Virus record (IMG/VR): IMGVR_UViG_3300010352_001575
Span: 30,206-94,205 of that record
Direction: 5' to 3' (one strand)
Origin: a virus
DNA length: 64,000 nt
Positions 1 through 64,000 of the stretch are shown piece after piece (position 1 is the stretch's first letter; every line of letters begins with the position of its first letter). The notes beneath the pieces were generated by a model. That model saw only the letters and a list, made by a program, of their open reading frames with translations, was not told where the DNA came from and made no database searches. Position numbers and translations under genes: made by a program.

Positions 1-583
1 CTTTTTCGGCTTCTTCTGCTTTGCGCTTCTCGACATATTCTGCATATTTTATCTCTCCGTACTGATTTGGCCTGACTTCAAAGTAGTCAAACAATGCCTT
101 GATGAACCGCTCTGTATACGGCGCGCGCCAGATATGTTTCAGGTAAGTATGCGCATCACTAGAATAATGGTAATGATTATTCTTGAGATGTAGCTCTGCA
201 TCCTTCTCCGTCAAGAACATACCGCGCTCTTCCCACACCTGTTGCATAGCGTGCTCGTGATAATTCTCTTTCTCGTCTTCCGGCAGCTCGTCGTATTCTT
301 CTGGGGTTAGCTCGCTATCGTCTTCAGTAGAATAATAGACTGTGTGGCTTTCATCCCCGCAGCCTTCCTCAGTCGGTACTAGCTTGCTAGTCCTAATAAC
401 GTAAAAGAACGGCCAGGCAGTACAGCGATTGTCTTGCTTAGACATCTCATCAAGAAACTCGATGATGATATCCTTGTCTGACATCGTTTCGTTGGCGTCA
501 ACGGAACGATGTGTCTGCTTAGCATAGAACGCCGCTTCTGTTTCTTTAGAGATCTCCTCTGTCGGAACTTCTTTATTTTCCAT
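1..583 (-). CDS. Hypothetical phage protein, runs off the window edge
   Basis: Hand translation from ATG at 583 with upstream GGAGG: MENKEVPTEE...EMSKQDNRCTAWPFFYVIR. Absent from the ORF track, consistent with no stop before position 1. Confidence 0.75.
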   Translation of the reverse strand, partial: MENKEVPTEEISKETEAAFYAKQTHRSVDANETMSDKDIIIEFLDEMSKQDNRCTAWPFFYVIRTSKLVPTEEGCGDESHTVYYSTEDDSELTPEEYDELPEDEKENYHEHAMQQVWEERGMFLTEKDAELHLKNNHYHYSSDAHTYLKHIWRAPYTERFIKALFDYFEVRPNQYGEIKYAEYVEKRKAEEAEK

Positions 584-1217
584 TCTTAACCTCCGGTTTG
601 GCTTTCTCTGGTGCGTAAGTTAACAGGTTTCCCGCCTTGCGAGCTATAGCATCATCTATAGCTACAACCCTATCACCGTCTCCGCACAAGAACTCGTGAG
701 CCCTGACAGCAGCAGCGCTAAGGCTCTCGTACAGGTCGGAGAAGAACTTCTCGCGCTCTTCGGTCCAGTCCACTACGCGCTTGCCAGGGTCAGTGTCTAC
801 TAGGGACAGGAAGTCATCATAGCTCCTGCCACCTGCACTATAGTTTTTCCGACCATCGACAGATTCCTCTTCGCAAACTCGGTAGTTTAGCTTAACACCA
901 GTCGCGCCGCTATGCCCGCAGTATAGCGTTGTCACTGTGTGCTTCCCAAAACCGTCATCTCCGCCACTAGCCTCCAACTCGTACACAATCACCTTTCTAG
1001 TAGCTGTCTTCTTGGCTAGTATTGCTATCTGCAGTTCCCCTATTTGCTTGTTTAACCCGTCTATGGTTTTGTCTTTCAGGTTATTCACCCCGGCTAGCAA
1101 GACATACTTCTCTGGGATGACAAACATAAACTCACCAGACTTGGTTAGGAAGTTAATCGGGTATGATTCTCTATCTCCCAACTTCCACATAAACTGAGTT
1201 TTTCCAACTTTAGGCAT
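573..1217 (-). CDS. Hypothetical protein, 214 aa
   Basis: ORF with GAGGAG RBS in the minus-strand gene chain. Confidence 0.75.
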   Translation of the reverse strand: MPKVGKTQFMWKLGDRESYPINFLTKSGEFMFVIPEKYVLLAGVNNLKDKTIDGLNKQIGELQIAILAKKTATRKVIVYELEASGGDDGFGKHTVTTLYCGHSGATGVKLNYRVCEEESVDGRKNYSAGGRSYDDFLSLVDTDPGKRVVDWTEEREKFFSDLYESLSAAAVRAHEFLCGDGDRVVAIDDAIARKAGNLLTYAPEKAKPEVKNGK

Positions 1218-1228
1218 ATATCTCCTCG

Positions 1229-1720
1229 CTATACCAGCTTTTCCCAGCCGGTCTCGTTCTGTATCAGGATGTGTGCTATAGCCACATCGTACCTATACTT
1301 CCTATTTCGTTCCAGGTCGAAGACCGTCACCTTGTCAGCACCGGAATCTAGCACAACCCGGCCCTTGAACTCCCTGGTATTTCCGCTAATCGTTATCTTG
1401 ATGCGCCCTTCTCTCAAGATGCCTATAGGGCTAGGGTTGTTCTCAACCCTGCGATTAGCTATGTCCCCGCGTATCTCTACCCGGTGCTTGAATATCTCGA
1501 ACAAGCTATAGTACTGGCGTAGGAACACGCGCGTCTTGTTAGCTACGTGGTGCCACTCCTCTGGTTTGCAATACCTGGCTATCTCTTTCGGGCCCACGCT
1601 GGTTATCAGCTTTTTACGATTGAGATAATCCGCCATATCCATAGCCGTTTTAAGCTGCTTGGCCTCGGCTATAATAGCATTTCTGGACCGACCTGTCAAC
1701 TTGTTTGTCATAGAGGTCAT
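1229..1720 (-). CDS. Hypothetical protein
   Basis: 163-aa ORF with ATGA overlap to the upstream gene. Confidence 0.7.
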   Translation of the reverse strand: MTSMTNKLTGRSRNAIIAEAKQLKTAMDMADYLNRKKLITSVGPKEIARYCKPEEWHHVANKTRVFLRQYYSLFEIFKHRVEIRGDIANRRVENNPSPIGILREGRIKITISGNTREFKGRVVLDSGADKVTVFDLERNRKYRYDVAIAHILIQNETGWEKLV

Positions 1721-1928
1721 TTGGCTGTAGGTTTATCCTGTAGCATGCCTAGCGCTTCGGCCAGTGATTCTCTTTCTATGTGCTGCATAGTAGCAACCTG
1801 AGCGGCCATGGTTTCTACTATAGCTAAGTGCAGTATTTGCGCCCACGGCGGAGCCCCACAACTACCTAACGCTGTGTGGTTTCTAGCCACCACTTCGTTG
1901 AATTCTGCAGTAGTCATATTATCTCCTG

Positions 1929-2687
1929 TTATATAGAGCAACTTTCCCAATTAACATAGCTGTCTATTTTCTTCATAACCTGGCCTTTATCGTACTTGTA
2001 GTCAGACTCCCAAATTACTAAAACAGTAAAACCACAGCGAGTTAACTCGTCTACTCTTTTCCTATCATTTTCCCATATTTGCTTGGCCATAATCTTGTGA
2101 TGCGCGATGTCTTCAGCACTATACTTCTTAGGATTTGCGTGCCAATAGTCACCGTAAAACTCTATGATAACCCCATCTCGTAGCTCTATCGCATCGGGAA
2201 ATTTCCACTTGTTGTCTTGAGTTTTTACAACATGGTCTTCCACAACACCTGAATAAACATCCTTGAGATCGCTGAAAAATTTCTCCTGCATTTTGCTCTT
2301 GTTACTTGATGCTATCGTCCCTTTTACTAGCTTACCTAATCTCCAGCTCTCCTTCATCTTATCGGCTCGCAATTGTCGTTGGTCCGGATTAGCTCTGTAC
2401 CATTCAGTAGTTCTTTTACTTTGTTCTTGCTTAAATGACTGCCTACGAGGCTTAGAGGTGCCAGCGATAACCTTGGCTCGGTATTCTGGATTCTGCCACA
2501 ACAATTTTGATGCTGCACTAGTTCTCTCCTTCATCTTAGCCACGGAGATAGCACTATGGCTTTTGCCATAGAAAGGATTGCTAGCCCCAGACCTGTCTCG
2601 GTGTTTGTTGCACATACCCGACTTGCTGTGGTCTACTATAGGCTTACTACAAGTAGCGCAATGTCTATTTAACTTATGAACATTCAT
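1929..2687 (-). CDS. Free-standing homing-endonuclease-like protein (NUMOD3-type DNA-binding motif plus Vsr/DUF559-like nuclease)
   Basis: NPFYGKSHS (NUMOD3-like); C-terminal PD...IIEFYGDYWHANP...W.ND..R...GF.VLVIWE is the Vsr-like signature. Confidence 0.75.
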   Translation of the reverse strand: MNVHKLNRHCATCSKPIVDHSKSGMCNKHRDRSGASNPFYGKSHSAISVAKMKERTSAASKLLWQNPEYRAKVIAGTSKPRRQSFKQEQSKRTTEWYRANPDQRQLRADKMKESWRLGKLVKGTIASSNKSKMQEKFFSDLKDVYSGVVEDHVVKTQDNKWKFPDAIELRDGVIIEFYGDYWHANPKKYSAEDIAHHKIMAKQIWENDRKRVDELTRCGFTVLVIWESDYKYDKGQVMKKIDSYVNWESCSI

Positions 2688-2988
2688 CTCTCCTCCCGGA
2701 TATCGAAGGTATCTATATACCTATATGTAAGGCCCTCTTCTTTAGCTAACCTAACCGCCTCAGTTGTCCAGCACCATTTCGCTAAACCCGATTTGGCCAA
2801 GTACAGGCCCATTCCAAACCCCGAGTATAGAAACACGCCCGGCTCCCCGAAACAAAAGCCTGCGTACGGCTGTTCGGCAGATATGCGTTTCCAAGAATTA
2901 AGCGATAGGTTCCAGTACTTGCCCATCAACCACTGCCACTTGCCTGCTGGTTGGTCTATGTCTCCTGGTAAACTGGTAAGCATTTCTG

Positions 2989-3231
2989 TCATTTCTCCTC
3001 CGTAGATCCTCGTTTAAACATATAGGCACTAAACTCATCATCGTCCGACCAGTCGTAATCCAGCATAGCCGCATAGCATTCCAGGTGCGCTCTGTCGTGT
3101 ATAAATTCCCGGTACATTACATAAGCCCTCTTCGTGTGCTTCTCTTCCTTCAGTATCTTCTCCCCACACCACACGCACCTGTACTCCTTCCTAGCGGAAA
3201 CTTCTTTGGTAGATAGAGGTGTCATAATCAC
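2989..3231 (-). CDS. Small Zn-binding hypothetical protein
   Basis: ARKEYRCVWCGEKI...HLEC. Confidence 0.6.
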   Translation of the reverse strand: MIMTPLSTKEVSARKEYRCVWCGEKILKEEKHTKRAYVMYREFIHDRAHLECYAAMLDYDWSDDDEFSAYMFKRGSTEEK

Positions 3232-3412
3232 TCTCCGTTCTTATCCTTGCATATTTGTGGGCGTATTATTAGCGCACCTTTAGTGAGCAAAGGCTCATTC
3301 GGTATCCTGATATTTTCCAAACGATGTCGGCAGTATGCCTCATCGGTTTCGTCATACCAACACAACGGACAGCCGTTGCAGTACTCCGGGTCTGGAAGTT
3401 TGATTTCTAGGT

Positions 3413-3946
3413 TCATATATTAACCTCATTTCCCCACACGTCCCAACCCTCTGTTTTTTGTCTTGCAAACAATTCTATGCGTGGCAAATATCCGACGAGT
3501 TCAACTATTTTCTGTCGCACAATATCAGGCTTTTTGCTGTGGCCCTCAATCGGAGTTTGAATAATTTGAAAAACAGAATTGTTTATTCGTTTTGGCTTTC
3601 CCCTAACCGCTATAAGACAAGGTTCTGTATTTCCCCTAGTCCACCTGCCAAGTCCATAGAAAGGCTTGCCATTCTTTTTATTCAGCTTAACCCATTGAAA
3701 GCCTATTGATTTATATTGAAATCCCCAAGCCTTTATAGTTTCCAATGCTTCTGGCAACATAGGGTATGTGGCCCACATAAATAGAACACAATCAGGAAGT
3801 GCTAATTCAGATACAGGTAAAGCACAAATGTCTTTCTGTGACATTGTATTATAATGACTTTCAGCGTTGCCACTACCCCCTTTATCCGCATAACGCCAAG
3901 GAGGGTCGGCATAGATAATTCCATATTTGTTTTTTGGTAATTCCAT
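3413..3946 (-). CDS. MT-A70 family adenine methyltransferase
   Basis: IIYADPPW catalytic motif, LFMWAT, W.K, G.WTRGNTE, HSKKP, IELFAR. Likely start is ATG 3946 after GGAG. Confidence 0.9.
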   Translation of the reverse strand: MELPKNKYGIIYADPPWRYADKGGSGNAESHYNTMSQKDICALPVSELALPDCVLFMWATYPMLPEALETIKAWGFQYKSIGFQWVKLNKKNGKPFYGLGRWTRGNTEPCLIAVRGKPKRINNSVFQIIQTPIEGHSKKPDIVRQKIVELVGYLPRIELFARQKTEGWDVWGNEVNI

Positions 3947-3947
3947 T

Positions 3948-4121
3948 TTAATCTCCAGTAACTCTACAATTTTTACAGCTTTTCCAAGCGTCTTCATAAA
4001 CTTCGTCGTACACTTTTGCAAAGAACGACAAAATATCTGGCAACTGGTCATGGTCGAATATACTACTATCGCAAAATTGTGTGTCAAACTTTTTTTTTGT
4101 ATTTCAGCGTTTTAATTTCAT
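3948..4121 (-). pseudogene. 57-codon ORF with an in-frame TGA at codon 6
   Basis: GGAGGAG RBS, ATG 4121, MKLKR*NTKKKFDTQFCD...CKNCRVTGD, TAA at 3948-3950 just before the methyltransferase start. Confidence 0.45.
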
Positions 4122-4155
4122 ACTCACTCCTCCCACGATATTTGGACTTTGCGTT

Positions 4156-4752
4156 TCATTTATCGCTCCTATGCTTGTTCTGCTTTATGTCTTCCATCAC
4201 ACTAAAAATAAATGTGCTTGGGCTTGGATTCAATGCCCCCCTGCCGTAGCAAGACTGTCGTACATCCTCAATCCTCGTTAGTATCTTCTGTTTCTCCTCC
4301 TCAACCCTGCGCTCAATCTCGGCGCGGATAAGGCATATCCTATCGCAGTTATTTCTGTCAACTGCGGTTGCCCTACACGGAGTAATTAGGTCTTTGCGAC
4401 ACACTTCACATAACCTCTGCTCCCACGACTGCGGCTCGGCGGATTTGGGTTGCCAGTTTCCGTGCTCGTAACATTCGTTACATGGACCGTGAGAAATAAT
4501 GGGGAATCCCTCGCTGGTTATGTTTTTGCAACTCCCGCAGTTCTTCTCCGGCTTGCTCTCCGGCAGGTCTTTAAGTTTATTCAAAACGCTTAGGAGATGT
4601 TTGGACTGATATTCTAGGGCCGTCCGTAGTTTTATAGGCTTTAACCCGCCCCTTTGGGTCAGTAAAATATCTTTCGCATCATCTGTTAACCATTCAAATG
4701 CTCTATTAGCGTGGTCCACATCATGTATTAATTGCTCAAACACTCTTTTCAT
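4156..4752 (-). CDS. Hypothetical Cys-rich protein
   Basis: Several CxxC pairs; ATGA overlap. Confidence 0.6.
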   Translation of the reverse strand: MKRVFEQLIHDVDHANRAFEWLTDDAKDILLTQRGGLKPIKLRTALEYQSKHLLSVLNKLKDLPESKPEKNCGSCKNITSEGFPIISHGPCNECYEHGNWQPKSAEPQSWEQRLCEVCRKDLITPCRATAVDRNNCDRICLIRAEIERRVEEEKQKILTRIEDVRQSCYGRGALNPSPSTFIFSVMEDIKQNKHRSDK

Positions 4753-5430
4753 TTCGCCCTCCTGTCCTGATATTTTCTGCCGCACCTACAGCTATAGTCG
4801 TAGGTTAAAAATCCAAGTAGCCACGAAAACATATTGGGTCTATTTTTAGTTCCGCAAGTAGGACACGGCTTCAGTTTATTTTCCATGCTCGGCCTCCCCC
4901 TTTGCTCTTTTCTCCTTAGCGTTAGCCAGGACCACTTCCAGTATCTCCACAGCTGTAGGCCAGGAGCCGTCCATAATGCACTTGTAATAGCACCCGTCTT
5001 CCGCCTGGCATAGCAAAGCATCTAAGCCATCATCAAGTATCCTTATTTCTTCGGGAGTCAGGTGCTTCCTGACTTTGTCGATCACGACGTTCATTAGGCA
5101 GAAGCGGCAAGTACATTGCTTTTCCTGCTTAGGCAGCACGGACAAGTTAGGTACGTCGCTGCGTATGCACCCGGTCTGCACACTTGCATTCTCTATTTTA
5201 CGGTTTTTCATCGTAATCCTCCATCAGGCCAACACAGCTAAGCAAGCCTTGCTTTGTTAGTTTTAGCGCGTGGATTTCTAGCGTCTTTCTATACCCAGCG
5301 TCAGGGCATATTTTGTTATCGTACTCCTTGTGAAACAATAGCCAAGCAGATAGGGCTGGATACATGCTATTAATAGCTTTCTTGTACTTAGGCAGCATCC
5401 TGATATCGTGAAATAGCCGCAGCAGATATC

Positions 5431-5673
5431 TCATTCTATCTCTCCCTTCACCACCTTCTCCAGTATTGCGCGCTTCGGTATTTGCATAACGCAAGATACC
5501 TGCCCGTCCGGCCTCTCAGACCCCGCCACAAAAATATCTGTCTCAGTTTCCCGGCACAACACTCCTCTGGTAATACAAACAACCGGTTCAACATCCAGCT
5601 CAGACACATCCTGCCAGGCATCGTGGGACGCACCGTCCAACCAAGTAATACGAACTGATGGATATTTGCTCAT
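5431..5673 (-). CDS. Conserved small phage protein
   Basis: VRITWLD...W...C.TRG.L...IP...I pattern common in phage hypotheticals. Confidence 0.6.
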   Translation of the reverse strand: MSKYPSVRITWLDGASHDAWQDVSELDVEPVVCITRGVLCRETETDIFVAGSERPDGQVSCVMQIPKRAILEKVVKGEIE

Positions 5674-6365
5674 TTTGTCTCCTGCATCTTCTTCATCTCT
5701 TCCCTCGCTGCTATCATCGTTTCTCCGTACAACGACCACAGCGGTGATAGCTGCCCGTTCAGCTCAGCGTAGAACATCTCGTCCTCTTTCAGGTACATTC
5801 CTAGCAAGTCGCTCCGTTGCCTGATGCTAGCTGAGACATTGGCTATACGATCCGCTAGCTTTAGGTGGATGCCAAGCGGATGGCTGCGTATCTTCTTAGC
5901 TGTGTTAACCCAGCGCTCCTTGCGGTTCTTGCCGGGCTCATTCGTCACAGCAAAGACCAGGTTAGCCACATCCTCTCCGAACTCCTTTACCAGAGTTTCC
6001 ATAGTGGTATCAGTATCTTCTAGAACATCGTGCAACCAGGCAGCGATTACCAGGATGCGCTGGTTCTCGCCGAGCTCCGGGTTGAATGTGTCTAGCAATA
6101 TCCTAGCTACCTCTTCCGGGTGGTTTATAAACTCACCGTCTCCGTACTTTTGTCCCTTGTGCTGTTCTGCCGCAAATAGCTCCGCCCACTGGCGTAGTCC
6201 GGGGTACTTCTCTGCGGTTATCTTAGCACAGTTTTCAGAAGCTAGTTTTAGCTCGTACCTGTTGCAACAGTACAAGCACTTTAGCTGCTGTCCGCCTACA
6301 CAATAGACTAGCTTGTTGCCGCAGTTAGGACACTCCTCGACTGGCTTATTATTGAACACGCGCAT
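5670..6365 (-). CDS. HD-domain hydrolase, SpoT/Mesh1-like small alarmone hydrolase type, with N-terminal Zn ribbon
   Basis: H.GQKY...HPEEVA...AAWLHDVLEDT...V.AVT...KLADRIAN; N-terminal CPNC...CLYC. Confidence 0.85.
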   Translation of the reverse strand: MRVFNNKPVEECPNCGNKLVYCVGGQQLKCLYCCNRYELKLASENCAKITAEKYPGLRQWAELFAAEQHKGQKYGDGEFINHPEEVARILLDTFNPELGENQRILVIAAWLHDVLEDTDTTMETLVKEFGEDVANLVFAVTNEPGKNRKERWVNTAKKIRSHPLGIHLKLADRIANVSASIRQRSDLLGMYLKEDEMFYAELNGQLSPLWSLYGETMIAAREEMKKMQETK

Positions 6366-7279
6366 ATCCCTCCCTTGCTATTTGTATTATGACCACTACC
6401 AACTTGTTCCGTCGTTTGCCCTGCTCAACACAAGCCTGGCTCCAAGTCATTCGCTTTCCGCTAGGAGATGTGTAGTCCCACGGACCTTCTTTCCACTTAG
6501 ACATCCAGGCAGTGTAGTTATACAGCTTCCTAAGCACCCGCTCTTCCGCTGTCATTCCATCCCCAGTAGCTCTATGGTCCAATCCCCGTCGGGCTTACAC
6601 GTGACAGAATCAACATAACAATCGGCCTTGCCTAACTGTATGTCGGATATCGATAGTATCGCGGTGAGTAATTGGTGGCCTGACAAGTTCAAGGTCATTT
6701 TTTTGATTATCCAATCGTCAGCTTCGTCATCGTTTTCCATTTCCAACCTCCTTGAGTATGGCTCTGGCTAGCCTGCGCAAGTTAGCCCTGCCGGTCATTA
6801 TAGCTATGTGGCCTAACGGATAGCCAACATCCGTAGTAGCCCACAAGTAGACATCCTTGCCACTCCCGCACAGGTGAACCTTATGCACCTCGTTATCGTA
6901 CGCCTCGTACTTCTTCTCGAAGAAGAACGCATAGTCCGACGGCTTTGACATCATATACCTCCCAGGCTCTTGCCACACCCCTCCGGCTTGGCGATCGGTT
7001 CTGCCTTGCAGTTAGGGCAGGCCGGTGTCGGGGACATATCCTTAGCATTGGGGTGGTACAGGCGCAGTATATTACTGCACTTAGGACAGCGCTCCACGAC
7101 CATAGTAGCATACAGATCGGACTTTGGTTCGGACCCGATAGTGAACTGACCTGTACCTATCTCTGTAGGACCTTTGGGTGGGTGGGCACTGTAGTAGACT
7201 ATTTCGGCTAGGTTAATTGCCCAGAGAGGGGCTCCAGCCCTTGCCATACTGCCAAGCTTTTCAACGAAATGTTCTTTGG

Positions 7280-7933
7280 TCATTTCACTCTCTCCTTTAC
7301 GATCTTAGACATCCTTTGTCCGTGGGGTCTGTAGCACACCATCTTGCAAGATTTTTCCCAACATTTCTTGCACTCCCCGCACTGCCCGTGCGTCTCTGTA
7401 GCCATACACAGATGCGCGCCCTTCGGGAGCTTCACATCGTGAGGGACGACTATGGCAGTATGTACCTTCTTATCATACTTGGCGTCCAGGCTGCCATAGC
7501 TCGCACGGACCATAACATTCGGCAGCTTGTCAAACCGCTTCCTAACTTCCTGCCAGCAGGGCAGCGCCAGTGCCCGGCTAGCAATCCAGTGTTTAACATT
7601 CGGTGTGTCTTTGCAAACGCACTCCACTATGTACGCGAAGGTCTTGTCATATATATCTCCGCTATCAAACCACCGCATATACTTAGCACCAGACTTATCT
7701 ATGGCTTGAACCATAGAGCTAATGAACTTCGGCGCCTTCGTCTGCTTCAAGTTCCTCTCTCTGGCCTGCTTCACCACACCGAACCTATAATGCCCGCCCT
7801 TCGCGTAACAACCCTGGCAGACCTGAGACATCTTACCATTTTCGATAGCCCCAGGGCAAGTCTTTCCAGCAGGCAATCCGAATGTCACAACATCTTTACC
7901 TAACTTGCTAGTCTTACCGAGTTTTATTATCAT
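7280..7933 (-). CDS. Gene product 88 (GP88)-like Cys-motif protein
   Basis: FGLPAGKTCPG...CQGCYA...RWFDSGD...C...C..C..CW; start ATG 7933 after GAGGAGG. Confidence 0.75.
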   Translation of the reverse strand: MIIKLGKTSKLGKDVVTFGLPAGKTCPGAIENGKMSQVCQGCYAKGGHYRFGVVKQARERNLKQTKAPKFISSMVQAIDKSGAKYMRWFDSGDIYDKTFAYIVECVCKDTPNVKHWIASRALALPCWQEVRKRFDKLPNVMVRASYGSLDAKYDKKVHTAIVVPHDVKLPKGAHLCMATETHGQCGECKKCWEKSCKMVCYRPHGQRMSKIVKERVK

Positions 7934-8668
7934 ATGCCTCCTCGTGTTTTTTATATGTCCTGTACAGCCTGATAGCAGCGCGGTCAAGCCTAGGCTCGTC
8001 CTCGAATGCGTCTTCTAGTACGATAAGGAACTTATATATAGCTGTGCACAGCGCCGCGTTGCTCTTCTTAAGCTGCCTATAGCTAGGGGCTTGCTTTGGT
8101 ATCATTTTATTCTCTTAGCCGAAGCCTTAAGATATCCGCTAGCTATCCTGATATGTATCTCGAACCCCTCGTAGTCGTACTTGATACCGAACGGACGCTT
8201 GGTAGCTACCTTGATCGGGAGCTCCGTGATCTTCTCCTTTATAACCTTCTCGTAATCCGCGAAGTCCTCGTACTCCTGCTCGTCCTGCCAGCGCGAGTAC
8301 AGGTTAACAAAGAAGTCCAGGTGCTTATCATTAACTATGTTCAATCCGCGGCTCATCTCTGCCTTGATCATCTGCGTTTTATCCTGCTGCACTGTGGTCT
8401 GTTGTTCTGTGGTCATTTGAACCCCGGGTGTAGAATTTTATTGAATGCCGCAACAACTTCGCCTTCTACTGTGCTTCGCCGTGAGTCAGAGTCATAGCTC
8501 CAGTCTAGCTCACAAGAAACATCATCTATAAGCCTAGACAAGCTATCAAAGTCTACTGCGCTATACTTAATAAGCTTGGCTAAGACTGCCGACATCAACA
8601 TCCCCTTATTAGGAACTAGAACCAAGCGGGCCCCCGTTGCTGCCCGGATTGCCTTATACACCCCGCCC

Positions 8669-8995
8669 TCATATTTTATATTTGGCATTGCTTGCCTCCG
8701 CTTTCGCGATAGCTGCTTTGATTTTAACCAGGCACTCGGCCTCGGGCGAATACTTCGGGTCATCGTACACATCGTCAGGGCAGTTCTCTTGCACGATTTC
8801 CTTAGCGTACTTCAGTGCTTCTAACATTTCCGGCGCGCTAGATATTAACGCTGCGTTGTACGGTGCCTGCTTAGGCCGACCCTCACAATGCACGGTTGCG
8901 ATTAGCTCGCCTTTGTGCGACACTATATCAATGTCTGCGGCATTAGCTTCAGATGTCCGCCACGGACCAGGCATATGCTTCATTTTAGTTTTCAT
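8669..8995 (-). CDS. Phage protein of the H(T)PGPW...NA.LI.AAPE family
   Basis: KHMPGPW...NAALISSAPEMLEALK. Confidence 0.65.
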   Translation of the reverse strand: MKTKMKHMPGPWRTSEANAADIDIVSHKGELIATVHCEGRPKQAPYNAALISSAPEMLEALKYAKEIVQENCPDDVYDDPKYSPEAECLVKIKAAIAKAEASNAKYKI

Positions 8996-9363
8996 TATCC
9001 CTCCACCTTTTTCATAGCTGCTACCACCATATCTCCGAGCGTGACATCATCTGAGTGCGGGGATAGCTTGCCGAAGTAGATTAATGGCTCTCCGGCGTCA
9101 ACATACTCCTTCAGTATCTTAACTATTTCCAGTAAGTCCTCGTGCGCATTGCAGGCCCGGACGACAAACTCAGCGTTGGCTATCTCCTCAGCTTCAGGCC
9201 GCTTCCCGTGGGTTGACCTAACTGTAGCTACAAACCCCTGCCACCCGGATACCTTAGCTTCCCGTATGGTTTTAATCCCTTTGCCTAGCGTCCACGGCAG
9301 CGCTGTATGCTTTAGTTCGGGTTGTCTATTACTTCCCATTTTATCGGACCTCCGTTTAAACAA
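8995..9363 (-). CDS. Phage protein of the same family, tandem paralog
   Basis: KHTALPW...ANAEFVVRACNAHEDLL. Confidence 0.6.
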   Translation of the reverse strand: MFKRRSDKMGSNRQPELKHTALPWTLGKGIKTIREAKVSGWQGFVATVRSTHGKRPEAEEIANAEFVVRACNAHEDLLEIVKILKEYVDAGEPLIYFGKLSPHSDDVTLGDMVVAAMKKVEG

Positions 9364-9795
9364 TCTTCTGTCACGATGTCTTTCTGCTCCGGCCGGGCTA
9401 TCCTGGTTATCAGCGCGTTCGTGACCCCGTTTATCTTCAGGAACTTATCCACCCGCCAGTGCCCCTGGTGTTCTGCCTTCACCGACTTCCGCAACGACGC
9501 ACCTAGCTTTAGGCTAGATATTTTTATGTCTGTCATTTGTCGCCTCCGCTGAATTTAACCGATTTTAACATCTCCGTCATCACCAACCTGGCTAGGTAGG
9601 CTATGGCGTCCTTGCCCAACATTGTGTTATAGACCTTCTCCAGCCTCTCTGATTCTTTCTTAACTCCGTACTCCGTTATGGCCCTGTATACTTCTTCACT
9701 GGTCCTAAGCCCCGAGGCAACTGCCTCGGGGCCATAAGATACCAGCCAGCCTTTGTCCAACCGCTGAGCCGTGTAATTGTATAGCATTATGTCTC

Positions 9796-10800
9796 CTATA
9801 TCAAGCTAAGCGCTACATCCATCGCCTTCCGCTTCTGCTCGCTACCGGTTCCGAACAGCACGCTATCCATCCTACGATCTGCCACATCGTCCTTTCCTTT
9901 TATCTTGCGGACGTGGTCCACATACTCGGTGTAGCCGTTCAGCAACGCCCAGGCCGTTCCCTTGATGGCCGGGTGCGTGTTGCCCTTTCCGTTCTCTATC
10001 TTCTCAAGGATAGACAAGCGCTGCGTGGTAGTGCGGGACCGGGCTACATCGCTATCACCTGGCATCACTTTCAGACCCATCTTCTCGAAGAACTCATCAA
10101 CCTTTGCTGAGTTGATAGGCGCATTCGCCAGCCTGTTGCTCAGGTCTTCGAAGAGCTTGAACTTATAGTCCACTATGCCCATAGCGTCCCGGACTGCTGA
10201 GACCTTGTCACCTATGCTGCTAGTGTGGCGCAGCTTGTACATACCGCTCCCGTCTGAGATGGCCTGGGTAAGGGTATTATTGCAAACTACCCTCACACTT
10301 GTCAAGAGAATCTTGACAGCTGACGAACCATCGTGGGAATTCTGCAAGAGCATATACTCATCTATCTTCTCCTGCTCCAGACCCTTAACGAAGAACTCTC
10401 TAGGAACCTTGGCCAGCAGCCATATCTTTCTCCCGCCGAACAGCGAGCCAACAGTATGGTACATTGCTAGCTTCTCTCCAACGACTGCATCGAAGAAGCT
10501 AAAGGCCTCTCTGTTCTGCAGCGGCATATACTTATTGCCGACCACTCCCAGAGCCTTCTGGTCGTTGTTCCGAACAACTGATTTCTTGCCGGGTATAGCC
10601 TGATAGGTGATAAGCCCAGTCTCGTGTGCGACCGGCGAATACACGGGCCTCAAACCCACTTCCCAGTCCATCTGAGCTGCTACGATTGCTTCCGCTGCTG
10701 TCATCGCGTGGTCTACTTTGCGGCCCAGGTTATGCCAGGGCGTCTCACCCGTATACGCCATCGCTGCACCATTCTTCGTAATTTCCAGTTCGTGTGCCAT
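9796..10800 (-). CDS. DUF932 family phage/plasmid protein
   Basis: MAHEL...PWHNLG...LG.VG..Y..LQN.EAF.FFD...NSHDGS...RVVCNNTL...GTAWALLN..TEY.DH. Confidence 0.9.
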   Translation of the reverse strand: MAHELEITKNGAAMAYTGETPWHNLGRKVDHAMTAAEAIVAAQMDWEVGLRPVYSPVAHETGLITYQAIPGKKSVVRNNDQKALGVVGNKYMPLQNREAFSFFDAVVGEKLAMYHTVGSLFGGRKIWLLAKVPREFFVKGLEQEKIDEYMLLQNSHDGSSAVKILLTSVRVVCNNTLTQAISDGSGMYKLRHTSSIGDKVSAVRDAMGIVDYKFKLFEDLSNRLANAPINSAKVDEFFEKMGLKVMPGDSDVARSRTTTQRLSILEKIENGKGNTHPAIKGTAWALLNGYTEYVDHVRKIKGKDDVADRRMDSVLFGTGSEQKRKAMDVALSLI

Positions 10801-10815
10801 ATGTCTCCTTTATTT

Positions 10816-11745
10816 TTATATGTATTTGCTGATCGCTACGACTTTGCTAAGCCGGAGTGCCGGCCTGTGCTGCGTCAAGAACTTCAGGATGCTAACTATG
10901 TCCTTCTCCATAAACCAATACAGCCCGCCACACTCTCTAGTTCCATCCGGCGCATAGTAGTGCGCCCCGGCTCTTACTGTTTCTGGCATTGCCTCTAAGA
11001 CCTGCTGCATCAACGCCTTGCCGCCGTAGAAGTGCAGGTCCTTAGCTATCTGTGTTGGGTACTTCTTTTTAGCAACACCACCGCGCATCTCCCAATAGCC
11101 TAGCAGGAACGAACACACATACTCGTCTGGCACGGCAGGGAACTTAGACTTATCGTTCCCGATGCGTCCAGCAACGAATCCGCGGCCTAGCAACAGCTGA
11201 GCAAACGCCTTTCCATTTACGACCTTTCGGATAGCGGCCTTGCCATTAACGGTATAAGCATGGCAAGGGCTATCGCATATCTCTGAGGTGATGAGATCCA
11301 ACACCGCCCTAGAGTCTGGATTGCGCTGGAAGTCGACGCTGACTTTAGCAACATGGGCAACTGCGTAGAACACTCCGTATAGGTACGCCTTGGTATGGCT
11401 ATCAATTACCTTGAAGTAATTGAAGTCTGTGCTATACTTGTACTTGGAGTAGTTTTTGCCTATCATTTTCCTAATGACAGAGCCCTTCAGATGATACTTC
11501 CTAGACAAGGCTATCAGACCCATATCATTAACCATATAGTCCTTTACGACTAGCGGCTTTATGAGATTGTGCCTAGCTTCCGTGACCAGGCCAGTCTGAC
11601 CTCCTCGTTCCAGTATCTGCCGCATTCGTTCCCGGCAAACTCCGTACTGCTTTCCTAGATCTTCCAGCGTGTACTTGCCCGACTTGCGCATCGCTACCAG
11701 CTTGTTGATCTCCGACTTTGTCCAGCGTGTTTGTGTGCCTGGCAT
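10816..11745 (-). CDS. HTH plus degenerate LAGLIDADG-like protein
   Basis: N-terminal HTH (TLEDLGKQYGVCRERMRQIL); YF..ID...KAYLYG and FLLGYWEMRG align with LAGLIDADG helices but lack the usual acidic catalytic pattern. Confidence 0.6.
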   Translation of the reverse strand: MPGTQTRWTKSEINKLVAMRKSGKYTLEDLGKQYGVCRERMRQILERGGQTGLVTEARHNLIKPLVVKDYMVNDMGLIALSRKYHLKGSVIRKMIGKNYSKYKYSTDFNYFKVIDSHTKAYLYGVFYAVAHVAKVSVDFQRNPDSRAVLDLITSEICDSPCHAYTVNGKAAIRKVVNGKAFAQLLLGRGFVAGRIGNDKSKFPAVPDEYVCSFLLGYWEMRGGVAKKKYPTQIAKDLHFYGGKALMQQVLEAMPETVRAGAHYYAPDGTRECGGLYWFMEKDIVSILKFLTQHRPALRLSKVVAISKYI

Positions 11746-11753
11746 TATACCCC

Positions 11754-12224
11754 CTAGTTGTCAAAGAAGAACACTATTCTGATATCTTTTGTGTTATATT
11801 CTTTTAGCTTCTTGCGCAGGTTAAGCATAGCCTTTTGGAACTCAGGGCTAACAGATAGCTTGGCGTAGGTCTTGGGCTTTAATAGCTCAAACAAGGTATA
11901 CCACGACGGGGTATGTGCGTTTACGCCCCAGTCTGCCAGGACCTTCTTGTACCCCTCGCTAGCATCCGTCGGCACACCTCTCGGCTCAGCTATTGGCGTG
12001 GCTTCTCCTCTAACTCCGGCCAGGATCCCGAATAATCCATAGTTCCTGCCAGAGTAGCATCTGTCTGTTAGCACGCAGTGGATATCTCCGTCTCCGTGGT
12101 CGATCACTATATCGTCCTTCTCGACATACGGATACTTGAACATATAGCCAAGCTTGTACCACTTCTTTGGTTCGTCTCCGAAGGCTTTATGTATTTCCGC
12201 GTAGCAATGTATATCGCAACCCAT
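11754..12224 (-). CDS. Conserved phage hypothetical protein
   Basis: MGCDIH...RNY.LF.ILAGVR...PRG.P.D.S...H..SW.T..EL...R.VFFFDN. Confidence 0.75.
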   Translation of the reverse strand: MGCDIHCYAEIHKAFGDEPKKWYKLGYMFKYPYVEKDDIVIDHGDGDIHCVLTDRCYSGRNYGLFGILAGVRGEATPIAEPRGVPTDASEGYKKVLADWGVNAHTPSWYTLFELLKPKTYAKLSVSPEFQKAMLNLRKKLKEYNTKDIRIVFFFDN

Positions 12225-12361
12225 TATATTTCTACCTCCTGTTTGTTATCGTCCTGCCAGGCTAAGAACCCCTTCCTGCCACAGCAGGGGCAGAACTCGT
12301 CTCCTACGCCAACCGTCCCAGTCCAAGAACACCAGCAGCACTTAACCAAGTCGGCTATCAT
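12224..12361 (-). CDS. 45-aa Zn-ribbon microprotein, absent from the ORF track
   Basis: Hand translation MIADLVKCCWCSW...FCPCCG; fills the gap with ATGA and TAATG overlaps. Confidence 0.55.
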   Translation of the reverse strand: MIADLVKCCWCSWTGTVGVGDEFCPCCGRKGFLAWQDDNKQEVEI

Positions 12362-13152
12362 CGCAGCACCGGAAGTATAGGAGTCTTGTCATCATTCGTG
12401 AACATAGCGCCAGCGCCGTTGCCTTCGTCGTCTTGGGAAGGATAGATAATATTCCCATCGTCCAGCTGGAGAACAACTGCTTTTCGATCCCAGCCAAACG
12501 CCTCGCACTCTTTGTCAGTCATATACCTAGCCTTGGTTATCTTCCTACCAACCAACAGCTTGCTAGCTACTGCCGTCCAGTGCTTGGTTGTATCTTCTAT
12601 TGGTTTCATTTTTTCTCCTTGTTAGGGTTGAACCCTAAGATCTTAGTAATTATGGCCTGCTCCTTCTTGTTCAGCCTACGGTTGCGCGGTACTGAGTTCT
12701 CCGACCGGCAAGACCAGGCGTCTATACGCATCCGGTGATGGCTAGCCTGGCTTAGTCCGTTGAAAATTTTGCCAAGCTTTTCCAGGTCCGGCGATTTAGC
12801 TATCGTCATAGTTCCTAGTGTCTTACCTTGGTCTATGAAGATCTCATACCACCTGCTTATGCCTTGCTCTATCATAGATACCTCACCCGCGTGTAGTCGG
12901 TGTTTTCGAACGCATCCTTACCTGTCTTACCGGAGTGCATACCCACCGTGGTGCCTAACATACTCTTTTCCATATCATCCTCGTACAAGTATCTGAACCC
13001 GCGGTAGTTGCGCGTCTTTAACAGAATAACTTCTACGAAATGCAACAAGGCATCTCTACCTTTTTGGTTATCGTCTAAGGTATTTAACAAAACCTCGTTA
13101 AGCATTTCCTTCAACTCCTGTACTTGTATCGTTTTCTTTGGCTTTGCCATTA
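12358..13152 (-). CDS. Three small hypothetical genes (12358-12609, 12606-12875, 12872-13150)
   Basis: Translationally coupled ORFs with RBSs. Confidence 0.6.
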
Positions 13153-13368
13153 TGCCTCCTTTGTCCTAAAGTCCCTTACCTTTCCGCTATGCCCGCAAGT
13201 ATGACACTCACAGTAAGAGTCGTCGTCCCACTCGAAGTCGTATTCTTCCTCAGTACCCTCATCATACACGGTGCTCATACATCCTGTTGCTATCTCAAAC
13301 GGCTCCAAGGACTTACACTTAGGGCATTGCATTCCCATCAGGCAATTTTCATTTTTTGTTTTTGCCAT
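13150..13368 (-). CDS. Acidic Zn-ribbon microprotein
   Basis: CPKC...CECHTC. Confidence 0.65.
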   Translation of the reverse strand: MAKTKNENCLMGMQCPKCKSLEPFEIATGCMSTVYDEGTEEEYDFEWDDDSYCECHTCGHSGKVRDFRTKEA

Positions 13369-14279
13369 TCTCTATCTCCCATTTCTTGGTTTGCAAAGCT
13401 GACCTCACCCCGTCCAGTTCACGAATGGCCATCTCACAGCGGCCCATCAGTTCCTCCAACTGCCCCTCGGCGGTGCCATCCCCAGCAGCGTCGGGGCCAC
13501 CATCGTGTACGAGCTCGTAGTACAGAAACACGGCTAGAGTATCGCCTATGTTAAGCACCGTGCTACTATCCTCCGAGCTATTTTTATCGTAGTAGTCTGC
13601 CTTAGCCGCATCTGCTACCTTCCCATCTGGGTACGCGTCGTTAACGATTTTCAGCAACTGCTTTCTGGAAAGCGGCTTGTGCATTGTCTCCTCCTGGTAT
13701 TGGGGTAGCTACTATCTCACCTGCTTTGTTCTTCTTCCGAATAACCCAAGCGCCTAGGTCTACTTCTAGCTCTCTGCCTTTGTCGTCCACTAGATGGTAT
13801 GTTCCGTTCTCTGCTTCCTGAACCAGAGCCATAGCCATATTCATAGCCGCCTGCACCGGGTCGTTCTCCCACATATTCGCGTAGTAGGCAGACACATATG
13901 TCTTTGGTTCAACGAATACGGTTTTTGATATTTTTACGCTTGGCATTTTTCCTCCCTGTTTGTATTATGCTAAGGCTCCTGTACCCGTCCGCGGCTATCA
14001 ACCTCTTGGCTGCATCTATAGCCTGGGTCTGGCCTTTGGCATAGACATATACATTAGCAGATACTAAATACCTATTGCAAGTCTTGTCAGCGTCGTTGCA
14101 GCCGATGGGGCATTCGTCGCAGTTGTCGGACAAGTCCCTGATATCTTCGTCGAAGCAAGTATTGCACGGAGCTATGTCTTTTTCACAGTTAGGACATTTC
14201 TGCATCTGCATACAGTTATCCAGCTCTACCTCAGTATTGCAGTAGGGACACCATTCTAGTATTGTTTTATCGTCGTATT

Positions 14280-14567
14280 TCATCTCTTCCTCGGTTTGCC
14301 GACCTTTGCCGATACCTTTGGGTAGGTTAGCGTCAGGTAAGCGTAGACCTCGTCAATAAGCTCAGACAAGTTTCCAGACATATCCGCTTTTTCATATGCA
14401 TCGACACTTAGTTTATCCTTGAGGTAACCATCACTGAGCTCGTCTACTAGGTCGTTGTAGTGATCATCTACCTTGATCTGAAACATATCTATAAACATCT
14501 CTGTCATTTCAGGAGCAATATGCTCGGCTATCTTCTTTGCCATCTTCACTCTCTGTTCGTCGGTCAT
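14280..14567 (-). CDS. Acidic helical protein, tandem family member
   Basis: MTDEQR...YPKV; similar to 14806-15093. Confidence 0.65.
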   Translation of the reverse strand: MTDEQRVKMAKKIAEHIAPEMTEMFIDMFQIKVDDHYNDLVDELSDGYLKDKLSVDAYEKADMSGNLSELIDEVYAYLTLTYPKVSAKVGKPRKR

Positions 14568-14809
14568 TTTACCTCCACCTTTCTAGGGCTTATCTTTATG
14601 CGTTTCATAACCAATGCTAACATTTTTGCATAGTCCTTTTTAGACACGCCCGCGTAGGCTAGTACATCCGAAAGGCTCTCGTCCACCACGCTAAGCCAAG
14701 TACCTTGGCCTATGTCCATCTGCAAGTCTTCGCTATACTGCCTGTTTATATCCGCCACGACTTCGTCTATGGAATAATCCACTAAGCCAACTATCTCTGC
14801 TTTGGTCAT
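14564..14809 (-). CDS. Acidic helical protein
   Basis: Coupled ORF within the acidic array. Confidence 0.6.
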   Translation of the reverse strand: MTKAEIVGLVDYSIDEVVADINRQYSEDLQMDIGQGTWLSVVDESLSDVLAYAGVSKKDYAKMLALVMKRIKISPRKVEVK

Positions 14810-15093
14810 TGGGCTACCTTCACGCTCGGATAATTAATCTCCAGGCCCTGTTGGACCATATCCATAATATCCTCCATGTTCTCGTCCGCGTCCTCTTCCT
14901 TCATCAGCGCTGCATAGGTCGCATCGTCTAGCTGATCCTTGCATACAAACTTAACTGTCTCCTCTACGGTGTCGCTATACCCATCGCTCCAGCAGTACAC
15001 ACGAGAGAAGTGGTCAGACATATCGTCATCAAGACGCTCGGCTACTGATGCTATAATTTCTCTCACCACGGTCTTCCTTTGTTCTTCGGTCAT
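14806..15093 (-). CDS. Acidic helical protein, tandem family member
   Basis: MTEEQR...YPSV. Confidence 0.65.
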   Translation of the reverse strand: MTEEQRKTVVREIIASVAERLDDDMSDHFSRVYCWSDGYSDTVEETVKFVCKDQLDDATYAALMKEEDADENMEDIMDMVQQGLEINYPSVKVAQ

Positions 15094-15094
15094 G

Positions 15095-15310
15095 TTATCT
15101 CGCCCCTGGTTTGCTAAAGTTCAACCTGCCAACGATCTCGTCAACCACGTCCACCTCTTCTGATAACTTATCAAACTCCTCATCGGAGACACTTGAAGTT
15201 TCTCTAGCAGCATCTAAGGCATTGTCGACCAGATCGTATATCTGGCTGTCCAGCAAGTCCAATACTTCGTTGGTTAGCTTCGTGACCATCTTTGTTTGTT
15301 TCTTGGTCAT
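15095..15310 (-). CDS. Acidic helical protein
   Basis: D/E-rich 71-aa ORF. Confidence 0.6.
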   Translation of the reverse strand: MTKKQTKMVTKLTNEVLDLLDSQIYDLVDNALDAARETSSVSDEEFDKLSEEVDVVDEIVGRLNFSKPGAR

Positions 15311-16074
15311 TTAGTCTTCTCCTTCTTTGGTTTGTTCTCTTCAGTCTTCCCGCTCTGCCCCTTTTCCCACTCGTCATAGGTAAGCGGGGTAGAGGTGCTG
15401 CCGCACTGCGGGCACTTTCCGTCCTGGTGGAACTTGCCGCCCTCGTAGCCGCAGTCCTTGCAGGCATAGGCGCCGGTGTACTCTCCTGATGTGTCCTCTA
15501 TTACAGCCCCGTCCTGGCACACGAGCTTGCCATAGAAGTCCGACTCTTCTTCGTACACTAGCTCGAACCTGAGCGCTGGGAAGATCTCAGCCATACGCTT
15601 AACTACTGGGATGGGCGGAGACCAAGCTGTGTTGAAGTGGTATGTCGCGCTGCCTTTCACTATCTCCGGCTCGTTGATATCGTAAGCATTCCATTTCGTT
15701 CCCCAGTGAGCGACATTCCACTCGTACCAGCTGCAATGCCCGTACTTGTTAAGGTTCAGGATGGCTTGCACGAAGTTCTTCACGGTCTTCGCATCTGCCT
15801 TCTTGATAGAGTCAACTATTTGTTCTATCGGCGTCTTTCCGGAGAACGGGTTAGACAAGTAGTTGACCATACCATCACTGGTGATATCTAGCTCTTTCGG
15901 CATAGGGATAAACTTGTTGAACGAGATATGCCTATGAGCGGAATATTTCTCCATCTTCCCAGTTGCAAAGTCCTCTTTCTCTCCGGACTCTGTCTCCGCG
16001 GCCATCTTGATGAACCGCTTTAACACCTTGTCGTCCCCAGAAACATTAAGGGAATTGAATACGTGATTAGGCAT
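15307..16074 (-). CDS. DUF1281/YubB ferredoxin-like-domain protein with C-terminal Zn ribbon
   Basis: MPNHVFN...FNKFIPMP...WYEWNVAHWGTKWNA...FNTAWSPP...FP.L.F...YEE. Confidence 0.8.
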   Translation of the reverse strand: MPNHVFNSLNVSGDDKVLKRFIKMAAETESGEKEDFATGKMEKYSAHRHISFNKFIPMPKELDITSDGMVNYLSNPFSGKTPIEQIVDSIKKADAKTVKNFVQAILNLNKYGHCSWYEWNVAHWGTKWNAYDINEPEIVKGSATYHFNTAWSPPIPVVKRMAEIFPALRFELVYEEESDFYGKLVCQDGAVIEDTSGEYTGAYACKDCGYEGGKFHQDGKCPQCGSTSTPLTYDEWEKGQSGKTEENKPKKEKTK

Positions 16075-16663
16075 CGTCTTCCTCCTCTGATTTTTTATTC
16101 ATATCCTTTACTATCGCGGAAACACTCTTGGCTGACCTGACTTGTTCGAAGGTATACGCCTTGACTAAGCGAACACCATAGTACGCCTCCTTCGGATCTT
16201 CAGTGAAACTAGCGTAGCGTCCAGCCGCGTTCTTGTCCTTGTTGAACCCTACATAGAACTCTAGCGTCTTGTCATCTAGGTTTATGATATAGGCATATTC
16301 GCTGAACAAGCTATCGAACATACTCCTACGCCCGTTAATCATATGTGCTAGCTTATCGTCCGTCACATACGCGTCTATGTTTCCCTGGGCCTCCCGTAGC
16401 AGCGAGTACCATTCCGACTTCTTACCAGTGCTTACCCCACCGCAATGGTATTTGGTATACTGCGCTTGCAGTTCTTCAGACGGCTTCTCGTCCGGGTCAA
16501 CTAGCGTTATCTTCTTGTGTGCAGCGATCAGCTGCTCATCGCTATACTTCCGCACTGCCTCTAGTACCGTTAAACCCAGGTAGTCCGGGTATGAGTCGCT
16601 GTGATTGTACATCACCTTATCCTGCCCGTTGTGCCTGAAGCCAACAACTCCGCGAGTGCTCAT
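16067..16663 (-). CDS. Conserved phage hypothetical protein
   Basis: MSTRG...YNHSDSYP..LG...EYAYIINLD...LE.Y. Confidence 0.75.
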   Translation of the reverse strand: MSTRGVVGFRHNGQDKVMYNHSDSYPDYLGLTVLEAVRKYSDEQLIAAHKKITLVDPDEKPSEELQAQYTKYHCGGVSTGKKSEWYSLLREAQGNIDAYVTDDKLAHMINGRRSMFDSLFSEYAYIINLDDKTLEFYVGFNKDKNAAGRYASFTEDPKEAYYGVRLVKAYTFEQVRSAKSVSAIVKDMNKKSEEEDDA

Positions 16664-16903
16664 CTTATTTCTCCTCTCTCATTAGTCTTCGTATGGTTGC
16701 CGCGTCTTCCGGGCATACCGGTAGCGTGAACCTGATGTCCTGATTTTCGTTTACATAGTAGCTAGACCCACCGTTGCCGGCGCACAGTATCGTGTCAGCG
16801 AAGAGGGCCATTGCCTCGGCGTCATCCTCTCTGTAGATAGCAGTACGCAATACTCCGGCTAGCTCACCCCAGGTTAGCTCCATCGTGGTTAACTTAGGCT
16901 TGC

Positions 16904-17125
16904 TCATACGCCCCTCCCTACCATAGTTGTCCCACACCATACTTTGTGAATGATATACGCCTCATCGAGCTCAGCTCCGCAATCAAGACACTTCGTGTGA
17001 ACACCTATCTCCGTAGCGCTATTGAAGTCTGGCGGGTCGCTCTCCAGGTTATCTGACCCGCACAGCGCGCACTTGACTGGGTACTCCAGGTACTTCTCGA
17101 GTTGTTTTATTGTTGGTGTTTTCAT
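16904..17125 (-). CDS. Zn-ribbon microprotein
   Basis: CALCGSDNL...CLDCG. Confidence 0.65.
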   Translation of the reverse strand: MKTPTIKQLEKYLEYPVKCALCGSDNLESDPPDFNSATEIGVHTKCLDCGAELDEAYIIHKVWCGTTMVGRGV

Positions 17126-17480
17126 TTCACCTCCACCGCGCTGATAGCGCTAGTATCGTCTTCTATGTAGTCAGTACCGGTCAGGGTCTTCTCAGTACCG
17201 TAGACTGCCTCATCGCGCGCCGTCTGCTCATCAGCCGCGTCAACAAGGTAGGTAAGTATCCTGGGTTGGTACACCCGAATTTTATACTTTGGCATTATTG
17301 ACCTCCTCGATACTAACAAATTCGCAAGAACCTTTAATATAATCCCTGCGTATCTCTACTCCGTCAGCATAATCAACTGCCAGAACCTTGGCGGACATTT
17401 CGTCTTTAGCCTCGACCTCGTACTCAACTGATTCAGTTTCGTTAACCACCACTCGGTATTTCTTATTTCTTTTTGCCATT
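17122..17480 (-). CDS. Two tandem small DpnD/PcfM-like proteins
   Basis: KYKIRV...VDAADEQTA and KYRVVV.E...VEAKDEMSA patterns. Confidence 0.45.
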
Positions 17481-18202
17481 TCTATATTTCTCCATAGTTT
17501 CCAGCCGGCCCCCGCACAACGGGCAGGTACTCGGCTGAGGGTCTTGTGGCGTTTCGAAGTCATCGTCCTGGTAGTCGAGCATATATTCTTTGCTATCCTC
17601 AGCAGAGAAGACATGACCACAGTTCGGGTCCATACAATGTGCACCGGCTACAAACAGCCCCATCGGTATCTGATCTCGTCCCATTAGTCCACCTCCGGTT
17701 TGTCAGTCACATCTTCTACGCTATTGTCGTCTAGGTCCACTTCAAACACGCCCTTCTTGTGGTGCAGTACGTGATAGAACTCCCCAAACTCAGGGTTTCG
17801 CATTATGTTCTGTGCTGCCTTGGCTGCCTCTAGCGGCGTCTTGCCAGGTACGTCAATCACATAAACGACAGTCCAATCGTATTTGCCACACTCGACTGGG
17901 TGTATGGTCTTAGATATCTCTCGCTTAACCTTTGTCATTAGCTATACCTCCTCTAGATAGGCTGTGTCCATAGCATCTCCAGTCCTGGCTATGGCGTACA
18001 ATTTTCCGCACTTAGTACAGCAGACCCCTGGCTCGCTATTCGTATCCCAGCCCTCAGTCTGTCCGGCCGCGTCGTTATAGCACATCTGGCCATCGCGGTT
18101 GAAGTAAACAGGAACATCATACACTCGCAATGTGATATGAGTCTTGAACTGATTGCACCCGCAATCGCATACCCGTTTGTACTTAGTCTGCGTCTTTGCC
18201 AT
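17463..18202 (-). CDS. Three small hypothetical genes, two of them Zn ribbons
   Basis: ORFs 17463-17684, 17684-17938, 17942-18202. Confidence 0.55.
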
Positions 18203-18345
18203 ATCTCTCCTCGTACTTGGTCATTAAGATTCCCATACGTTCGGATACGACTTCACAAACGCTATCTAGTATCGAATCATCCAATCCATCTAAGATGCAC
18301 AGAATGTCTTGTTGTATCTGTTCGCGTTGCTGGATTATGTCTTTC

Positions 18346-18789
18346 CTATTCATAAGTCACCTTGGCCTGCTTTTCCAGCATCTTGCCCTTCTCGAAACAC
18401 CAGCGCCACATTGCGTCGTCTTCTCCGCGAAGGTCTATGTAGCTACCGTCCTGAACAACCGGCGCCATAGCAAGCCATAACATCTCTTCCTGGCCCAGCT
18501 TTTCGCTTAAGCAACCGTTGAGCACAAACGCTTTTGCTTTAGTCTTTGGGTCTATGACTTGTTTGCACTCATAGCCCCACGCTCCAAACATTTCCTCCAC
18601 GGTAGCTTTTTTAGAGAAACCGTTGGCAACCCAAGCCCACCACCGGCCCGTTTGTTTGCCGCCCTGCCAGGATCCGCCACTCCCTTCTTTCTTCCCTCTG
18701 CGGTCCAGCGTTCTCATAATGCTACGAACCTTCGCTTCTTTAGACGCCAGTATGACTACATGCACATCTTGATCACAATGATAACCCAT
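18346..18789 (-). CDS. Conserved phage hypothetical protein
   Basis: MGY...EKLGQE...AP.V..GSYI..RGED...WRW.F. Confidence 0.65.
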   Translation of the reverse strand: MGYHCDQDVHVVILASKEAKVRSIMRTLDRRGKKEGSGGSWQGGKQTGRWWAWVANGFSKKATVEEMFGAWGYECKQVIDPKTKAKAFVLNGCLSEKLGQEEMLWLAMAPVVQDGSYIDLRGEDDAMWRWCFEKGKMLEKQAKVTYE

Positions 18790-19121
18790 GTTATATCCTC
18801 CCCTTGCCTTCTGCCCACTCTAGGCAGTTTAGTACCTTGATGCAGGCGCAATTAGCTATATCGCAATGCCAGTCCTCTCTTAAGAACGGACAATGTGTAC
18901 AACGCTTCATCATTCTATTTCGTAACTTCTTGTCCTCGCTGTCTTGTTTGACTTCCTCGACTGTCCAGGTCTCTGGGTCTAGCGTGTGGCTATACTCGAA
19001 AGTACCCTCTATCAAATCACCCCCGCCATCCGCTACAAATTTCTTAGCCTCTTTCGGACTCGACGCGATGATTCTATAGCCTTGGCAGTGGACCTCCCGG
19101 ACCGTGACAATGTATTCCCGC

Positions 19122-19528
19122 TCAGTTTTCTTCGACTGTTTCATATACCTCCATTTCGTCGAACTCGTACTTGTTATATTCTCCGCCCTTGCAGCAACAC
19201 GCGCTGCAAGTAAACGGCCGGCAGAAATACTTCTGTCCATTGTTGACAAAGTACTCCGTTTCGTCGTATATCAGGTTCAGGCTACCACAGTTAGGACAAA
19301 CGCCTGGTGTTCCGCCCTTGCTCATATTGTCATCCCCGCTTCGTCCGTCATTTCTATAAAGTTCAGGCTGTACCATTCTTGGCCAGAAAACTTACATTTT
19401 TCGTTAGCACATTGGAATGGGTAGTAAACCTGCGTTCCTTCTAGCTCTATAGAGTCATACTTTAGGTCTTCACAACCGCACTTCGGACAAGTTCCTGGTT
19501 GTCTTGGTATTGCTTTATTTTTGGTCAT
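19122..19528 (-). CDS. Two tandem paralogous Zn-ribbon microproteins
   Basis: PG.CP.CG...L.YD...PF.C...G.E...F.EM in both. Confidence 0.65.
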
Positions 19529-19535
19529 ATGTCTC

Positions 19536-20039
19536 CTAGCTGTGGTAGTCTACGATGCCTCCAATGTACACCTTGTCACCCTTGAAGCGCAGCACGTTGT
19601 CCAGCAAGCCCAGGTAGCCCCCGACGTGGTAGCTACTCCTATCGGCTTTGTGCTGTATGTAGAAGTGGAAGCCAGATTTGCTGTCCAGCTGGTCCGATAT
19701 CTCCCATATCTTCTGGTCTAGCGCGCCATAGTTGCCATCGGCCAGAGATTTGTTAAGCTCGGCCAGCATCGGCATAGCTCCCTCTATGTCGCGCTTAACT
19801 ACCGACTTGAGCGCTTTGACCAACTCATCGGTCTTGAAGAACCCGCGGCCCGATCCTTTGTAATGCTTTACCTTTAGTTGTTCGCACAACCACTTAATGT
19901 CTTCCGGTACATCAACCTCAGCGGAGAAATAGTCCGCCCAATACGGCACACCATCATAATCACTCACTAATGTGTCCTAATCAATCCTTTCTATTGCTGG
20001 AACCGGCGTCTCCGACAACTCGAATATTCTGCTATGCAT
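19536..20039 (-). pseudogene. Gene interrupted by a single in-frame TAG at 19977-19979
   Basis: AAGGAG RBS, ATG 20039, MHSRIFELSETPVPAIERID*DTLVSDYDG..., in frame with ORF 19536-19967. Confidence 0.7.
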
Positions 20040-20048
20040 ATATCTCCT

Positions 20049-20264
20049 TTAGACTATTCCCCTACCGCCGCAGGTCCTGCAAGTTTCTGGGCTGGTATTC
20101 TTTTCTGACCTTGACTTCTTTCCCTCGATGTCATAGAACCCGTGCGGGACCAATCCCTTGCCGCCGCAGATGGGGCACTTGACTGGAATTGTTGTCGATG
20201 TCACCCACATTGGCTTGGACATACCCTCTAACATCTTAATCCAGTGCTTTTCGTAATCAGTCAT
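20049..20264 (-). CDS. DnaJ-type zinc-finger microprotein
   Basis: CPICGGKG...CRTCGGRG. Confidence 0.6.
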   Translation of the reverse strand: MTDYEKHWIKMLEGMSKPMWVTSTTIPVKCPICGGKGLVPHGFYDIEGKKSRSEKNTSPETCRTCGGRGIV

Positions 20265-23200
20265 TTCTTTTCCTCCTAGTTTGTTCTGCATCCAGCGTCC
20301 AGCCCCTGTCTTCTTTCTTTGTGCCCCAGGTTGGGTTAATCCAAGATAAGCGCTCGCACAGTTTCTTGACACTGTTTCCGCTAGCAACCTCTTCCTCTAC
20401 CTCGTTGAGCAAGTACTCAGCTAAGCGCTTAACTTCTCTGTGCGGTATATCCGCCGGTATCTGGGTACAGTAGCTAGCATTGTCTACCTCCCACCAATCC
20501 TTTCCGTCCTTCCTAAACACATCAAACCGCAGCAGCGGTATATCGTCTGTGTTCGGTCCTCGGTAGTCTCCGTCTATACCCTCACCACAATCCCAGTTTA
20601 GGTCAACGCGTACCAGTCCGTCAGCGCTAACGACGCTAGCTTCCCTGGCTATTGGGTAGTCTTTCATTTCTTCTTCCCTTTCTTCTCCGACGCTTGCAAC
20701 CTATCCAGCTTAGCCTGCGCCAAGTCCGTAGGGTCGTACCAGTATTGTTTGCCATGGTAGATCAGCACAGCAAGGCCACCATACGCGTCTGTGCGGGGCT
20801 TGCTACAGGTGAACGCGCAGCTGATTATCTCTGGCGTTGTTATCTTGTGCTTGGTCTGCCAGGCTGCGATAATGTCAGCAAGCGCGCCCATATCCACAGC
20901 TTCCTCGCTGTGTATCCATACGCTGGTGTCGTTCTCTACGCTTGCTTCGGCCCCGTGATACTCGTCATTGTAATCTTTGTTATCCTCACCGAGCGTATCA
21001 ATAAGGTCATCTCGTTGCGCCTTTGTCTTTGCAGTTATGACATGTGACATCTGACAATAATAATCAGCCATGCTATGCCTCCGTTAGTATTTTCTTATGA
21101 TTGTGTATCCGTACCTCATACGCACCAACTTCTTCAGCTATCTGCTCGTCCGACAGCCTTTTGATATTAACCAGGCCAGCCATCTCCGAGTCAGTCCATA
21201 GGTATCCCAGGATGCTCTCAGCGCACGCCCTGAAGGTAAGGCTATTCCGCCCCGTGTGGAAGTACTCATTGTTCTGGCAACACCAGGCCGAGAAGTATCT
21301 ATCCGGAGATACGACTTTTACCCTCGGCATCGCTATGCCTTCCTCACAGTAACTGACGGGGTGACAGACTTGATTTTAAACAATGACTTGACTGCGGCCT
21401 CGTCTATCATACCAAGCGCTGTCCTGACTGGCTCTGCTGCGCTTATTGATATGGCCTTAGCCTTTGTCAGCTGTGGTATGCTGAATAACTCTTTGGCTTT
21501 TTCGAAGTCCACCTTCTCGTATGTGGTTGATGCCTTTATCTCCACTACCTTGGCGCCGACCGGGACTAGCTTACGAGTAGCTATGCCAACATACAGCTCC
21601 TTTAGCTCCTTGTACTTCTCCTCCATCTCGGCAATGGCTGTATGCTGTTTCACTATCTCGGCCGCGGCGGCGTCCTCGAACTGTCCGACCAGCTTCTGGT
21701 ACTCGGCTTCTAGCTTGTTGTACCCGGCCTGTTCTTCTGCGTTCAATCCGGCGTGACCCTCTTTAGAGCAGGCTAGTATGGTATCCATATTGCTGCGTAT
21801 GTTGATAAGCCGGCTGTTCAGGCTATCTATCTTTTCCATTCTTGTCTCCTTTGTTCTTCAAGTCCTTCAGAAGATCGTCCACTATCTTCTTCGTGTCCGG
21901 GCTAGACTTCACTGGCTTTATCCTCAGCTGGTCCTTGTCCGCCCAGTCTTCCATAATGCTAACCAAGTACTCCATAGCCTCTTCCCTTCGCTCTGGCTTG
22001 AGCGCGGCTACTGTCATTACCATAAAGGCTAGCTTGACTATGGCGGCCATATCCGCATCGTCGCTATCGAGTACTACCTCCAGGCTTCCGAACTCTCCTT
22101 TAATGATTTGTCTCATTTATCCTCCTTTGTAGTCGTGGTAGGTTCCTGAGGTTATAGGGATTATAGAATACCACTCAGCATAACACGGACTGTCGTGGTG
22201 GGCGTTGTTTATAGCTATTCCCTTCTTGCCCATCCTATGTATCTTGAAATTACATTCCGTGTTAGGCAGTATCTTAGACAGTAGCTCCCGGCCGTTGTCT
22301 GCCCTGATGAACGCGTGGCCGCCAATGGACCTCCAGCCAAAATTACTAACCTTGGCGAACCAATACCCACCTGGATTTATCTTCTTCATTAATTCGGACA
22401 GGCTATCCGTCAAATCCTCCCACTCAAAATCCTCGCAGCTATTGCTACCTTCTAGGACTAACTCGCCAGATTGTTCTGACGCCTTGTCTTCTAGCTTCTC
22501 TAGTGTTATCATTTCTCCTCCTGCACCTTGAATACCTTGCCGGTATCAAGCATAAGAATATAGCCAGGGTTGCTAGCTACCAGTCCCTTCGACCAATCCC
22601 AACCGCCTTCCCAATCTTTTCCACTGTCGTCTACTGCGAACTCATAACAATCTGCAGAACCAGCGTTCATACGGCAGACAGACCCAATCGCGTGCTGGCG
22701 TATCTTTCTCATCAAGTACGGACTGCAGATGTCTTTCTTCTTAACGGGGACTAGCTGCATTGGTGCCTCCGTGCGTTGCTATATCTACCAGCATATCCGT
22801 AGGTATGGTCAGCCACGGATGCCATACATCTATCTTGCTAACATCGTCCTCGTGCTCCAGGCGCAGACCGCCTTCCAGTACTGCCACAACCCGGTACTTA
22901 GTCGAGAACCTGGCAGGGTCCAAGCCAGAATGTTGCAGGCGATAGCCGTGATACTTGTATGGGTTTTCTCTCAGCATAGACACGGCTGTGTCTCTAACTG
23001 TTCCAATCAGTTCAGTCAGCATTACCAAACCCGCCCATCGCTGTAAGGTAATCTTTGACGCCGCGCGCCAGGGCCTTCTGGTTGTACAGGTCAGCCTTGT
23101 GCATAGCTCCTAGCACATCGCCAGACACTACTGACTTCAGGAAGCCACCGTGGAAACCATCCATAGCCTGCAGCAGAGATACCTTGCTCTCCAGTATTTC

Positions 23201-25545
23201 TTTGGCGTGTTGGGCCGTATGTTCGTTCTTGCTCGTTGTTAACGCTACTAACGCACATCTGACATCGTCTCGCATTTCTCCTCCTAGTCTATCGGGCATA
23301 TGCTGAGTATGGTGACCCAGTCTTTGTTTACTATAGCGTCGTCCGGCGCCGGCTGCTCGTCAGCGACCCACTCTTTGAGTCTGTCTATCTCCCACTTAGG
23401 CATCGGGAACACCAAGGTCGCAATCATATCTCCGGTAATTATCCCAGCGTCTCCGTCATAGCGCCACGATATCAAGCAGCGGACCAAGCGAGGATTCTCT
23501 ATCCACTCACCGCCGATTGGTAGGTCCCATTGTTTAGTAGCGTATACATCTGCGCTAGCTTGGTCCACCCATCCATCTTTGTTCGACCAGAACAATGGCT
23601 CTCTGGTCTCGTCATCCACCTCGGTTAGCGATATTATCTCTAACATTACGCACCTCCGAAGATACGAGCCATAGCTCCCTGCTGCGCGACCTTGGACGCT
23701 ATTATGTTCCGCGGAAATGAACCACCCCATCCGAACACATCATGCACATATCTATCCAGACAGAAGCCGCGCCATTCAATCGATACTTTTGTCTTTCCGA
23801 CTTTGGTGACCACATAGCTAGCGGAGCCATCGGCAACGCCACAAGAGAACATAGCCCCTACCATTAGCTTTCCCTTACAGGCCTCCGATACCTTGTTAGC
23901 CTTGTCTTCTTCTGCTTTCACGAATTTGTAATACTCGCCGTCGAAGTCAAACGGCAGAGCTACAATAGCGTCCTTAGGCACGTGGTATGACCTTGGCACG
24001 ATGGCGTCCTCTACCAGCAGGTGGCCCTTGGGCGGCTTCTTGCTAGGGAACGAGTCCACTATTCCGTAGTGCAGCACTCCATCAGGTGTCTTGAACTTCA
24101 CTTGGTATAGGTCTATCGCGTTCATTTCGTCTTCTCCTTAATCAGTTCCTTGGTCTTGTCTGCTATCCAGCTATCCACTAGCTTCATCGAGTCCTGAGCT
24201 ATTCCTAGCGAGTCCGTGGCTACCTTCTGTACCTTTTGGTTATTCACAATCTGGGGAACTATCGTGATAACCAGCATCTCTTTGGTTGTAGGCACAAAGA
24301 CCTGAACAGCACCGCCAAGTATAACGCCAAGCCAACCAGCGATAGCTAAGTATTTAATTGGCTTGGGAAGTGATGCCTCGTCTACGGCATGGCATATCCA
24401 TGCAATAGTTCCGACTACCGCAGTCGTCAGCGCAAAGACGATAACCAACTCCGATGCGCTTTTTATCATGTCCAACCTTGTCAACCAATACATCTGCGAT
24501 ACTGTTATTATTGTCATTTTATCTCCCTGACTATATTAGTTTCACCGACTTGCTGTAGTTGTGCGCCATTAGAATATCACCAACCATTCTGATAACCTCC
24601 GAGTGTGCGCCCTCCCAGGTATCCAACACCGCTACTGGCAAAGCTGCCATAACTCTATCCTCAATTTCTAGCAACCCTGTCCTGCCAGCGTTCAGCTCAG
24701 CCATTACCATCTTGCGAACCATATCCTTGTTGCGCTTGCCTATCGTTCGTGCCATTGTTTCACCTCGTGATTGCAAAATAGATAACATAAATCCAACCCA
24801 AAAACCCTGACCACATCGCCCATAAAATTGACTGATGTATCGACCAACTCGCGCATGTTGCTATCATCATCCCCATCACGCAGAACCATCCGACTGGTTT
24901 CATATATCTCCCTTGCCTTAGTTTGGAAAACCGCCATAGCTAGCTAGGCAGTTCTCGTCAAGAATATCCTTTCCGTCTTCCAGGGTGGCGTACAACCTGG
25001 CACAGCCGTAGTCCTGCTTGTACTGCTTGAATATCTGCCTGGCTTCCTTCAGAGTATCTGGGTAGGCATCTCGTCCGTTGGTGAAGACGTGGTAGTGTAG
25101 CTTGGTCATAACCACCCTCCTTGCTTCGCCCAGATTATCGCTGAGGATAGCACCATACCCACAACGATCAACGCCACAGTGATTAACACTATGGCCATAA
25201 CAAACCTCCAGAACTCCAGGCCTAACACGCGCGGCCGAAGCTCGTATACTCCTTGCTGCGGGCCGAGCAATCGCGTCCTCGGTCCTGTCTTAACCTTGTA
25301 CGGCTTTCCGTGCTTTAACATTTCGCCTCCAGGCCTAGCGCTCTTCCCTCGTCGTATATCTCGTCGTAAACAGTCCTACTCCTATCGTCAGCCATAGCGC
25401 TAACATATGTATCTTGATGCGCTGTCATAAACCGCTTGCACATAAAGGTAAGCGCTTCGTTTCTGCTCCTTAGATCGTCTATCTCTTTCCGGTCGCTCAT
25501 AAGGCGCTGAGCCAGGTCTTGCAGTGTAAACTTACCGTTTTTCAT
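20257..25545 (-). CDS. Run of about 17 coupled small hypothetical genes
   Basis: Contiguous ORFs with AGGAG/GGAGG RBSs and 1-10 nt overlaps; 24122-24517 and 25106-25321 are hydrophobic. Confidence 0.6.
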
Positions 25546-25877
25546 TGTTCCTCCATCTCCTCGTAGTACCGCTCCGACATAAACGCGTGTACATCTATCT
25601 CCACCTTATCCTTAAGTATGTCGTGCAACCTGCCAGCCCCGATAGGATTGCCAGTGTGTATGATAACCCGCTTGGGCCTGTCTTCCTTTGGCATAGCGGT
25701 GATGGCCCAAGCTACTGCGGTGAAGTCCTCTTGCTTATAGCCAGAGATATCGTGGTCCAGAGATACTATCTCTGGCTTGTAGACTACCAAGCAGCGCATG
25801 GCTTCAGTGATGGTCTTGGTAGTGTGCCAGGCCATACTCAGCTTAGGCTCACGCATATCGTCAACAAATAATCTCAC
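25542..25877 (-). CDS. Cyclic-phosphate-processing receiver (cREC)-like protein
   Basis: MRLFVDDMR...W...EA...VSLDHDI...IIHTGNP.G. Confidence 0.75.
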   Translation of the reverse strand: MRLFVDDMREPKLSMAWHTTKTITEAMRCLVVYKPEIVSLDHDISGYKQEDFTAVAWAITAMPKEDRPKRVIIHTGNPIGAGRLHDILKDKVEIDVHAFMSERYYEEMEEQ

Positions 25878-26092
25878 GCTACCTCCTGTATTAGTTTTAC
25901 GAACCTACCCTTATCGTAGAACGCCCAGTCATCTCGTACTTCTGGCGGCCTGTCTCCCTCAGTGTCTAGGACAGCGCCAACGACTTTGGTAGCTAGCCCA
26001 ACTTGCTGTATGCTAGCGATGAGCACCAGACACTGGCCCCAAGTGTACCGGCTATCCACTAGCCATATCTGCCCGGCCTTTGGCTCAATCAT
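25874..26092 (-). CDS. Small protein, PKxGxIW family
   Basis: PKAGQIWLV...LVLI...VLDTE. Confidence 0.55.
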   Translation of the reverse strand: MIEPKAGQIWLVDSRYTWGQCLVLIASIQQVGLATKVVGAVLDTEGDRPPEVRDDWAFYDKGRFVKLIQEVA

Positions 26093-26446
26093 CGTACGCT
26101 CTCAGGAACAATAGCGTGCTCCCGTGTTCTCCGCGGTACAGCACCGCAGCCCTGCCGATATTCCCGAATGCCTCTCCGCACTTGCTGTTCTGGCTATACC
26201 GGTACTTGGCTAACTTCATCGCAGCAATTGCCTCGATGTAGAAATCCATAGCCGTTGTTCCGCGCGGGATTATCTGCGCTTCAGGAGATAGCACCACGTG
26301 CTTGGCTATCTCCTCAGCCCGGTGTGCGAACTCGTTGCACTTGCGGGTGTGGGCGTTTGAGAGACTGATCTTGGCTGCCTCTCTGTACTCCTCTGTATCG
26401 TCTAGCAGCTTGTCTATCGCCGCTAGGGTTGCTGAAGTTGTTGTTA

Positions 26447-27094
26447 TCATTTGATCACCTCCAATTTCTTTATCTTCTCCCGCAAATAAGACTCTATCTT
26501 GGCATACGATTCCTTCTCTGCCGCCCTTGCCGCCCTTGCCGCCCATACCGCCGCCTCTGCCGCCCTTGCCTCCTCTGCCGCCATTGCCGCCCATGCCGCC
26601 GCCCTTGCCGCCCATGCCGCCCAGCCGCAGCACTGTGACGCCGCCCATGCCACCTCCACTGCCGTCTTATCCGCGGCTATCCTATTCTCCTCAGTCGGAT
26701 TCTTCAACCACTTCTTAACTGCTGCAATGGCAGCCCTTGGCCGGTCGTCATCGGGGTATTCCTTTTCGAATAGCCTAATGACTTGCTCTGCTGCATAGCA
26801 GGCTAACTCTGCACTATCTTTATGGGTCCACGTATAGGCTTTCAGTATGCGCATTTCGGCATGCGCGCTCTTATCATTTTCGTGGTCGCTCTCTCCTTGT
26901 ACCTCTACCAATGCGATGATGCTGCAATTTACATATCGCATTGCGTCAATGACTTTACGACTTCCATGAAAACCATTTTTACAGCATTTGATTTTGCCAT
27001 CCAGTTTAGCCCATTCTCCTACCTTAGCGGGGAAAGGGCCGTGATTTGTTTCAAAGTCTGCCCTGAACGATTTCCATAACTTTATCGATTTCAT
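26447..27094 (-). CDS. DUF7666-like N-domain plus Imm5-like helical domain with Ala-rich repeats
   Basis: C..GFH.S...A..Y...DK...MRILK; DDRPRAAIAA...WL; AAWAARAA repeats. Confidence 0.6.
   Translation of the reverse strand: MKSIKLWKSFRADFETNHGPFPAKVGEWAKLDGKIKCCKNGFHGSRKVIDAMRYVNCSIIALVEVQGESDHENDKSAHAEMRILKAYTWTHKDSAELACYAAEQVIRLFEKEYPDDDRPRAAIAAVKKWLKNPTEENRIAADKTAVEVAWAASQCCGWAAWAARAAAWAAMAAEEARAAEAAVWAARAARAAEKESYAKIESYLREKIKKLEVIK
26513..26662. repeat. Imperfect 9-nt tandem repeat (GCCGCCCTT / GCCGCCCAT) encoding Ala-Ala-X units
   Basis: Repeated gccgcccttgccgcccat units visible in the sequence. Confidence 0.85.
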
Positions 27095-28444
27095 TTCATT
27101 CCTCCTACCGTTATGCCGTTCACGATAATCTTGCCAGCCATTATTTCATCGTGAAGCAGCTCGTGTCGTCCTGACGCGGTGTCTATGTGTGCACCCAGGG
27201 CCCGGCTTATCTGCGCTAAGGACTTGCCCATGCAGTATAGCTCCCTGACCCGTGCCACTATCTCTGGCTCTTTAGTTTTTTGGGACATATATCTTTCCTT
27301 CCTTGACCAAGTCATGACAGATAGACACAACCACCCTTAGAGGCAATTTGTGCTTGATGGCTATCTTGGCAAAGTCTGATGACTTTCCGCCTCTGAACAT
27401 CTTGTAAACTCCGTTTTTAGTGTCTTGCTTTATCCACCGCCAAGCATCTTCTGCTCTCTCTAGAATTTCATCTATTTCGTGGACATACAAGTCCGTTTCC
27501 ATAGAGATAAGTTCGTATTGCTTTGCAGTTAATCCCACCGCGCGTAGCTCTGCTAGCAGCCTAGGGAACTGGATTGAGTTATCTTCCCAAGGTGTTATTT
27601 TCATCTTACCACCTTAGTTACTTTGGTAGCTATTCTCTCGATGTTTATATCTAGCCCCTGTTTCTTAGCCTCAGCTAAACACCTGGTGCATACGCTCATT
27701 GACCCGGGTTTTGTTTTATAAGAGATAACATACTCCGCGGCGTTGGCGCAGCGCTCGAAGTACCTCGGACCAAGGGTCATAAAGCTACCTTGTTGTATCT
27801 CGCACTGGCACTGCTTAAGGTCTGGTGGTATCAGTTTTGTCTTCTTTTTCATTCTGCCTCCTCAGTTCAGATAACATCTTCTGCTTTTCTTCCTCTAACT
27901 TCTTCTCGTCAATACCTAGGAATGTAGCCACTAGCTCGGTCAGTCTTTCGTTAGTAGGTAGGTATGCACCCTTCTCGTAGTCCCTACCAAGCACGGTGCC
28001 AGCTCCTGGATAGAATTCACATAAGTGTATCTTCTTATCCTCGCGTAAGAACTCAACGAATTCGTGAATGGCCTGGCTTTGCTCCCGAACCTTAGCTAGC
28101 TTTGCGTGCTCAGGATAGTCCTTCATAGTCTCTGCGTCCATCTCTTCTCTTGTCATTCAGGTCTCCTCCTCTAGTCTTTTCACAACGTGCTTCTGTATGT
28201 TCTCCGGCAGATCCATCCAGGCTATCGGCTTCCCCAGGTGTGGGCCGTCTATTACTTCGCAACACTGAGAGAAGCCATCGGGCTTGTCAGGATTGTCAGA
28301 CAAACCAAATGCTGCTTCCAGCGGATATACTGTAATCCACGCCCGGCGTAGAATAATCGTATACCTATCGAACGACTTGCCGCCGTTATCCCAGACACAG
28401 CGAACTTTCCTAGGTTTCCGCATACGCCTCCTTAAAGTTATTGG

Positions 28445-28529
28445 AAGATGGAATAGCCATCTTTACGCTATGCAATCCTAACCGTTGTGTTAGCAACGGG
28501 CCGAGTCAGGGCAGATAGGTTCCCATAGC
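28445..28529. other. Intergenic structured element
   Basis: AAGATGG/CCATCTT hairpin plus nested GCTATG/CATAGC, CCTA/TAGG and CCGTTG/CAACGG. Confidence 0.5.
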
Positions 28530-28539
28530 AACCATATTG

Positions 28540-28848
28540 TTATTTGCCGATGTTCTTGTCCAGGCTGATATGACCAGCCATACCGGACCCGCTATCGGAC
28601 AGTGCGTCTAGCAATGCCTCGTCGCTTTCTTCCGCCTGCGACTTCTTGGCAGGCAGGTCTTCGAACTCCCACTCGTATCTTCCTAAATCCTTCTCCCACT
28701 TTCGTATCATCTCATACGACGCCTCGCAGACGCCGCAGGTTATGCGAATTCGTTCTGGCTTGCCCTCGTCATCGTACCATAATACAACGGCCTCTGTCAA
28801 CGCGCCGCACTCAGGACAATCTGTTTCGGGTAGTATTACCTCTGCCAT
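28540..28848 (-). CDS. Acidic Zn-ribbon protein
   Basis: CPECG...CGVC. Confidence 0.6.
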   Translation of the reverse strand: MAEVILPETDCPECGALTEAVVLWYDDEGKPERIRITCGVCEASYEMIRKWEKDLGRYEWEFEDLPAKKSQAEESDEALLDALSDSGSGMAGHISLDKNIGK

Positions 28849-29080
28849 TTTATTCTCCTAACTTCAGATTGTACTTGCTTTTCATATTAGCTATTGCTAA
28901 CGCCATCTCTGGGGATAGTGTTATAGCACCGCCAAGAATATCCAAGACGCAGACGATATTGGTAAGATCCGTGCGTAGAGAACTAACCATATTCTGTGCG
29001 TCCTCCAACTCGTACCGCAGCTTGTCCATCTTGTTAGGTTTTGCCTTTCTCTTTTGTGATCTCATTTCATCTCCTTTTAT

Positions 29081-29608
29081 TTACCTCTGTTCATATATTG
29101 CAGCCATCTCCTTTACCAATTCCGCTAATTCATAGAACTTGTCTATTGGTGTAAACCTCGCATGCGACCGGCGAAAATATAGCAACTTATCCATCGCCGG
29201 CGATATATCTATCGCCTTGGTTAGCATCACCACATCAGCTAACGCTGAGCCAGTAGGCAAATCGTCTCGCTCGTTCTTGTACTCCTGATACCTGTCTGTA
29301 CTTGGGTTAAAGTCTCTGCTTATTCTCCACAAGCATTCTTCTCTAGACGGCTCGTACTCGCAAGCATACAAGCGTGTACTTTGCGCATAGTGCTGTATCG
29401 CGGGCAAATCGCAACCGCTTATGTCACAGATAGCGAAATACACCGCATCCTTCAGCTTGGTAAACACCGCCAGCGGTCCGTACCTTTTCCGAGGCTCTGT
29501 CCGGACGCCTATTGCGTACTCAACCACGGCGCCGTAAGCTAACTCTGGGTAGCCATAGCTGACCAGCTTGTCGTCTTTCCTGGTAACTACTTTGTAGCCT
29601 TTTAGCAT
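29081..29608 (-). CDS. GYKV...GPL.VF family paralog A
   Basis: GYKVV...GPLAVF...LYACEYEPS...LPTGSALADVV; start after GGAGG. Confidence 0.7.
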   Translation of the reverse strand: MLKGYKVVTRKDDKLVSYGYPELAYGAVVEYAIGVRTEPRKRYGPLAVFTKLKDAVYFAICDISGCDLPAIQHYAQSTRLYACEYEPSREECLWRISRDFNPSTDRYQEYKNERDDLPTGSALADVVMLTKAIDISPAMDKLLYFRRSHARFTPIDKFYELAELVKEMAAIYEQR

Positions 29609-29619
29609 TGTTCCTCCGT

Positions 29620-29967
29620 TTATTTCTTCAGCAGCCTGACCCGGGTGGCTAGTACAGTGCCCCTTGGCATAGTGAATAGCATCCTGGATGCTACGCCGTT
29701 TACATACTTTCTCCAAATCTTATCCCGGCTAGACGGGGAGTACTCACACGGAAACAACGTGTAGCCAAGGCCGTGCGTTAGCTTTTCTCTCATAAACTTT
29801 GTGGCTGAGTACTTGCTGCGAAAGACACATAGAGGCCCCCAGCCTTTCATAGGCTTCGTCCACTTCTTTAAGCCATACTTACACGGTCGGTAGCGCTCGA
29901 ACAAGCTGATATACACTAGCTCTTCCTCGTCCTGCCGCATTACTACCTTCCATCCTTTCTTTATCAT
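29620..29967 (-). CDS. GYKV family paralog B
   Basis: GWKVV...GPLCVF...LFPCEYSPS...MPRGTVLATRV. Confidence 0.7.
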   Translation of the reverse strand: MIKKGWKVVMRQDEEELVYISLFERYRPCKYGLKKWTKPMKGWGPLCVFRSKYSATKFMREKLTHGLGYTLFPCEYSPSSRDKIWRKYVNGVASRMLFTMPRGTVLATRVRLLKK

Positions 29968-31503
29968 AGTCTCCTAGTGTATCGTCTTATCTTTTGTGTC
30001 TGGCGGGACGATAGTAGCAAGGTCGGCAATGGTGCCAATGTTCGCAGCGCTCTGGCAGGACATATACTTCCACTCGCCGTTGATTTCCATCCGGCAGCAG
30101 CCGGCTTCCTTGTACTTCTTGGCCATAGCGTCAGTACCAACTGAACAATCTAGGTATATCCCCATCGCCAGGCCAAGAAAAAAACCGCCTATTACTATGT
30201 ACGAATCTGTGTCGTTGCTCATATCCCCACCTCGCATACGGATAATTTAATCCGCTTCTTCGCCGCCTTGGTAAAGGTCTTGGCGTACTTCATTGCTAAC
30301 TCCCTGCGCACGAACAGGCTAGCGCAGTACATCGATGGCGTCTTTCTCGTCGCGTTCATTATAGCGAAATACTTATGTGCTCGAACGGTGTTATTGACTG
30401 ACATCATTGTCCTTAGTTTTGGCATCTTGTCTCCTTTGTTTCTTTGTCTGATCCAGGTATGGGTATATCTACCTGGAAGCCGCCATACAACGGGCAGTAG
30501 CAGCCACAGCCGGCCATAGGCAGGTGTGGCCCGGCGTGCTGGCAGCCACTAATGCCCCACTCGCTTTTAGTCGCTGGATGACAGGATAACATCGTTGCCT
30601 TACTGCACTGAACTAGATCCATGCGGACCTCCTATGATGTTGCTATCACATGCCGCGGTACGGCTATCGCACTTCTCCGTACAGCCAGCGCAACCAAATG
30701 CGGCCTTCATATACTGCTCCCTGGTCTTCACCTCGGGGTAGCCACAGTGAGGACAGGGTGGCAGTATGTTCCGGACTTGGTAAAACGATTGCGTATGCCA
30801 GCACTTGGGACAAGTATGGGATTGCATGCTCATACTATTCCTTGCTCTCTTGCGCCTTTGTAGACTGCTCATCGAGCTCATGCCTTAGCTCGTTAAGAAC
30901 GAAATCCAAAGCAACGTTAAGCGCCTTGTAGGGTCCGAGAACAAGGCCCATAACAATACCTATAACGGCTCCAACAGGCCACAACACACACAAATACCTG
31001 AAGTATATCAGTAACCGCTTCATGGGCATATTATTCCTCCCTAGCGAGCGTATTGCTCTCTACCGCAGAACTGGCATATTTGATCGCCATCCGGCCCGCG
31101 CCCGGTTATCATAACACAATGTCCTATAGGGCTACGCTGACATTTTCTATCTATGAAGAAGTTCCAATCCTTTGAGATAACGCCAGCCTTTTCTATTGCA
31201 TCGATGGCCTTGCTGGCGTGCTTCCATGCCTTGTCCTTGGCTTTCTGAGCCGCGACACGCATCTTCTCTGCCTTTAGATATGCTGCTATTGCCTTTTGTT
31301 GCTTGGTCATAGGTTCTCCTTATTAATTTTCTACGATCTTATCATAGCAATTAGAGGTATGCGCGAACCTAGCAAACGCCAGAGCGAACTCGTGGACCTT
31401 TGCTTTGGTAGCGCCATACATGCCGCAATTCCGATATAGCTCTTGTACTTCTATATTAGGCAATACCTCTCTGCCCCGGATCTCGAAACACCAATCGGCT
31501 AAC

Positions 31504-31608
31504 TCAGTACTTATAGCAATGCTCCTCGGTAGGCCCGCGGAAACTCCATAACTTGCCCGCATGGACTTGGACAATCTTATACCCTGGGTATGTATCGTTG
31601 CATGTCAT
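31504..31608 (-). pseudogene. Truncated GYKV family paralog, 34 aa
   Basis: GAGG RBS, MTCNDTYPGYKIVQVHAGKLWS...YKY*; matches the N-terminus of the paralogs. Confidence 0.5.
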
Positions 31609-31615
31609 ATATACC

Positions 31616-31963
31616 TCACGCTACTCGCTTGATTAGTTTGACAACGCTAGCTAGGTCCTTGCTTTTATTGTTTTTCTTTATGATGTTATCGCAGATATTG
31701 CGACCGAACCTTCGGTACCAACCGTGCCGGACCCGGCTAGGGATGTACGTGCATTCGTATATTTGTTTAATTGGTTCCATGTTAGCATAGTATTTCGCTA
31801 ACTCTAGGTCTTTGAACACATATAAAGGCCCATGACCTTTGTGCGGATAGGCAGATTTTCCGCGGATATACCTAACCTTAGGGCGGAAGGTTATCATGCT
31901 ATACAATTGCTTATTCTCCGCAGTGAGAACCTTGTACCCAGTCTTATACCTTAGTGATGCCAT
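31616..31963 (-). CDS. GYKV family paralog C
   Basis: GYKVL...GPLYVF...IYECTYIPS...LASVVKL. Confidence 0.7.
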   Translation of the reverse strand: MASLRYKTGYKVLTAENKQLYSMITFRPKVRYIRGKSAYPHKGHGPLYVFKDLELAKYYANMEPIKQIYECTYIPSRVRHGWYRRFGRNICDNIIKKNNKSKDLASVVKLIKRVA

Positions 31964-32104
31964 TATTCCCCCTATTGGTAACGTAATCTGGATGCGAGTC
32001 GTAATCCATCACATTCGATTGGGCTATTGTAATTCCATCGACACAAAGGATTGGACCGCACCCGTCATCAAACACTGTATACTTTGCCATATGCCTCCCG
32101 TTAT

Positions 32105-32470
32105 TTAAACTGGCTGAGCAACGACTTCTTCTGTTAGCGTTACCAAGTCTGCCAATACCGTACCGCGCGGCAGACAAGCCTCTGTAACCTTGTCACACGG
32201 GGCACCGGCTAGGTATACCCCTTTAGATACATCAACCGCAGGAGCATACTCGCACTCATAGATAGCTGCATTGCCTGTATCCTCGCCAAGGAAATGCGTA
32301 TCAACATAACGCTCCGCGGCGATTAAGGTATCAAAGACACACAAGGGCCCGCAACCCTCAGCCGGCTTCGACATTACTCCAATGGCGTACTTAACGCTAT
32401 ACCTGCCCTCTACTATGCAGCTATAGAGGCCATCATCTTTAAGCTGAACGACTTTGTAGCCTTGTATCAT
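32105..32470 (-). CDS. GYKV family paralog D
   Basis: GYKVV...GPLCVF...IYECEYAP...LPRGTVLADLV. Confidence 0.7.
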   Translation of the reverse strand: MIQGYKVVQLKDDGLYSCIVEGRYSVKYAIGVMSKPAEGCGPLCVFDTLIAAERYVDTHFLGEDTGNAAIYECEYAPAVDVSKGVYLAGAPCDKVTEACLPRGTVLADLVTLTEEVVAQPV

Positions 32471-32733
32471 ATACCTCCTATGGTCTTTTACTCTGAGTAT
32501 ACAGAGGGGTTATAACGACCTTGACAACCACAAATACCTTGGCGTTACATTTCTGGTATTCAGTAGCTTCTCGTTTAGTACTAAAGACTCCCATGCAAAA
32601 AGCATTGCCCGGATGCACAACACCCCACCCAACATCGTACATACGCTCCCGCTTTGCTAGCTCTCCCATCTTCTTATCTGTGTTGGGGTCTGCTACCAGG
32701 CCAAGGTCTTTAGCTATGTTCATTGATCTGCTC

Positions 32734-33561
32734 CTATTGTGCTGTGTCTGTACGGTACTTAGCTAACAGTTCTGCTCTTCTCTTCTCTGCAGCTATGTCT
32801 AAATCCAGTTCCCGCTGCTTTTCGACCTGTTCGATCCTATTTTTTAGGACCATAGCTATGCTTGCTATAGCCTTGCACCGCACCGCATATTCAGCATTGT
32901 GTGCTTGCACAATTATATTCGTGTCGGCTACTGTCATAATTTCAACCCCAAATTCTTTCCTAATCTGTTTACGACTGCGTAACAGGTTAGCATCGTCAGA
33001 TGGGTAGATCAAAAGCTTGCTATAGTGATTTAACGGATTATCCTCTATGCTAATGTGCTCTAATGTGTGCAGCTTACGGACCATACTACTAACGTCGACC
33101 CCTAGTGCCGCAGCTTTTCGTATCTCGCCGCGTATTATTTTTTTATAGTGATAATTGCGTTCATAGCCGTATCTAAACTTGCTATGCCCATTGGCAAGAT
33201 TGTAGCTCCCGGAGGCCCAATGTTTTAAGGCAAACGAATCCGCTACCTTTTGTGAACACCCGGATAAACTAACTATTTTACTAGATAGCATATATAGCTC
33301 TGCCGCCATATAGACTCCTCCATCATCTGAAATTCCAAACCGCTCTTGTAAACCTCTAGTCAATATTACCCTAAGTTCTTCGTGCCTGGCGAGGCTAGCA
33401 TCCCGATCTCGTTGCTTACGCATGCTTTCGAGTTCTTTAGCTGTGTACCTACCTAGGGCATGCCTGACCTTTTTTAATGTTTCCGAACAGAACTCCCAGA
33501 TAGTAACGCATACCCCAACTAAAAAAATTAAAAGCGTACCCAAAAATAAAAGCGTACCCAT
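32734..33561 (-). CDS. Membrane-anchored hypothetical protein
   Basis: N-terminal hydrophobic helix; 275 aa. Confidence 0.65.
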   Translation of the reverse strand: MGTLLFLGTLLIFLVGVCVTIWEFCSETLKKVRHALGRYTAKELESMRKQRDRDASLARHEELRVILTRGLQERFGISDDGGVYMAAELYMLSSKIVSLSGCSQKVADSFALKHWASGSYNLANGHSKFRYGYERNYHYKKIIRGEIRKAAALGVDVSSMVRKLHTLEHISIEDNPLNHYSKLLIYPSDDANLLRSRKQIRKEFGVEIMTVADTNIIVQAHNAEYAVRCKAIASIAMVLKNRIEQVEKQRELDLDIAAEKRRAELLAKYRTDTAQ

Positions 33562-33744
33562 AATTATATGTCTCCTTTACCGCGTTTGTCCAGCTTTTCC
33601 AGTATCTCTAATATCTCAGATAGCTTGTCGTTTAACTCTCTAAACTTGCAGTCGATAGCGAACGCTATACAAAACCCTAGAACTATAACTGTGTAAGTGT
33701 CTAGCACCATAACAGTTCCTCTTAACATGTCTCCCTCCGTATAC

Positions 33745-34296
33745 CTATGGATGTCGTATCTTTGGTTCGAAGTACTTTGCTGAATGGCGATATATCTTGC
33801 ATATCTGGGCAAAGAACTCATCCACATTCTCAGTACCCTTCAACCTATTACAAGACCAACAGCATGGTACTACATTTTTAGGCACATAACCTAGGGTATT
33901 GTCTATCCTATCCAAACCATTATACGCAAATCTTCTACCCTGCTTGGCAGAAGGAGCGCCATTACAGTAGAAGCAGTTTTGTTTGATCGCAGACCTAAGG
34001 TAATCGTACGGTATGTTCCACACTAGACCCCTTTGTTTAGCCTGTCGCTTCATTGTTCGCAACACTCTTCCAAAGCCTACCTCTAGTCCAGGAGTGGGCA
34101 GGCTCTGTCCGGAACAGATGGCGCATGAAGTAACTCTCCCCTTCCTTAGGTCGGCGCCCCATACCTCCCGGACCTTGCCACAGTCACAAACGCAAATCCA
34201 ATAAGTTTTATTGTGTTTGTTGGGGGCCCTGCAGGCTACAGATAGCTTTCCGTATCTGTGGTTGGCCTCGTCTATTAGCATTTCTTGTGGTTTCAT
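33745..34296 (-). CDS. HNH-type homing-endonuclease-like protein
   Basis: RYGKL...W.C.CDCG...DLR.G...SC; CFYC...GLDRIDN..GY...NVVPCC..CN..KG. Confidence 0.8.
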   Translation of the reverse strand: MKPQEMLIDEANHRYGKLSVACRAPNKHNKTYWICVCDCGKVREVWGADLRKGRVTSCAICSGQSLPTPGLEVGFGRVLRTMKRQAKQRGLVWNIPYDYLRSAIKQNCFYCNGAPSAKQGRRFAYNGLDRIDNTLGYVPKNVVPCCWSCNRLKGTENVDEFFAQICKIYRHSAKYFEPKIRHP

Positions 34297-34455
34297 ACCT
34301 TTCCATTGATACTTTATGTTAACTTATTGTAACTTAGTTTCATCGTGGGCGCGTTACTAATAGCATATGAAACAAAGATTTGGGAGCTAAAAGCCGCGCC
34401 CGCCCCCGCCCCTCTGTACTCCGTACCGCACTTTTTGTATTGTACAAATTACAAA

Positions 34456-34496
34456 ATGTATCGTATACTTTACACAATGTAAAGTATACCATACAT
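34456..34496. repeat. Inverted repeat with 19-bp arms, 3-nt loop, one mismatch
   Basis: ATGTATCGTATACTTTACA-caa-TGTAAAGTATACCATACAT. Confidence 0.9.
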
Positions 34497-35094
34497 CCCC
34501 ACCCGCCCCACCAGGCCTAGTACGGCCGGTACAGTTCCGTACGGCTGCTACGCCCCCTGCCAAACAGCCCAGGGTAGGGCTAGGAGCGGGTTTTGCTACG
34601 AAAGTGGACCCAGGGCCTGGAGGAGAGTACGGCCAAGCCCTGGGCTGTATGCACGCGTTTTATAGCTAACCCCCTGGCTAGGACCAATAACCTAACCAGG
34701 GGGCGATGGCGCACAAGCTAACCAGGAGGAATGGTTAGCGGGTAATTTTCTTGGACTTAGGGACGGACACGCATTTAGCTATCGTATCCACGGCTTTAAG
34801 GACGCGCAGTTCAGAGAGCTTTTCCTTCCGCTCTATCTTATGGCGCCGGTCTACTTGCTCCCCTAGCTTGTAGAGGTTTCCAACTCCTTGTCCGGCCAAC
34901 AGCTGTTTTAATGTCACCATTGCTCCTCCTATTCGATTCCGTCCGAGGTAATGTTCTCGGGCGTATTGTATACGGCTTCCATCCGCTTCTGTGCATCTGA
35001 CTCCCAGACCTCCAACTGCTCCTTGTCTGGGAACACGGGCATCGTTAGCGGTATGACTATCGCCCGCCATATCTTTGCAAGATTGTGCCGGAAC

Positions 35095-35358
35095 CTATTC
35101 ATCTCTGTCCTCCTCTGATATAGAGTTGTCCACCCCGTCCTCCTTCTCTACCAGGAATCCCGGGGCCTTGGATACCAGGCCGCACTCTAAGGCAATTGCC
35201 TGGGCTATAGCTTTGGGCTGCAGGCCACACATCTTTGCTGCCTTCATGGGCCAGGCACAGCTCCCGTTCTTCTCTACCGTTACCAGTATCTCCGCTGCGG
35301 CCTTGGGGTGGTAGTGCTGTACGTACGCCCGGATCTCTCCGAGCTTATCCTCTGTCAT
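35095..35358 (-). CDS. Hypothetical protein
   Basis: AAGGAGG RBS; 87 aa. Confidence 0.6.
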   Translation of the reverse strand: MTEDKLGEIRAYVQHYHPKAAAEILVTVEKNGSCAWPMKAAKMCGLQPKAIAQAIALECGLVSKAPGFLVEKEDGVDNSISEEDRDE

Positions 35359-35377
35359 ACTGCCTCCTTGGTTTTCT

Positions 35378-35398
35378 TTATCCCCCGTAGGGGGATAA
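35378..35398. repeat. Perfect hairpin TTATCCCCC-GTA-GGGGGATAA
   Basis: Seen directly; sister copy at 36286. Confidence 0.85.
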
Positions 35399-35614
35399 CT
35401 ATTTGGTTTGGATTAGGGCATCCAGCAGGGTCTGCCTCAGCTTAAGGTAGCCCACACTCCACCGGCCACACTGTTCGGAGCCGGTGTTGAGGTACTCCAG
35501 GGCGTCCGTACAGGCCAGACGCAGCTGGGCCACCTGGGCCCTCAGCTCCGGGACGGTCTTTGATGGCTGGACCCAGTCTGGGGCTGGGTCTGGCACGGCT
35601 TTTGGGGTACACAT
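35399..35614 (-). CDS. Hypothetical protein
   Basis: AGGAGG RBS; 71 aa. Confidence 0.55.
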   Translation of the reverse strand: MCTPKAVPDPAPDWVQPSKTVPELRAQVAQLRLACTDALEYLNTGSEQCGRWSVGYLKLRQTLLDALIQTK

Positions 35615-35655
35615 ACGACCTCCTATGGCTGTTTTTGGTCCAAAATAGGGCTATT

Positions 35656-35771
35656 TTAGGGGGAATCAGCCCCCTAACGAGCTACTGTAACGTCCCCCTA
35701 AACCTGTTGTACAACCCCATAAATAGGCCAGTTAGGGGGGATTTATCGGCTTTTTAGGCCCTTTTAGGGGG
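35656..35771. repeat. Cluster of five TTAGGGGG/CCCCCTAA motifs
   Basis: Copies at 35656 (+), 35670 (-), 35694 (-), 35732 (+), 35764 (+). Confidence 0.8.
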
Positions 35772-35825
35772 GTTATTGCCTGGAAATTGGCCTAAACCTG
35801 CCCCCGCGGGCGATACAGCTATCAC

Positions 35826-36119
35826 TTACTGATGGTCAGTCCGCAGCCGGCGGAGGGTATCAATACCATCCGTGTCGTGCTTATGTATATAGCCACCGGC
35901 ATGGATGGCTTCTATAACCGCCTCATGCAGCATATCCTTCTTTCCCAGCAGGGCCATGGAACAATACTTGGCCACGCGAAGCGAGGCCAGAGCGGCATCC
36001 ACCGCGTCCTGGTCCACTTCGCTAAGGCCGATAACTCCATCGGCCTTGTCCAGTTCCTGCAGGAGCTCGTCCGTTATTACACCGAGGACGCGCTCCGCTA
36101 CCTGCTTCGCTATGCTCAT
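35826..36119 (-). CDS. Hypothetical protein
   Basis: GAGGAGG RBS; 97 aa. Confidence 0.6.
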   Translation of the reverse strand: MSIAKQVAERVLGVITDELLQELDKADGVIGLSEVDQDAVDAALASLRVAKYCSMALLGKKDMLHEAVIEAIHAGGYIHKHDTDGIDTLRRLRTDHQ

Positions 36120-36151
36120 GTCCCCTCCTCAGGGCCCCAGCACGACACTAA

Positions 36152-36180
36152 ATAGTGCTGGAATAATAACAACTTTTCAA
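36152..36180 (-). promoter_or_regulatory. Putative sigma70-like promoter
   Basis: TTGAAA-17 nt-CACTAT with AT-rich upstream sequence, before gene 36119. Confidence 0.4.
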
Positions 36181-36285
36181 AATAACTTACGATAATATAC
36201 GTTATGTAACCCTACCCTGACTGCAAGCCAGGGCGGGGTTATATAACCCCGGCCCAGGGTATGACCCCAGGCCGGGATAGAACTT

Positions 36286-36306
36286 CTTACCCCCGTAGGG
36301 GGTAAG
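36286..36306. repeat. Perfect hairpin CTTACCCCC-GTA-GGGGGTAAG
   Basis: Seen directly. Confidence 0.85.
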
Positions 36307-36320
36307 GTTTTGGATACTGC

Positions 36321-36737
36321 TTACGCCGTGACCTTGGTCCGCTTGCCGACCGAGGCGCTGACAGCCGCTCCCAGGTCCTTCACGGGGGCGGTAATGTCCT
36401 GGTCCTGCTTCTTCAGCAGTTCCAGTTCGCGCTCGGAGATGGCCTTCTTGGCAGCCTGCGCCGCCAGGAACTGCGCCTTCTCGGCCTCGGTCCATATGGC
36501 GAACACCGTCACCTTATGGCCATTGTACAGGCGCTGGCTGACAGCGCCCTCGCCGCGGAGCACGCGGGCGAACCGGCGGGCGGTCTCAGGGTACACCACC
36601 GCGCCACCGTTGGCCTTGGCTATGATGTTCCGGGCCAGGATGTCCTTCTCCGACAACTTCACTTCGGGACCGACTTCCGTCATCCCGTCAATGAAGGCGC
36701 GGCCGGACATCTGGGTGTTCTTGTTCACATTGCTCAT
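36321..36737 (-). CDS. Hypothetical basic protein with GC-rich codons
   Basis: AGGAG RBS, MSNVNKNTQ... Confidence 0.65.
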   Translation of the reverse strand: MSNVNKNTQMSGRAFIDGMTEVGPEVKLSEKDILARNIIAKANGGAVVYPETARRFARVLRGEGAVSQRLYNGHKVTVFAIWTEAEKAQFLAAQAAKKAISERELELLKKQDQDITAPVKDLGAAVSASVGKRTKVTA

Positions 36738-36943
36738 GTTAGCTCCTATCACCTTGTGCCAGCGTAGCCCCTACTGCATGGGACCGCGTCTGGTCTTACC
36801 GAGGCACAGCCATAGCGCCCAAAACAATGCGCTACGGCAACGCCCCGGAAGTGATAGCACCCAGGTCCATGTCGTGCCCCAAGATAGCTCCCAGGGCACA
36901 CCACAGGCCCACTAACACCCCTCCAGATGTTAGTGGCTAGCGA

Positions 36944-37393
36944 CTAGTGAACTTTGGCTTTGGCGCCTTTAGGCACAGAAGCTCCCGCTGCCTTCTTGTA
37001 CTTCTCTTTGAAGGCATCAATGGCCTTGCGGCCATCTTCTATGCGGCGGATGCCCACTTGCTCGCATTCCACGATGGCGGCAGCTCTCTCCAGCTGCTTC
37101 GCCTTCTTGGCGGCTTCCGCTGCTGCTTCTGCTACCTTCTCCTCTTCAGTGAGAAAGCGCGCGAGTAACCCCGCGCCCTTCATGCTCATGTACTTGCGGG
37201 TGGTGGACACCCCAGGGATTTTGAACATCGCCCTCCCTAGGGGGTTTGCCACGGGCATCCAGTCAAGAGGCATTCCAAGCTTCTGCCTCTCAGCATTCTG
37301 CTCCGCAAGCCCCTGCAATAGCATGAGGCCAAACGCTTGCTTCTCGCTGATGTCCCCGGGAATCTCCTGGGGCACGCCGTTGGTGGTGTTCAT
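36944..37393 (-). CDS. Hypothetical protein, first gene of the hairpin island
   Basis: AAGGAG RBS; 149 aa. Confidence 0.65.
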   Translation of the reverse strand: MNTTNGVPQEIPGDISEKQAFGLMLLQGLAEQNAERQKLGMPLDWMPVANPLGRAMFKIPGVSTTRKYMSMKGAGLLARFLTEEEKVAEAAAEAAKKAKQLERAAAIVECEQVGIRRIEDGRKAIDAFKEKYKKAAGASVPKGAKAKVH

Positions 37394-37719
37394 GGTACTC
37401 TCCTTTGGCTAGCGGGAGTACCCCATGACTAGCGGGTACTCCGCTAGTCGCTTTATTTTGTGCTTCTTTACTTCTTTTGTTTTTCTTATTGTTTTTGTTT
37501 TTGTTTCCTACATTTCACGCAAGGAAAAAATAAAACTTTTAATTTGCGGAAACAAGAAAATATTATGTGGGGGATTTCCCCCACAAGGGGGGGCCATTTT
37601 TAGTTAGCTAGAAATTGTCCAAACCTTTCCGGACCGCATTGCGCTATCACCCCACCCCCTCCCAGCCTCAGCCTAGCCACCCCCTCCTAGTCTCAGCCTC
37701 CCTCCGCGCGCTAGCAATG

Positions 37720-37749
37720 AAAAACCCGCCCCCCAACTCGGGGACGGGT
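37720..37749 (-). terminator. Rho-independent terminator ending the 45.3-to-37.8 kb operon
   Basis: Minus strand ACCCGTCCCC-GAGTT-GGGGGGCGGGT-TTTT. Confidence 0.75.
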
Positions 37750-37793
37750 GGCGACCGCCAGGATAACGGCTATGGCGCTACAATACAGCTACC

Positions 37794-39645
37794 TTATCGG
37801 ATCTGGCGACCGGCGTTTTTAGGTATTGGTCCTATGGCGTACCTGAACCAGGCTATGAGCTTATGCGCTCGCTGTTCTGGGCACCAGTGTAGCTCCAGGA
37901 AAGGCATAGCGTACATATATAGCTGCCTGTCCTTAGGGACCTTGAACTTGCTGGATAGCAGATCCCACAGGGCTAGGAACGCGATAGCCTTCTGTTCCTC
38001 ACACCACTTAAACGCCTTATTGGCTAGCTTAGCGTTTAAAAACTCGGCGTCGTCTTTAAGTGTGTACACGTGTGCGCTATAGGTCTGCCAGGTTAGCATC
38101 GCGCCATCCGGGGAGTGGCTCTCTCCTACGAACAGCATAATCGGGGCATATCGCTCTTTGAACTTGCGGCCTATATCATCGGCGCCAATAGTCGCATGGT
38201 GTATTTGCGTGTTCATCTTGACCACCTCTCCAGAAAATCCGCGGCGTTGTCGTATAGCACGCCATCACGATCAATCAACTGACCGTCTTTAACTACACAG
38301 TTGAACTTAGCCCCGAGTAGCTTGCCAGTGTTCGTATCGTAAGTAGCGGTGGGATCGCCGGCTGTCTCATATGTGTCGCCTTTCCGGTTTTTTACCTGCC
38401 ACCCTCTTGGCCCGCCGAGTTTGATAATCATTGTATCTCCTGATCATAGCATCCGATCTGGCTATAGTCAAACATCAGGTGCCAGTTGCAAATAGTTATG
38501 TCTAGAATGGCAGTATCTCGGTCTAGCTCCACTGATAGCAGAACCACGCCGAACCCGCGGCCGAAACACTGAGGTATATAATTAAAATATACCTGGGTGT
38601 CTACCAAGTAGTTATACACAACCATCAATAGCATTATGGCTATCTGAAACGCGTTAAACCTGGTATCTTCATTGTCTTTTTGTATGCGCATATATTCTCC
38701 TAGTCTACGGGATTGTTTTCTTTGTTGAAGCCATCCGATGCCTCGTCCCAGGGACCATAAAGGCCAAGGTCTTTGTGGTTTACCTCTCCCCAACCTCCGT
38801 CTCCGTCAACGGAATTCCATTCATGACAGCTTGCAAAAACGCACCACCGGGAAATACTATAGTCATCTCGGTACGCTACAAAACACAACGAGTCAGGCTG
38901 CAAGAAAGCGTGCTCTGTTATACCGTCATTCGCCTTCGTCCAGCCGCGGTCCATAAGGCGCTGCATGTCCTCTGAGAATTTTTCTATCATTTTTTTATCT
39001 CTCCTATAAAAATTGCCGAGTTCTATCTGTACTGGTGATGTCCCGCGGCCGAGCATCTTGTTCCGGAGCTCTTGCATAAACGGATGCTTGCAGCCACGCC
39101 ACACCTCTTCTATGATGTTCTTGTATGGGGCGAGGGCTTTGACTGGGTCCCGGAATAGTGCTTCCCAGTCGACGCACTTGCATGTATGGATACCGAGATT
39201 GAGATCGGCCCAGTGGAAATCTAAGGTTAGGGATAGCGGATTGTCTATGATGGTATAGTCTCCGTGCGGATAGACACAGTACACGCCCTTGCGCATCTTC
39301 CAAATGTCTTTGCCGGTTGGGTTTTTCATTTAGCATCTCCTGTGCTACGGCTCTTCCGCGTCCACTTACCTGGACACCAAGACCTTACTTTGGAAATGAC
39401 TCTATGCAACCAGCTAACACTCGGTGGCTTTTTTCTGAAGTTCTTGCAGTTGTTAAACTTATTCCTAATTTTAGGATGCTCCGATCTTTGAGCCTGTATC
39501 GGCGGCTCTCGGTAGGATACAGCAGACTTAACATAATAAATGTTATCAGGATGCTCGCATTGCTCCGCGTAGAAATACATACAGTCATAGACTCGAAACC
39601 AATCACAATCCCTGCAAAATACGCATTTTTTATTTTTCATATTAT
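37794..39645 (-). CDS. Five hypothetical genes (37794-38225, 38213-38431, 38428-38691, 38700-39329, 39326-39641)
   Basis: Coupled ORFs with RBSs. Confidence 0.55.
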
Positions 39646-39647
39646 AC

Positions 39648-40292
39648 CTAAATGGCAACCGCCGTTCCGTCTGCAACCGGCCGGATGTACGGCGGGTTGG
39701 TAACGTCATCAAACACTATCGGTATTTCTTTTCTAAACAAGTCCAAGATCATGCTAGCCAATTCCCGCATTTGTGGATGCGCGGCCGGAGCACAGCGTAA
39801 CTTAAAGAAATGCCTCCAGCTGCGCAAGTTCATCGTTATTACTAGTTCGGTCTTTACGCACGTTGGCAACACGCTGCGGGCTAACTGCGCGGAGCAGCCC
39901 GACTGCAGCATAGAGGTATACGCCTTCTCTGCTACCTGCACAGCCGTAGTCCAGCGCTTCGCGTTCTCGTCTGATAGCCCAGCTGGGAACACTACAGATA
40001 TCCCAGCACCGTATGCACAATAGCGAGTGCTCTCTTGAGAGTATGAACATCCTATCCTGTGTCTGACTATCTCGTGTGACACGCCTCGGTCAGTGACAAC
40101 CCTTACAGATATGCTAACGTGCTCTAGCACACTCTCGTGACCCCTGCGAATTAACCTCTCCACGAACGCATACGGCAGCGAGTCTAAGGCCTCGCTTTGA
40201 TAACAGGTTCTTCCCGCTGCCTCTATTCTTCTCAGAATATCGAGGCCAGAAATAGGTTGCTCTAGCTTAACACTTTGCTTAACAATTTTCAT
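39648..40292 (-). CDS. thyX: Flavin-dependent thymidylate synthase
   Basis: GHESVLEH, SHEIVRHR...SYSQESTRY, ARSVLP, NLRSWRHFFKLR...AHPQMR. Confidence 0.95.
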   Translation of the reverse strand: MKIVKQSVKLEQPISGLDILRRIEAAGRTCYQSEALDSLPYAFVERLIRRGHESVLEHVSISVRVVTDRGVSHEIVRHRIGCSYSQESTRYCAYGAGISVVFPAGLSDENAKRWTTAVQVAEKAYTSMLQSGCSAQLARSVLPTCVKTELVITMNLRSWRHFFKLRCAPAAHPQMRELASMILDLFRKEIPIVFDDVTNPPYIRPVADGTAVAI

Positions 40293-43200
40293 TTTGTCTC
40301 CTCTAATTTTATTTCTTTGCGCCCTTCTGGCATATGTATAACAAACCCGACCATCTCCCACTTGCCGATAGTAAACCCATTAGCTATCATCTCATTGCGG
40401 CACTTCTGAACTTCTTCCGGCCAGTGATCGTGAGTGTATTCCCCTAATATCACTGTATCCTTCCCGCAGGTCTTGCACTTGAAAATATGCCCGCCGGGGT
40501 CGGAGAGCTGAACGATGTGGGTATTGGTAGTATCTCCTCCGCAGTGGCGGCAGGATACTCCAGAATAGGGCGCCCAGTATATTTCTCGGTATGTCTTGCC
40601 ATCGTAGTCAATGTTCATAAGCAGGATTTTCTCCCCGTATCTACTATCTCAATCTCATCGGCGGACTGGCACTGCTCCCACAACTTTCTACACTCTAGCA
40701 CCTGGCGGTCGTGCTCCACAACTAACCGAGCGTGCGCTTCAGGGTTCCGCATAAACGTACGCGCCATAGCTCGCTCAGTGTCGAGCTTTCTAATAACTGC
40801 ACGCAGATGCTCTGGTGATTCTACAAACATGACAACCTCCCTGTATACGCTGCCCACCACTCTGGCTCCGGGTGAGCTATTTGCTCCTGCTGGACCCGGG
40901 CTTTGAGCCGGTCAAACGGGCACCATTTTTTAGATTCCAAGGTTTGCTGCAGGTGCTGAAGATCCTGGTTTGCTAGCTCTAGCCCTAAGTTGTCTGCCAT
41001 ATTATCTCTCGTCCCAAGGGCAACACTTCTGTACGGAGATAGCTTGACCCTTGTTGATAATGAGATAGCGAAACTCTACCACTATCGTTCCAGTTTTTGT
41101 CTCGGGGTTTATAAAAGTAGTAATGGTCGGAGTGTGATCATTAATCATCACCAATTGCTGAGCGCTAAGCAGGCCTAGGCATATCCGTATGCGTTCTATA
41201 GCTGAGTCAAACACATTGCCAGGCTTGATATACTCACCGTACATAGATTCAGTGATTTCCAGCCCCGGAATGATATGCCGGTATATGGAAGGCAGGATAT
41301 CAACATCGTCAATCAACACATACTCTGTTCCAGGCGCCATAACCGCGATTTCTGGCAAGTAGGTGTTTAGAAACACTTTGCGAAACTCCGTATCATTTTT
41401 TATCTTAGGTAATTTCATTTTGTCTCCTGTTTATGCTTTAAGTAATCAACTAGCAGATCTCCAAACTCCGCAGCTCCTTCGGTGTATCCGCGCGCGACGA
41501 TATCGGCGTTATTTGCCGCAGCTACTTGCAACCACAGGAATTCGCAATGTATGTCATTCTCTGTTTGACCAAAATCCGAGGTCGGTAGCGTTCTCACAAA
41601 TAAGGTATCGCCGTTCAGCTCATCTAACGATTTTATGATTTTGGGAACCATTTTCATAGAGATAGCCAAACCACAAACAGCAATCGTAATGGCTTCCTCC
41701 GGAGTATGCATCCCCGCAGGAACGACCCGGGCATTGCGTTTCACTAGTGCGTTCGTAATTTTCTGCATTGCTTTCTGCCTGATAGCTAGTCTCTCCGGAG
41801 CATTACGGGTAATAAACAAATCCAGGCTTTTCTTTTTTAGCCTTTTGCAATGAGGGCACTCCGGTATTAGGTTATGTTTTATGATTGGCATATTGTCTCC
41901 TATCACTCCGGTTTAGCGTAAAACATCACGCGCTGAAATCCACAGGTTATTGTGAATTCGTTGGATGCTTTTATCGTGTGGTCTGGCTGATTGTGCCGTT
42001 TGACTATCTGCTCTGGCTTGTAGCTGCAGGAGCAAAACGGGCACCAGGTGCCGCACTCTTTATACTCGTTTTCTGTCACGGTATACTTGTTATAATGAGC
42101 ATCTTTCTCGACCTTAGACACCGACTGGTGTATGACTCTAGGACACCGCCTGCCTGAGTAAATTATCTCGTTCATCTATTTCTCCTGTTTGGTATATTCC
42201 GCCTCGTCTACTTTCCTGCCTAGCCAGTGCTTGAAAAACCAAACCACATCGGGCTCGTACGGCCCGTTGGCGTCTAAAACAAACGCCGGGAACCCCCACA
42301 GCGCCGGCCACTCAATAATCTGCACCAGCCCCCGCCAGTAGGAGTGCGGGTTCCTAACGGTATATATATCTCCGGCCTTCGGGGCTGGTTTAATTCTGCG
42401 CATACAGCCTCCGCTTTAGGAATTCTCCAAAAGTTAGGTCTGGGTACACATCAGCTATCTTCCTAAAAATCATATACCTCTTTTGACTGCTCGTGAGCTT
42501 TGGCCGTTTCTCTTCGTAGAGATTAGCCGCTAGAGTTTTTCCTAGCGGGGTGCATGAAAACATATCCCCAGGTTTGTTTATGCTGCCGGATACATGCATA
42601 AGACCTAAAGATACTAACGACAGGATATCTAACATATCGTCATGTCCTGGCTCCGCGTTAAAATAGTTTCTGAACGGAACAGGCGCGTAATCGTAGCCTA
42701 ACGTGTGCAGCAAGATACCCTCTTGGTTCTTGGTGAGTTTCATTCTGCCTCCTGTACTCGGCGGATAAGGTGTTCGTGAAGTAGAACCTGTCCTTCGGTC
42801 AATTTAGACAAATCCTCAGAATCAATAACTTGAACAATTATTCCACCAAACGGAAACCCACCGATTAACTGCACGAGGCCTTGTATCTCGTAGTTGCATC
42901 CAGCTAAAAGTACCTCCCAAATCTCCCCAACCTTCGGCTTAGTCATTTCGTCTCCTCGCCCTCGCAGGGCACACAATCGGCATAGATATATTTTGAGGTT
43001 TCCACAATCCAACATTGTCTAGGACGACAGCATTCTCCGGCTTCATGTGGATTTTTACCTGGACATTGATTGGTACATTCTTTAGCCATAGTACAAATCA
43101 TAAACCGTTTATTACCTTCGTCGCTCATGGCTTCACCTCAATATATTTATTTTCAACACACCAAATCCACATCTGGGCGGCGGATTCGGCTAGTTCTGCA

Positions 43201-43529
43201 CCCCCACTATGGCAGTTATGCTCGGTATGTGAATGGATATGCCTATGTGATGCAGGATATTTCACATAGTGGCCCGCACATTTATACTGTCCTGCTTTCC
43301 ACCCAAAAGGCAACTCGCGCAAGACTTCCTCGGCGGTGGGGGCGTAGCAATCGCCGTAGTTCATTTTTATTGCGCCTAACCGAAGCTGCTGCCTGTGCCC
43401 CAAATCTTCATAGACAAACGCCGTCGGCTTACTCCACCCAGCCGCCTTTAACGCCTTAGCAGTTTCAAGTGAAACGCATATGGATCTCATATCTTTACCC
43501 CCAGTAGTTTCTTTCCGTTTTTGTACCAC
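40289..43529 (-). CDS. Run of about 11 small hypothetical genes, including two PKxG paralogs (42176-42403, 42740-42946) and an unlisted 59-aa ORF (40821-41000)
   Basis: Coupled ORFs; hand translation of 40821-41000 gives MADNLGLELAN... Confidence 0.55.
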
Positions 43530-43924
43530 CCCGTCCTCGGGTAGTAGTTTATATCTGTCGGGGATTCCGCCCAGCTGAACTTGGCGTAAAACTCCGGGTT
43601 TTTAGCTATCAGCCGCGCGCGGTGATTGGCGTGAATCGGCCCGCCAAACCATTCAGGCGCAGGAGCATCGTAGCCAGCGTATACCGGCATTGAGTTCTTA
43701 AACCCGCGGCGTGTCCACTCAAACACGGTAGCGTTGTAATACTCTAGCAAGAATGCCTCGCTGCCTTTCCACATCTTCACAGCTGGGTGCCGGGCCCAGG
43801 CGATTGACTCTCCGGTCAGGACTCGGTAGATCTGCAGTGCCTCAATGCGCTGCTTTCCAAGGCGTTGGTTGTCTAGCGCTATTGCTGATGCAACGATGTC
43901 AGGATAGGGCAAGAAGGTATTCAT
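43487..43924 (-). CDS. Pyrimidine-dimer DNA glycosylase-like protein (MSMEG_6728 / endonuclease V family)
   Basis: MNTFLPY...SA..LD..RLGKQRIEALQI...W..HPAVKMW.G...EW..RG...HRA.L..K.P.FY. Confidence 0.85.
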   Translation of the reverse strand: MNTFLPYPDIVASAIALDNQRLGKQRIEALQIYRVLTGESIAWARHPAVKMWKGSEAFLLEYYNATVFEWTRRGFKNSMPVYAGYDAPAPEWFGGPIHANHRARLIAKNPEFYAKFSWAESPTDINYYPRTGWYKNGKKLLGVKI

Positions 43925-44415
43925 CAGTCCTCCCCGTATGTCTCCCAGCATTTGTGCTTGCTACCGTACATAGAGCAATCGGTAATTTTGTTGCAGCAGT
44001 TGTTGTGCTTGCTGCAGTGCTTTTTGTACCACGCATACTTCAGGTGGTCAGCTGATTGGCAGTTCTGGTTAGTCCACATATACGGGCAGTACAAATCTTT
44101 CACCGGCAATGGCTTCTTTCCATCTAGCCATTCCTTGTATGTAGCCCCGGCCTTGCTGTACTCAATTGTTTTACCATCTTTGCCGGTGTATGTCTCGGCC
44201 GCGTGGCAGTACCCGCAAGAGCGCGCGAAGACCCGCTTTACTTTTGTGGTTAGCTTACGCTTTGTGAACGGCGCATAGTTCACAACTATCTTATGGCAAC
44301 CAGACCCATCGCAGGTGGCGCAGACCATTCCGGCACCATCTTTCTCAGCAAAGCCAACATAGACACCGGTCCCGCCGCAACTCTCGCACTCCGACAATAT
44401 CATTATTTTTTCCAT
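43924..44415 (-). CDS. Cys-rich protein with DnaJ-type zinc finger
   Basis: CESCGGTG...CATCDGSG. Confidence 0.65.
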   Translation of the reverse strand: MEKIMILSECESCGGTGVYVGFAEKDGAGMVCATCDGSGCHKIVVNYAPFTKRKLTTKVKRVFARSCGYCHAAETYTGKDGKTIEYSKAGATYKEWLDGKKPLPVKDLYCPYMWTNQNCQSADHLKYAWYKKHCSKHNNCCNKITDCSMYGSKHKCWETYGED

Positions 44416-45018
44416 TGATTTCCCCTATTTGTACAGCAATTTTATGCCGCCAACAATGAACGCAAAAACTACGAACACGATGATAAAAATATCAAGCGCG
44501 TCCTGCTTAGAGTATCTAGTACTCACGAAGCCCTCCTGGTCGCTTTAGGAGATTTGATTGTATCTTTTTCTTTGTCTCCTCTATAGTTGAAATAGCCAGG
44601 TCCGCGACTAGGTTTTTCTATCAACTCCCCGTCATAGTCGTATTCCGGTACGCCGGTTTTGGACCCCGGATATTCCGCTAGCGCGTAGGTATCCACCCGG
44701 CCAGGACCCCACATAGTAGCCTCGGCGTCTATTTTGCATTCCCTGGAGCAGTAAGTCTTGGCTTTCCCATAACTGAGCTGAGCAACAACCTCGTGCCCGC
44801 ACGCCCCGCAAATAAACACTCCTAACTTCTTTAAGCTACCTGGCTCTGCCGGTAGTTCCCGTAGTAATCTCATTAATTCTCCTGTTCCTCTATGTCAGAT
44901 GGGTCGCTGCAAAACCACGACACAAAAAATATAAAGACAACGCCGATAAGAATGATAAAAAACCATATCGGCATTATCAATAATAATCGCCACCACGGCA
45001 CATCTTCAAACCAGTATT

Positions 45019-45288
45019 TCACAGCGATCCTCTTTTGTTAGGTATGTCTGACGCAGCCTTAAGGCTGTTAGCGTACGCGACCGCAGCCGGCCGTCTAAGG
45101 TCGTATTTTTCTATAAACCTATCCTTTTTTTCCGCAGACAGTTCAGCCCTGCCATCCATAACGGCAGCAAGCTGATCCTTGGTGTTTCGACCAAATTTCT
45201 TTTGTCCGCACATCAAGCAAGATAGGTCCGCTGCCGTCGGGGTTTGTATCGCACAGTTCAAGCACAAGCTCGTTGATTTTTTAGCCAT
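45019..45288 (-). CDS. Zn-ribbon protein, probably leaderless first gene of the operon
   Basis: CLNC...CLMCG; ATG lies 6 nt downstream of the -10 box. Confidence 0.6.
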   Translation of the reverse strand: MAKKSTSLCLNCAIQTPTAADLSCLMCGQKKFGRNTKDQLAAVMDGRAELSAEKKDRFIEKYDLRRPAAVAYANSLKAASDIPNKRGSL

Positions 45289-45294
45289 ACCAAC

Positions 45295-45323
45295 ATCGTA
45301 CTAAATTTTCTCAAGGATGTCAA
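45295..45323 (-). promoter_or_regulatory. Sigma70-like promoter
   Basis: TTGACA-tccttgagaaaatttag (17)-TACGAT with an upstream A-tract. Confidence 0.8.
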
Positions 45324-45339
45324 TATTTTTTTTTTAGAC

Positions 45340-46570
45340 AGGAGACAGCTGTGGCAGTAGTGCCACAAATCCAGTTATAGGGAGATTACCCTACCTTATC
45401 AAAAAATGATAAACCAGGATAAACTCGGTAGCGTCGCTATATACTCATTTATATGCTTACATTAAAATATAAACATATAAATATTAACATTTAATATAAA
45501 CATTATGAATGTATACATATAAATATAAATATTCGTAATATAAGCATTTAATACTAACATATAATATTAACATATACTGATATCTATATATGTATATATT
45601 AAATGTAAATAGAGGCGGAGCGAAGTTCTTCCAGGTGGAGAGGGGGATGCTGCGCACAATAAGATTGGCCGGCGGGCAATAGGTCAGGCGTTCTAGAGTA
45701 GTTTTCCCTCCTCCGAACTTCCGTTCCCTACTGCCACCGTTAGCTTCCGTACGCACCGGGTAATTCGCTAACGCTGGGACGGTCGTGCCCAACAAGCCTG
45801 GGCACGGACCGAGTAGGACCTAGCTTCTGTTGATTCGTTCAAGCGGAACCGTGGTAGGTAACTCCCCTCTATACACATATAATACAAACATTGTAATATA
45901 AGCATTTTTATAATACAAGTCTTTATCATATTACTTGTTAAAGTCTATGGATATCTATATAGTTAACTATAGGAACCAAGACTACCAGGGCACTTACTGG
46001 TTCTGGCAATGGCGACAGGGAGAGAGCTATCACGGCAAGAGCTCCACACTACAGGCGTTGCTACCTCTCCGGACCGGATCTGCCAGTTGATCGTATACTG
46101 CACACAGTGAGCTGAGGTTCAACTGAGGGACGGGTTTGCCCCCGTAGTGGGGGAGTTTACCTGTTCCAGCTGTTTCTATGCTCCTGCGAGCTTTGAGCGT
46201 GTATATACGCCCCGGGAGTGTTCGATTGGGCTTTTAACCCTGCTCCCGCTCCATCCGACCCATTTGGGGGCCCTCAGGCCTAAAACCGGTAAAACTGCCG
46301 GGTTTAAACCATTTGCCACAAGTAGCCAGCGCTGCTACTGCTGGTTGTTGCGACCTGGTATGGATAGGCATAGCCGTGCGATCTGCTATGCCCCGTACTG
46401 AAATTTTCAAAGTTGAGCGAGGGGGTGGGCTTTACCCGCCGGCTCCGAATCTAGTCCGGGCAACCCGATATTGGCTTACTAAGAGCTATCGGCCCTCGCA
46501 TATGGTGCGTCTGGTTTATTTAACAATTTTATATAATTTTCTACAAACTCACCAGACTGCACGACGAACA
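45340..46570 (-). ncRNA. Candidate large structured non-coding RNA, about 1.2 kb
   Basis: No credible ORF; dedicated promoter at 46577-46605; many nested helices; strand assigned from the promoter. Confidence 0.6.
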
Positions 46571-46576
46571 GGTACC

Positions 46577-46605
46577 ATCTTACTAAATTTTCCGATGCGT
46601 GTCAA
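46577..46605 (-). promoter_or_regulatory. Sigma70-like promoter firing into the non-coding region
   Basis: TTGACA-cgcatcggaaaatttag (17)-TAAGAT. Confidence 0.8.
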
Positions 46606-46625
46606 GCGTTGTTTTTCGAAAGTAG

Positions 46626-46654
46626 TTGACAGAGGGTGGAAAATTTTGTACGAT
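46626..46654 (+). promoter_or_regulatory. Sigma70-like promoter, divergent partner
   Basis: TTGACA-gagggtggaaaattttg (17)-TACGAT. Confidence 0.8.
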
Positions 46655-46685
46655 ATTCAGTAAGCTAAAAGAACTCGGAGAAAAA

Positions 46686-47141
46686 ATGATAGAACTAGAT
46701 TTCAGGATGTGGGACGCGGTAAACAAAAAGATGATAGACCTGAGGAAGATAACGCCGCTGGCGTTATCTCCGGGAACTCCAAATGGTATTTTCATTCCAC
46801 TTGGTATGAGCCCCGTGATGCAGTTTATCGGGCTATATGACAGAAATGACCGCAGGATATATGAGGAAGATATTGTTAAGAGAGTGAACGGCTATGCACA
46901 GACTGAGACAGCTGTTGTTCGTTTCGACGGCTGTTCGTTCTACGCGCGCAGAATTAGCGACCGGTCGCAGTGGGAACACATAGACTGGCCTAGCGAATTT
47001 TTTGAGAACTGCGAGATAATCGGCAACACGTATGAAAATTCTGAGATAGTAAAACTGTTTGAACTCGAAACTTCGGACATCGACCCAGACGACGGTGTTT
47101 CTGAGCTGCACATTCCAGACGGAGAGTGGCAAGAAGTATGA
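46686..47141 (+). CDS. YopX family protein
   Basis: FRMWD...MQFIGLYDRN...IYEEDIV...EIIGN.YEN. Confidence 0.85.
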   Translation: MIELDFRMWDAVNKKMIDLRKITPLALSPGTPNGIFIPLGMSPVMQFIGLYDRNDRRIYEEDIVKRVNGYAQTETAVVRFDGCSFYARRISDRSQWEHIDWPSEFFENCEIIGNTYENSEIVKLFELETSDIDPDDGVSELHIPDGEWQEV

Positions 47142-47416
47142 GCGACAAGCACTGCAATGAGTGTGATACGGAGATTGCTGATAGCACCAAGGTTTACTGC
47201 TATAGCTGCTACCGGGAGCTGGCCAGAGAATTAGATAGCGCGCAAGACGAGGTAGCTAGTCTAGAAGACAAACTAAAAGACGCGGAGGAGTGCTTACATA
47301 CTGAGGCAGACTATGGCATTCTGCTAAAAGAGGCGCGCGAACTAGAGCTGGAAAACATTGAGCTAAAACATCAGATAAAGGAGTTGCAGCGTGACCAAAG
47401 CGGAAAGAAAATTTAA
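47138..47416 (+). CDS. Zn finger plus coiled-coil protein
   Basis: CNEC...CYSC followed by heptad repeats. Confidence 0.6.
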   Translation: MSDKHCNECDTEIADSTKVYCYSCYRELARELDSAQDEVASLEDKLKDAEECLHTEADYGILLKEARELELENIELKHQIKELQRDQSGKKI

Positions 47417-47909
47417 CACAGTAGCTATCTCGGTTGTTATAGGATTTTTGTGCCTTACTGGCTTGATTGTTCTAGCCGGGTGCTCGACTGTTGGAAAGGT
47501 GAACCAGGCCATTGACGATTTCTCGGCTAGCACGGATACCAAAAAATCTTTGTTAACCGCGAATGTGCCTATCACGATTGATGTCCCGGACAAGATTTTA
47601 GAACCAATGGACAAGGTTGGAAATTCATTTGCGAGCTTGTCCGATACTGCCAAGACCAGCCTTACTCGTTTGACAGACACGCTCAACCGGTTCATAAAGC
47701 TCCCGTTGCTGATGGAGCATACTGCTAATAAAGGTATGAGAATGTATGTAGACGAGATGAAGAGATACACGCTGGTGCTGGTGTTCTTAGTTTTTCTGGG
47801 GCTCGGGGTTGGGCTGGGGATGCCTTTTGCGGCCGGCTGGGTGTACATCTGGCTTATGACGAGATTATTGGAAAAGAAATCTGGTTGCGCGTGTAAGGGG
47901 GCAAAATGA
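47391..47909 (+). CDS. Lipoprotein-like membrane protein, possible unimolecular spanin
   Basis: Hydrophobic signal ending in LAGC lipobox plus a C-terminal hydrophobic segment. Confidence 0.5.
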   Translation: MTKAERKFNTVAISVVIGFLCLTGLIVLAGCSTVGKVNQAIDDFSASTDTKKSLLTANVPITIDVPDKILEPMDKVGNSFASLSDTAKTSLTRLTDTLNRFIKLPLLMEHTANKGMRMYVDEMKRYTLVLVFLVFLGLGVGLGMPFAAGWVYIWLMTRLLEKKSGCACKGAK

Positions 47910-48361
47910 CTTTTGAAGAAATCTGCGCAAAAGCAATGAAGGACTGGCCGCCAGACTTAGACAAAACTGGCAATCCATACGAGACGCATTGCAACCTCGG
48001 AGTCAACCAGATCACTACTGACTATGTGGGGTATTCCGGCTTCAAGGGAATGATGGCAAACCAGATTTTCGATTTTATGATTACGCCAAAGGGCAGAATG
48101 TACTGGCGCCGGATAGATGGTCTGGAGGCGTTTACTTACACAATGCTAAAGCGTCTATGCATCGCTGTGCTTAAGCTGCCGGAGCACGGCCATATTGCTG
48201 TTATACATCCTAACCCATTGTTCTTCAGCCCGTCGTGGATGAAGAAGGTACCTAGTGTTGCCAACATAGGAAAATGGAATAAGATAAAACCAATTTCGTA
48301 TGCGTTCCCAACAGAGCCACAGTATTACCTGTACGACCTAATGCCAGGAGCTACCTTTTAG
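47906..48361 (+). CDS. CHAP/NlpC-P60-like Cys-His peptidase, possible endolysin
   Basis: ETHCNLGV...ANQI...W...HGHIAVI. Confidence 0.55.
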   Translation: MTFEEICAKAMKDWPPDLDKTGNPYETHCNLGVNQITTDYVGYSGFKGMMANQIFDFMITPKGRMYWRRIDGLEAFTYTMLKRLCIAVLKLPEHGHIAVIHPNPLFFSPSWMKKVPSVANIGKWNKIKPISYAFPTEPQYYLYDLMPGATF

Positions 48362-48365
48362 CTAT

Positions 48366-49109
48366 ATGGCAATCGTAGAGCACCAGGACGATAGCGTGTC
48401 CACCTTCTGCAACAAGCCCCCGCTGGACCTATCAACGCACAAAGGTCTGGTAGCGGACCTTACCGCCTACTTGCGTAATCACTTATATATGGCCATTCCT
48501 GAGACGAAGTTCGGACCTGCTACTATGGGCCCGGACAGCCAGATACCAGATGTGATGCGCATTCGCAAATCGTATGCTAAGCAGTGCTTTCAGATTTACG
48601 AAGTGAAGGCAAGCCGGGTAGACTTTATGTCTGACATGAGACACAACAAGTGGACTGGCTATCTTCCTATGTGCAACCAATTTTTCTTTGCTGTTGCCCC
48701 AAAGGTGTGCGACAAAGACGAGATACCTGATAAGGTTGGCCTACTTATACGCTACCCTGAGGGATGGAAGGTTATCAAGCACGCGGCTATGCGGCCGGCT
48801 AATCTGCGCATAGAAGGTCTTTTGTCTTTTATTTTCCACCTAGATAAGGAAGTGGAGACCTACAAGTCCGACATAGCCGCGCTAAAAAAGCTGAAGCACA
48901 TCCACAACAAGTGGGCTAATGTCAAAATGAACAAGCGTATGGAGCACGCAGAGATGATACTGCACGAGCAGGAATCTATGTACAACAGGTTAAAGGATAT
49001 ACGCGATATCATAAAAAGCAAGACCGGTTGCGATATAGGGAGCCTTCGCGGTTGCGACCTGCACAAGTTTAAGGACTGGATGAAACGCTACGAGCAGGAG
49101 GGAAAATGA
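48366..49109 (+). CDS. MmcB-like PD-(D/E)xK nuclease-family protein
   Basis: PDV...IYEVKASRVDF.SD...KW..Y...C..FFFA...EIP..GLL. Confidence 0.7.
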   Translation: MAIVEHQDDSVSTFCNKPPLDLSTHKGLVADLTAYLRNHLYMAIPETKFGPATMGPDSQIPDVMRIRKSYAKQCFQIYEVKASRVDFMSDMRHNKWTGYLPMCNQFFFAVAPKVCDKDEIPDKVGLLIRYPEGWKVIKHAAMRPANLRIEGLLSFIFHLDKEVETYKSDIAALKKLKHIHNKWANVKMNKRMEHAEMILHEQESMYNRLKDIRDIIKSKTGCDIGSLRGCDLHKFKDWMKRYEQEGK

Positions 49110-50177
49110 GCGATTTTAGTATGTCGGACAATATATCCAACGAGCTAGCCAGGAAGGCGATCTGGGGAAAGTTTCTGGACAAATTTTTTGAGCTAAAAAA
49201 GGCGCACGATGCCGGCGAGGACTGTCCGTTGTTCGCTACAGTGTTCAAGCAGCTTGTTATGGAGACCGGGCTGATATTTATGCCAAGCTACACGGAGACT
49301 GCTGCGCAAATACGCCGTGCGCTGGAGATAACCGATGATAAGTACCGGGAATATCTTAACGCTATGTTTTTCACTCATTTCAAAATCCATATGAATTCTA
49401 TGACGGAGGACACCGACGACGATCTTGTTGCTAAGTATTCTAAGCTGTCTGCAATGAAGCCAAGCAGCTATATGCTGGAGGATAGTAAGCATATCCTAGC
49501 GCTGCAAGATTTAGTGTCTACGGCGAAAAAGATATCGGCATAGCAATGATATTAGCCGAATTATCGGGCACCGGCCGGTACTACGGGGAACTGGTTAAGT
49601 TTTGCTTAACAAGTCCCAAAGATGACGAAGGTACCTGGAGAATAAAAATAGCTTGTGACACCTGGACAGTCGACGACGCCCTAGCGGGAGTCGCCGCGGT
49701 AAACAGGGAGATAGGTTTTCGCAGCGCGTATTTCCGAACAGCAGAAAATCACGGAGTGTGTGTTTTTCTAGTGAATAACAAATTTCGCGACGACAAAGCA
49801 TATTTGGACATTATGTTTTCGTGTTGCGAGGCAGCAGCATACGCCGCATCTAAGAGGAGAAACAAATGAGCGAAGAAAAGAAGCCGGCAGAGGTTAAGCT
49901 GGAAGAAGTTAAGCTTAATCAGTCTATGTGGTTAGGCAATAAGCACTATCACATCTCGGGTAGTGTTCGTGAGATAGTTGATCAGAAGGACAAATCTACT
50001 AAGACGCTGCTAACACTAGACAGAGTTGACTGCGAAGGCAAAAACCTGACATACAATGTGATGTACAAGATTTATGAAATGCATTTTGAAAAGTTAGCAG
50101 AGGAGGTTAAGAAACAGACCGGTAAGACGATTTTTAACCCGTTTGAAAAAGTAGTTGACACAGCTGGTAAAATTTAA
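49106..50177 (+). CDS. Three hypothetical genes (49106-49543, 49546-49869, 49866-50177)
   Basis: Coupled ORFs. Confidence 0.6.
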
Positions 50178-50183
50178 TACAAT
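50155..50183 (+). promoter_or_regulatory. Sigma70-like promoter for groES-groEL
   Basis: TTGACA-cagctggtaaaatttaa (17)-TACAAT. Confidence 0.8.
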
Positions 50184-50214
50184 TAAGTATAGTTCAAAAT
50201 CACAGGAGGTTTGC

Positions 50215-50562
50215 ATGCGGGAAACTGAAGAAAATCTTGGCAACAGCTTTCGACCTATCAGGGATAACGTTATTATCCTGACGGACGAGACTGAGAAAGA
50301 CACGGAGATAGACGGAATTATCCGAATGTCCAATATGGACCACGCGTATCTTAAAGGCAAAGTAATCGCCACCGGCGAATGGGCTATGTCTGCTAACGGG
50401 CAGATAATCCCTCAGGGCATACAGCCTGGAGACTTTGTCCTGTTTATGCGCTCCCAGGCGGACTACCCTATGATAGGCAGAGAGGCAGACGGTATGGCGT
50501 ACAAGCTCATACCTTACGGCCGCATCGCCGGAGTCATTACCAAACCACAGGAGAACAAATAA
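50215..50562 (+). CDS. groES: Co-chaperonin GroES-like protein
   Basis: FRPIRDNVII...GII...GKVIATG...I.PGD.VLF; AGGAGG RBS. Confidence 0.85.
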   Translation: MRETEENLGNSFRPIRDNVIILTDETEKDTEIDGIIRMSNMDHAYLKGKVIATGEWAMSANGQIIPQGIQPGDFVLFMRSQADYPMIGREADGMAYKLIPYGRIAGVITKPQENK

Positions 50563-50565
50563 CAA

Positions 50566-52185
50566 ATGGCAAAGAAAATAGCATACTCAGATGAGGCCCG
50601 GGCGTGTATCAAGGCCGGTATGGACAAAGTTGCCGCGGCCGTCCGCGTGTCGTTAGGCCCGAAAGGCCGTAGCGTTATTCTGGAAAGAAAGTACGGCGTA
50701 CCGATAGTTATAGACGACGGTGTGTCTATCGCACGGGAAATCGACTTAGAGGATCCTTTTGAGAACCTCGGCGCACAGCTGCTTAAGGAAGTGTCCGCGC
50801 GCACCAACGATGTTTCTGGCGATGGTACCACCACGGCTACAGTTCTAGCCCACTCCATTCTGTCTGAGGGAATGAAGGTAATCGCCTCTGGCGCTAATCC
50901 CACTTTCGTAAAACGCGGCATAGAGAAAGCCGTTGTGGCTGTCACGGAAGAGATTAAGAAAATCGCCAAGCCAGTCAAGACCAAAGAGGAAACCGCACAG
51001 GTTGCCACCATATCGTCCAACGATCCCGAGATCGGCAAGATGATCGCCGATGCTATGGAGAAGGTTGGGCACGAGGGTGTGATATCTGTGGAGGAAGGCA
51101 GAGGCTCCGAGACCACTGTGGAAGTGGTTGAGGGTATGAAGCTGGACCGAGGATACCTATCTCCTCATTTCGTTACGGACGCCGAGCGAATGGAGTGCGT
51201 GCTTCAGGATTGTCTGATCATCGTCAGCGATCTTAAGGTTTTCCAGGCACAGCTAGAGATGCTGCCTTTCCTTGAAAAAATCGTGAAGCTGGGCAAGTCG
51301 TTCCTGCTGGTGGTAGACAGCTTGGAAGGCGAGGCCCTTGCTATCACAGTAGTTAACAAGCTACAGGGCAAGATTCGCTGCGCAGCGATCAAAGCCCCTG
51401 GGTTTGGCGAGGCCAAAAAGGAAGCTCTTGTCGACTTAGCCACTGTCGTTGGCGCCAAAGTTGTGTCTGCGGATAAAGGTCTCAACCTTGTCAAAATGAC
51501 TGCCGATATGATCGGACACGCCGAGCGTGTCATCATAGATAAAGACAGCACCATCATTGTTAACGGAGATGGCAAGAAAGAAGACATTGAGAAGCGTGCC
51601 GGGCTGATCCGTGCTCAGGCAAAAGAAGCCACTAACGAGTATGACCGCAATAACCTCAACGAGCGTCTTGCCAAACTGACCGGCGGTGTTGCAGTCATTT
51701 ATGTCGGCGCCGCTACTGAGACGGAAATGCGCGCCAAGAAATCCAAAGTGGAAGATGCTAAGAACGCTACCAAAGCCGGTATCGAAGAGGGTCTGGTTCC
51801 TGGCGGTGGTGTTGCTCTGGTCCGATGTGAGAAGATACTCGACAGCGTTAAGGGCGACAACGAGGACGAGACCATCGGTATCAACATCGTGAAGAAGGCG
51901 CTGTCTGCTCCTCTCAAGCAGCTGATATTCAACGCCGGACTCGACGGCGCAGTGATACTCAGCGATGTCAGAAAGTCGTCAGAGCCCACCTATGGCTATG
52001 ACGCTGACAAGATGGAATACTGCGACTTGATAAAGTCAGGCGTGGTAGATCCTGCTAAGGTTGTCCGTTCCGCTCTGCAGAATGCTGCGTCTGTAGTTGG
52101 AACTGTACTGATGACGGAATGTTTGATAGTTACGGCTCCTGAACCCAAGAACAACAATCAAACTGAGCCGTATCCTGTGTCCTAA
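50566..52185 (+). CDS. groEL: Chaperonin GroEL
   Basis: [57 protein letters not shown]; no GGM tail. Confidence 0.97.
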
Positions 52186-52193
52186 GCCAACCT

Positions 52194-52233
52194 CCTGCAG
52201 CGGCTCTTTCTCCCCTGTGAGAGCCGCTGCAGG
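52194..52233 (+). other. 14-bp hairpin after groEL (mRNA stabiliser or atypical terminator)
   Basis: CCTGCAGCGGCTCT...AGAGCCGCTGCAGG; no U-tract. Confidence 0.7.
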
Positions 52234-52385
52234 TACTATATCGAGGATTAAAATGAAAAAGAATTTGGGCGTTAAAATGACCATATCTTCAGGAAAGTCG
52301 CTTAAAGCCACTGAGCTGGTTAAGCTGATTACTTCAGCGTTTCCTACAACAAAGAGCACACCTACGAACAAGAAGAGCGAAAAAT

Positions 52386-53184
52386 ATGGTTCAAGAAAAA
52401 ATAAAAAGTAATTCTATCTTCAGTAAATGCCTGCTGAACCATATATCTACTGAGGTAAAGCTAGCCAGGCGTTCCAACAGCGTTAGTATGCGCCCGGCCA
52501 CGGCAGCGGCATCAGCTGCCAAGTTATTATTGAAGCATTGTCGCGATCCCAAGTTGTACCTTGAGGCTGTTCGCTACCTAGAGATTTTGGGCATATTCGG
52601 AACATTGTCGCCAATAAACAAGCCGGAGAAGGGAGACTATAAAGAAGTGAAGTCGGTCGATTCACGCGGGGTACCATATTCGCTGTGTGTACACAGCCGG
52701 CACCCTTACTTGTTCAGCTCAGACAACGGAAGGACTTGGTACTTATATGACACACGAAGACAACTCAGAAAGCCCGTCAAATTCCCATTCTCACCGGAAA
52801 TTTGAAAACATATTTCCGAAGACGCTACATTTTTTACGGGTAGTTCCTAAAAACAGCAAGTATGTCATAACCACTAAAGACCTGGAGTATGTGCGCAGTA
52901 TAGTGTCAAAACATATTGCAGACCGTCCGGAGATGAAGTCGGAGGATATGGCGCTACGAGTTAAGGATCTGGAGCTATCGCTCCCGTCTCGGCGCAGGGT
53001 CAGTTTAATCCACACGCCCATAACGCTATATGGTCCTTCTGTGTTTTTGACGAAAGCCAAGGGCTTTGCAGCCAAGGATATGGAGGTAGTAAGAAAAGCC
53101 ATAGTAGCTTTCGTTCATTCTAAGACAGAGGGTATATTCATTTTGAACGGAGCCATAGATATACAACAGCAAGGGGCTAACTGA
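52386..53184 (+). CDS. Two hypothetical genes (52386-52805 and about 52747-53184)
   Basis: ORFs between the two chaperonin genes. Confidence 0.55.
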
Positions 53185-54698
53185 TGCTATCCGGGTTAGA
53201 GCAATCGGTTTCCTTGTTGTACGGACCGACTAAACGAAATATATTGACGAACGCTGAACACAACAGCTGTGGGGTTCAATCCACCACGCTATCGGAATTT
53301 CTAATGTATTCCCACGACAACGATATCTTTAGAGACTCCGATAGCTCGTTTGTAGCTGAAGCTGCCAGGATCTGCCGGGAGCGATACGGCTGCGGCACCG
53401 GCACCGCGGTGCTGTTGTTTACTGAGTTGTGCGCTAAGGCTAAGAAGCTGAGCGCGGCCGGACATCACTTCAAAGAAATACAGAACGCCATATCGGCAGT
53501 GTCAGAACTGGTGTTGCAGAGTTTGGCGCGCAGGGCAAAAGTTTGTTCTTCTGAGGATATTCGCAAAGTTGTTCTGACTGCATTTCCTAGCCTAGGAACC
53601 GATAGCGCTGATTTAGTATGCTCTGCCATAAGCCACGCAGGGCCAGAAGGAAAGGTAGCGGTGCTGAGAGGAAATACCGCGGATACATTCGTAAACAAAA
53701 TAAGCGGCATCGTGATAAACGCTACGGTGCCTAAGTTTATTTTTACTGGTCGTAGCGTTCCGGTAATCTTTGACCGGCCAGACATTTTGGTGTCTAGCGT
53801 GCCGCTAGCGATTGAGGACATTACCAACATATTGGTATACGCTAACAAAGGCGGAATTCCGTTAGTAATGCTAGCGCCGGCCTTTGGAGCAGGATTTGAG
53901 CTAACACTGGAGAAAAACGCAGACAAGGGTGCGCTGGTTTGCATAAACTGCGTGCCTAATGTTGGGCAATCGGAACGAGATGAATTTTTTGGAGATATAG
54001 CTAGCCTGACAGGGGCTCGGTTGGTGGACAATACTTTCACATCAGGAAACATAGACATTAGCGTTCTAGGCACGGCTGACTCTGCGGACATATACTCTGC
54101 CAAACTGACGATACACAAAGAACCCCCGGAGCGTGCTAGCAGAGAGTTGGAGAAGGTGTCGGAAAAGATGGACAAGTGCCGAGATAGATTTGAGGCTACC
54201 GTATTACGGCAGCGGCATAATCTGTTGTCCGCTAAAACTTCCGAGATTGTGGTAGGAGCCTTTACGCAGTTTGAGCAAGACAAAAAATATTTTGATTTTG
54301 TAAACGCAGTCTATGCAGCCAAGCAAGCGCAGAAGCACGGAAGCATCGTAGGAGCTGGGTACGACCTATACCAGGCGGCGGTAGACGCAGCTAATGCCAT
54401 AGCGGCAGACCCATTGGCTAGGTCGGTATGCGCGTGTTTCGCCGCTCCAGCCAGGGCCATAGCAGAAGACGAAATAGACCAATACAACAATGGTTTGCTT
54501 CTTGACAAGGTTAGGAATAATTTAGTAGAATATTCAGACTCGAGTATCTTAGACTCGTACGAAGCAATCAGGGGCGCCGTTTTGGTATCTGCCGAACTGG
54601 CCGCTACATATATCGGAAGCGAGAGGATCAACAATGGCGATAATCACAATGGGAGTAGATCCATCACTGACAGCAACAGCGGCAGTAGTTCTCAGTGA
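53184..54698 (+). CDS. Divergent GroEL-like protein with degenerate ATP-binding motifs
   Basis: YGP..RNIL, GCGTGTA (for GDGTTT), G.EG.V, DIASLTGA, LG.A, I.VGA.T..E, G...GAG, .LD....R.A... Confidence 0.8.
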   Translation: MLSGLEQSVSLLYGPTKRNILTNAEHNSCGVQSTTLSEFLMYSHDNDIFRDSDSSFVAEAARICRERYGCGTGTAVLLFTELCAKAKKLSAAGHHFKEIQNAISAVSELVLQSLARRAKVCSSEDIRKVVLTAFPSLGTDSADLVCSAISHAGPEGKVAVLRGNTADTFVNKISGIVINATVPKFIFTGRSVPVIFDRPDILVSSVPLAIEDITNILVYANKGGIPLVMLAPAFGAGFELTLEKNADKGALVCINCVPNVGQSERDEFFGDIASLTGARLVDNTFTSGNIDISVLGTADSADIYSAKLTIHKEPPERASRELEKVSEKMDKCRDRFEATVLRQRHNLLSAKTSEIVVGAFTQFEQDKKYFDFVNAVYAAKQAQKHGSIVGAGYDLYQAAVDAANAIAADPLARSVCACFAAPARAIAEDEIDQYNNGLLLDKVRNNLVEYSDSSILDSYEAIRGAVLVSAELAATYIGSERINNGDNHNGSRSITDSNSGSSSQ

Positions 54699-55173
54699 TG
54701 GTCAGATACTTTTTCAAGGAATTATAAAGTCCAAAGTCAAAGGTGTTGCCCGGCTGTCTGATTTGGAGTCTCAATTTCAAAAGCTGATAAAGGACAACCC
54801 AGTCAGCCTAATAGCCATCGAAGGGTACGCGTACGGAATGAGCAAAAGCAGTATGCTAGCGTCCTTAGGAGAACTCGGCGGATTGCTAAGAGTGGCGATG
54901 CACCGGGCCAAAGTCTCTTATGTGAATGTGTCTCCTGGCACTCTTAAGAAATTCGTGACAGGAAAAGGTAATCATAAAAAAGAGCAAATGCTTATGTTCA
55001 CTTTACAGAAGTGGGGCGTAGCGTTTGAAGACAACAACCTGTGCGACGCGTACGGCTTAGCTAGAGTGGCAGAGGCAGTGCTCACAGGCGAGAGCAGTTC
55101 AGGAAACAAAACTCTTAAAAAGTTGGCCGCAGAGATCCGAGCGTACGACGCGTCGGTTAACCCTAAAGCATAG
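54634..55173 (+). CDS. ruvC: RuvC-like Holliday junction resolvase
   Basis: MGVDPSLT.T...IAIEG...ELGG...P.TLKKF.TGKG...K...NLCDAY.LA. Confidence 0.85.
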   Translation: MAIITMGVDPSLTATAAVVLSDGQILFQGIIKSKVKGVARLSDLESQFQKLIKDNPVSLIAIEGYAYGMSKSSMLASLGELGGLLRVAMHRAKVSYVNVSPGTLKKFVTGKGNHKKEQMLMFTLQKWGVAFEDNNLCDAYGLARVAEAVLTGESSSGNKTLKKLAAEIRAYDASVNPKA

Positions 55174-55180
55174 GCAATAT

Positions 55181-55897
55181 ATGTACTCAACTGAACAGAA
55201 AGAATACCTTGGCACTCTTAAAGCCACGCTGATCGATAGCTGCCCTAAGTGTGCAGGAACTGACCTAGCGTGTTCCTGCTACGCGGCCTTCGAGTCCTCG
55301 GCCGGCATAGTTAGGTCAGGAATCCCTAGAAAGTACTGGGAAGCCAGTGATGCAGATATTTTAGCGGCGTGTAAGCAAGCGAAGGGACAGCTGGCTGAGT
55401 ATCTGGAGGATTTGAGAGGCAATATTTATAAAGGTCTGGGGCTGTATGTCTACGGCGCGTCTAGCAGCGCGCGTACCGCTTTTTGTAGCATAATTGTACG
55501 GGACGTGGTTAGACAGCTGAGCGGATCCGCTGCCTTTCGAACCCGAGACGAGTTTACCGACCAGATTAAAAATTCAAAAGCCACTGACAAGGAAGACCAG
55601 TTGCTAGAGTATTTTTCATCTGTAAATCTTTTGGTCATAGATAATGTTAGCTTTGTTTACCGGGCTAACCGGGCCGATATGGCGTACCCAGACTATTTAT
55701 TTGGCAAGGTGGTGAAGCAGCGCGAGAACTCCGGAAGGTCTACGATACTCACGGCAGATATTTCTTTTATGGACTTTCAATCAGACCTTAAGGCTAGGCA
55801 TATGCCCGACCTGAGCGATAGTCCTGGAGTTTATACTATTGTCTGTATGGATGACAAACATGGTAAAAGCACTAAGAAGATTAGCAAAAAAGTTTAG
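55181..55897 (+). CDS. DnaC/IstB-like helicase loader with degenerate Walker A
   Basis: CPKC...CSC; SGIP..Y; GLYVYGASSSART in the P-loop position; LLVIDN; R.....TILT. Confidence 0.65.
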   Translation: MYSTEQKEYLGTLKATLIDSCPKCAGTDLACSCYAAFESSAGIVRSGIPRKYWEASDADILAACKQAKGQLAEYLEDLRGNIYKGLGLYVYGASSSARTAFCSIIVRDVVRQLSGSAAFRTRDEFTDQIKNSKATDKEDQLLEYFSSVNLLVIDNVSFVYRANRADMAYPDYLFGKVVKQRENSGRSTILTADISFMDFQSDLKARHMPDLSDSPGVYTIVCMDDKHGKSTKKISKKV

Positions 55898-56303
55898 CCA
55901 ATGGCTGGACTCTTTCGAAGATAAAGAGGTAGTGGACCGAGACAAGATATTGTCGGCCGTGACGCGTAAAATGTGCCGAGTATACCCAGGGCTGAGCGCA
56001 GAGCTAAAGTTTATTGATTTGAGAAAGTCGGCAACACTAAAGATGGGCAAAGGACTTAGCAAGGCGGAAGCGGCTGCAATGTTGCGTCCTGCCACGGAGT
56101 GGACCAAAGAAGCAGAGAGTATAAGGAACCACATAAATATGATAGTAGATTCCCGTCTAACAGGGAGGCCATTGTTCATCGTCACGGAGAACAAAAAGAT
56201 TCAAAGCAACATCAATGTCTTAAAGTCTGCCTTTCCGGAGATTGCCGAAATTTGTAGTTCCGCAGAAAGGCCTTTCGGTTTCGATCACATACAGGGGACA
56301 TAA
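55839..56303 (+). CDS. Hypothetical protein
   Basis: ORF between the loader and the helicase. Confidence 0.6.
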   Translation: MSVWMTNMVKALRRLAKKFSQWLDSFEDKEVVDRDKILSAVTRKMCRVYPGLSAELKFIDLRKSATLKMGKGLSKAEAAAMLRPATEWTKEAESIRNHINMIVDSRLTGRPLFIVTENKKIQSNINVLKSAFPEIAEICSSAERPFGFDHIQGT

Positions 56304-57725
56304 ATGCCAGCGTCATACGAAAAGCAGCTAATAGGTCATTTGCTGAAGGATGTCACCGCTTACAAAAAAGTAGTAGACCGTAGCGTAAGCGGAGAGTTGT
56401 TCATCGAGGAAAGGACGAAGCCGTTAAACAGGTTGTCCACCTTGTACGATATCGCCTTGGACTTTTTCAAGGAGTATCACCAACCGATTACTCGTGATGT
56501 AATAGAAGAGCTGTCTAAGGAGGCAGACTCTTCTGGAGAGATAGGCGTTCAGTTGCTCGCAGCTTGCGACGAGGTGCAATTGTTAGATAGCCTATCTCCT
56601 CTGGATTTTTTGATAGACGAGCTCAGAACTGCTTATAGCAAAGCCGAGTTTAGAAAAATTTTACAAAGCGGTGCCGAGCACTATAACAGCGGAAAGATAG
56701 AGCAAGGAATTTCGCTAGTGCAATCTTCGTTGTTTAAGATGTCGAAGATAAACAACGAGTACACAGATTCTTCGGAAATTCAGGACAATGCAGACGAGCG
56801 CATGCAGCGGTACACCACCGAAGGAAAGTCAGGAATATTCACAGGGTTTAAAACTTTGGACAGAGTGACGAACGGATTATACCCTGGGCAGTTGATGGTA
56901 GTAGCCGCCGGCACTGGAGAGGGTAAGTCTACTCTAGTTCTGAACATAGCCTATAACGCCTGGCGCCGGTACGGCGGTAATGTGCTGTATGTCACTATTG
57001 AGAACCACAAAGAAGACATAGAGCGAAGAAGAGACAGCCTAGCGGCTAAGGTACCTCAGCTTCACCTTAAATTCGGAAAGCTCACTCCACAGGAGCTGGG
57101 CAGAGTCAAAGACGAATTGGAATATCAAAAGCACGCACCGAATGTGTTTACTACAGTAGAGCGGATTATGGACTGCACGCCGGAATTTATAGACGCTAAG
57201 TTATCTGAGATACGACCAAGAAAGTACGATCTTCTCGTAGTCGACTATGTTCAGATTATGTCTTTGTCCAAGCGAGGCGGAACACAAGACCATATGTATT
57301 TTAAGGAACTGATAGAGCAATTCCGACAAGTTGCTAATTCGCATAGAGTCCCGGTCATAACGCCATCACAGGTTAGCCGAACCGGGCACAAAGACAAGCA
57401 GCCGTTCTACGACGACTACTCCGACGCTCTATCGCAGTTCATAGCTAACACGGCGGATATACGCCTGTCTCTCAAGAACAAAAACCCTGACGATGACTTT
57501 GCGTCTGGAGTAAAGGATATGGAGATAGTCGTTACTAAGCACCGTGACGGGTCTAAAGCCAAGTTTCAAATCAAGGCTAACATGGAAAGGATGATGATGC
57601 AGGAGGTTGATAACTATGAAGCTGAGCCAGCTAAGAAAAAACTTGAGTACGACGACCCAGGCGACAAAAGAGAGCTCTTTGGATCCGGCGAAGATACTCA
57701 AGTTCAAGGACCAGCCGCTAGCTGA
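56304..57725 (+). CDS. dnaB: DnaB-like replicative helicase
   Basis: TGF..LD....G...GQL.VVAAGTGEGKS, LLVVDY.QIM, SQVSR, TKHRDG. Confidence 0.92.
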   Translation: MPASYEKQLIGHLLKDVTAYKKVVDRSVSGELFIEERTKPLNRLSTLYDIALDFFKEYHQPITRDVIEELSKEADSSGEIGVQLLAACDEVQLLDSLSPLDFLIDELRTAYSKAEFRKILQSGAEHYNSGKIEQGISLVQSSLFKMSKINNEYTDSSEIQDNADERMQRYTTEGKSGIFTGFKTLDRVTNGLYPGQLMVVAAGTGEGKSTLVLNIAYNAWRRYGGNVLYVTIENHKEDIERRRDSLAAKVPQLHLKFGKLTPQELGRVKDELEYQKHAPNVFTTVERIMDCTPEFIDAKLSEIRPRKYDLLVVDYVQIMSLSKRGGTQDHMYFKELIEQFRQVANSHRVPVITPSQVSRTGHKDKQPFYDDYSDALSQFIANTADIRLSLKNKNPDDDFASGVKDMEIVVTKHRDGSKAKFQIKANMERMMMQEVDNYEAEPAKKKLEYDDPGDKRELFGSGEDTQVQGPAAS

Positions 57726-58206
57726 TTTTGCTGCGCAGATAGGTCTGCGGCTCAAGCGAACGGGGGATAAGTACAACTGTCTGTGTCCATTTCACGGAGA
57801 CAGGGGCACGCCCAATTTATTTATCTACCCGGAGTCCGATAGCTTCTATTGTTTTGCCTGCAATACTGGTGGTGGCAAGCAATTTTTCATAGCCAAATTG
57901 TTCAACATAAATGTTTACGACATTGAGAAAATTTGGTATAATAAAGATCACGAGCACACAAAGGACAAAGGGTTTTCGTTAGAATTAGCTGGAGTTGCTG
58001 AGGTAGACTACTCAAACGAGGCATACAAATATCTCAGCCGGTGGGCCAACTCAGTCAGCGCTAAGATAGGCAAGTTTTCTAAGCACGATTACGAGATAGT
58101 GGCTGAGTGGATATACACAGGGAAGGCAAAGACGCGATCAGGATACGACGCGATAATAAAGTACCTGAAGCAAACGGAGAACGGAAATGGAATCAAAAAC
58201 AGCTGA
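57616..58206 (+). CDS. CHC2 zinc-finger protein (primase Zn-binding domain without TOPRIM)
   Basis: CLCPFH.D..TP...YP....FYCFAC..GG; AGGAGG RBS at 57601. Confidence 0.8.
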   Translation: MKLSQLRKNLSTTTQATKESSLDPAKILKFKDQPLADFAAQIGLRLKRTGDKYNCLCPFHGDRGTPNLFIYPESDSFYCFACNTGGGKQFFIAKLFNINVYDIEKIWYNKDHEHTKDKGFSLELAGVAEVDYSNEAYKYLSRWANSVSAKIGKFSKHDYEIVAEWIYTGKAKTRSGYDAIIKYLKQTENGNGIKNS

Positions 58207-58663
58207 GCAATATTACGCGGAAGCGGCAGAGGTAAAGAAGCTGATGGTATCGCTTGACCTTAGTGACCCTACGCCCGAAAAGATAAATCCTCAAATAGAG
58301 CTAGTAAACAGAAACTATAACAAGGTCACGGAAAAGCTAATGGACGCCAGGTTCGACCTAGCTGTGTCTAAGTCCCTGCGCGGCGCGTCAAAAGTTCAGC
58401 TATCGCTGGCCACCAGTCGTGCGCTTCTGTCCCCTGAAATAAAGGAACTGAAGTCTGCCGATATACGCAAGGAAGCCAGCAACGCTAAAACGGAACAGGC
58501 CCAGGAGCAGTCCGCGGCTGCAGACAACGAATTGTACATATCTGAGGCGTACTTTGAGTCGGTTAAGTTCGTATACGACAACCTCAGCGAGGCTCAACAG
58601 CTTTTAAAAGAAGAGCTGAAGATGTTAAATAACTCTCTGTGGTCGGAGATGCGCAAGGGATGA
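58187..58663 (+). CDS. Helical coiled-coil protein, possibly a UvsY-like recombination mediator
   Basis: 158-aa helical protein near recA; assignment from context only. Confidence 0.4.
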   Translation: MESKTAEQYYAEAAEVKKLMVSLDLSDPTPEKINPQIELVNRNYNKVTEKLMDARFDLAVSKSLRGASKVQLSLATSRALLSPEIKELKSADIRKEASNAKTEQAQEQSAAADNELYISEAYFESVKFVYDNLSEAQQLLKEELKMLNNSLWSEMRKG

Positions 58664-58971
58664 CACAAACTAGGCCAGCGTTTATACGCAGCTTGACCGT
58701 CAACAAATCTTTGGATGGCAAGGAGTTTTTAAAGATTTGTTTTGAGACCTGCGATGGTCAAGCAGTGGCGTGGCCGGAAGTCAGGGTGCCGCTAGAGCTA
58801 AGCCCGGGCTCAGGGCTATACAAGGTAATGGTAGCCACTGGAATGAATGTAATACGGGCTATGGAAGAGAAAGCCATAAACGAGGAAGAACTTAAAGGCA
58901 AGAAGTGCATAGTGTCATACCACAACAACGGGGAATATTACGAATGCACTCAGTGCAGGAGACTATTATGA
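58660..58971 (+). CDS. Hypothetical beta-rich protein, possibly OB-fold/ssDNA-binding
   Basis: KS..GK.FLKI.FE...LKGKKC.V pattern; context. Confidence 0.35.
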   Translation: MTQTRPAFIRSLTVNKSLDGKEFLKICFETCDGQAVAWPEVRVPLELSPGSGLYKVMVATGMNVIRAMEEKAINEEELKGKKCIVSYHNNGEYYECTQCRRLL

Positions 58972-59190
58972 ACGCCGGGGATATGTGTGCAGTATACGCA
59001 CCGCGTAGGAATAAGTACTTTTATTTCACAGTGGTAGTTCATAGTAATGGAAATTTGTTTCCGTGTTTTACATCGGACATAAACAAAGCCTGGCCTAACC
59101 TTCCGGGTCTTGCTGTTGGTTGGACAAAAAAGGGAATGCCATACGCAATCCTATCAGACGAAGCTAAAAAAGCAGTGAGGAGAATACTGG

Positions 59191-60228
59191 ATGAAAAAAG
59201 ATAAAGATACCGAACAGGGGAGCGAATCAGAAGGAAAGTTAAAAGCGCTGGAGACCGCGCTTAGCGAAATACGCAAAAGCGGAACTCAGGTGTTTTGCGG
59301 TAGCAAAGGAAGGATGGACGACATAGGCAAATTTTCCACAGGCCTGTTTACGCTAGATCAAGCGCTGTCAGGTGGGATGGGCAAGGGCACAGTCGTAGAG
59401 ATTTACGGCCCGGAAGCGGGCGGCAAAACATCTACCTGTCTTCATCTTGTGGCTCAAGTTCAGAAGATGGGAGGGGTTGCTGCATACATAGACGCCGAGC
59501 ACGCCCTGGACCCGGCGTACGCCGCCACCTTTGGCGTTGATATGGACGCTCTGCTAGTGTGTCAGCCGGACTCCGGAGAGCAAGCTATGGATGTCACGGA
59601 GAAGCTGGTAAGCTCTGGCGCGGTTAGCTTAGTGGTAGTAGACTCGGTCGCCGCACTCACACCACAGGCCGAGATAGAGGGAGAGATGGGGGATAGCCAC
59701 GTGGGCCTGCAAGCTCGCCTGATGTCTCAGGGTTTGCGCAAGCTAAACGCCACGATCTCTAAGACCAAAACTACCGTCATTTTCATTAACCAGATCAGAA
59801 TGAAAATAGGCGTGATGTACGGAAACCCAGAGACGACCCCAGGAGGCTTGGCTCTCAAGTTCTACGCATCGCAGCGCTTGGAGGTAAGGTCTGCGGCTGG
59901 CGATAAGTTCAAGGACGGAGACACGGTTTACGGGATGGATGTCAAAATTAAAGTGATCAAGAACAAGATAGGTATGCCGTACAAATCTACGGCCATACCG
60001 TTAATCTTCGGCAAGGGTTTCGACAAATCAAGAGACCTGGCCAATGCAGCTATCGCGTCGGGCGTTATAAAGCAGTCCGGCGCGTCGTACTCATTCGGAG
60101 GAGAGAAGCTATCGCTAGGTTTGGATAAGCTCTATGCAGCCCTAGCCTCAAATACCGACTTGACTGAGCGGGTAAAAACTGCTATGATATCTCCTATCGA
60201 AAACAAAACAAGTGAGGAGACAAAATGA
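59191..60228 (+). CDS. recA: Recombinase RecA
   Basis: EIYGPEAGGKT, IDAEHALD, QPDSGEQA, VVDSVAAL, ARLMSQ.LRK, FINQIR.KIGVMYGNPETTPGG.ALKFYAS. Confidence 0.97.
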   Translation: MKKDKDTEQGSESEGKLKALETALSEIRKSGTQVFCGSKGRMDDIGKFSTGLFTLDQALSGGMGKGTVVEIYGPEAGGKTSTCLHLVAQVQKMGGVAAYIDAEHALDPAYAATFGVDMDALLVCQPDSGEQAMDVTEKLVSSGAVSLVVVDSVAALTPQAEIEGEMGDSHVGLQARLMSQGLRKLNATISKTKTTVIFINQIRMKIGVMYGNPETTPGGLALKFYASQRLEVRSAAGDKFKDGDTVYGMDVKIKVIKNKIGMPYKSTAIPLIFGKGFDKSRDLANAAIASGVIKQSGASYSFGGEKLSLGLDKLYAALASNTDLTERVKTAMISPIENKTSEETK

Positions 60229-61415
60229 AAGTCGTAATATCCTCTGACTGGCATCTGAGCGCTACCAACCGGTTTGCAGATGTTTGCAAAACCTTAGATG
60301 CCATCGCGAAATACTGCAGCTGGACCAAAGCCGATTATTTCTTTTTTCTGGGGGACGCGTACGACTATGCTACTCCCAGTAATAAAGAGCGCGCGGTCAT
60401 TCACAAGCTGTTTACGGAAATCAGAGGATACGGGACCAAGATTGTTACGATACCTGGAAATCACGATATCGCCAAAGCAGACCTAGCCGGAGAGTTCGCG
60501 TCTACGGCGGAGTACATAAACCTCAATGTCCCGGATGTCAAAGTATTTGACTACCCGGGCGGGGCTATAGCTGAAGGTGGTGTTTTGTTCGCGTTCATAC
60601 CACACATACCTAAGGGGCAGCACGACGGAGTATCGTACGCCGAGCACTATGCCACTCTGCTGAAAAAGATAGATGATGCCAACCCCGGGCCGCACGAATT
60701 AAAGATACTACTATCTCACGTGATGGTCCAAGAGGCGGCGCCGGTAGACGCGGCTAAACATCCAGACATACTGGTTAGGTCTATTCCTTTAGCAATGCTA
60801 AAGAACTCCGGGTACAATCTTGTTATTCTAGGCGATGTTCACGCGCACACAGTTCTTAACGAAGAACCGTATATCTCGTATGTTGGCTCTCCAGATCGGA
60901 TATCGTTCAACGAGATATCTTGTGAAAAAGGTTTCTACGAGTTGAACATTACCGACCAGGTTGAGATAGAGTTCAAGCCGCTCGATGTCCGAAAGTTTGT
61001 CGGAGTTTCTGTGCTGCACGGCGCTGACGGCTTTGCTCTAAACGCGACCGTGTCTGGAAGTCCGGAGAACGTAGTTTGTACTTTCGAAAGTATGCCCAAG
61101 TTAATGGAATACCTATCAGAATGCCCGCACTTCAAGGACGCCATAGCTTCGTTTACGCTTAGCGCTCCTGGCGATATTATCAGAGGTACATCTCAGGACG
61201 AGATAAAGAAATTCATTACCGGAGCGGGAGCTGCAGGTATAAAGAACTGCAAGCTGACAATTACGGACGCCACAACTGCGAGAGACAAAAAGTTCACCAA
61301 GGCTATGGATCAAAACACAGCCTTAGAGTTATGGGCCGATGCCAAGAAATACGACGCAGATCTCAAAAAGGATTTTATAGAGAAAGGTACTAGCATAATG
61401 AGGTTAACCAAATGA
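60225..61415 (+). CDS. sbcD: SbcD/Mre11-like (gp47) nuclease
   Basis: SDWH, LGD.YD, GNHD, LLSH, LGDVH.H, YVGS..R..F.E...KG. Confidence 0.9.
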   Translation: MKVVISSDWHLSATNRFADVCKTLDAIAKYCSWTKADYFFFLGDAYDYATPSNKERAVIHKLFTEIRGYGTKIVTIPGNHDIAKADLAGEFASTAEYINLNVPDVKVFDYPGGAIAEGGVLFAFIPHIPKGQHDGVSYAEHYATLLKKIDDANPGPHELKILLSHVMVQEAAPVDAAKHPDILVRSIPLAMLKNSGYNLVILGDVHAHTVLNEEPYISYVGSPDRISFNEISCEKGFYELNITDQVEIEFKPLDVRKFVGVSVLHGADGFALNATVSGSPENVVCTFESMPKLMEYLSECPHFKDAIASFTLSAPGDIIRGTSQDEIKKFITGAGAAGIKNCKLTITDATTARDKKFTKAMDQNTALELWADAKKYDADLKKDFIEKGTSIMRLTK

Positions 61416-63598
61416 TTCTGAAAAAGATAACAGCAGACAGGTTTTTAGGCTGGGAGCATTTGGTTGTAGACCTCTCCGCTTTTTCTGGCGTCACATCGGT
61501 GATGGCAGAGATAGACGGCGAAAAGACCCGGTCTAACGGAGCAGGTAAATCTAGCTTTGTCCACGCTATCATTTTCGCAATGTACGGTGAAGTCAGGGGT
61601 GATTCTTTGGACGACCTGATAAAGGACCATTGCGCGGCCGGGTTCAAGGTTGTGCTGGAGATAGAGCAAGACGGAGTGGACTACTCTATCACCAGGTCCA
61701 AGACGCTAGCTACCAGTCAGAAGTGCGTAGTGCATCGCCTAGGCGGAAAGAAGAAAGAGATAGTGTCAGATGACCCAGTGGCGTTCTTCAAGCTGCCGGA
61801 CTATGACATTTTCTCCAGCTCAGTCTACTCTCCTCAGAATGAAATAAGTGGATTTGCTGATGAAAAGCCTGCCTCCCAGAAAACTTTGCTGCAGAAGTTG
61901 TTTTCTCTGGAAAAATACCAGAACTATGAGCGGCAGGCGAGGGATCTATCGCTGGAATTAGACTCTGAAATAAAACAAGTATCTGCCAAAGCAGACCTCA
62001 CGCTGTCTGAGTTTGACAAGCGAAAGGCAGAGCTGCAGAAGATAATCGACCAGGGTTATCCAGACAAAATCAAAAGTCTTATTGAAAAGATTGCCGTGCA
62101 AAAAACAGAAGAGGATACTCTCAAGAAAGCTCTGTCGTTAGCCGGGGATGCTGGTTCGGCGCGCGAAGAGCTTGTTAAAAAGAGCGCGGCTATAGCCGAA
62201 GACATTATCCGACAAGAGCGTGCGGCGGCTCAGTTCGTGGCCAACATTGAATCCGCCGAGCAAAAGATTGCAAAGAGCAGAGAAGAAATAGCTGTAAGCC
62301 AAGCAAACGCTAGTACAGCCAAGGCTAATATGGATAAGCAGCAAGCGGCTCTTGCCGCCATTGTTTCTGCGTCCAGTAGCCCAGATACCATAACTGGGCT
62401 AGAGAACTCCATTAAAATAACAAGAAAAGCGTGGCAGGCCAGTTTATCGGCCATAGAGGTAGCTAAGGCCGGCGCCGTATCTGAGACCGCGCGTAAGGAT
62501 AATCTTAACCGAGTCAACGGTGTTTGTCCGATGTGTTCTAGCATAGTGGACGATGAGCACAGAGCCAAAATCCTGGCAGGCGTGTCTGAGAAGCTGGCAG
62601 CATACCGGGAGGAGATGGCTAAGCAGCAAGCTACCGCGGAGCAGCTGGCGCAGACTGTAGCCAGCCTGGAAGCAGAACTAAAGTCCGCCCAATCACAAGA
62701 GCAGAGGTTGCTTAAGGTTAAGGCTGAAATAGCTTTTTATGCGTCTGCAGTTGATAACGCCAATAGAAATATTAGCAGCCTTAATGACTACATCAAAAGA
62801 GGCGAAGCGTACGTATCGGCTAACACAGAAGACGCGTCTCTCCTCGCCAAAAAACTAGATGAGGCTGATAAGGAAAAAGCAGAGATAGACGCAAAGATTA
62901 AGCTGCTGACCGCAGATGAGACAGTCTCACTAAAAGAAAAGCTGAATAGCATTACTGCCACTATTGCAGCAGACCAAAATGCCATAGTAGCGTACGAGAA
63001 ACAGCTAGCCATATGTTCCAAACTAGACGAGCAGGTCAAGGAATTGTACAAGTCGTTTGAGGAGTTGTGCGACCAGCGGGACTTGCTTACTGCTAAGCAG
63101 AAGGTGTACAAAGAGCTAGCTATAGCGTTCGGGTCGTCTGGAATTCCTGTGTTGATCTTAGAGAACGAGATGCAGGTACTGCAGCAGTACATCTCTGAGT
63201 ACTTGTCCAGATTGTCCGGAGATCGGCTTACACTTCAAATTGCCACCACAAAGAAGGCTGCAACTGGCAAGACTAGCGAGACACTGCAGCTAGTTTGCAG
63301 CAAAGGGGATAGCGATAGGAAGCTATCTACCTTCTCTGGCGGAGAGCGTGTAAGGGTTTACCTAGCTGTTCGCTTGGCGATAGCGAAGTACCTACGAGAT
63401 ATCGGCGTTGACTTTGGATTCATAATCATAGATGAGGTATCGGACCTGGACGAAGATGGACTCACCGGATTCGTAGAGGCGCTAAAAGGCCTATCGTCTG
63501 AGTTCAAAAACATACTAGTAGTTTCTCATTTAGACAGGATCAACGAATCGTTTGATTCCTGCCTGCTGTTTAACAAAGGCAATTCCGCGGAGTATTAA
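61412..63598 (+). CDS. sbcC: SbcC/Rad50-like (gp46) SMC ATPase
   Basis: NGAGKSS Walker A, CPMC Zn hook, FSGGE signature, IIIDE...LD, VSH. Confidence 0.92.
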   Translation: MILKKITADRFLGWEHLVVDLSAFSGVTSVMAEIDGEKTRSNGAGKSSFVHAIIFAMYGEVRGDSLDDLIKDHCAAGFKVVLEIEQDGVDYSITRSKTLATSQKCVVHRLGGKKKEIVSDDPVAFFKLPDYDIFSSSVYSPQNEISGFADEKPASQKTLLQKLFSLEKYQNYERQARDLSLELDSEIKQVSAKADLTLSEFDKRKAELQKIIDQGYPDKIKSLIEKIAVQKTEEDTLKKALSLAGDAGSAREELVKKSAAIAEDIIRQERAAAQFVANIESAEQKIAKSREEIAVSQANASTAKANMDKQQAALAAIVSASSSPDTITGLENSIKITRKAWQASLSAIEVAKAGAVSETARKDNLNRVNGVCPMCSSIVDDEHRAKILAGVSEKLAAYREEMAKQQATAEQLAQTVASLEAELKSAQSQEQRLLKVKAEIAFYASAVDNANRNISSLNDYIKRGEAYVSANTEDASLLAKKLDEADKEKAEIDAKIKLLTADETVSLKEKLNSITATIAADQNAIVAYEKQLAICSKLDEQVKELYKSFEELCDQRDLLTAKQKVYKELAIAFGSSGIPVLILENEMQVLQQYISEYLSRLSGDRLTLQIATTKKAATGKTSETLQLVCSKGDSDRKLSTFSGGERVRVYLAVRLAIAKYLRDIGVDFGFIIIDEVSDLDEDGLTGFVEALKGLSSEFKNILVVSHLDRINESFDSCLLFNKGNSAEY

Positions 63599-63600
63599 AA

Positions 63601-63870
63601 ATGCTAGAGCCACGACGCCACCTGGACGGTTTTCTGGTGGGTGTTTCTTCCGTCGAGCGAATATCTGCTCTGTCTAAGGAGCCTGGGTTTACTCGTACGA
63701 TAGAATACCACAGAAAGGTAGGGAAGAAGATAGTGCTATGCGGGGTAGAATTTTTCTACAAAAATAAAAAGATATTTCAGTTGAAAGACCTGAGGAAATT
63801 TTTGTATAATATATTCAACAGATACAAAGTTAGAACAATCAGAGGACGGCCGGGGAAAAAATGCAGCTAG
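63601..63870 (+). CDS. Hypothetical protein
   Basis: 89-aa ORF; its 3' part overlaps a promoter-like sequence. Confidence 0.4.
   Translation: MLEPRRHLDGFLVGVSSVERISALSKEPGFTRTIEYHRKVGKKIVLCGVEFFYKNKKIFQLKDLRKFLYNIFNRYKVRTIRGRPGKKCS
63781..63810 (+). promoter_or_regulatory. Putative sigma70-like promoter
   Basis: TTGAAA-gacctgaggaaatttttg (18)-TATAAT. Confidence 0.55.
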
Positions 63871-64000
63871 ACCTGGGGCTAGATTTCAGCTATAAAAAAG
63901 ACGAACCAGTTAAGGACCTGACTCGAATAGTCGAGCCAGGTTGTACTCGTTGTGAGCGCGCGTTCAATCGAGAGCACATTGTGTTCGGAGAAGGAAACCT
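63861..64000 (+). CDS. Family-4 uracil-DNA glycosylase (or UDG domain of a DNA polymerase), truncated by the window end
   Basis: Hand translation ...GCTRCERAFNREHIVFGEGN. Confidence 0.75.
   Translation, partial: MQLDLGLDFSYKKDEPVKDLTRIVEPGCTRCERAFNREHIVFGEGN

Follow-up and report, generated by a model that had tools for sequence, protein, structure and literature searches.

A gene-free gap between the divergent gene blocks of a large lytic phage: a likely replication origin with a candidate primer RNA

The start of replication is unmapped for most large lytic phages, and the gene-free gap of about 1.25 kb at which the two gene blocks of the phage studied here diverge raises the question of whether such a region encodes an RNA, an origin of replication, or an RNA that serves the origin. 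The window analysed, a stretch of 64,000 nucleotides, comes from a phage contig of 177,741 bases (record estimated to be 90% complete), on which the gap lies at 75.5-76.8 kb. An earlier note on this DNA had described the gap as a single, highly structured RNA of about 1.2 kb with its own promoter, possibly a new class of large RNA. The reading preferred here, with a probability of about 0.4, is that only a GC-rich core corresponds to an RNA, and that this RNA is a primer of the ColE1/T4 kind which would run into the unwinding element of an origin. Judged from its sequence, the gap is likely to be the replication origin of the phage, and the core is likely to be transcribed leftwards into a folded RNA, with promoter activity, strand and fold all predicted. 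If the core is a primer RNA, RNA-controlled initiation would be extended to large phages and, if this is true, two promoters, one RNA and one unwinding element within 1.3 kb would form a compact test case; a stand-alone RNA would be one more class among the few large phage RNAs whose function is unknown.

The genes of the contig encode, among others, tail sheath, portal and terminase and, in the right arm, DnaB, primase, UvsX, SbcCD and a family A DNA polymerase; 29 tRNAs (ARAGORN), a tmRNA and group I introns were found in addition. By protein searches the lineage is an orphan, the MmcB-like protein having one non-self relative (75%) and the tail sheath one (40%) and none among annotated phages. 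Within the window, positions 50155-54698 carry GroES, GroEL and a second, very divergent chaperonin-like gene of 504 aa, for whose product the 150 matches listed included none closer than 29% identity.

Genes run leftwards below the gap and rightwards above it, and this is the sole direction switch inside the contig. The only switch of GC/AT skew coincides with the gap, where the cumulative GC skew turns; gene direction alone explains this switch, which is therefore weak support for an origin. At fourfold sites the two-arm pattern was not clean, with skews of +0.02 to +0.18 in the left arm except for one bin at -0.11, and of 0.02 to -0.08 in the right arm except for the last bin. The first left-arm gene (45288-45019, minus strand, 89 aa, no family) has its own sigma70-type promoter at 45323-45295 (minus strand; motif and matrix match), as already noticed in the earlier note, and the right arm begins with a YopX-family gene (ending at 47141, plus strand) behind a divergent sigma70-type promoter at 46626-46654 (plus strand; motif and matrix match). 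Of the frames found in the gap, the two longest (103 and 116 aa) gave no Pfam match, those starting with a Shine-Dalgarno-like word are of at most 31 aa, and a 16-codon frame from 46501 on the minus strand was rejected for want of a ribosome-binding word. The protein scans covered 63 of 78 long and 41 of 106 mid-size open reading frames, and neither an origin-binding initiator nor an RNase H gene was recognised among these; the record gave no match to the reverse transcriptase family PF00078 that would go with a retron or an RT-template RNA. The gap has no perfect DnaA box and five that deviate at a single position, where 2.3 would be expected, and thus no cluster of the kind that marks a DnaA-dependent origin.

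The gap is a five-part mosaic, not one uniform element. Its GC-rich core (45975-46515; about 540 nt, 56% GC), a candidate folded RNA whose minus-strand assignment follows the promoters, is joined on the left by AT block B (45873-45974; 22% GC), a degenerate copy of part of AT block A. Then come a GC-rich middle domain (45609-45872; 264 nt, closed by an 11-bp helix), AT block A itself (45437-45608; 14% GC, the AT-richest in the genome, with imperfect palindromes) and a hairpin cluster (45340-45436, minus strand). Neither GC-rich domain has a second copy in the genome. The two AT blocks contain the two AT-richest 100-base windows of the genome, at 12% and 21% GC, the next being at 24%. The 12-mer TAATRTAAGCAT occurs at 45536 and 45894 and, inverted, at 45464, and nowhere else in the genome; a second 12-mer is exactly common to both blocks. 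Block A is a candidate DNA unwinding element. The cluster includes the hairpin 45350-67, perfect as the earlier note had it, which lacks a U-tail on the minus strand and is absent from the terminator list; no convincing minus-strand terminator was found between the promoter and 45340, nor directly after the core.

Two promoters point leftwards into the core. The sigma70-type (early) promoter TTGACA-17-TAAGAT at 46605-46577 (minus strand), on which the earlier proposal was built, was confirmed with 41.7 bits on a matrix from seven other genome sites, themselves of 36-45 bits; its predicted start near 46570 lies about 595 bases before the first AT block. The second had been missed, as had the two repeat-bearing AT-rich blocks. 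It is a late-type motif at 46544-46517 (minus strand), one of ten genome copies of a near-invariant, partly palindromic and AT-rich sequence of 28 bases, and it scored 40.5 bits on a matrix from the nine other sites, with the next background site at 9.6. All nine other copies lie along the local gene direction, mostly in the structural arm. We infer a late promoter from this position, and because the TTAAATA at the end of the motif resembles the T4 late element TATAAATA as given in PMC3014915; the genome protein scans named neither a sigma factor nor an RNA polymerase for its recognition. Directly behind a late-type promoter and before the tail sheath gene lies also a TnpB/Cas12f-like gene (L005:4689-5813; genome 135689-136813), which suggests a domesticated nuclease.

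The late-type motif sits in the loop of a leader hairpin (46505-46562, minus strand, 11 bp, pair probability 0.95-1.0; poorly conserved), so that a late transcript would lack this hairpin, which only the early transcript can form. Only once elsewhere in the genome are a late-type and a sigma70-type promoter paired, at 16324 and 16258, upstream of abiF RNA, tmRNA and tRNAs. The cluster of about 30 tRNAs (L001:5200-15916) also holds a Ro60 (TROVE) gene (L001:9004-10527), a match to the tRNA-Sec model (7572-7659), the tmRNA (15478-15866) and the abiF RNA (15873-15916); between the tRNAs and the tmRNA, 825 bases without a long ORF or Rfam match (L001:14102-14926) are a possible further RNA gene. 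Transcription of the non-coding region from its own promoter, as first proposed, is made plausible by the second promoter, the tmRNA-type pair and the conservation of the core described below.

By sequence search the core lies outside every Rfam family and resembles neither ColE1 nor any annotated phage. No match was obtained in the window at the Rfam gathering level, only sub-threshold noise (E 1.4-8.5), and none in the gap with the GOLLD, ROOL and OLE covariance models at E up to 10 or with the ribozymes in Rfam. The same search recovered the tmRNA and three group I introns elsewhere in the genome; the introns, in the capsid region (L004:3586-4781), reach the Rfam cut-off. In agreement with the earlier reading of the sequence, Rfam and ARAGORN (tRNA/tmRNA) found no tmRNA, RNase P or intron in the gap. 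BLAST searches with the gap and the core gave no match at E 1 among 50,697 phage records (three matches of 23-37 bases at E 7) or among 72,556 plasmid records, where homology to ColE1 would have appeared. Protein queries confirmed no relative among viral contigs; two sequence patterns matched none of these, and three others matched 15, 7 and 17 loci whose likeness to the gap was the pattern itself or low-complexity AT sequence. A metagenome scan returned two loci, one being the phage's own genome at another late promoter; the second was rejected as an AT-rich chance match. Scans of genome collections gave no match to the gap, no full homolog was found in any collection searched, and the literature covered, mostly open-access main texts, yielded no description of this element or of a large phage with a folded primer RNA. 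A promoter-driven non-coding RNA outside Rfam is thus plausible; of the possibly new class of large RNA, the lack of an Rfam family stands and the 1.2-kb architecture does not.

Short contigs of related strains were obtained from six wastewater runs (X1-X6) of three studies. Over eight contig pieces the core differed at 30 of 1147 positions, i.e., it was about 97% conserved among runs found through words shared with this stretch, which favours high identity; a ninth piece (46424-46573, spanning leader and promoter, 11 of 150 differences) was excluded from this count. In run X3 one core piece differed at 1 of 150 positions against 37 of 306 in two gene pieces (Fisher P 3e-6), a contrast between core and genes that is probably overstated because of the word-based choice of runs and because pieces of one run may come from different strains. 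A core piece of X4 differed at 1 of 142 positions against 12 of 142 in a promoter piece (P 0.003). Both leftward promoters of the gap were kept in the related contigs where covered, and the late-type motif in those of X4 and X6; the leader at 46502-46516 differed, as did the arms of the leader hairpin in X4 and X6, at loose contig ends. In X1, a metatranscriptome, a contig of 195 bases covered 46369-46560 with 97% identity, which documents presence in an RNA library rather than transcription; no contig of this run fell on 3.6 kb of flanking genes. Core pieces of X4 and X6 were deeper (25-29) than elsewhere, and contig depth was set aside as evidence of expression since the runs were patchy and pre-selected.

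These observations also fit a stand-alone stable RNA of about 540-600 nt, an abundant GOLLD/ROOL-like scaffold of RNA only, made throughout infection and with the AT-rich DNA as a mere neighbour. This explanation is possible, though less probable than a primer, and the conserved core, the X1 contig and a 7-bp helix that can join the two ends of the core all point towards it, as do the large phage RNAs of similar size described in PMC12286853. Because the same promoter pair fronts the tmRNA and the tRNAs, and otherwise only these and the abiF RNA, the late promoter fits a stable RNA better than a primer; it weakens the primer reading and is the main argument against it. A stable RNA is argued against by the lack of an Rfam match and of a convincing minus-strand terminator after the core, by folding weaker than that of the genome's tmRNA, and by the distance of 60 kb between core and tRNA cluster, GOLLD and ROOL often lying near tRNA islands in the sources consulted.

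How much of the proposed architecture is real was judged from its helices and folding energies. All 11 arm pairs listed in the earlier note were complementary (seven perfect, four with a one-base bulge), but the description as highly structured was not borne out, helix counts being no higher than in shuffled sequences and folding z modest. The core has 15 perfect helices of at least 6 bp against 17.2 ± 4.7 when shuffled (111 of 150 shuffles reached 15), and positions 45605-45875 have three against 4.2. Folding z-scores (minus/plus) were -1.87/-1.45 for the core, -2.5/-2.3 for the middle domain, -6.5/-3.8 for the AT-rich 3′ part and -4.8/-2.8 for the hairpin cluster; the core with early leader reached -2.87 (20 shuffles) and the tmRNA of this genome -3.2. 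Among 888 windows of 200 nt covering the genome, the six spanning the gap ranked between 52 and 802; those of the tmRNA ranked 115 and 309, and a low rank is therefore compatible with a real RNA. Across the genome, folding is strongest at 34340-37800 of the window. Besides a palindrome cluster (34340-34730, with inverted repeats of 19 and 14 bp) and small GC-rich genes, this region has a direct repeat of 23 bases at 37652/37677 and, near 37460-37560, an A-rich stretch that looks like a promoter. We see in it a likeness to T5, with injection-stop-like palindromes in a pre-early or terminal-repeat block.

The local hairpins of the gap held in the folding ensemble, among them a three-hairpin junction (46412-46503) closed by 46417-23/46493-99, with z of about -2.3 on both strands. 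The nested long-range helices 45983-89/46354-60, 46004-12/46309-18 and 46123-29/46271-77 did not, none exceeding a pair probability of 0.5 on either strand. By inspection, and without covariation, a plus-strand pseudoknot (46019-24 with 46065-70) and a loop-loop contact (46031-34 with 46375-78) are possible. Position 46128, which the earlier note had paired with 46272, changes instead together with 46166, from G-C to A-T (one contig, depth 2), within a helix 46127-35/46159-67. The pair 46448:46456 was seen in three forms, being G.U on the minus strand here and Watson-Crick in X1 and X4; a change at 46496 breaks a firm helix unless its partner, uncovered by contigs, changed too. With RNA energies, and scored one at a time, the 13 core changes listed broke 2.7 minus-strand pairs against 4.2 for random changes, a difference short of significance (P 0.09), and structure sparing on the plus strand had P 0.34. 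Taken together, the fold of the core is likely to be real in part.

A continuous ornate RNA from 46570 to about 45345 is the least probable of the readings considered. It would agree with the lack of a convincing terminator before 45340 and with the 3′ part, which folds best on the minus strand; on the other hand, 274 of the 1231 bases of the gap lie in blocks of 14-22% GC, conservation is lower in AT block B than in the core (8 differences in 126 positions plus 4 gaps, against 2 in 150; P 0.047) and the long-range helices are not favoured. In addition, contigs of X3 and X5 depart from this genome in the middle domain: they keep the right arm of its closing helix but not the sequence just inside, so that its interior is likely to be variable (similarity there being loose-ended before 45860). 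The single RNA of about 1.2 kb is therefore unsupported, and origin DNA is the better reading of the 3′ half, which combines the AT-richest DNA with a domain that is not the same in related contigs. An origin or promoter hub acting at the DNA level only, its GC-rich parts being conserved protein-binding or cruciform DNA and any transcript opening the duplex with no need of a fold, is improbable as well. Helix counts equal to those of shuffles and similar folding on both strands would suit it, as would the finding that the 13 core changes spare minus-strand structure when DNA energies are used (P 0.007-0.02), but 540 bases are held more tightly than genes where T4 origins are described as needing about 100, and a dedicated late promoter points into them.

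The minus-strand assignment of the core RNA rests mainly on the two promoters. To the one promoter on which the strand had first been called, the late-type motif adds a second pointing the same way, whereas the wobble pairs of the core lean towards the plus strand: internal G.T pairs outnumbered A.C pairs by 16 to 1 in stems of at least 6 Watson-Crick pairs and by 33 to 12 in stems of at least 5 (P about 0.01). This result is only a hint, because the wobble test failed its controls, with z of -0.66 for the tmRNA, -0.4 to 0.6 for the introns and +1.14, the wrong sign, for the tRNA block. A plus-strand fold, either in an RNA starting near 45970 from a weak rightward promoter-like site inside AT block B (45935-45963, plus strand) or in unwound single-stranded DNA, with the leftward promoters making an antisense regulator or only activating the origin, is doubtful. 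It draws, besides the wobble pairs, on the double-change helix, which has a pair probability of 0.98 on the plus and 0.15 on the minus strand, on sub-domain 46080-46170 (z -3.1 plus, -1.2 minus) and on the similarity of related contigs, which begins at 45932, right before the candidate -35 box of the rightward site. Yet the other five core sub-domains do not follow, three folding better on the minus strand and two about equally; the changes at 46128 and 46166 are also tolerated in the minus-strand fold, and the rightward site is outside the top 25 on either promoter matrix.

In the primer-RNA reading, host RNA polymerase would transcribe early from 46570 through the core into the AT-rich blocks, and the late machinery of the phage would afterwards follow the same leftward path from about 46512. 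In the AT blocks the RNA would stay hybridised to its template, and this presumed hybrid would keep the DNA open to the DnaB-type helicase and the primase, while the 3′ end of the RNA might be handed to the family A DNA polymerase, as with ColE1 RNA II or the T4 oriF transcript. The origin of T7, with two promoters before an AT-rich stretch, may be analogous to the gap. A more specific proposal, which must be regarded as rather unlikely, is a new phage RNA class of about 540 nt: a folded, ColE1-like preprimer with an early and a late conformation, the switch being the late promoter in the leader loop. It would place such an RNA in a 178-kb lytic phage without a recognised initiator.

Comparison with known systems brings out partial likenesses. 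As GOLLD and ROOL are described (PMC12286853, PMC10383478), the core resembles these large RNAs in being phage-encoded, of the 500-800 nt scale, multi-helix and free of ORFs, and in belonging to a phage with many tRNAs; it differs in having no Rfam match even at E 10, in abutting origin-like DNA and in its location, the tRNAs being at 5.2-14.1 kb of the genome and the element at 75.5-76.8 kb (a place in a tRNA island being frequent, not obligatory). The leaders of T4 e, soc, 49 and I-TevI, according to PMC3014915, likewise have a hairpin confined to early transcripts, late transcripts lacking its 5′ arm; there the hairpin hides a ribosome-binding site, whereas the hairpin of the gap has no gene behind it, and its arms show poor conservation.

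T4 has three origins at switches of transcription direction, and the minimum of oriF and oriG is given as a promoter with a downstream AT-rich unwinding element (PMC3016281). The gap is like these, and like the iteron-bearing oriE, in having at the sequence level a promoter that leads into an AT-rich element, a direction switch and private 12-mer repeats. The T4 origins are described as needing a middle promoter and about 100 bp but no particular sequence in the RNA (PMC3016281), while the gap places 540 conserved bases between promoter and AT block and has early and late promoters, its motifs being of the sigma70 -35/-10 type and of the late type and not MotA-dependent middle promoters. The same source states that the R-loop origins of T4 are shut off late and that oriC may need a late promoter.

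In ColE1, RNA II starts 550 bases from the origin (PMC5043065), and the gap agrees with this description in that some 550-600 bases separate a promoter from the candidate origin downstream, with a GC-rich non-coding stretch between the two, and in a family A polymerase available for primer extension; the way to the first AT block measures about 540-595 bases. It differs in lying in a 178-kb lytic phage, in its two promoter classes, in having no sequence similarity to the plasmids and in its AT-rich blocks, which according to the same source ColE1 does not need; as a counterpart of RNA I, only the weak rightward-pointing site at 45935 came to light, and it lies at the opposite end of the core. 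In its order of parts, with promoters followed by a conserved stretch and then by the most easily melted DNA of the genome, all at the point where the two gene blocks diverge, the gap would match the layout of a primer-dependent origin.
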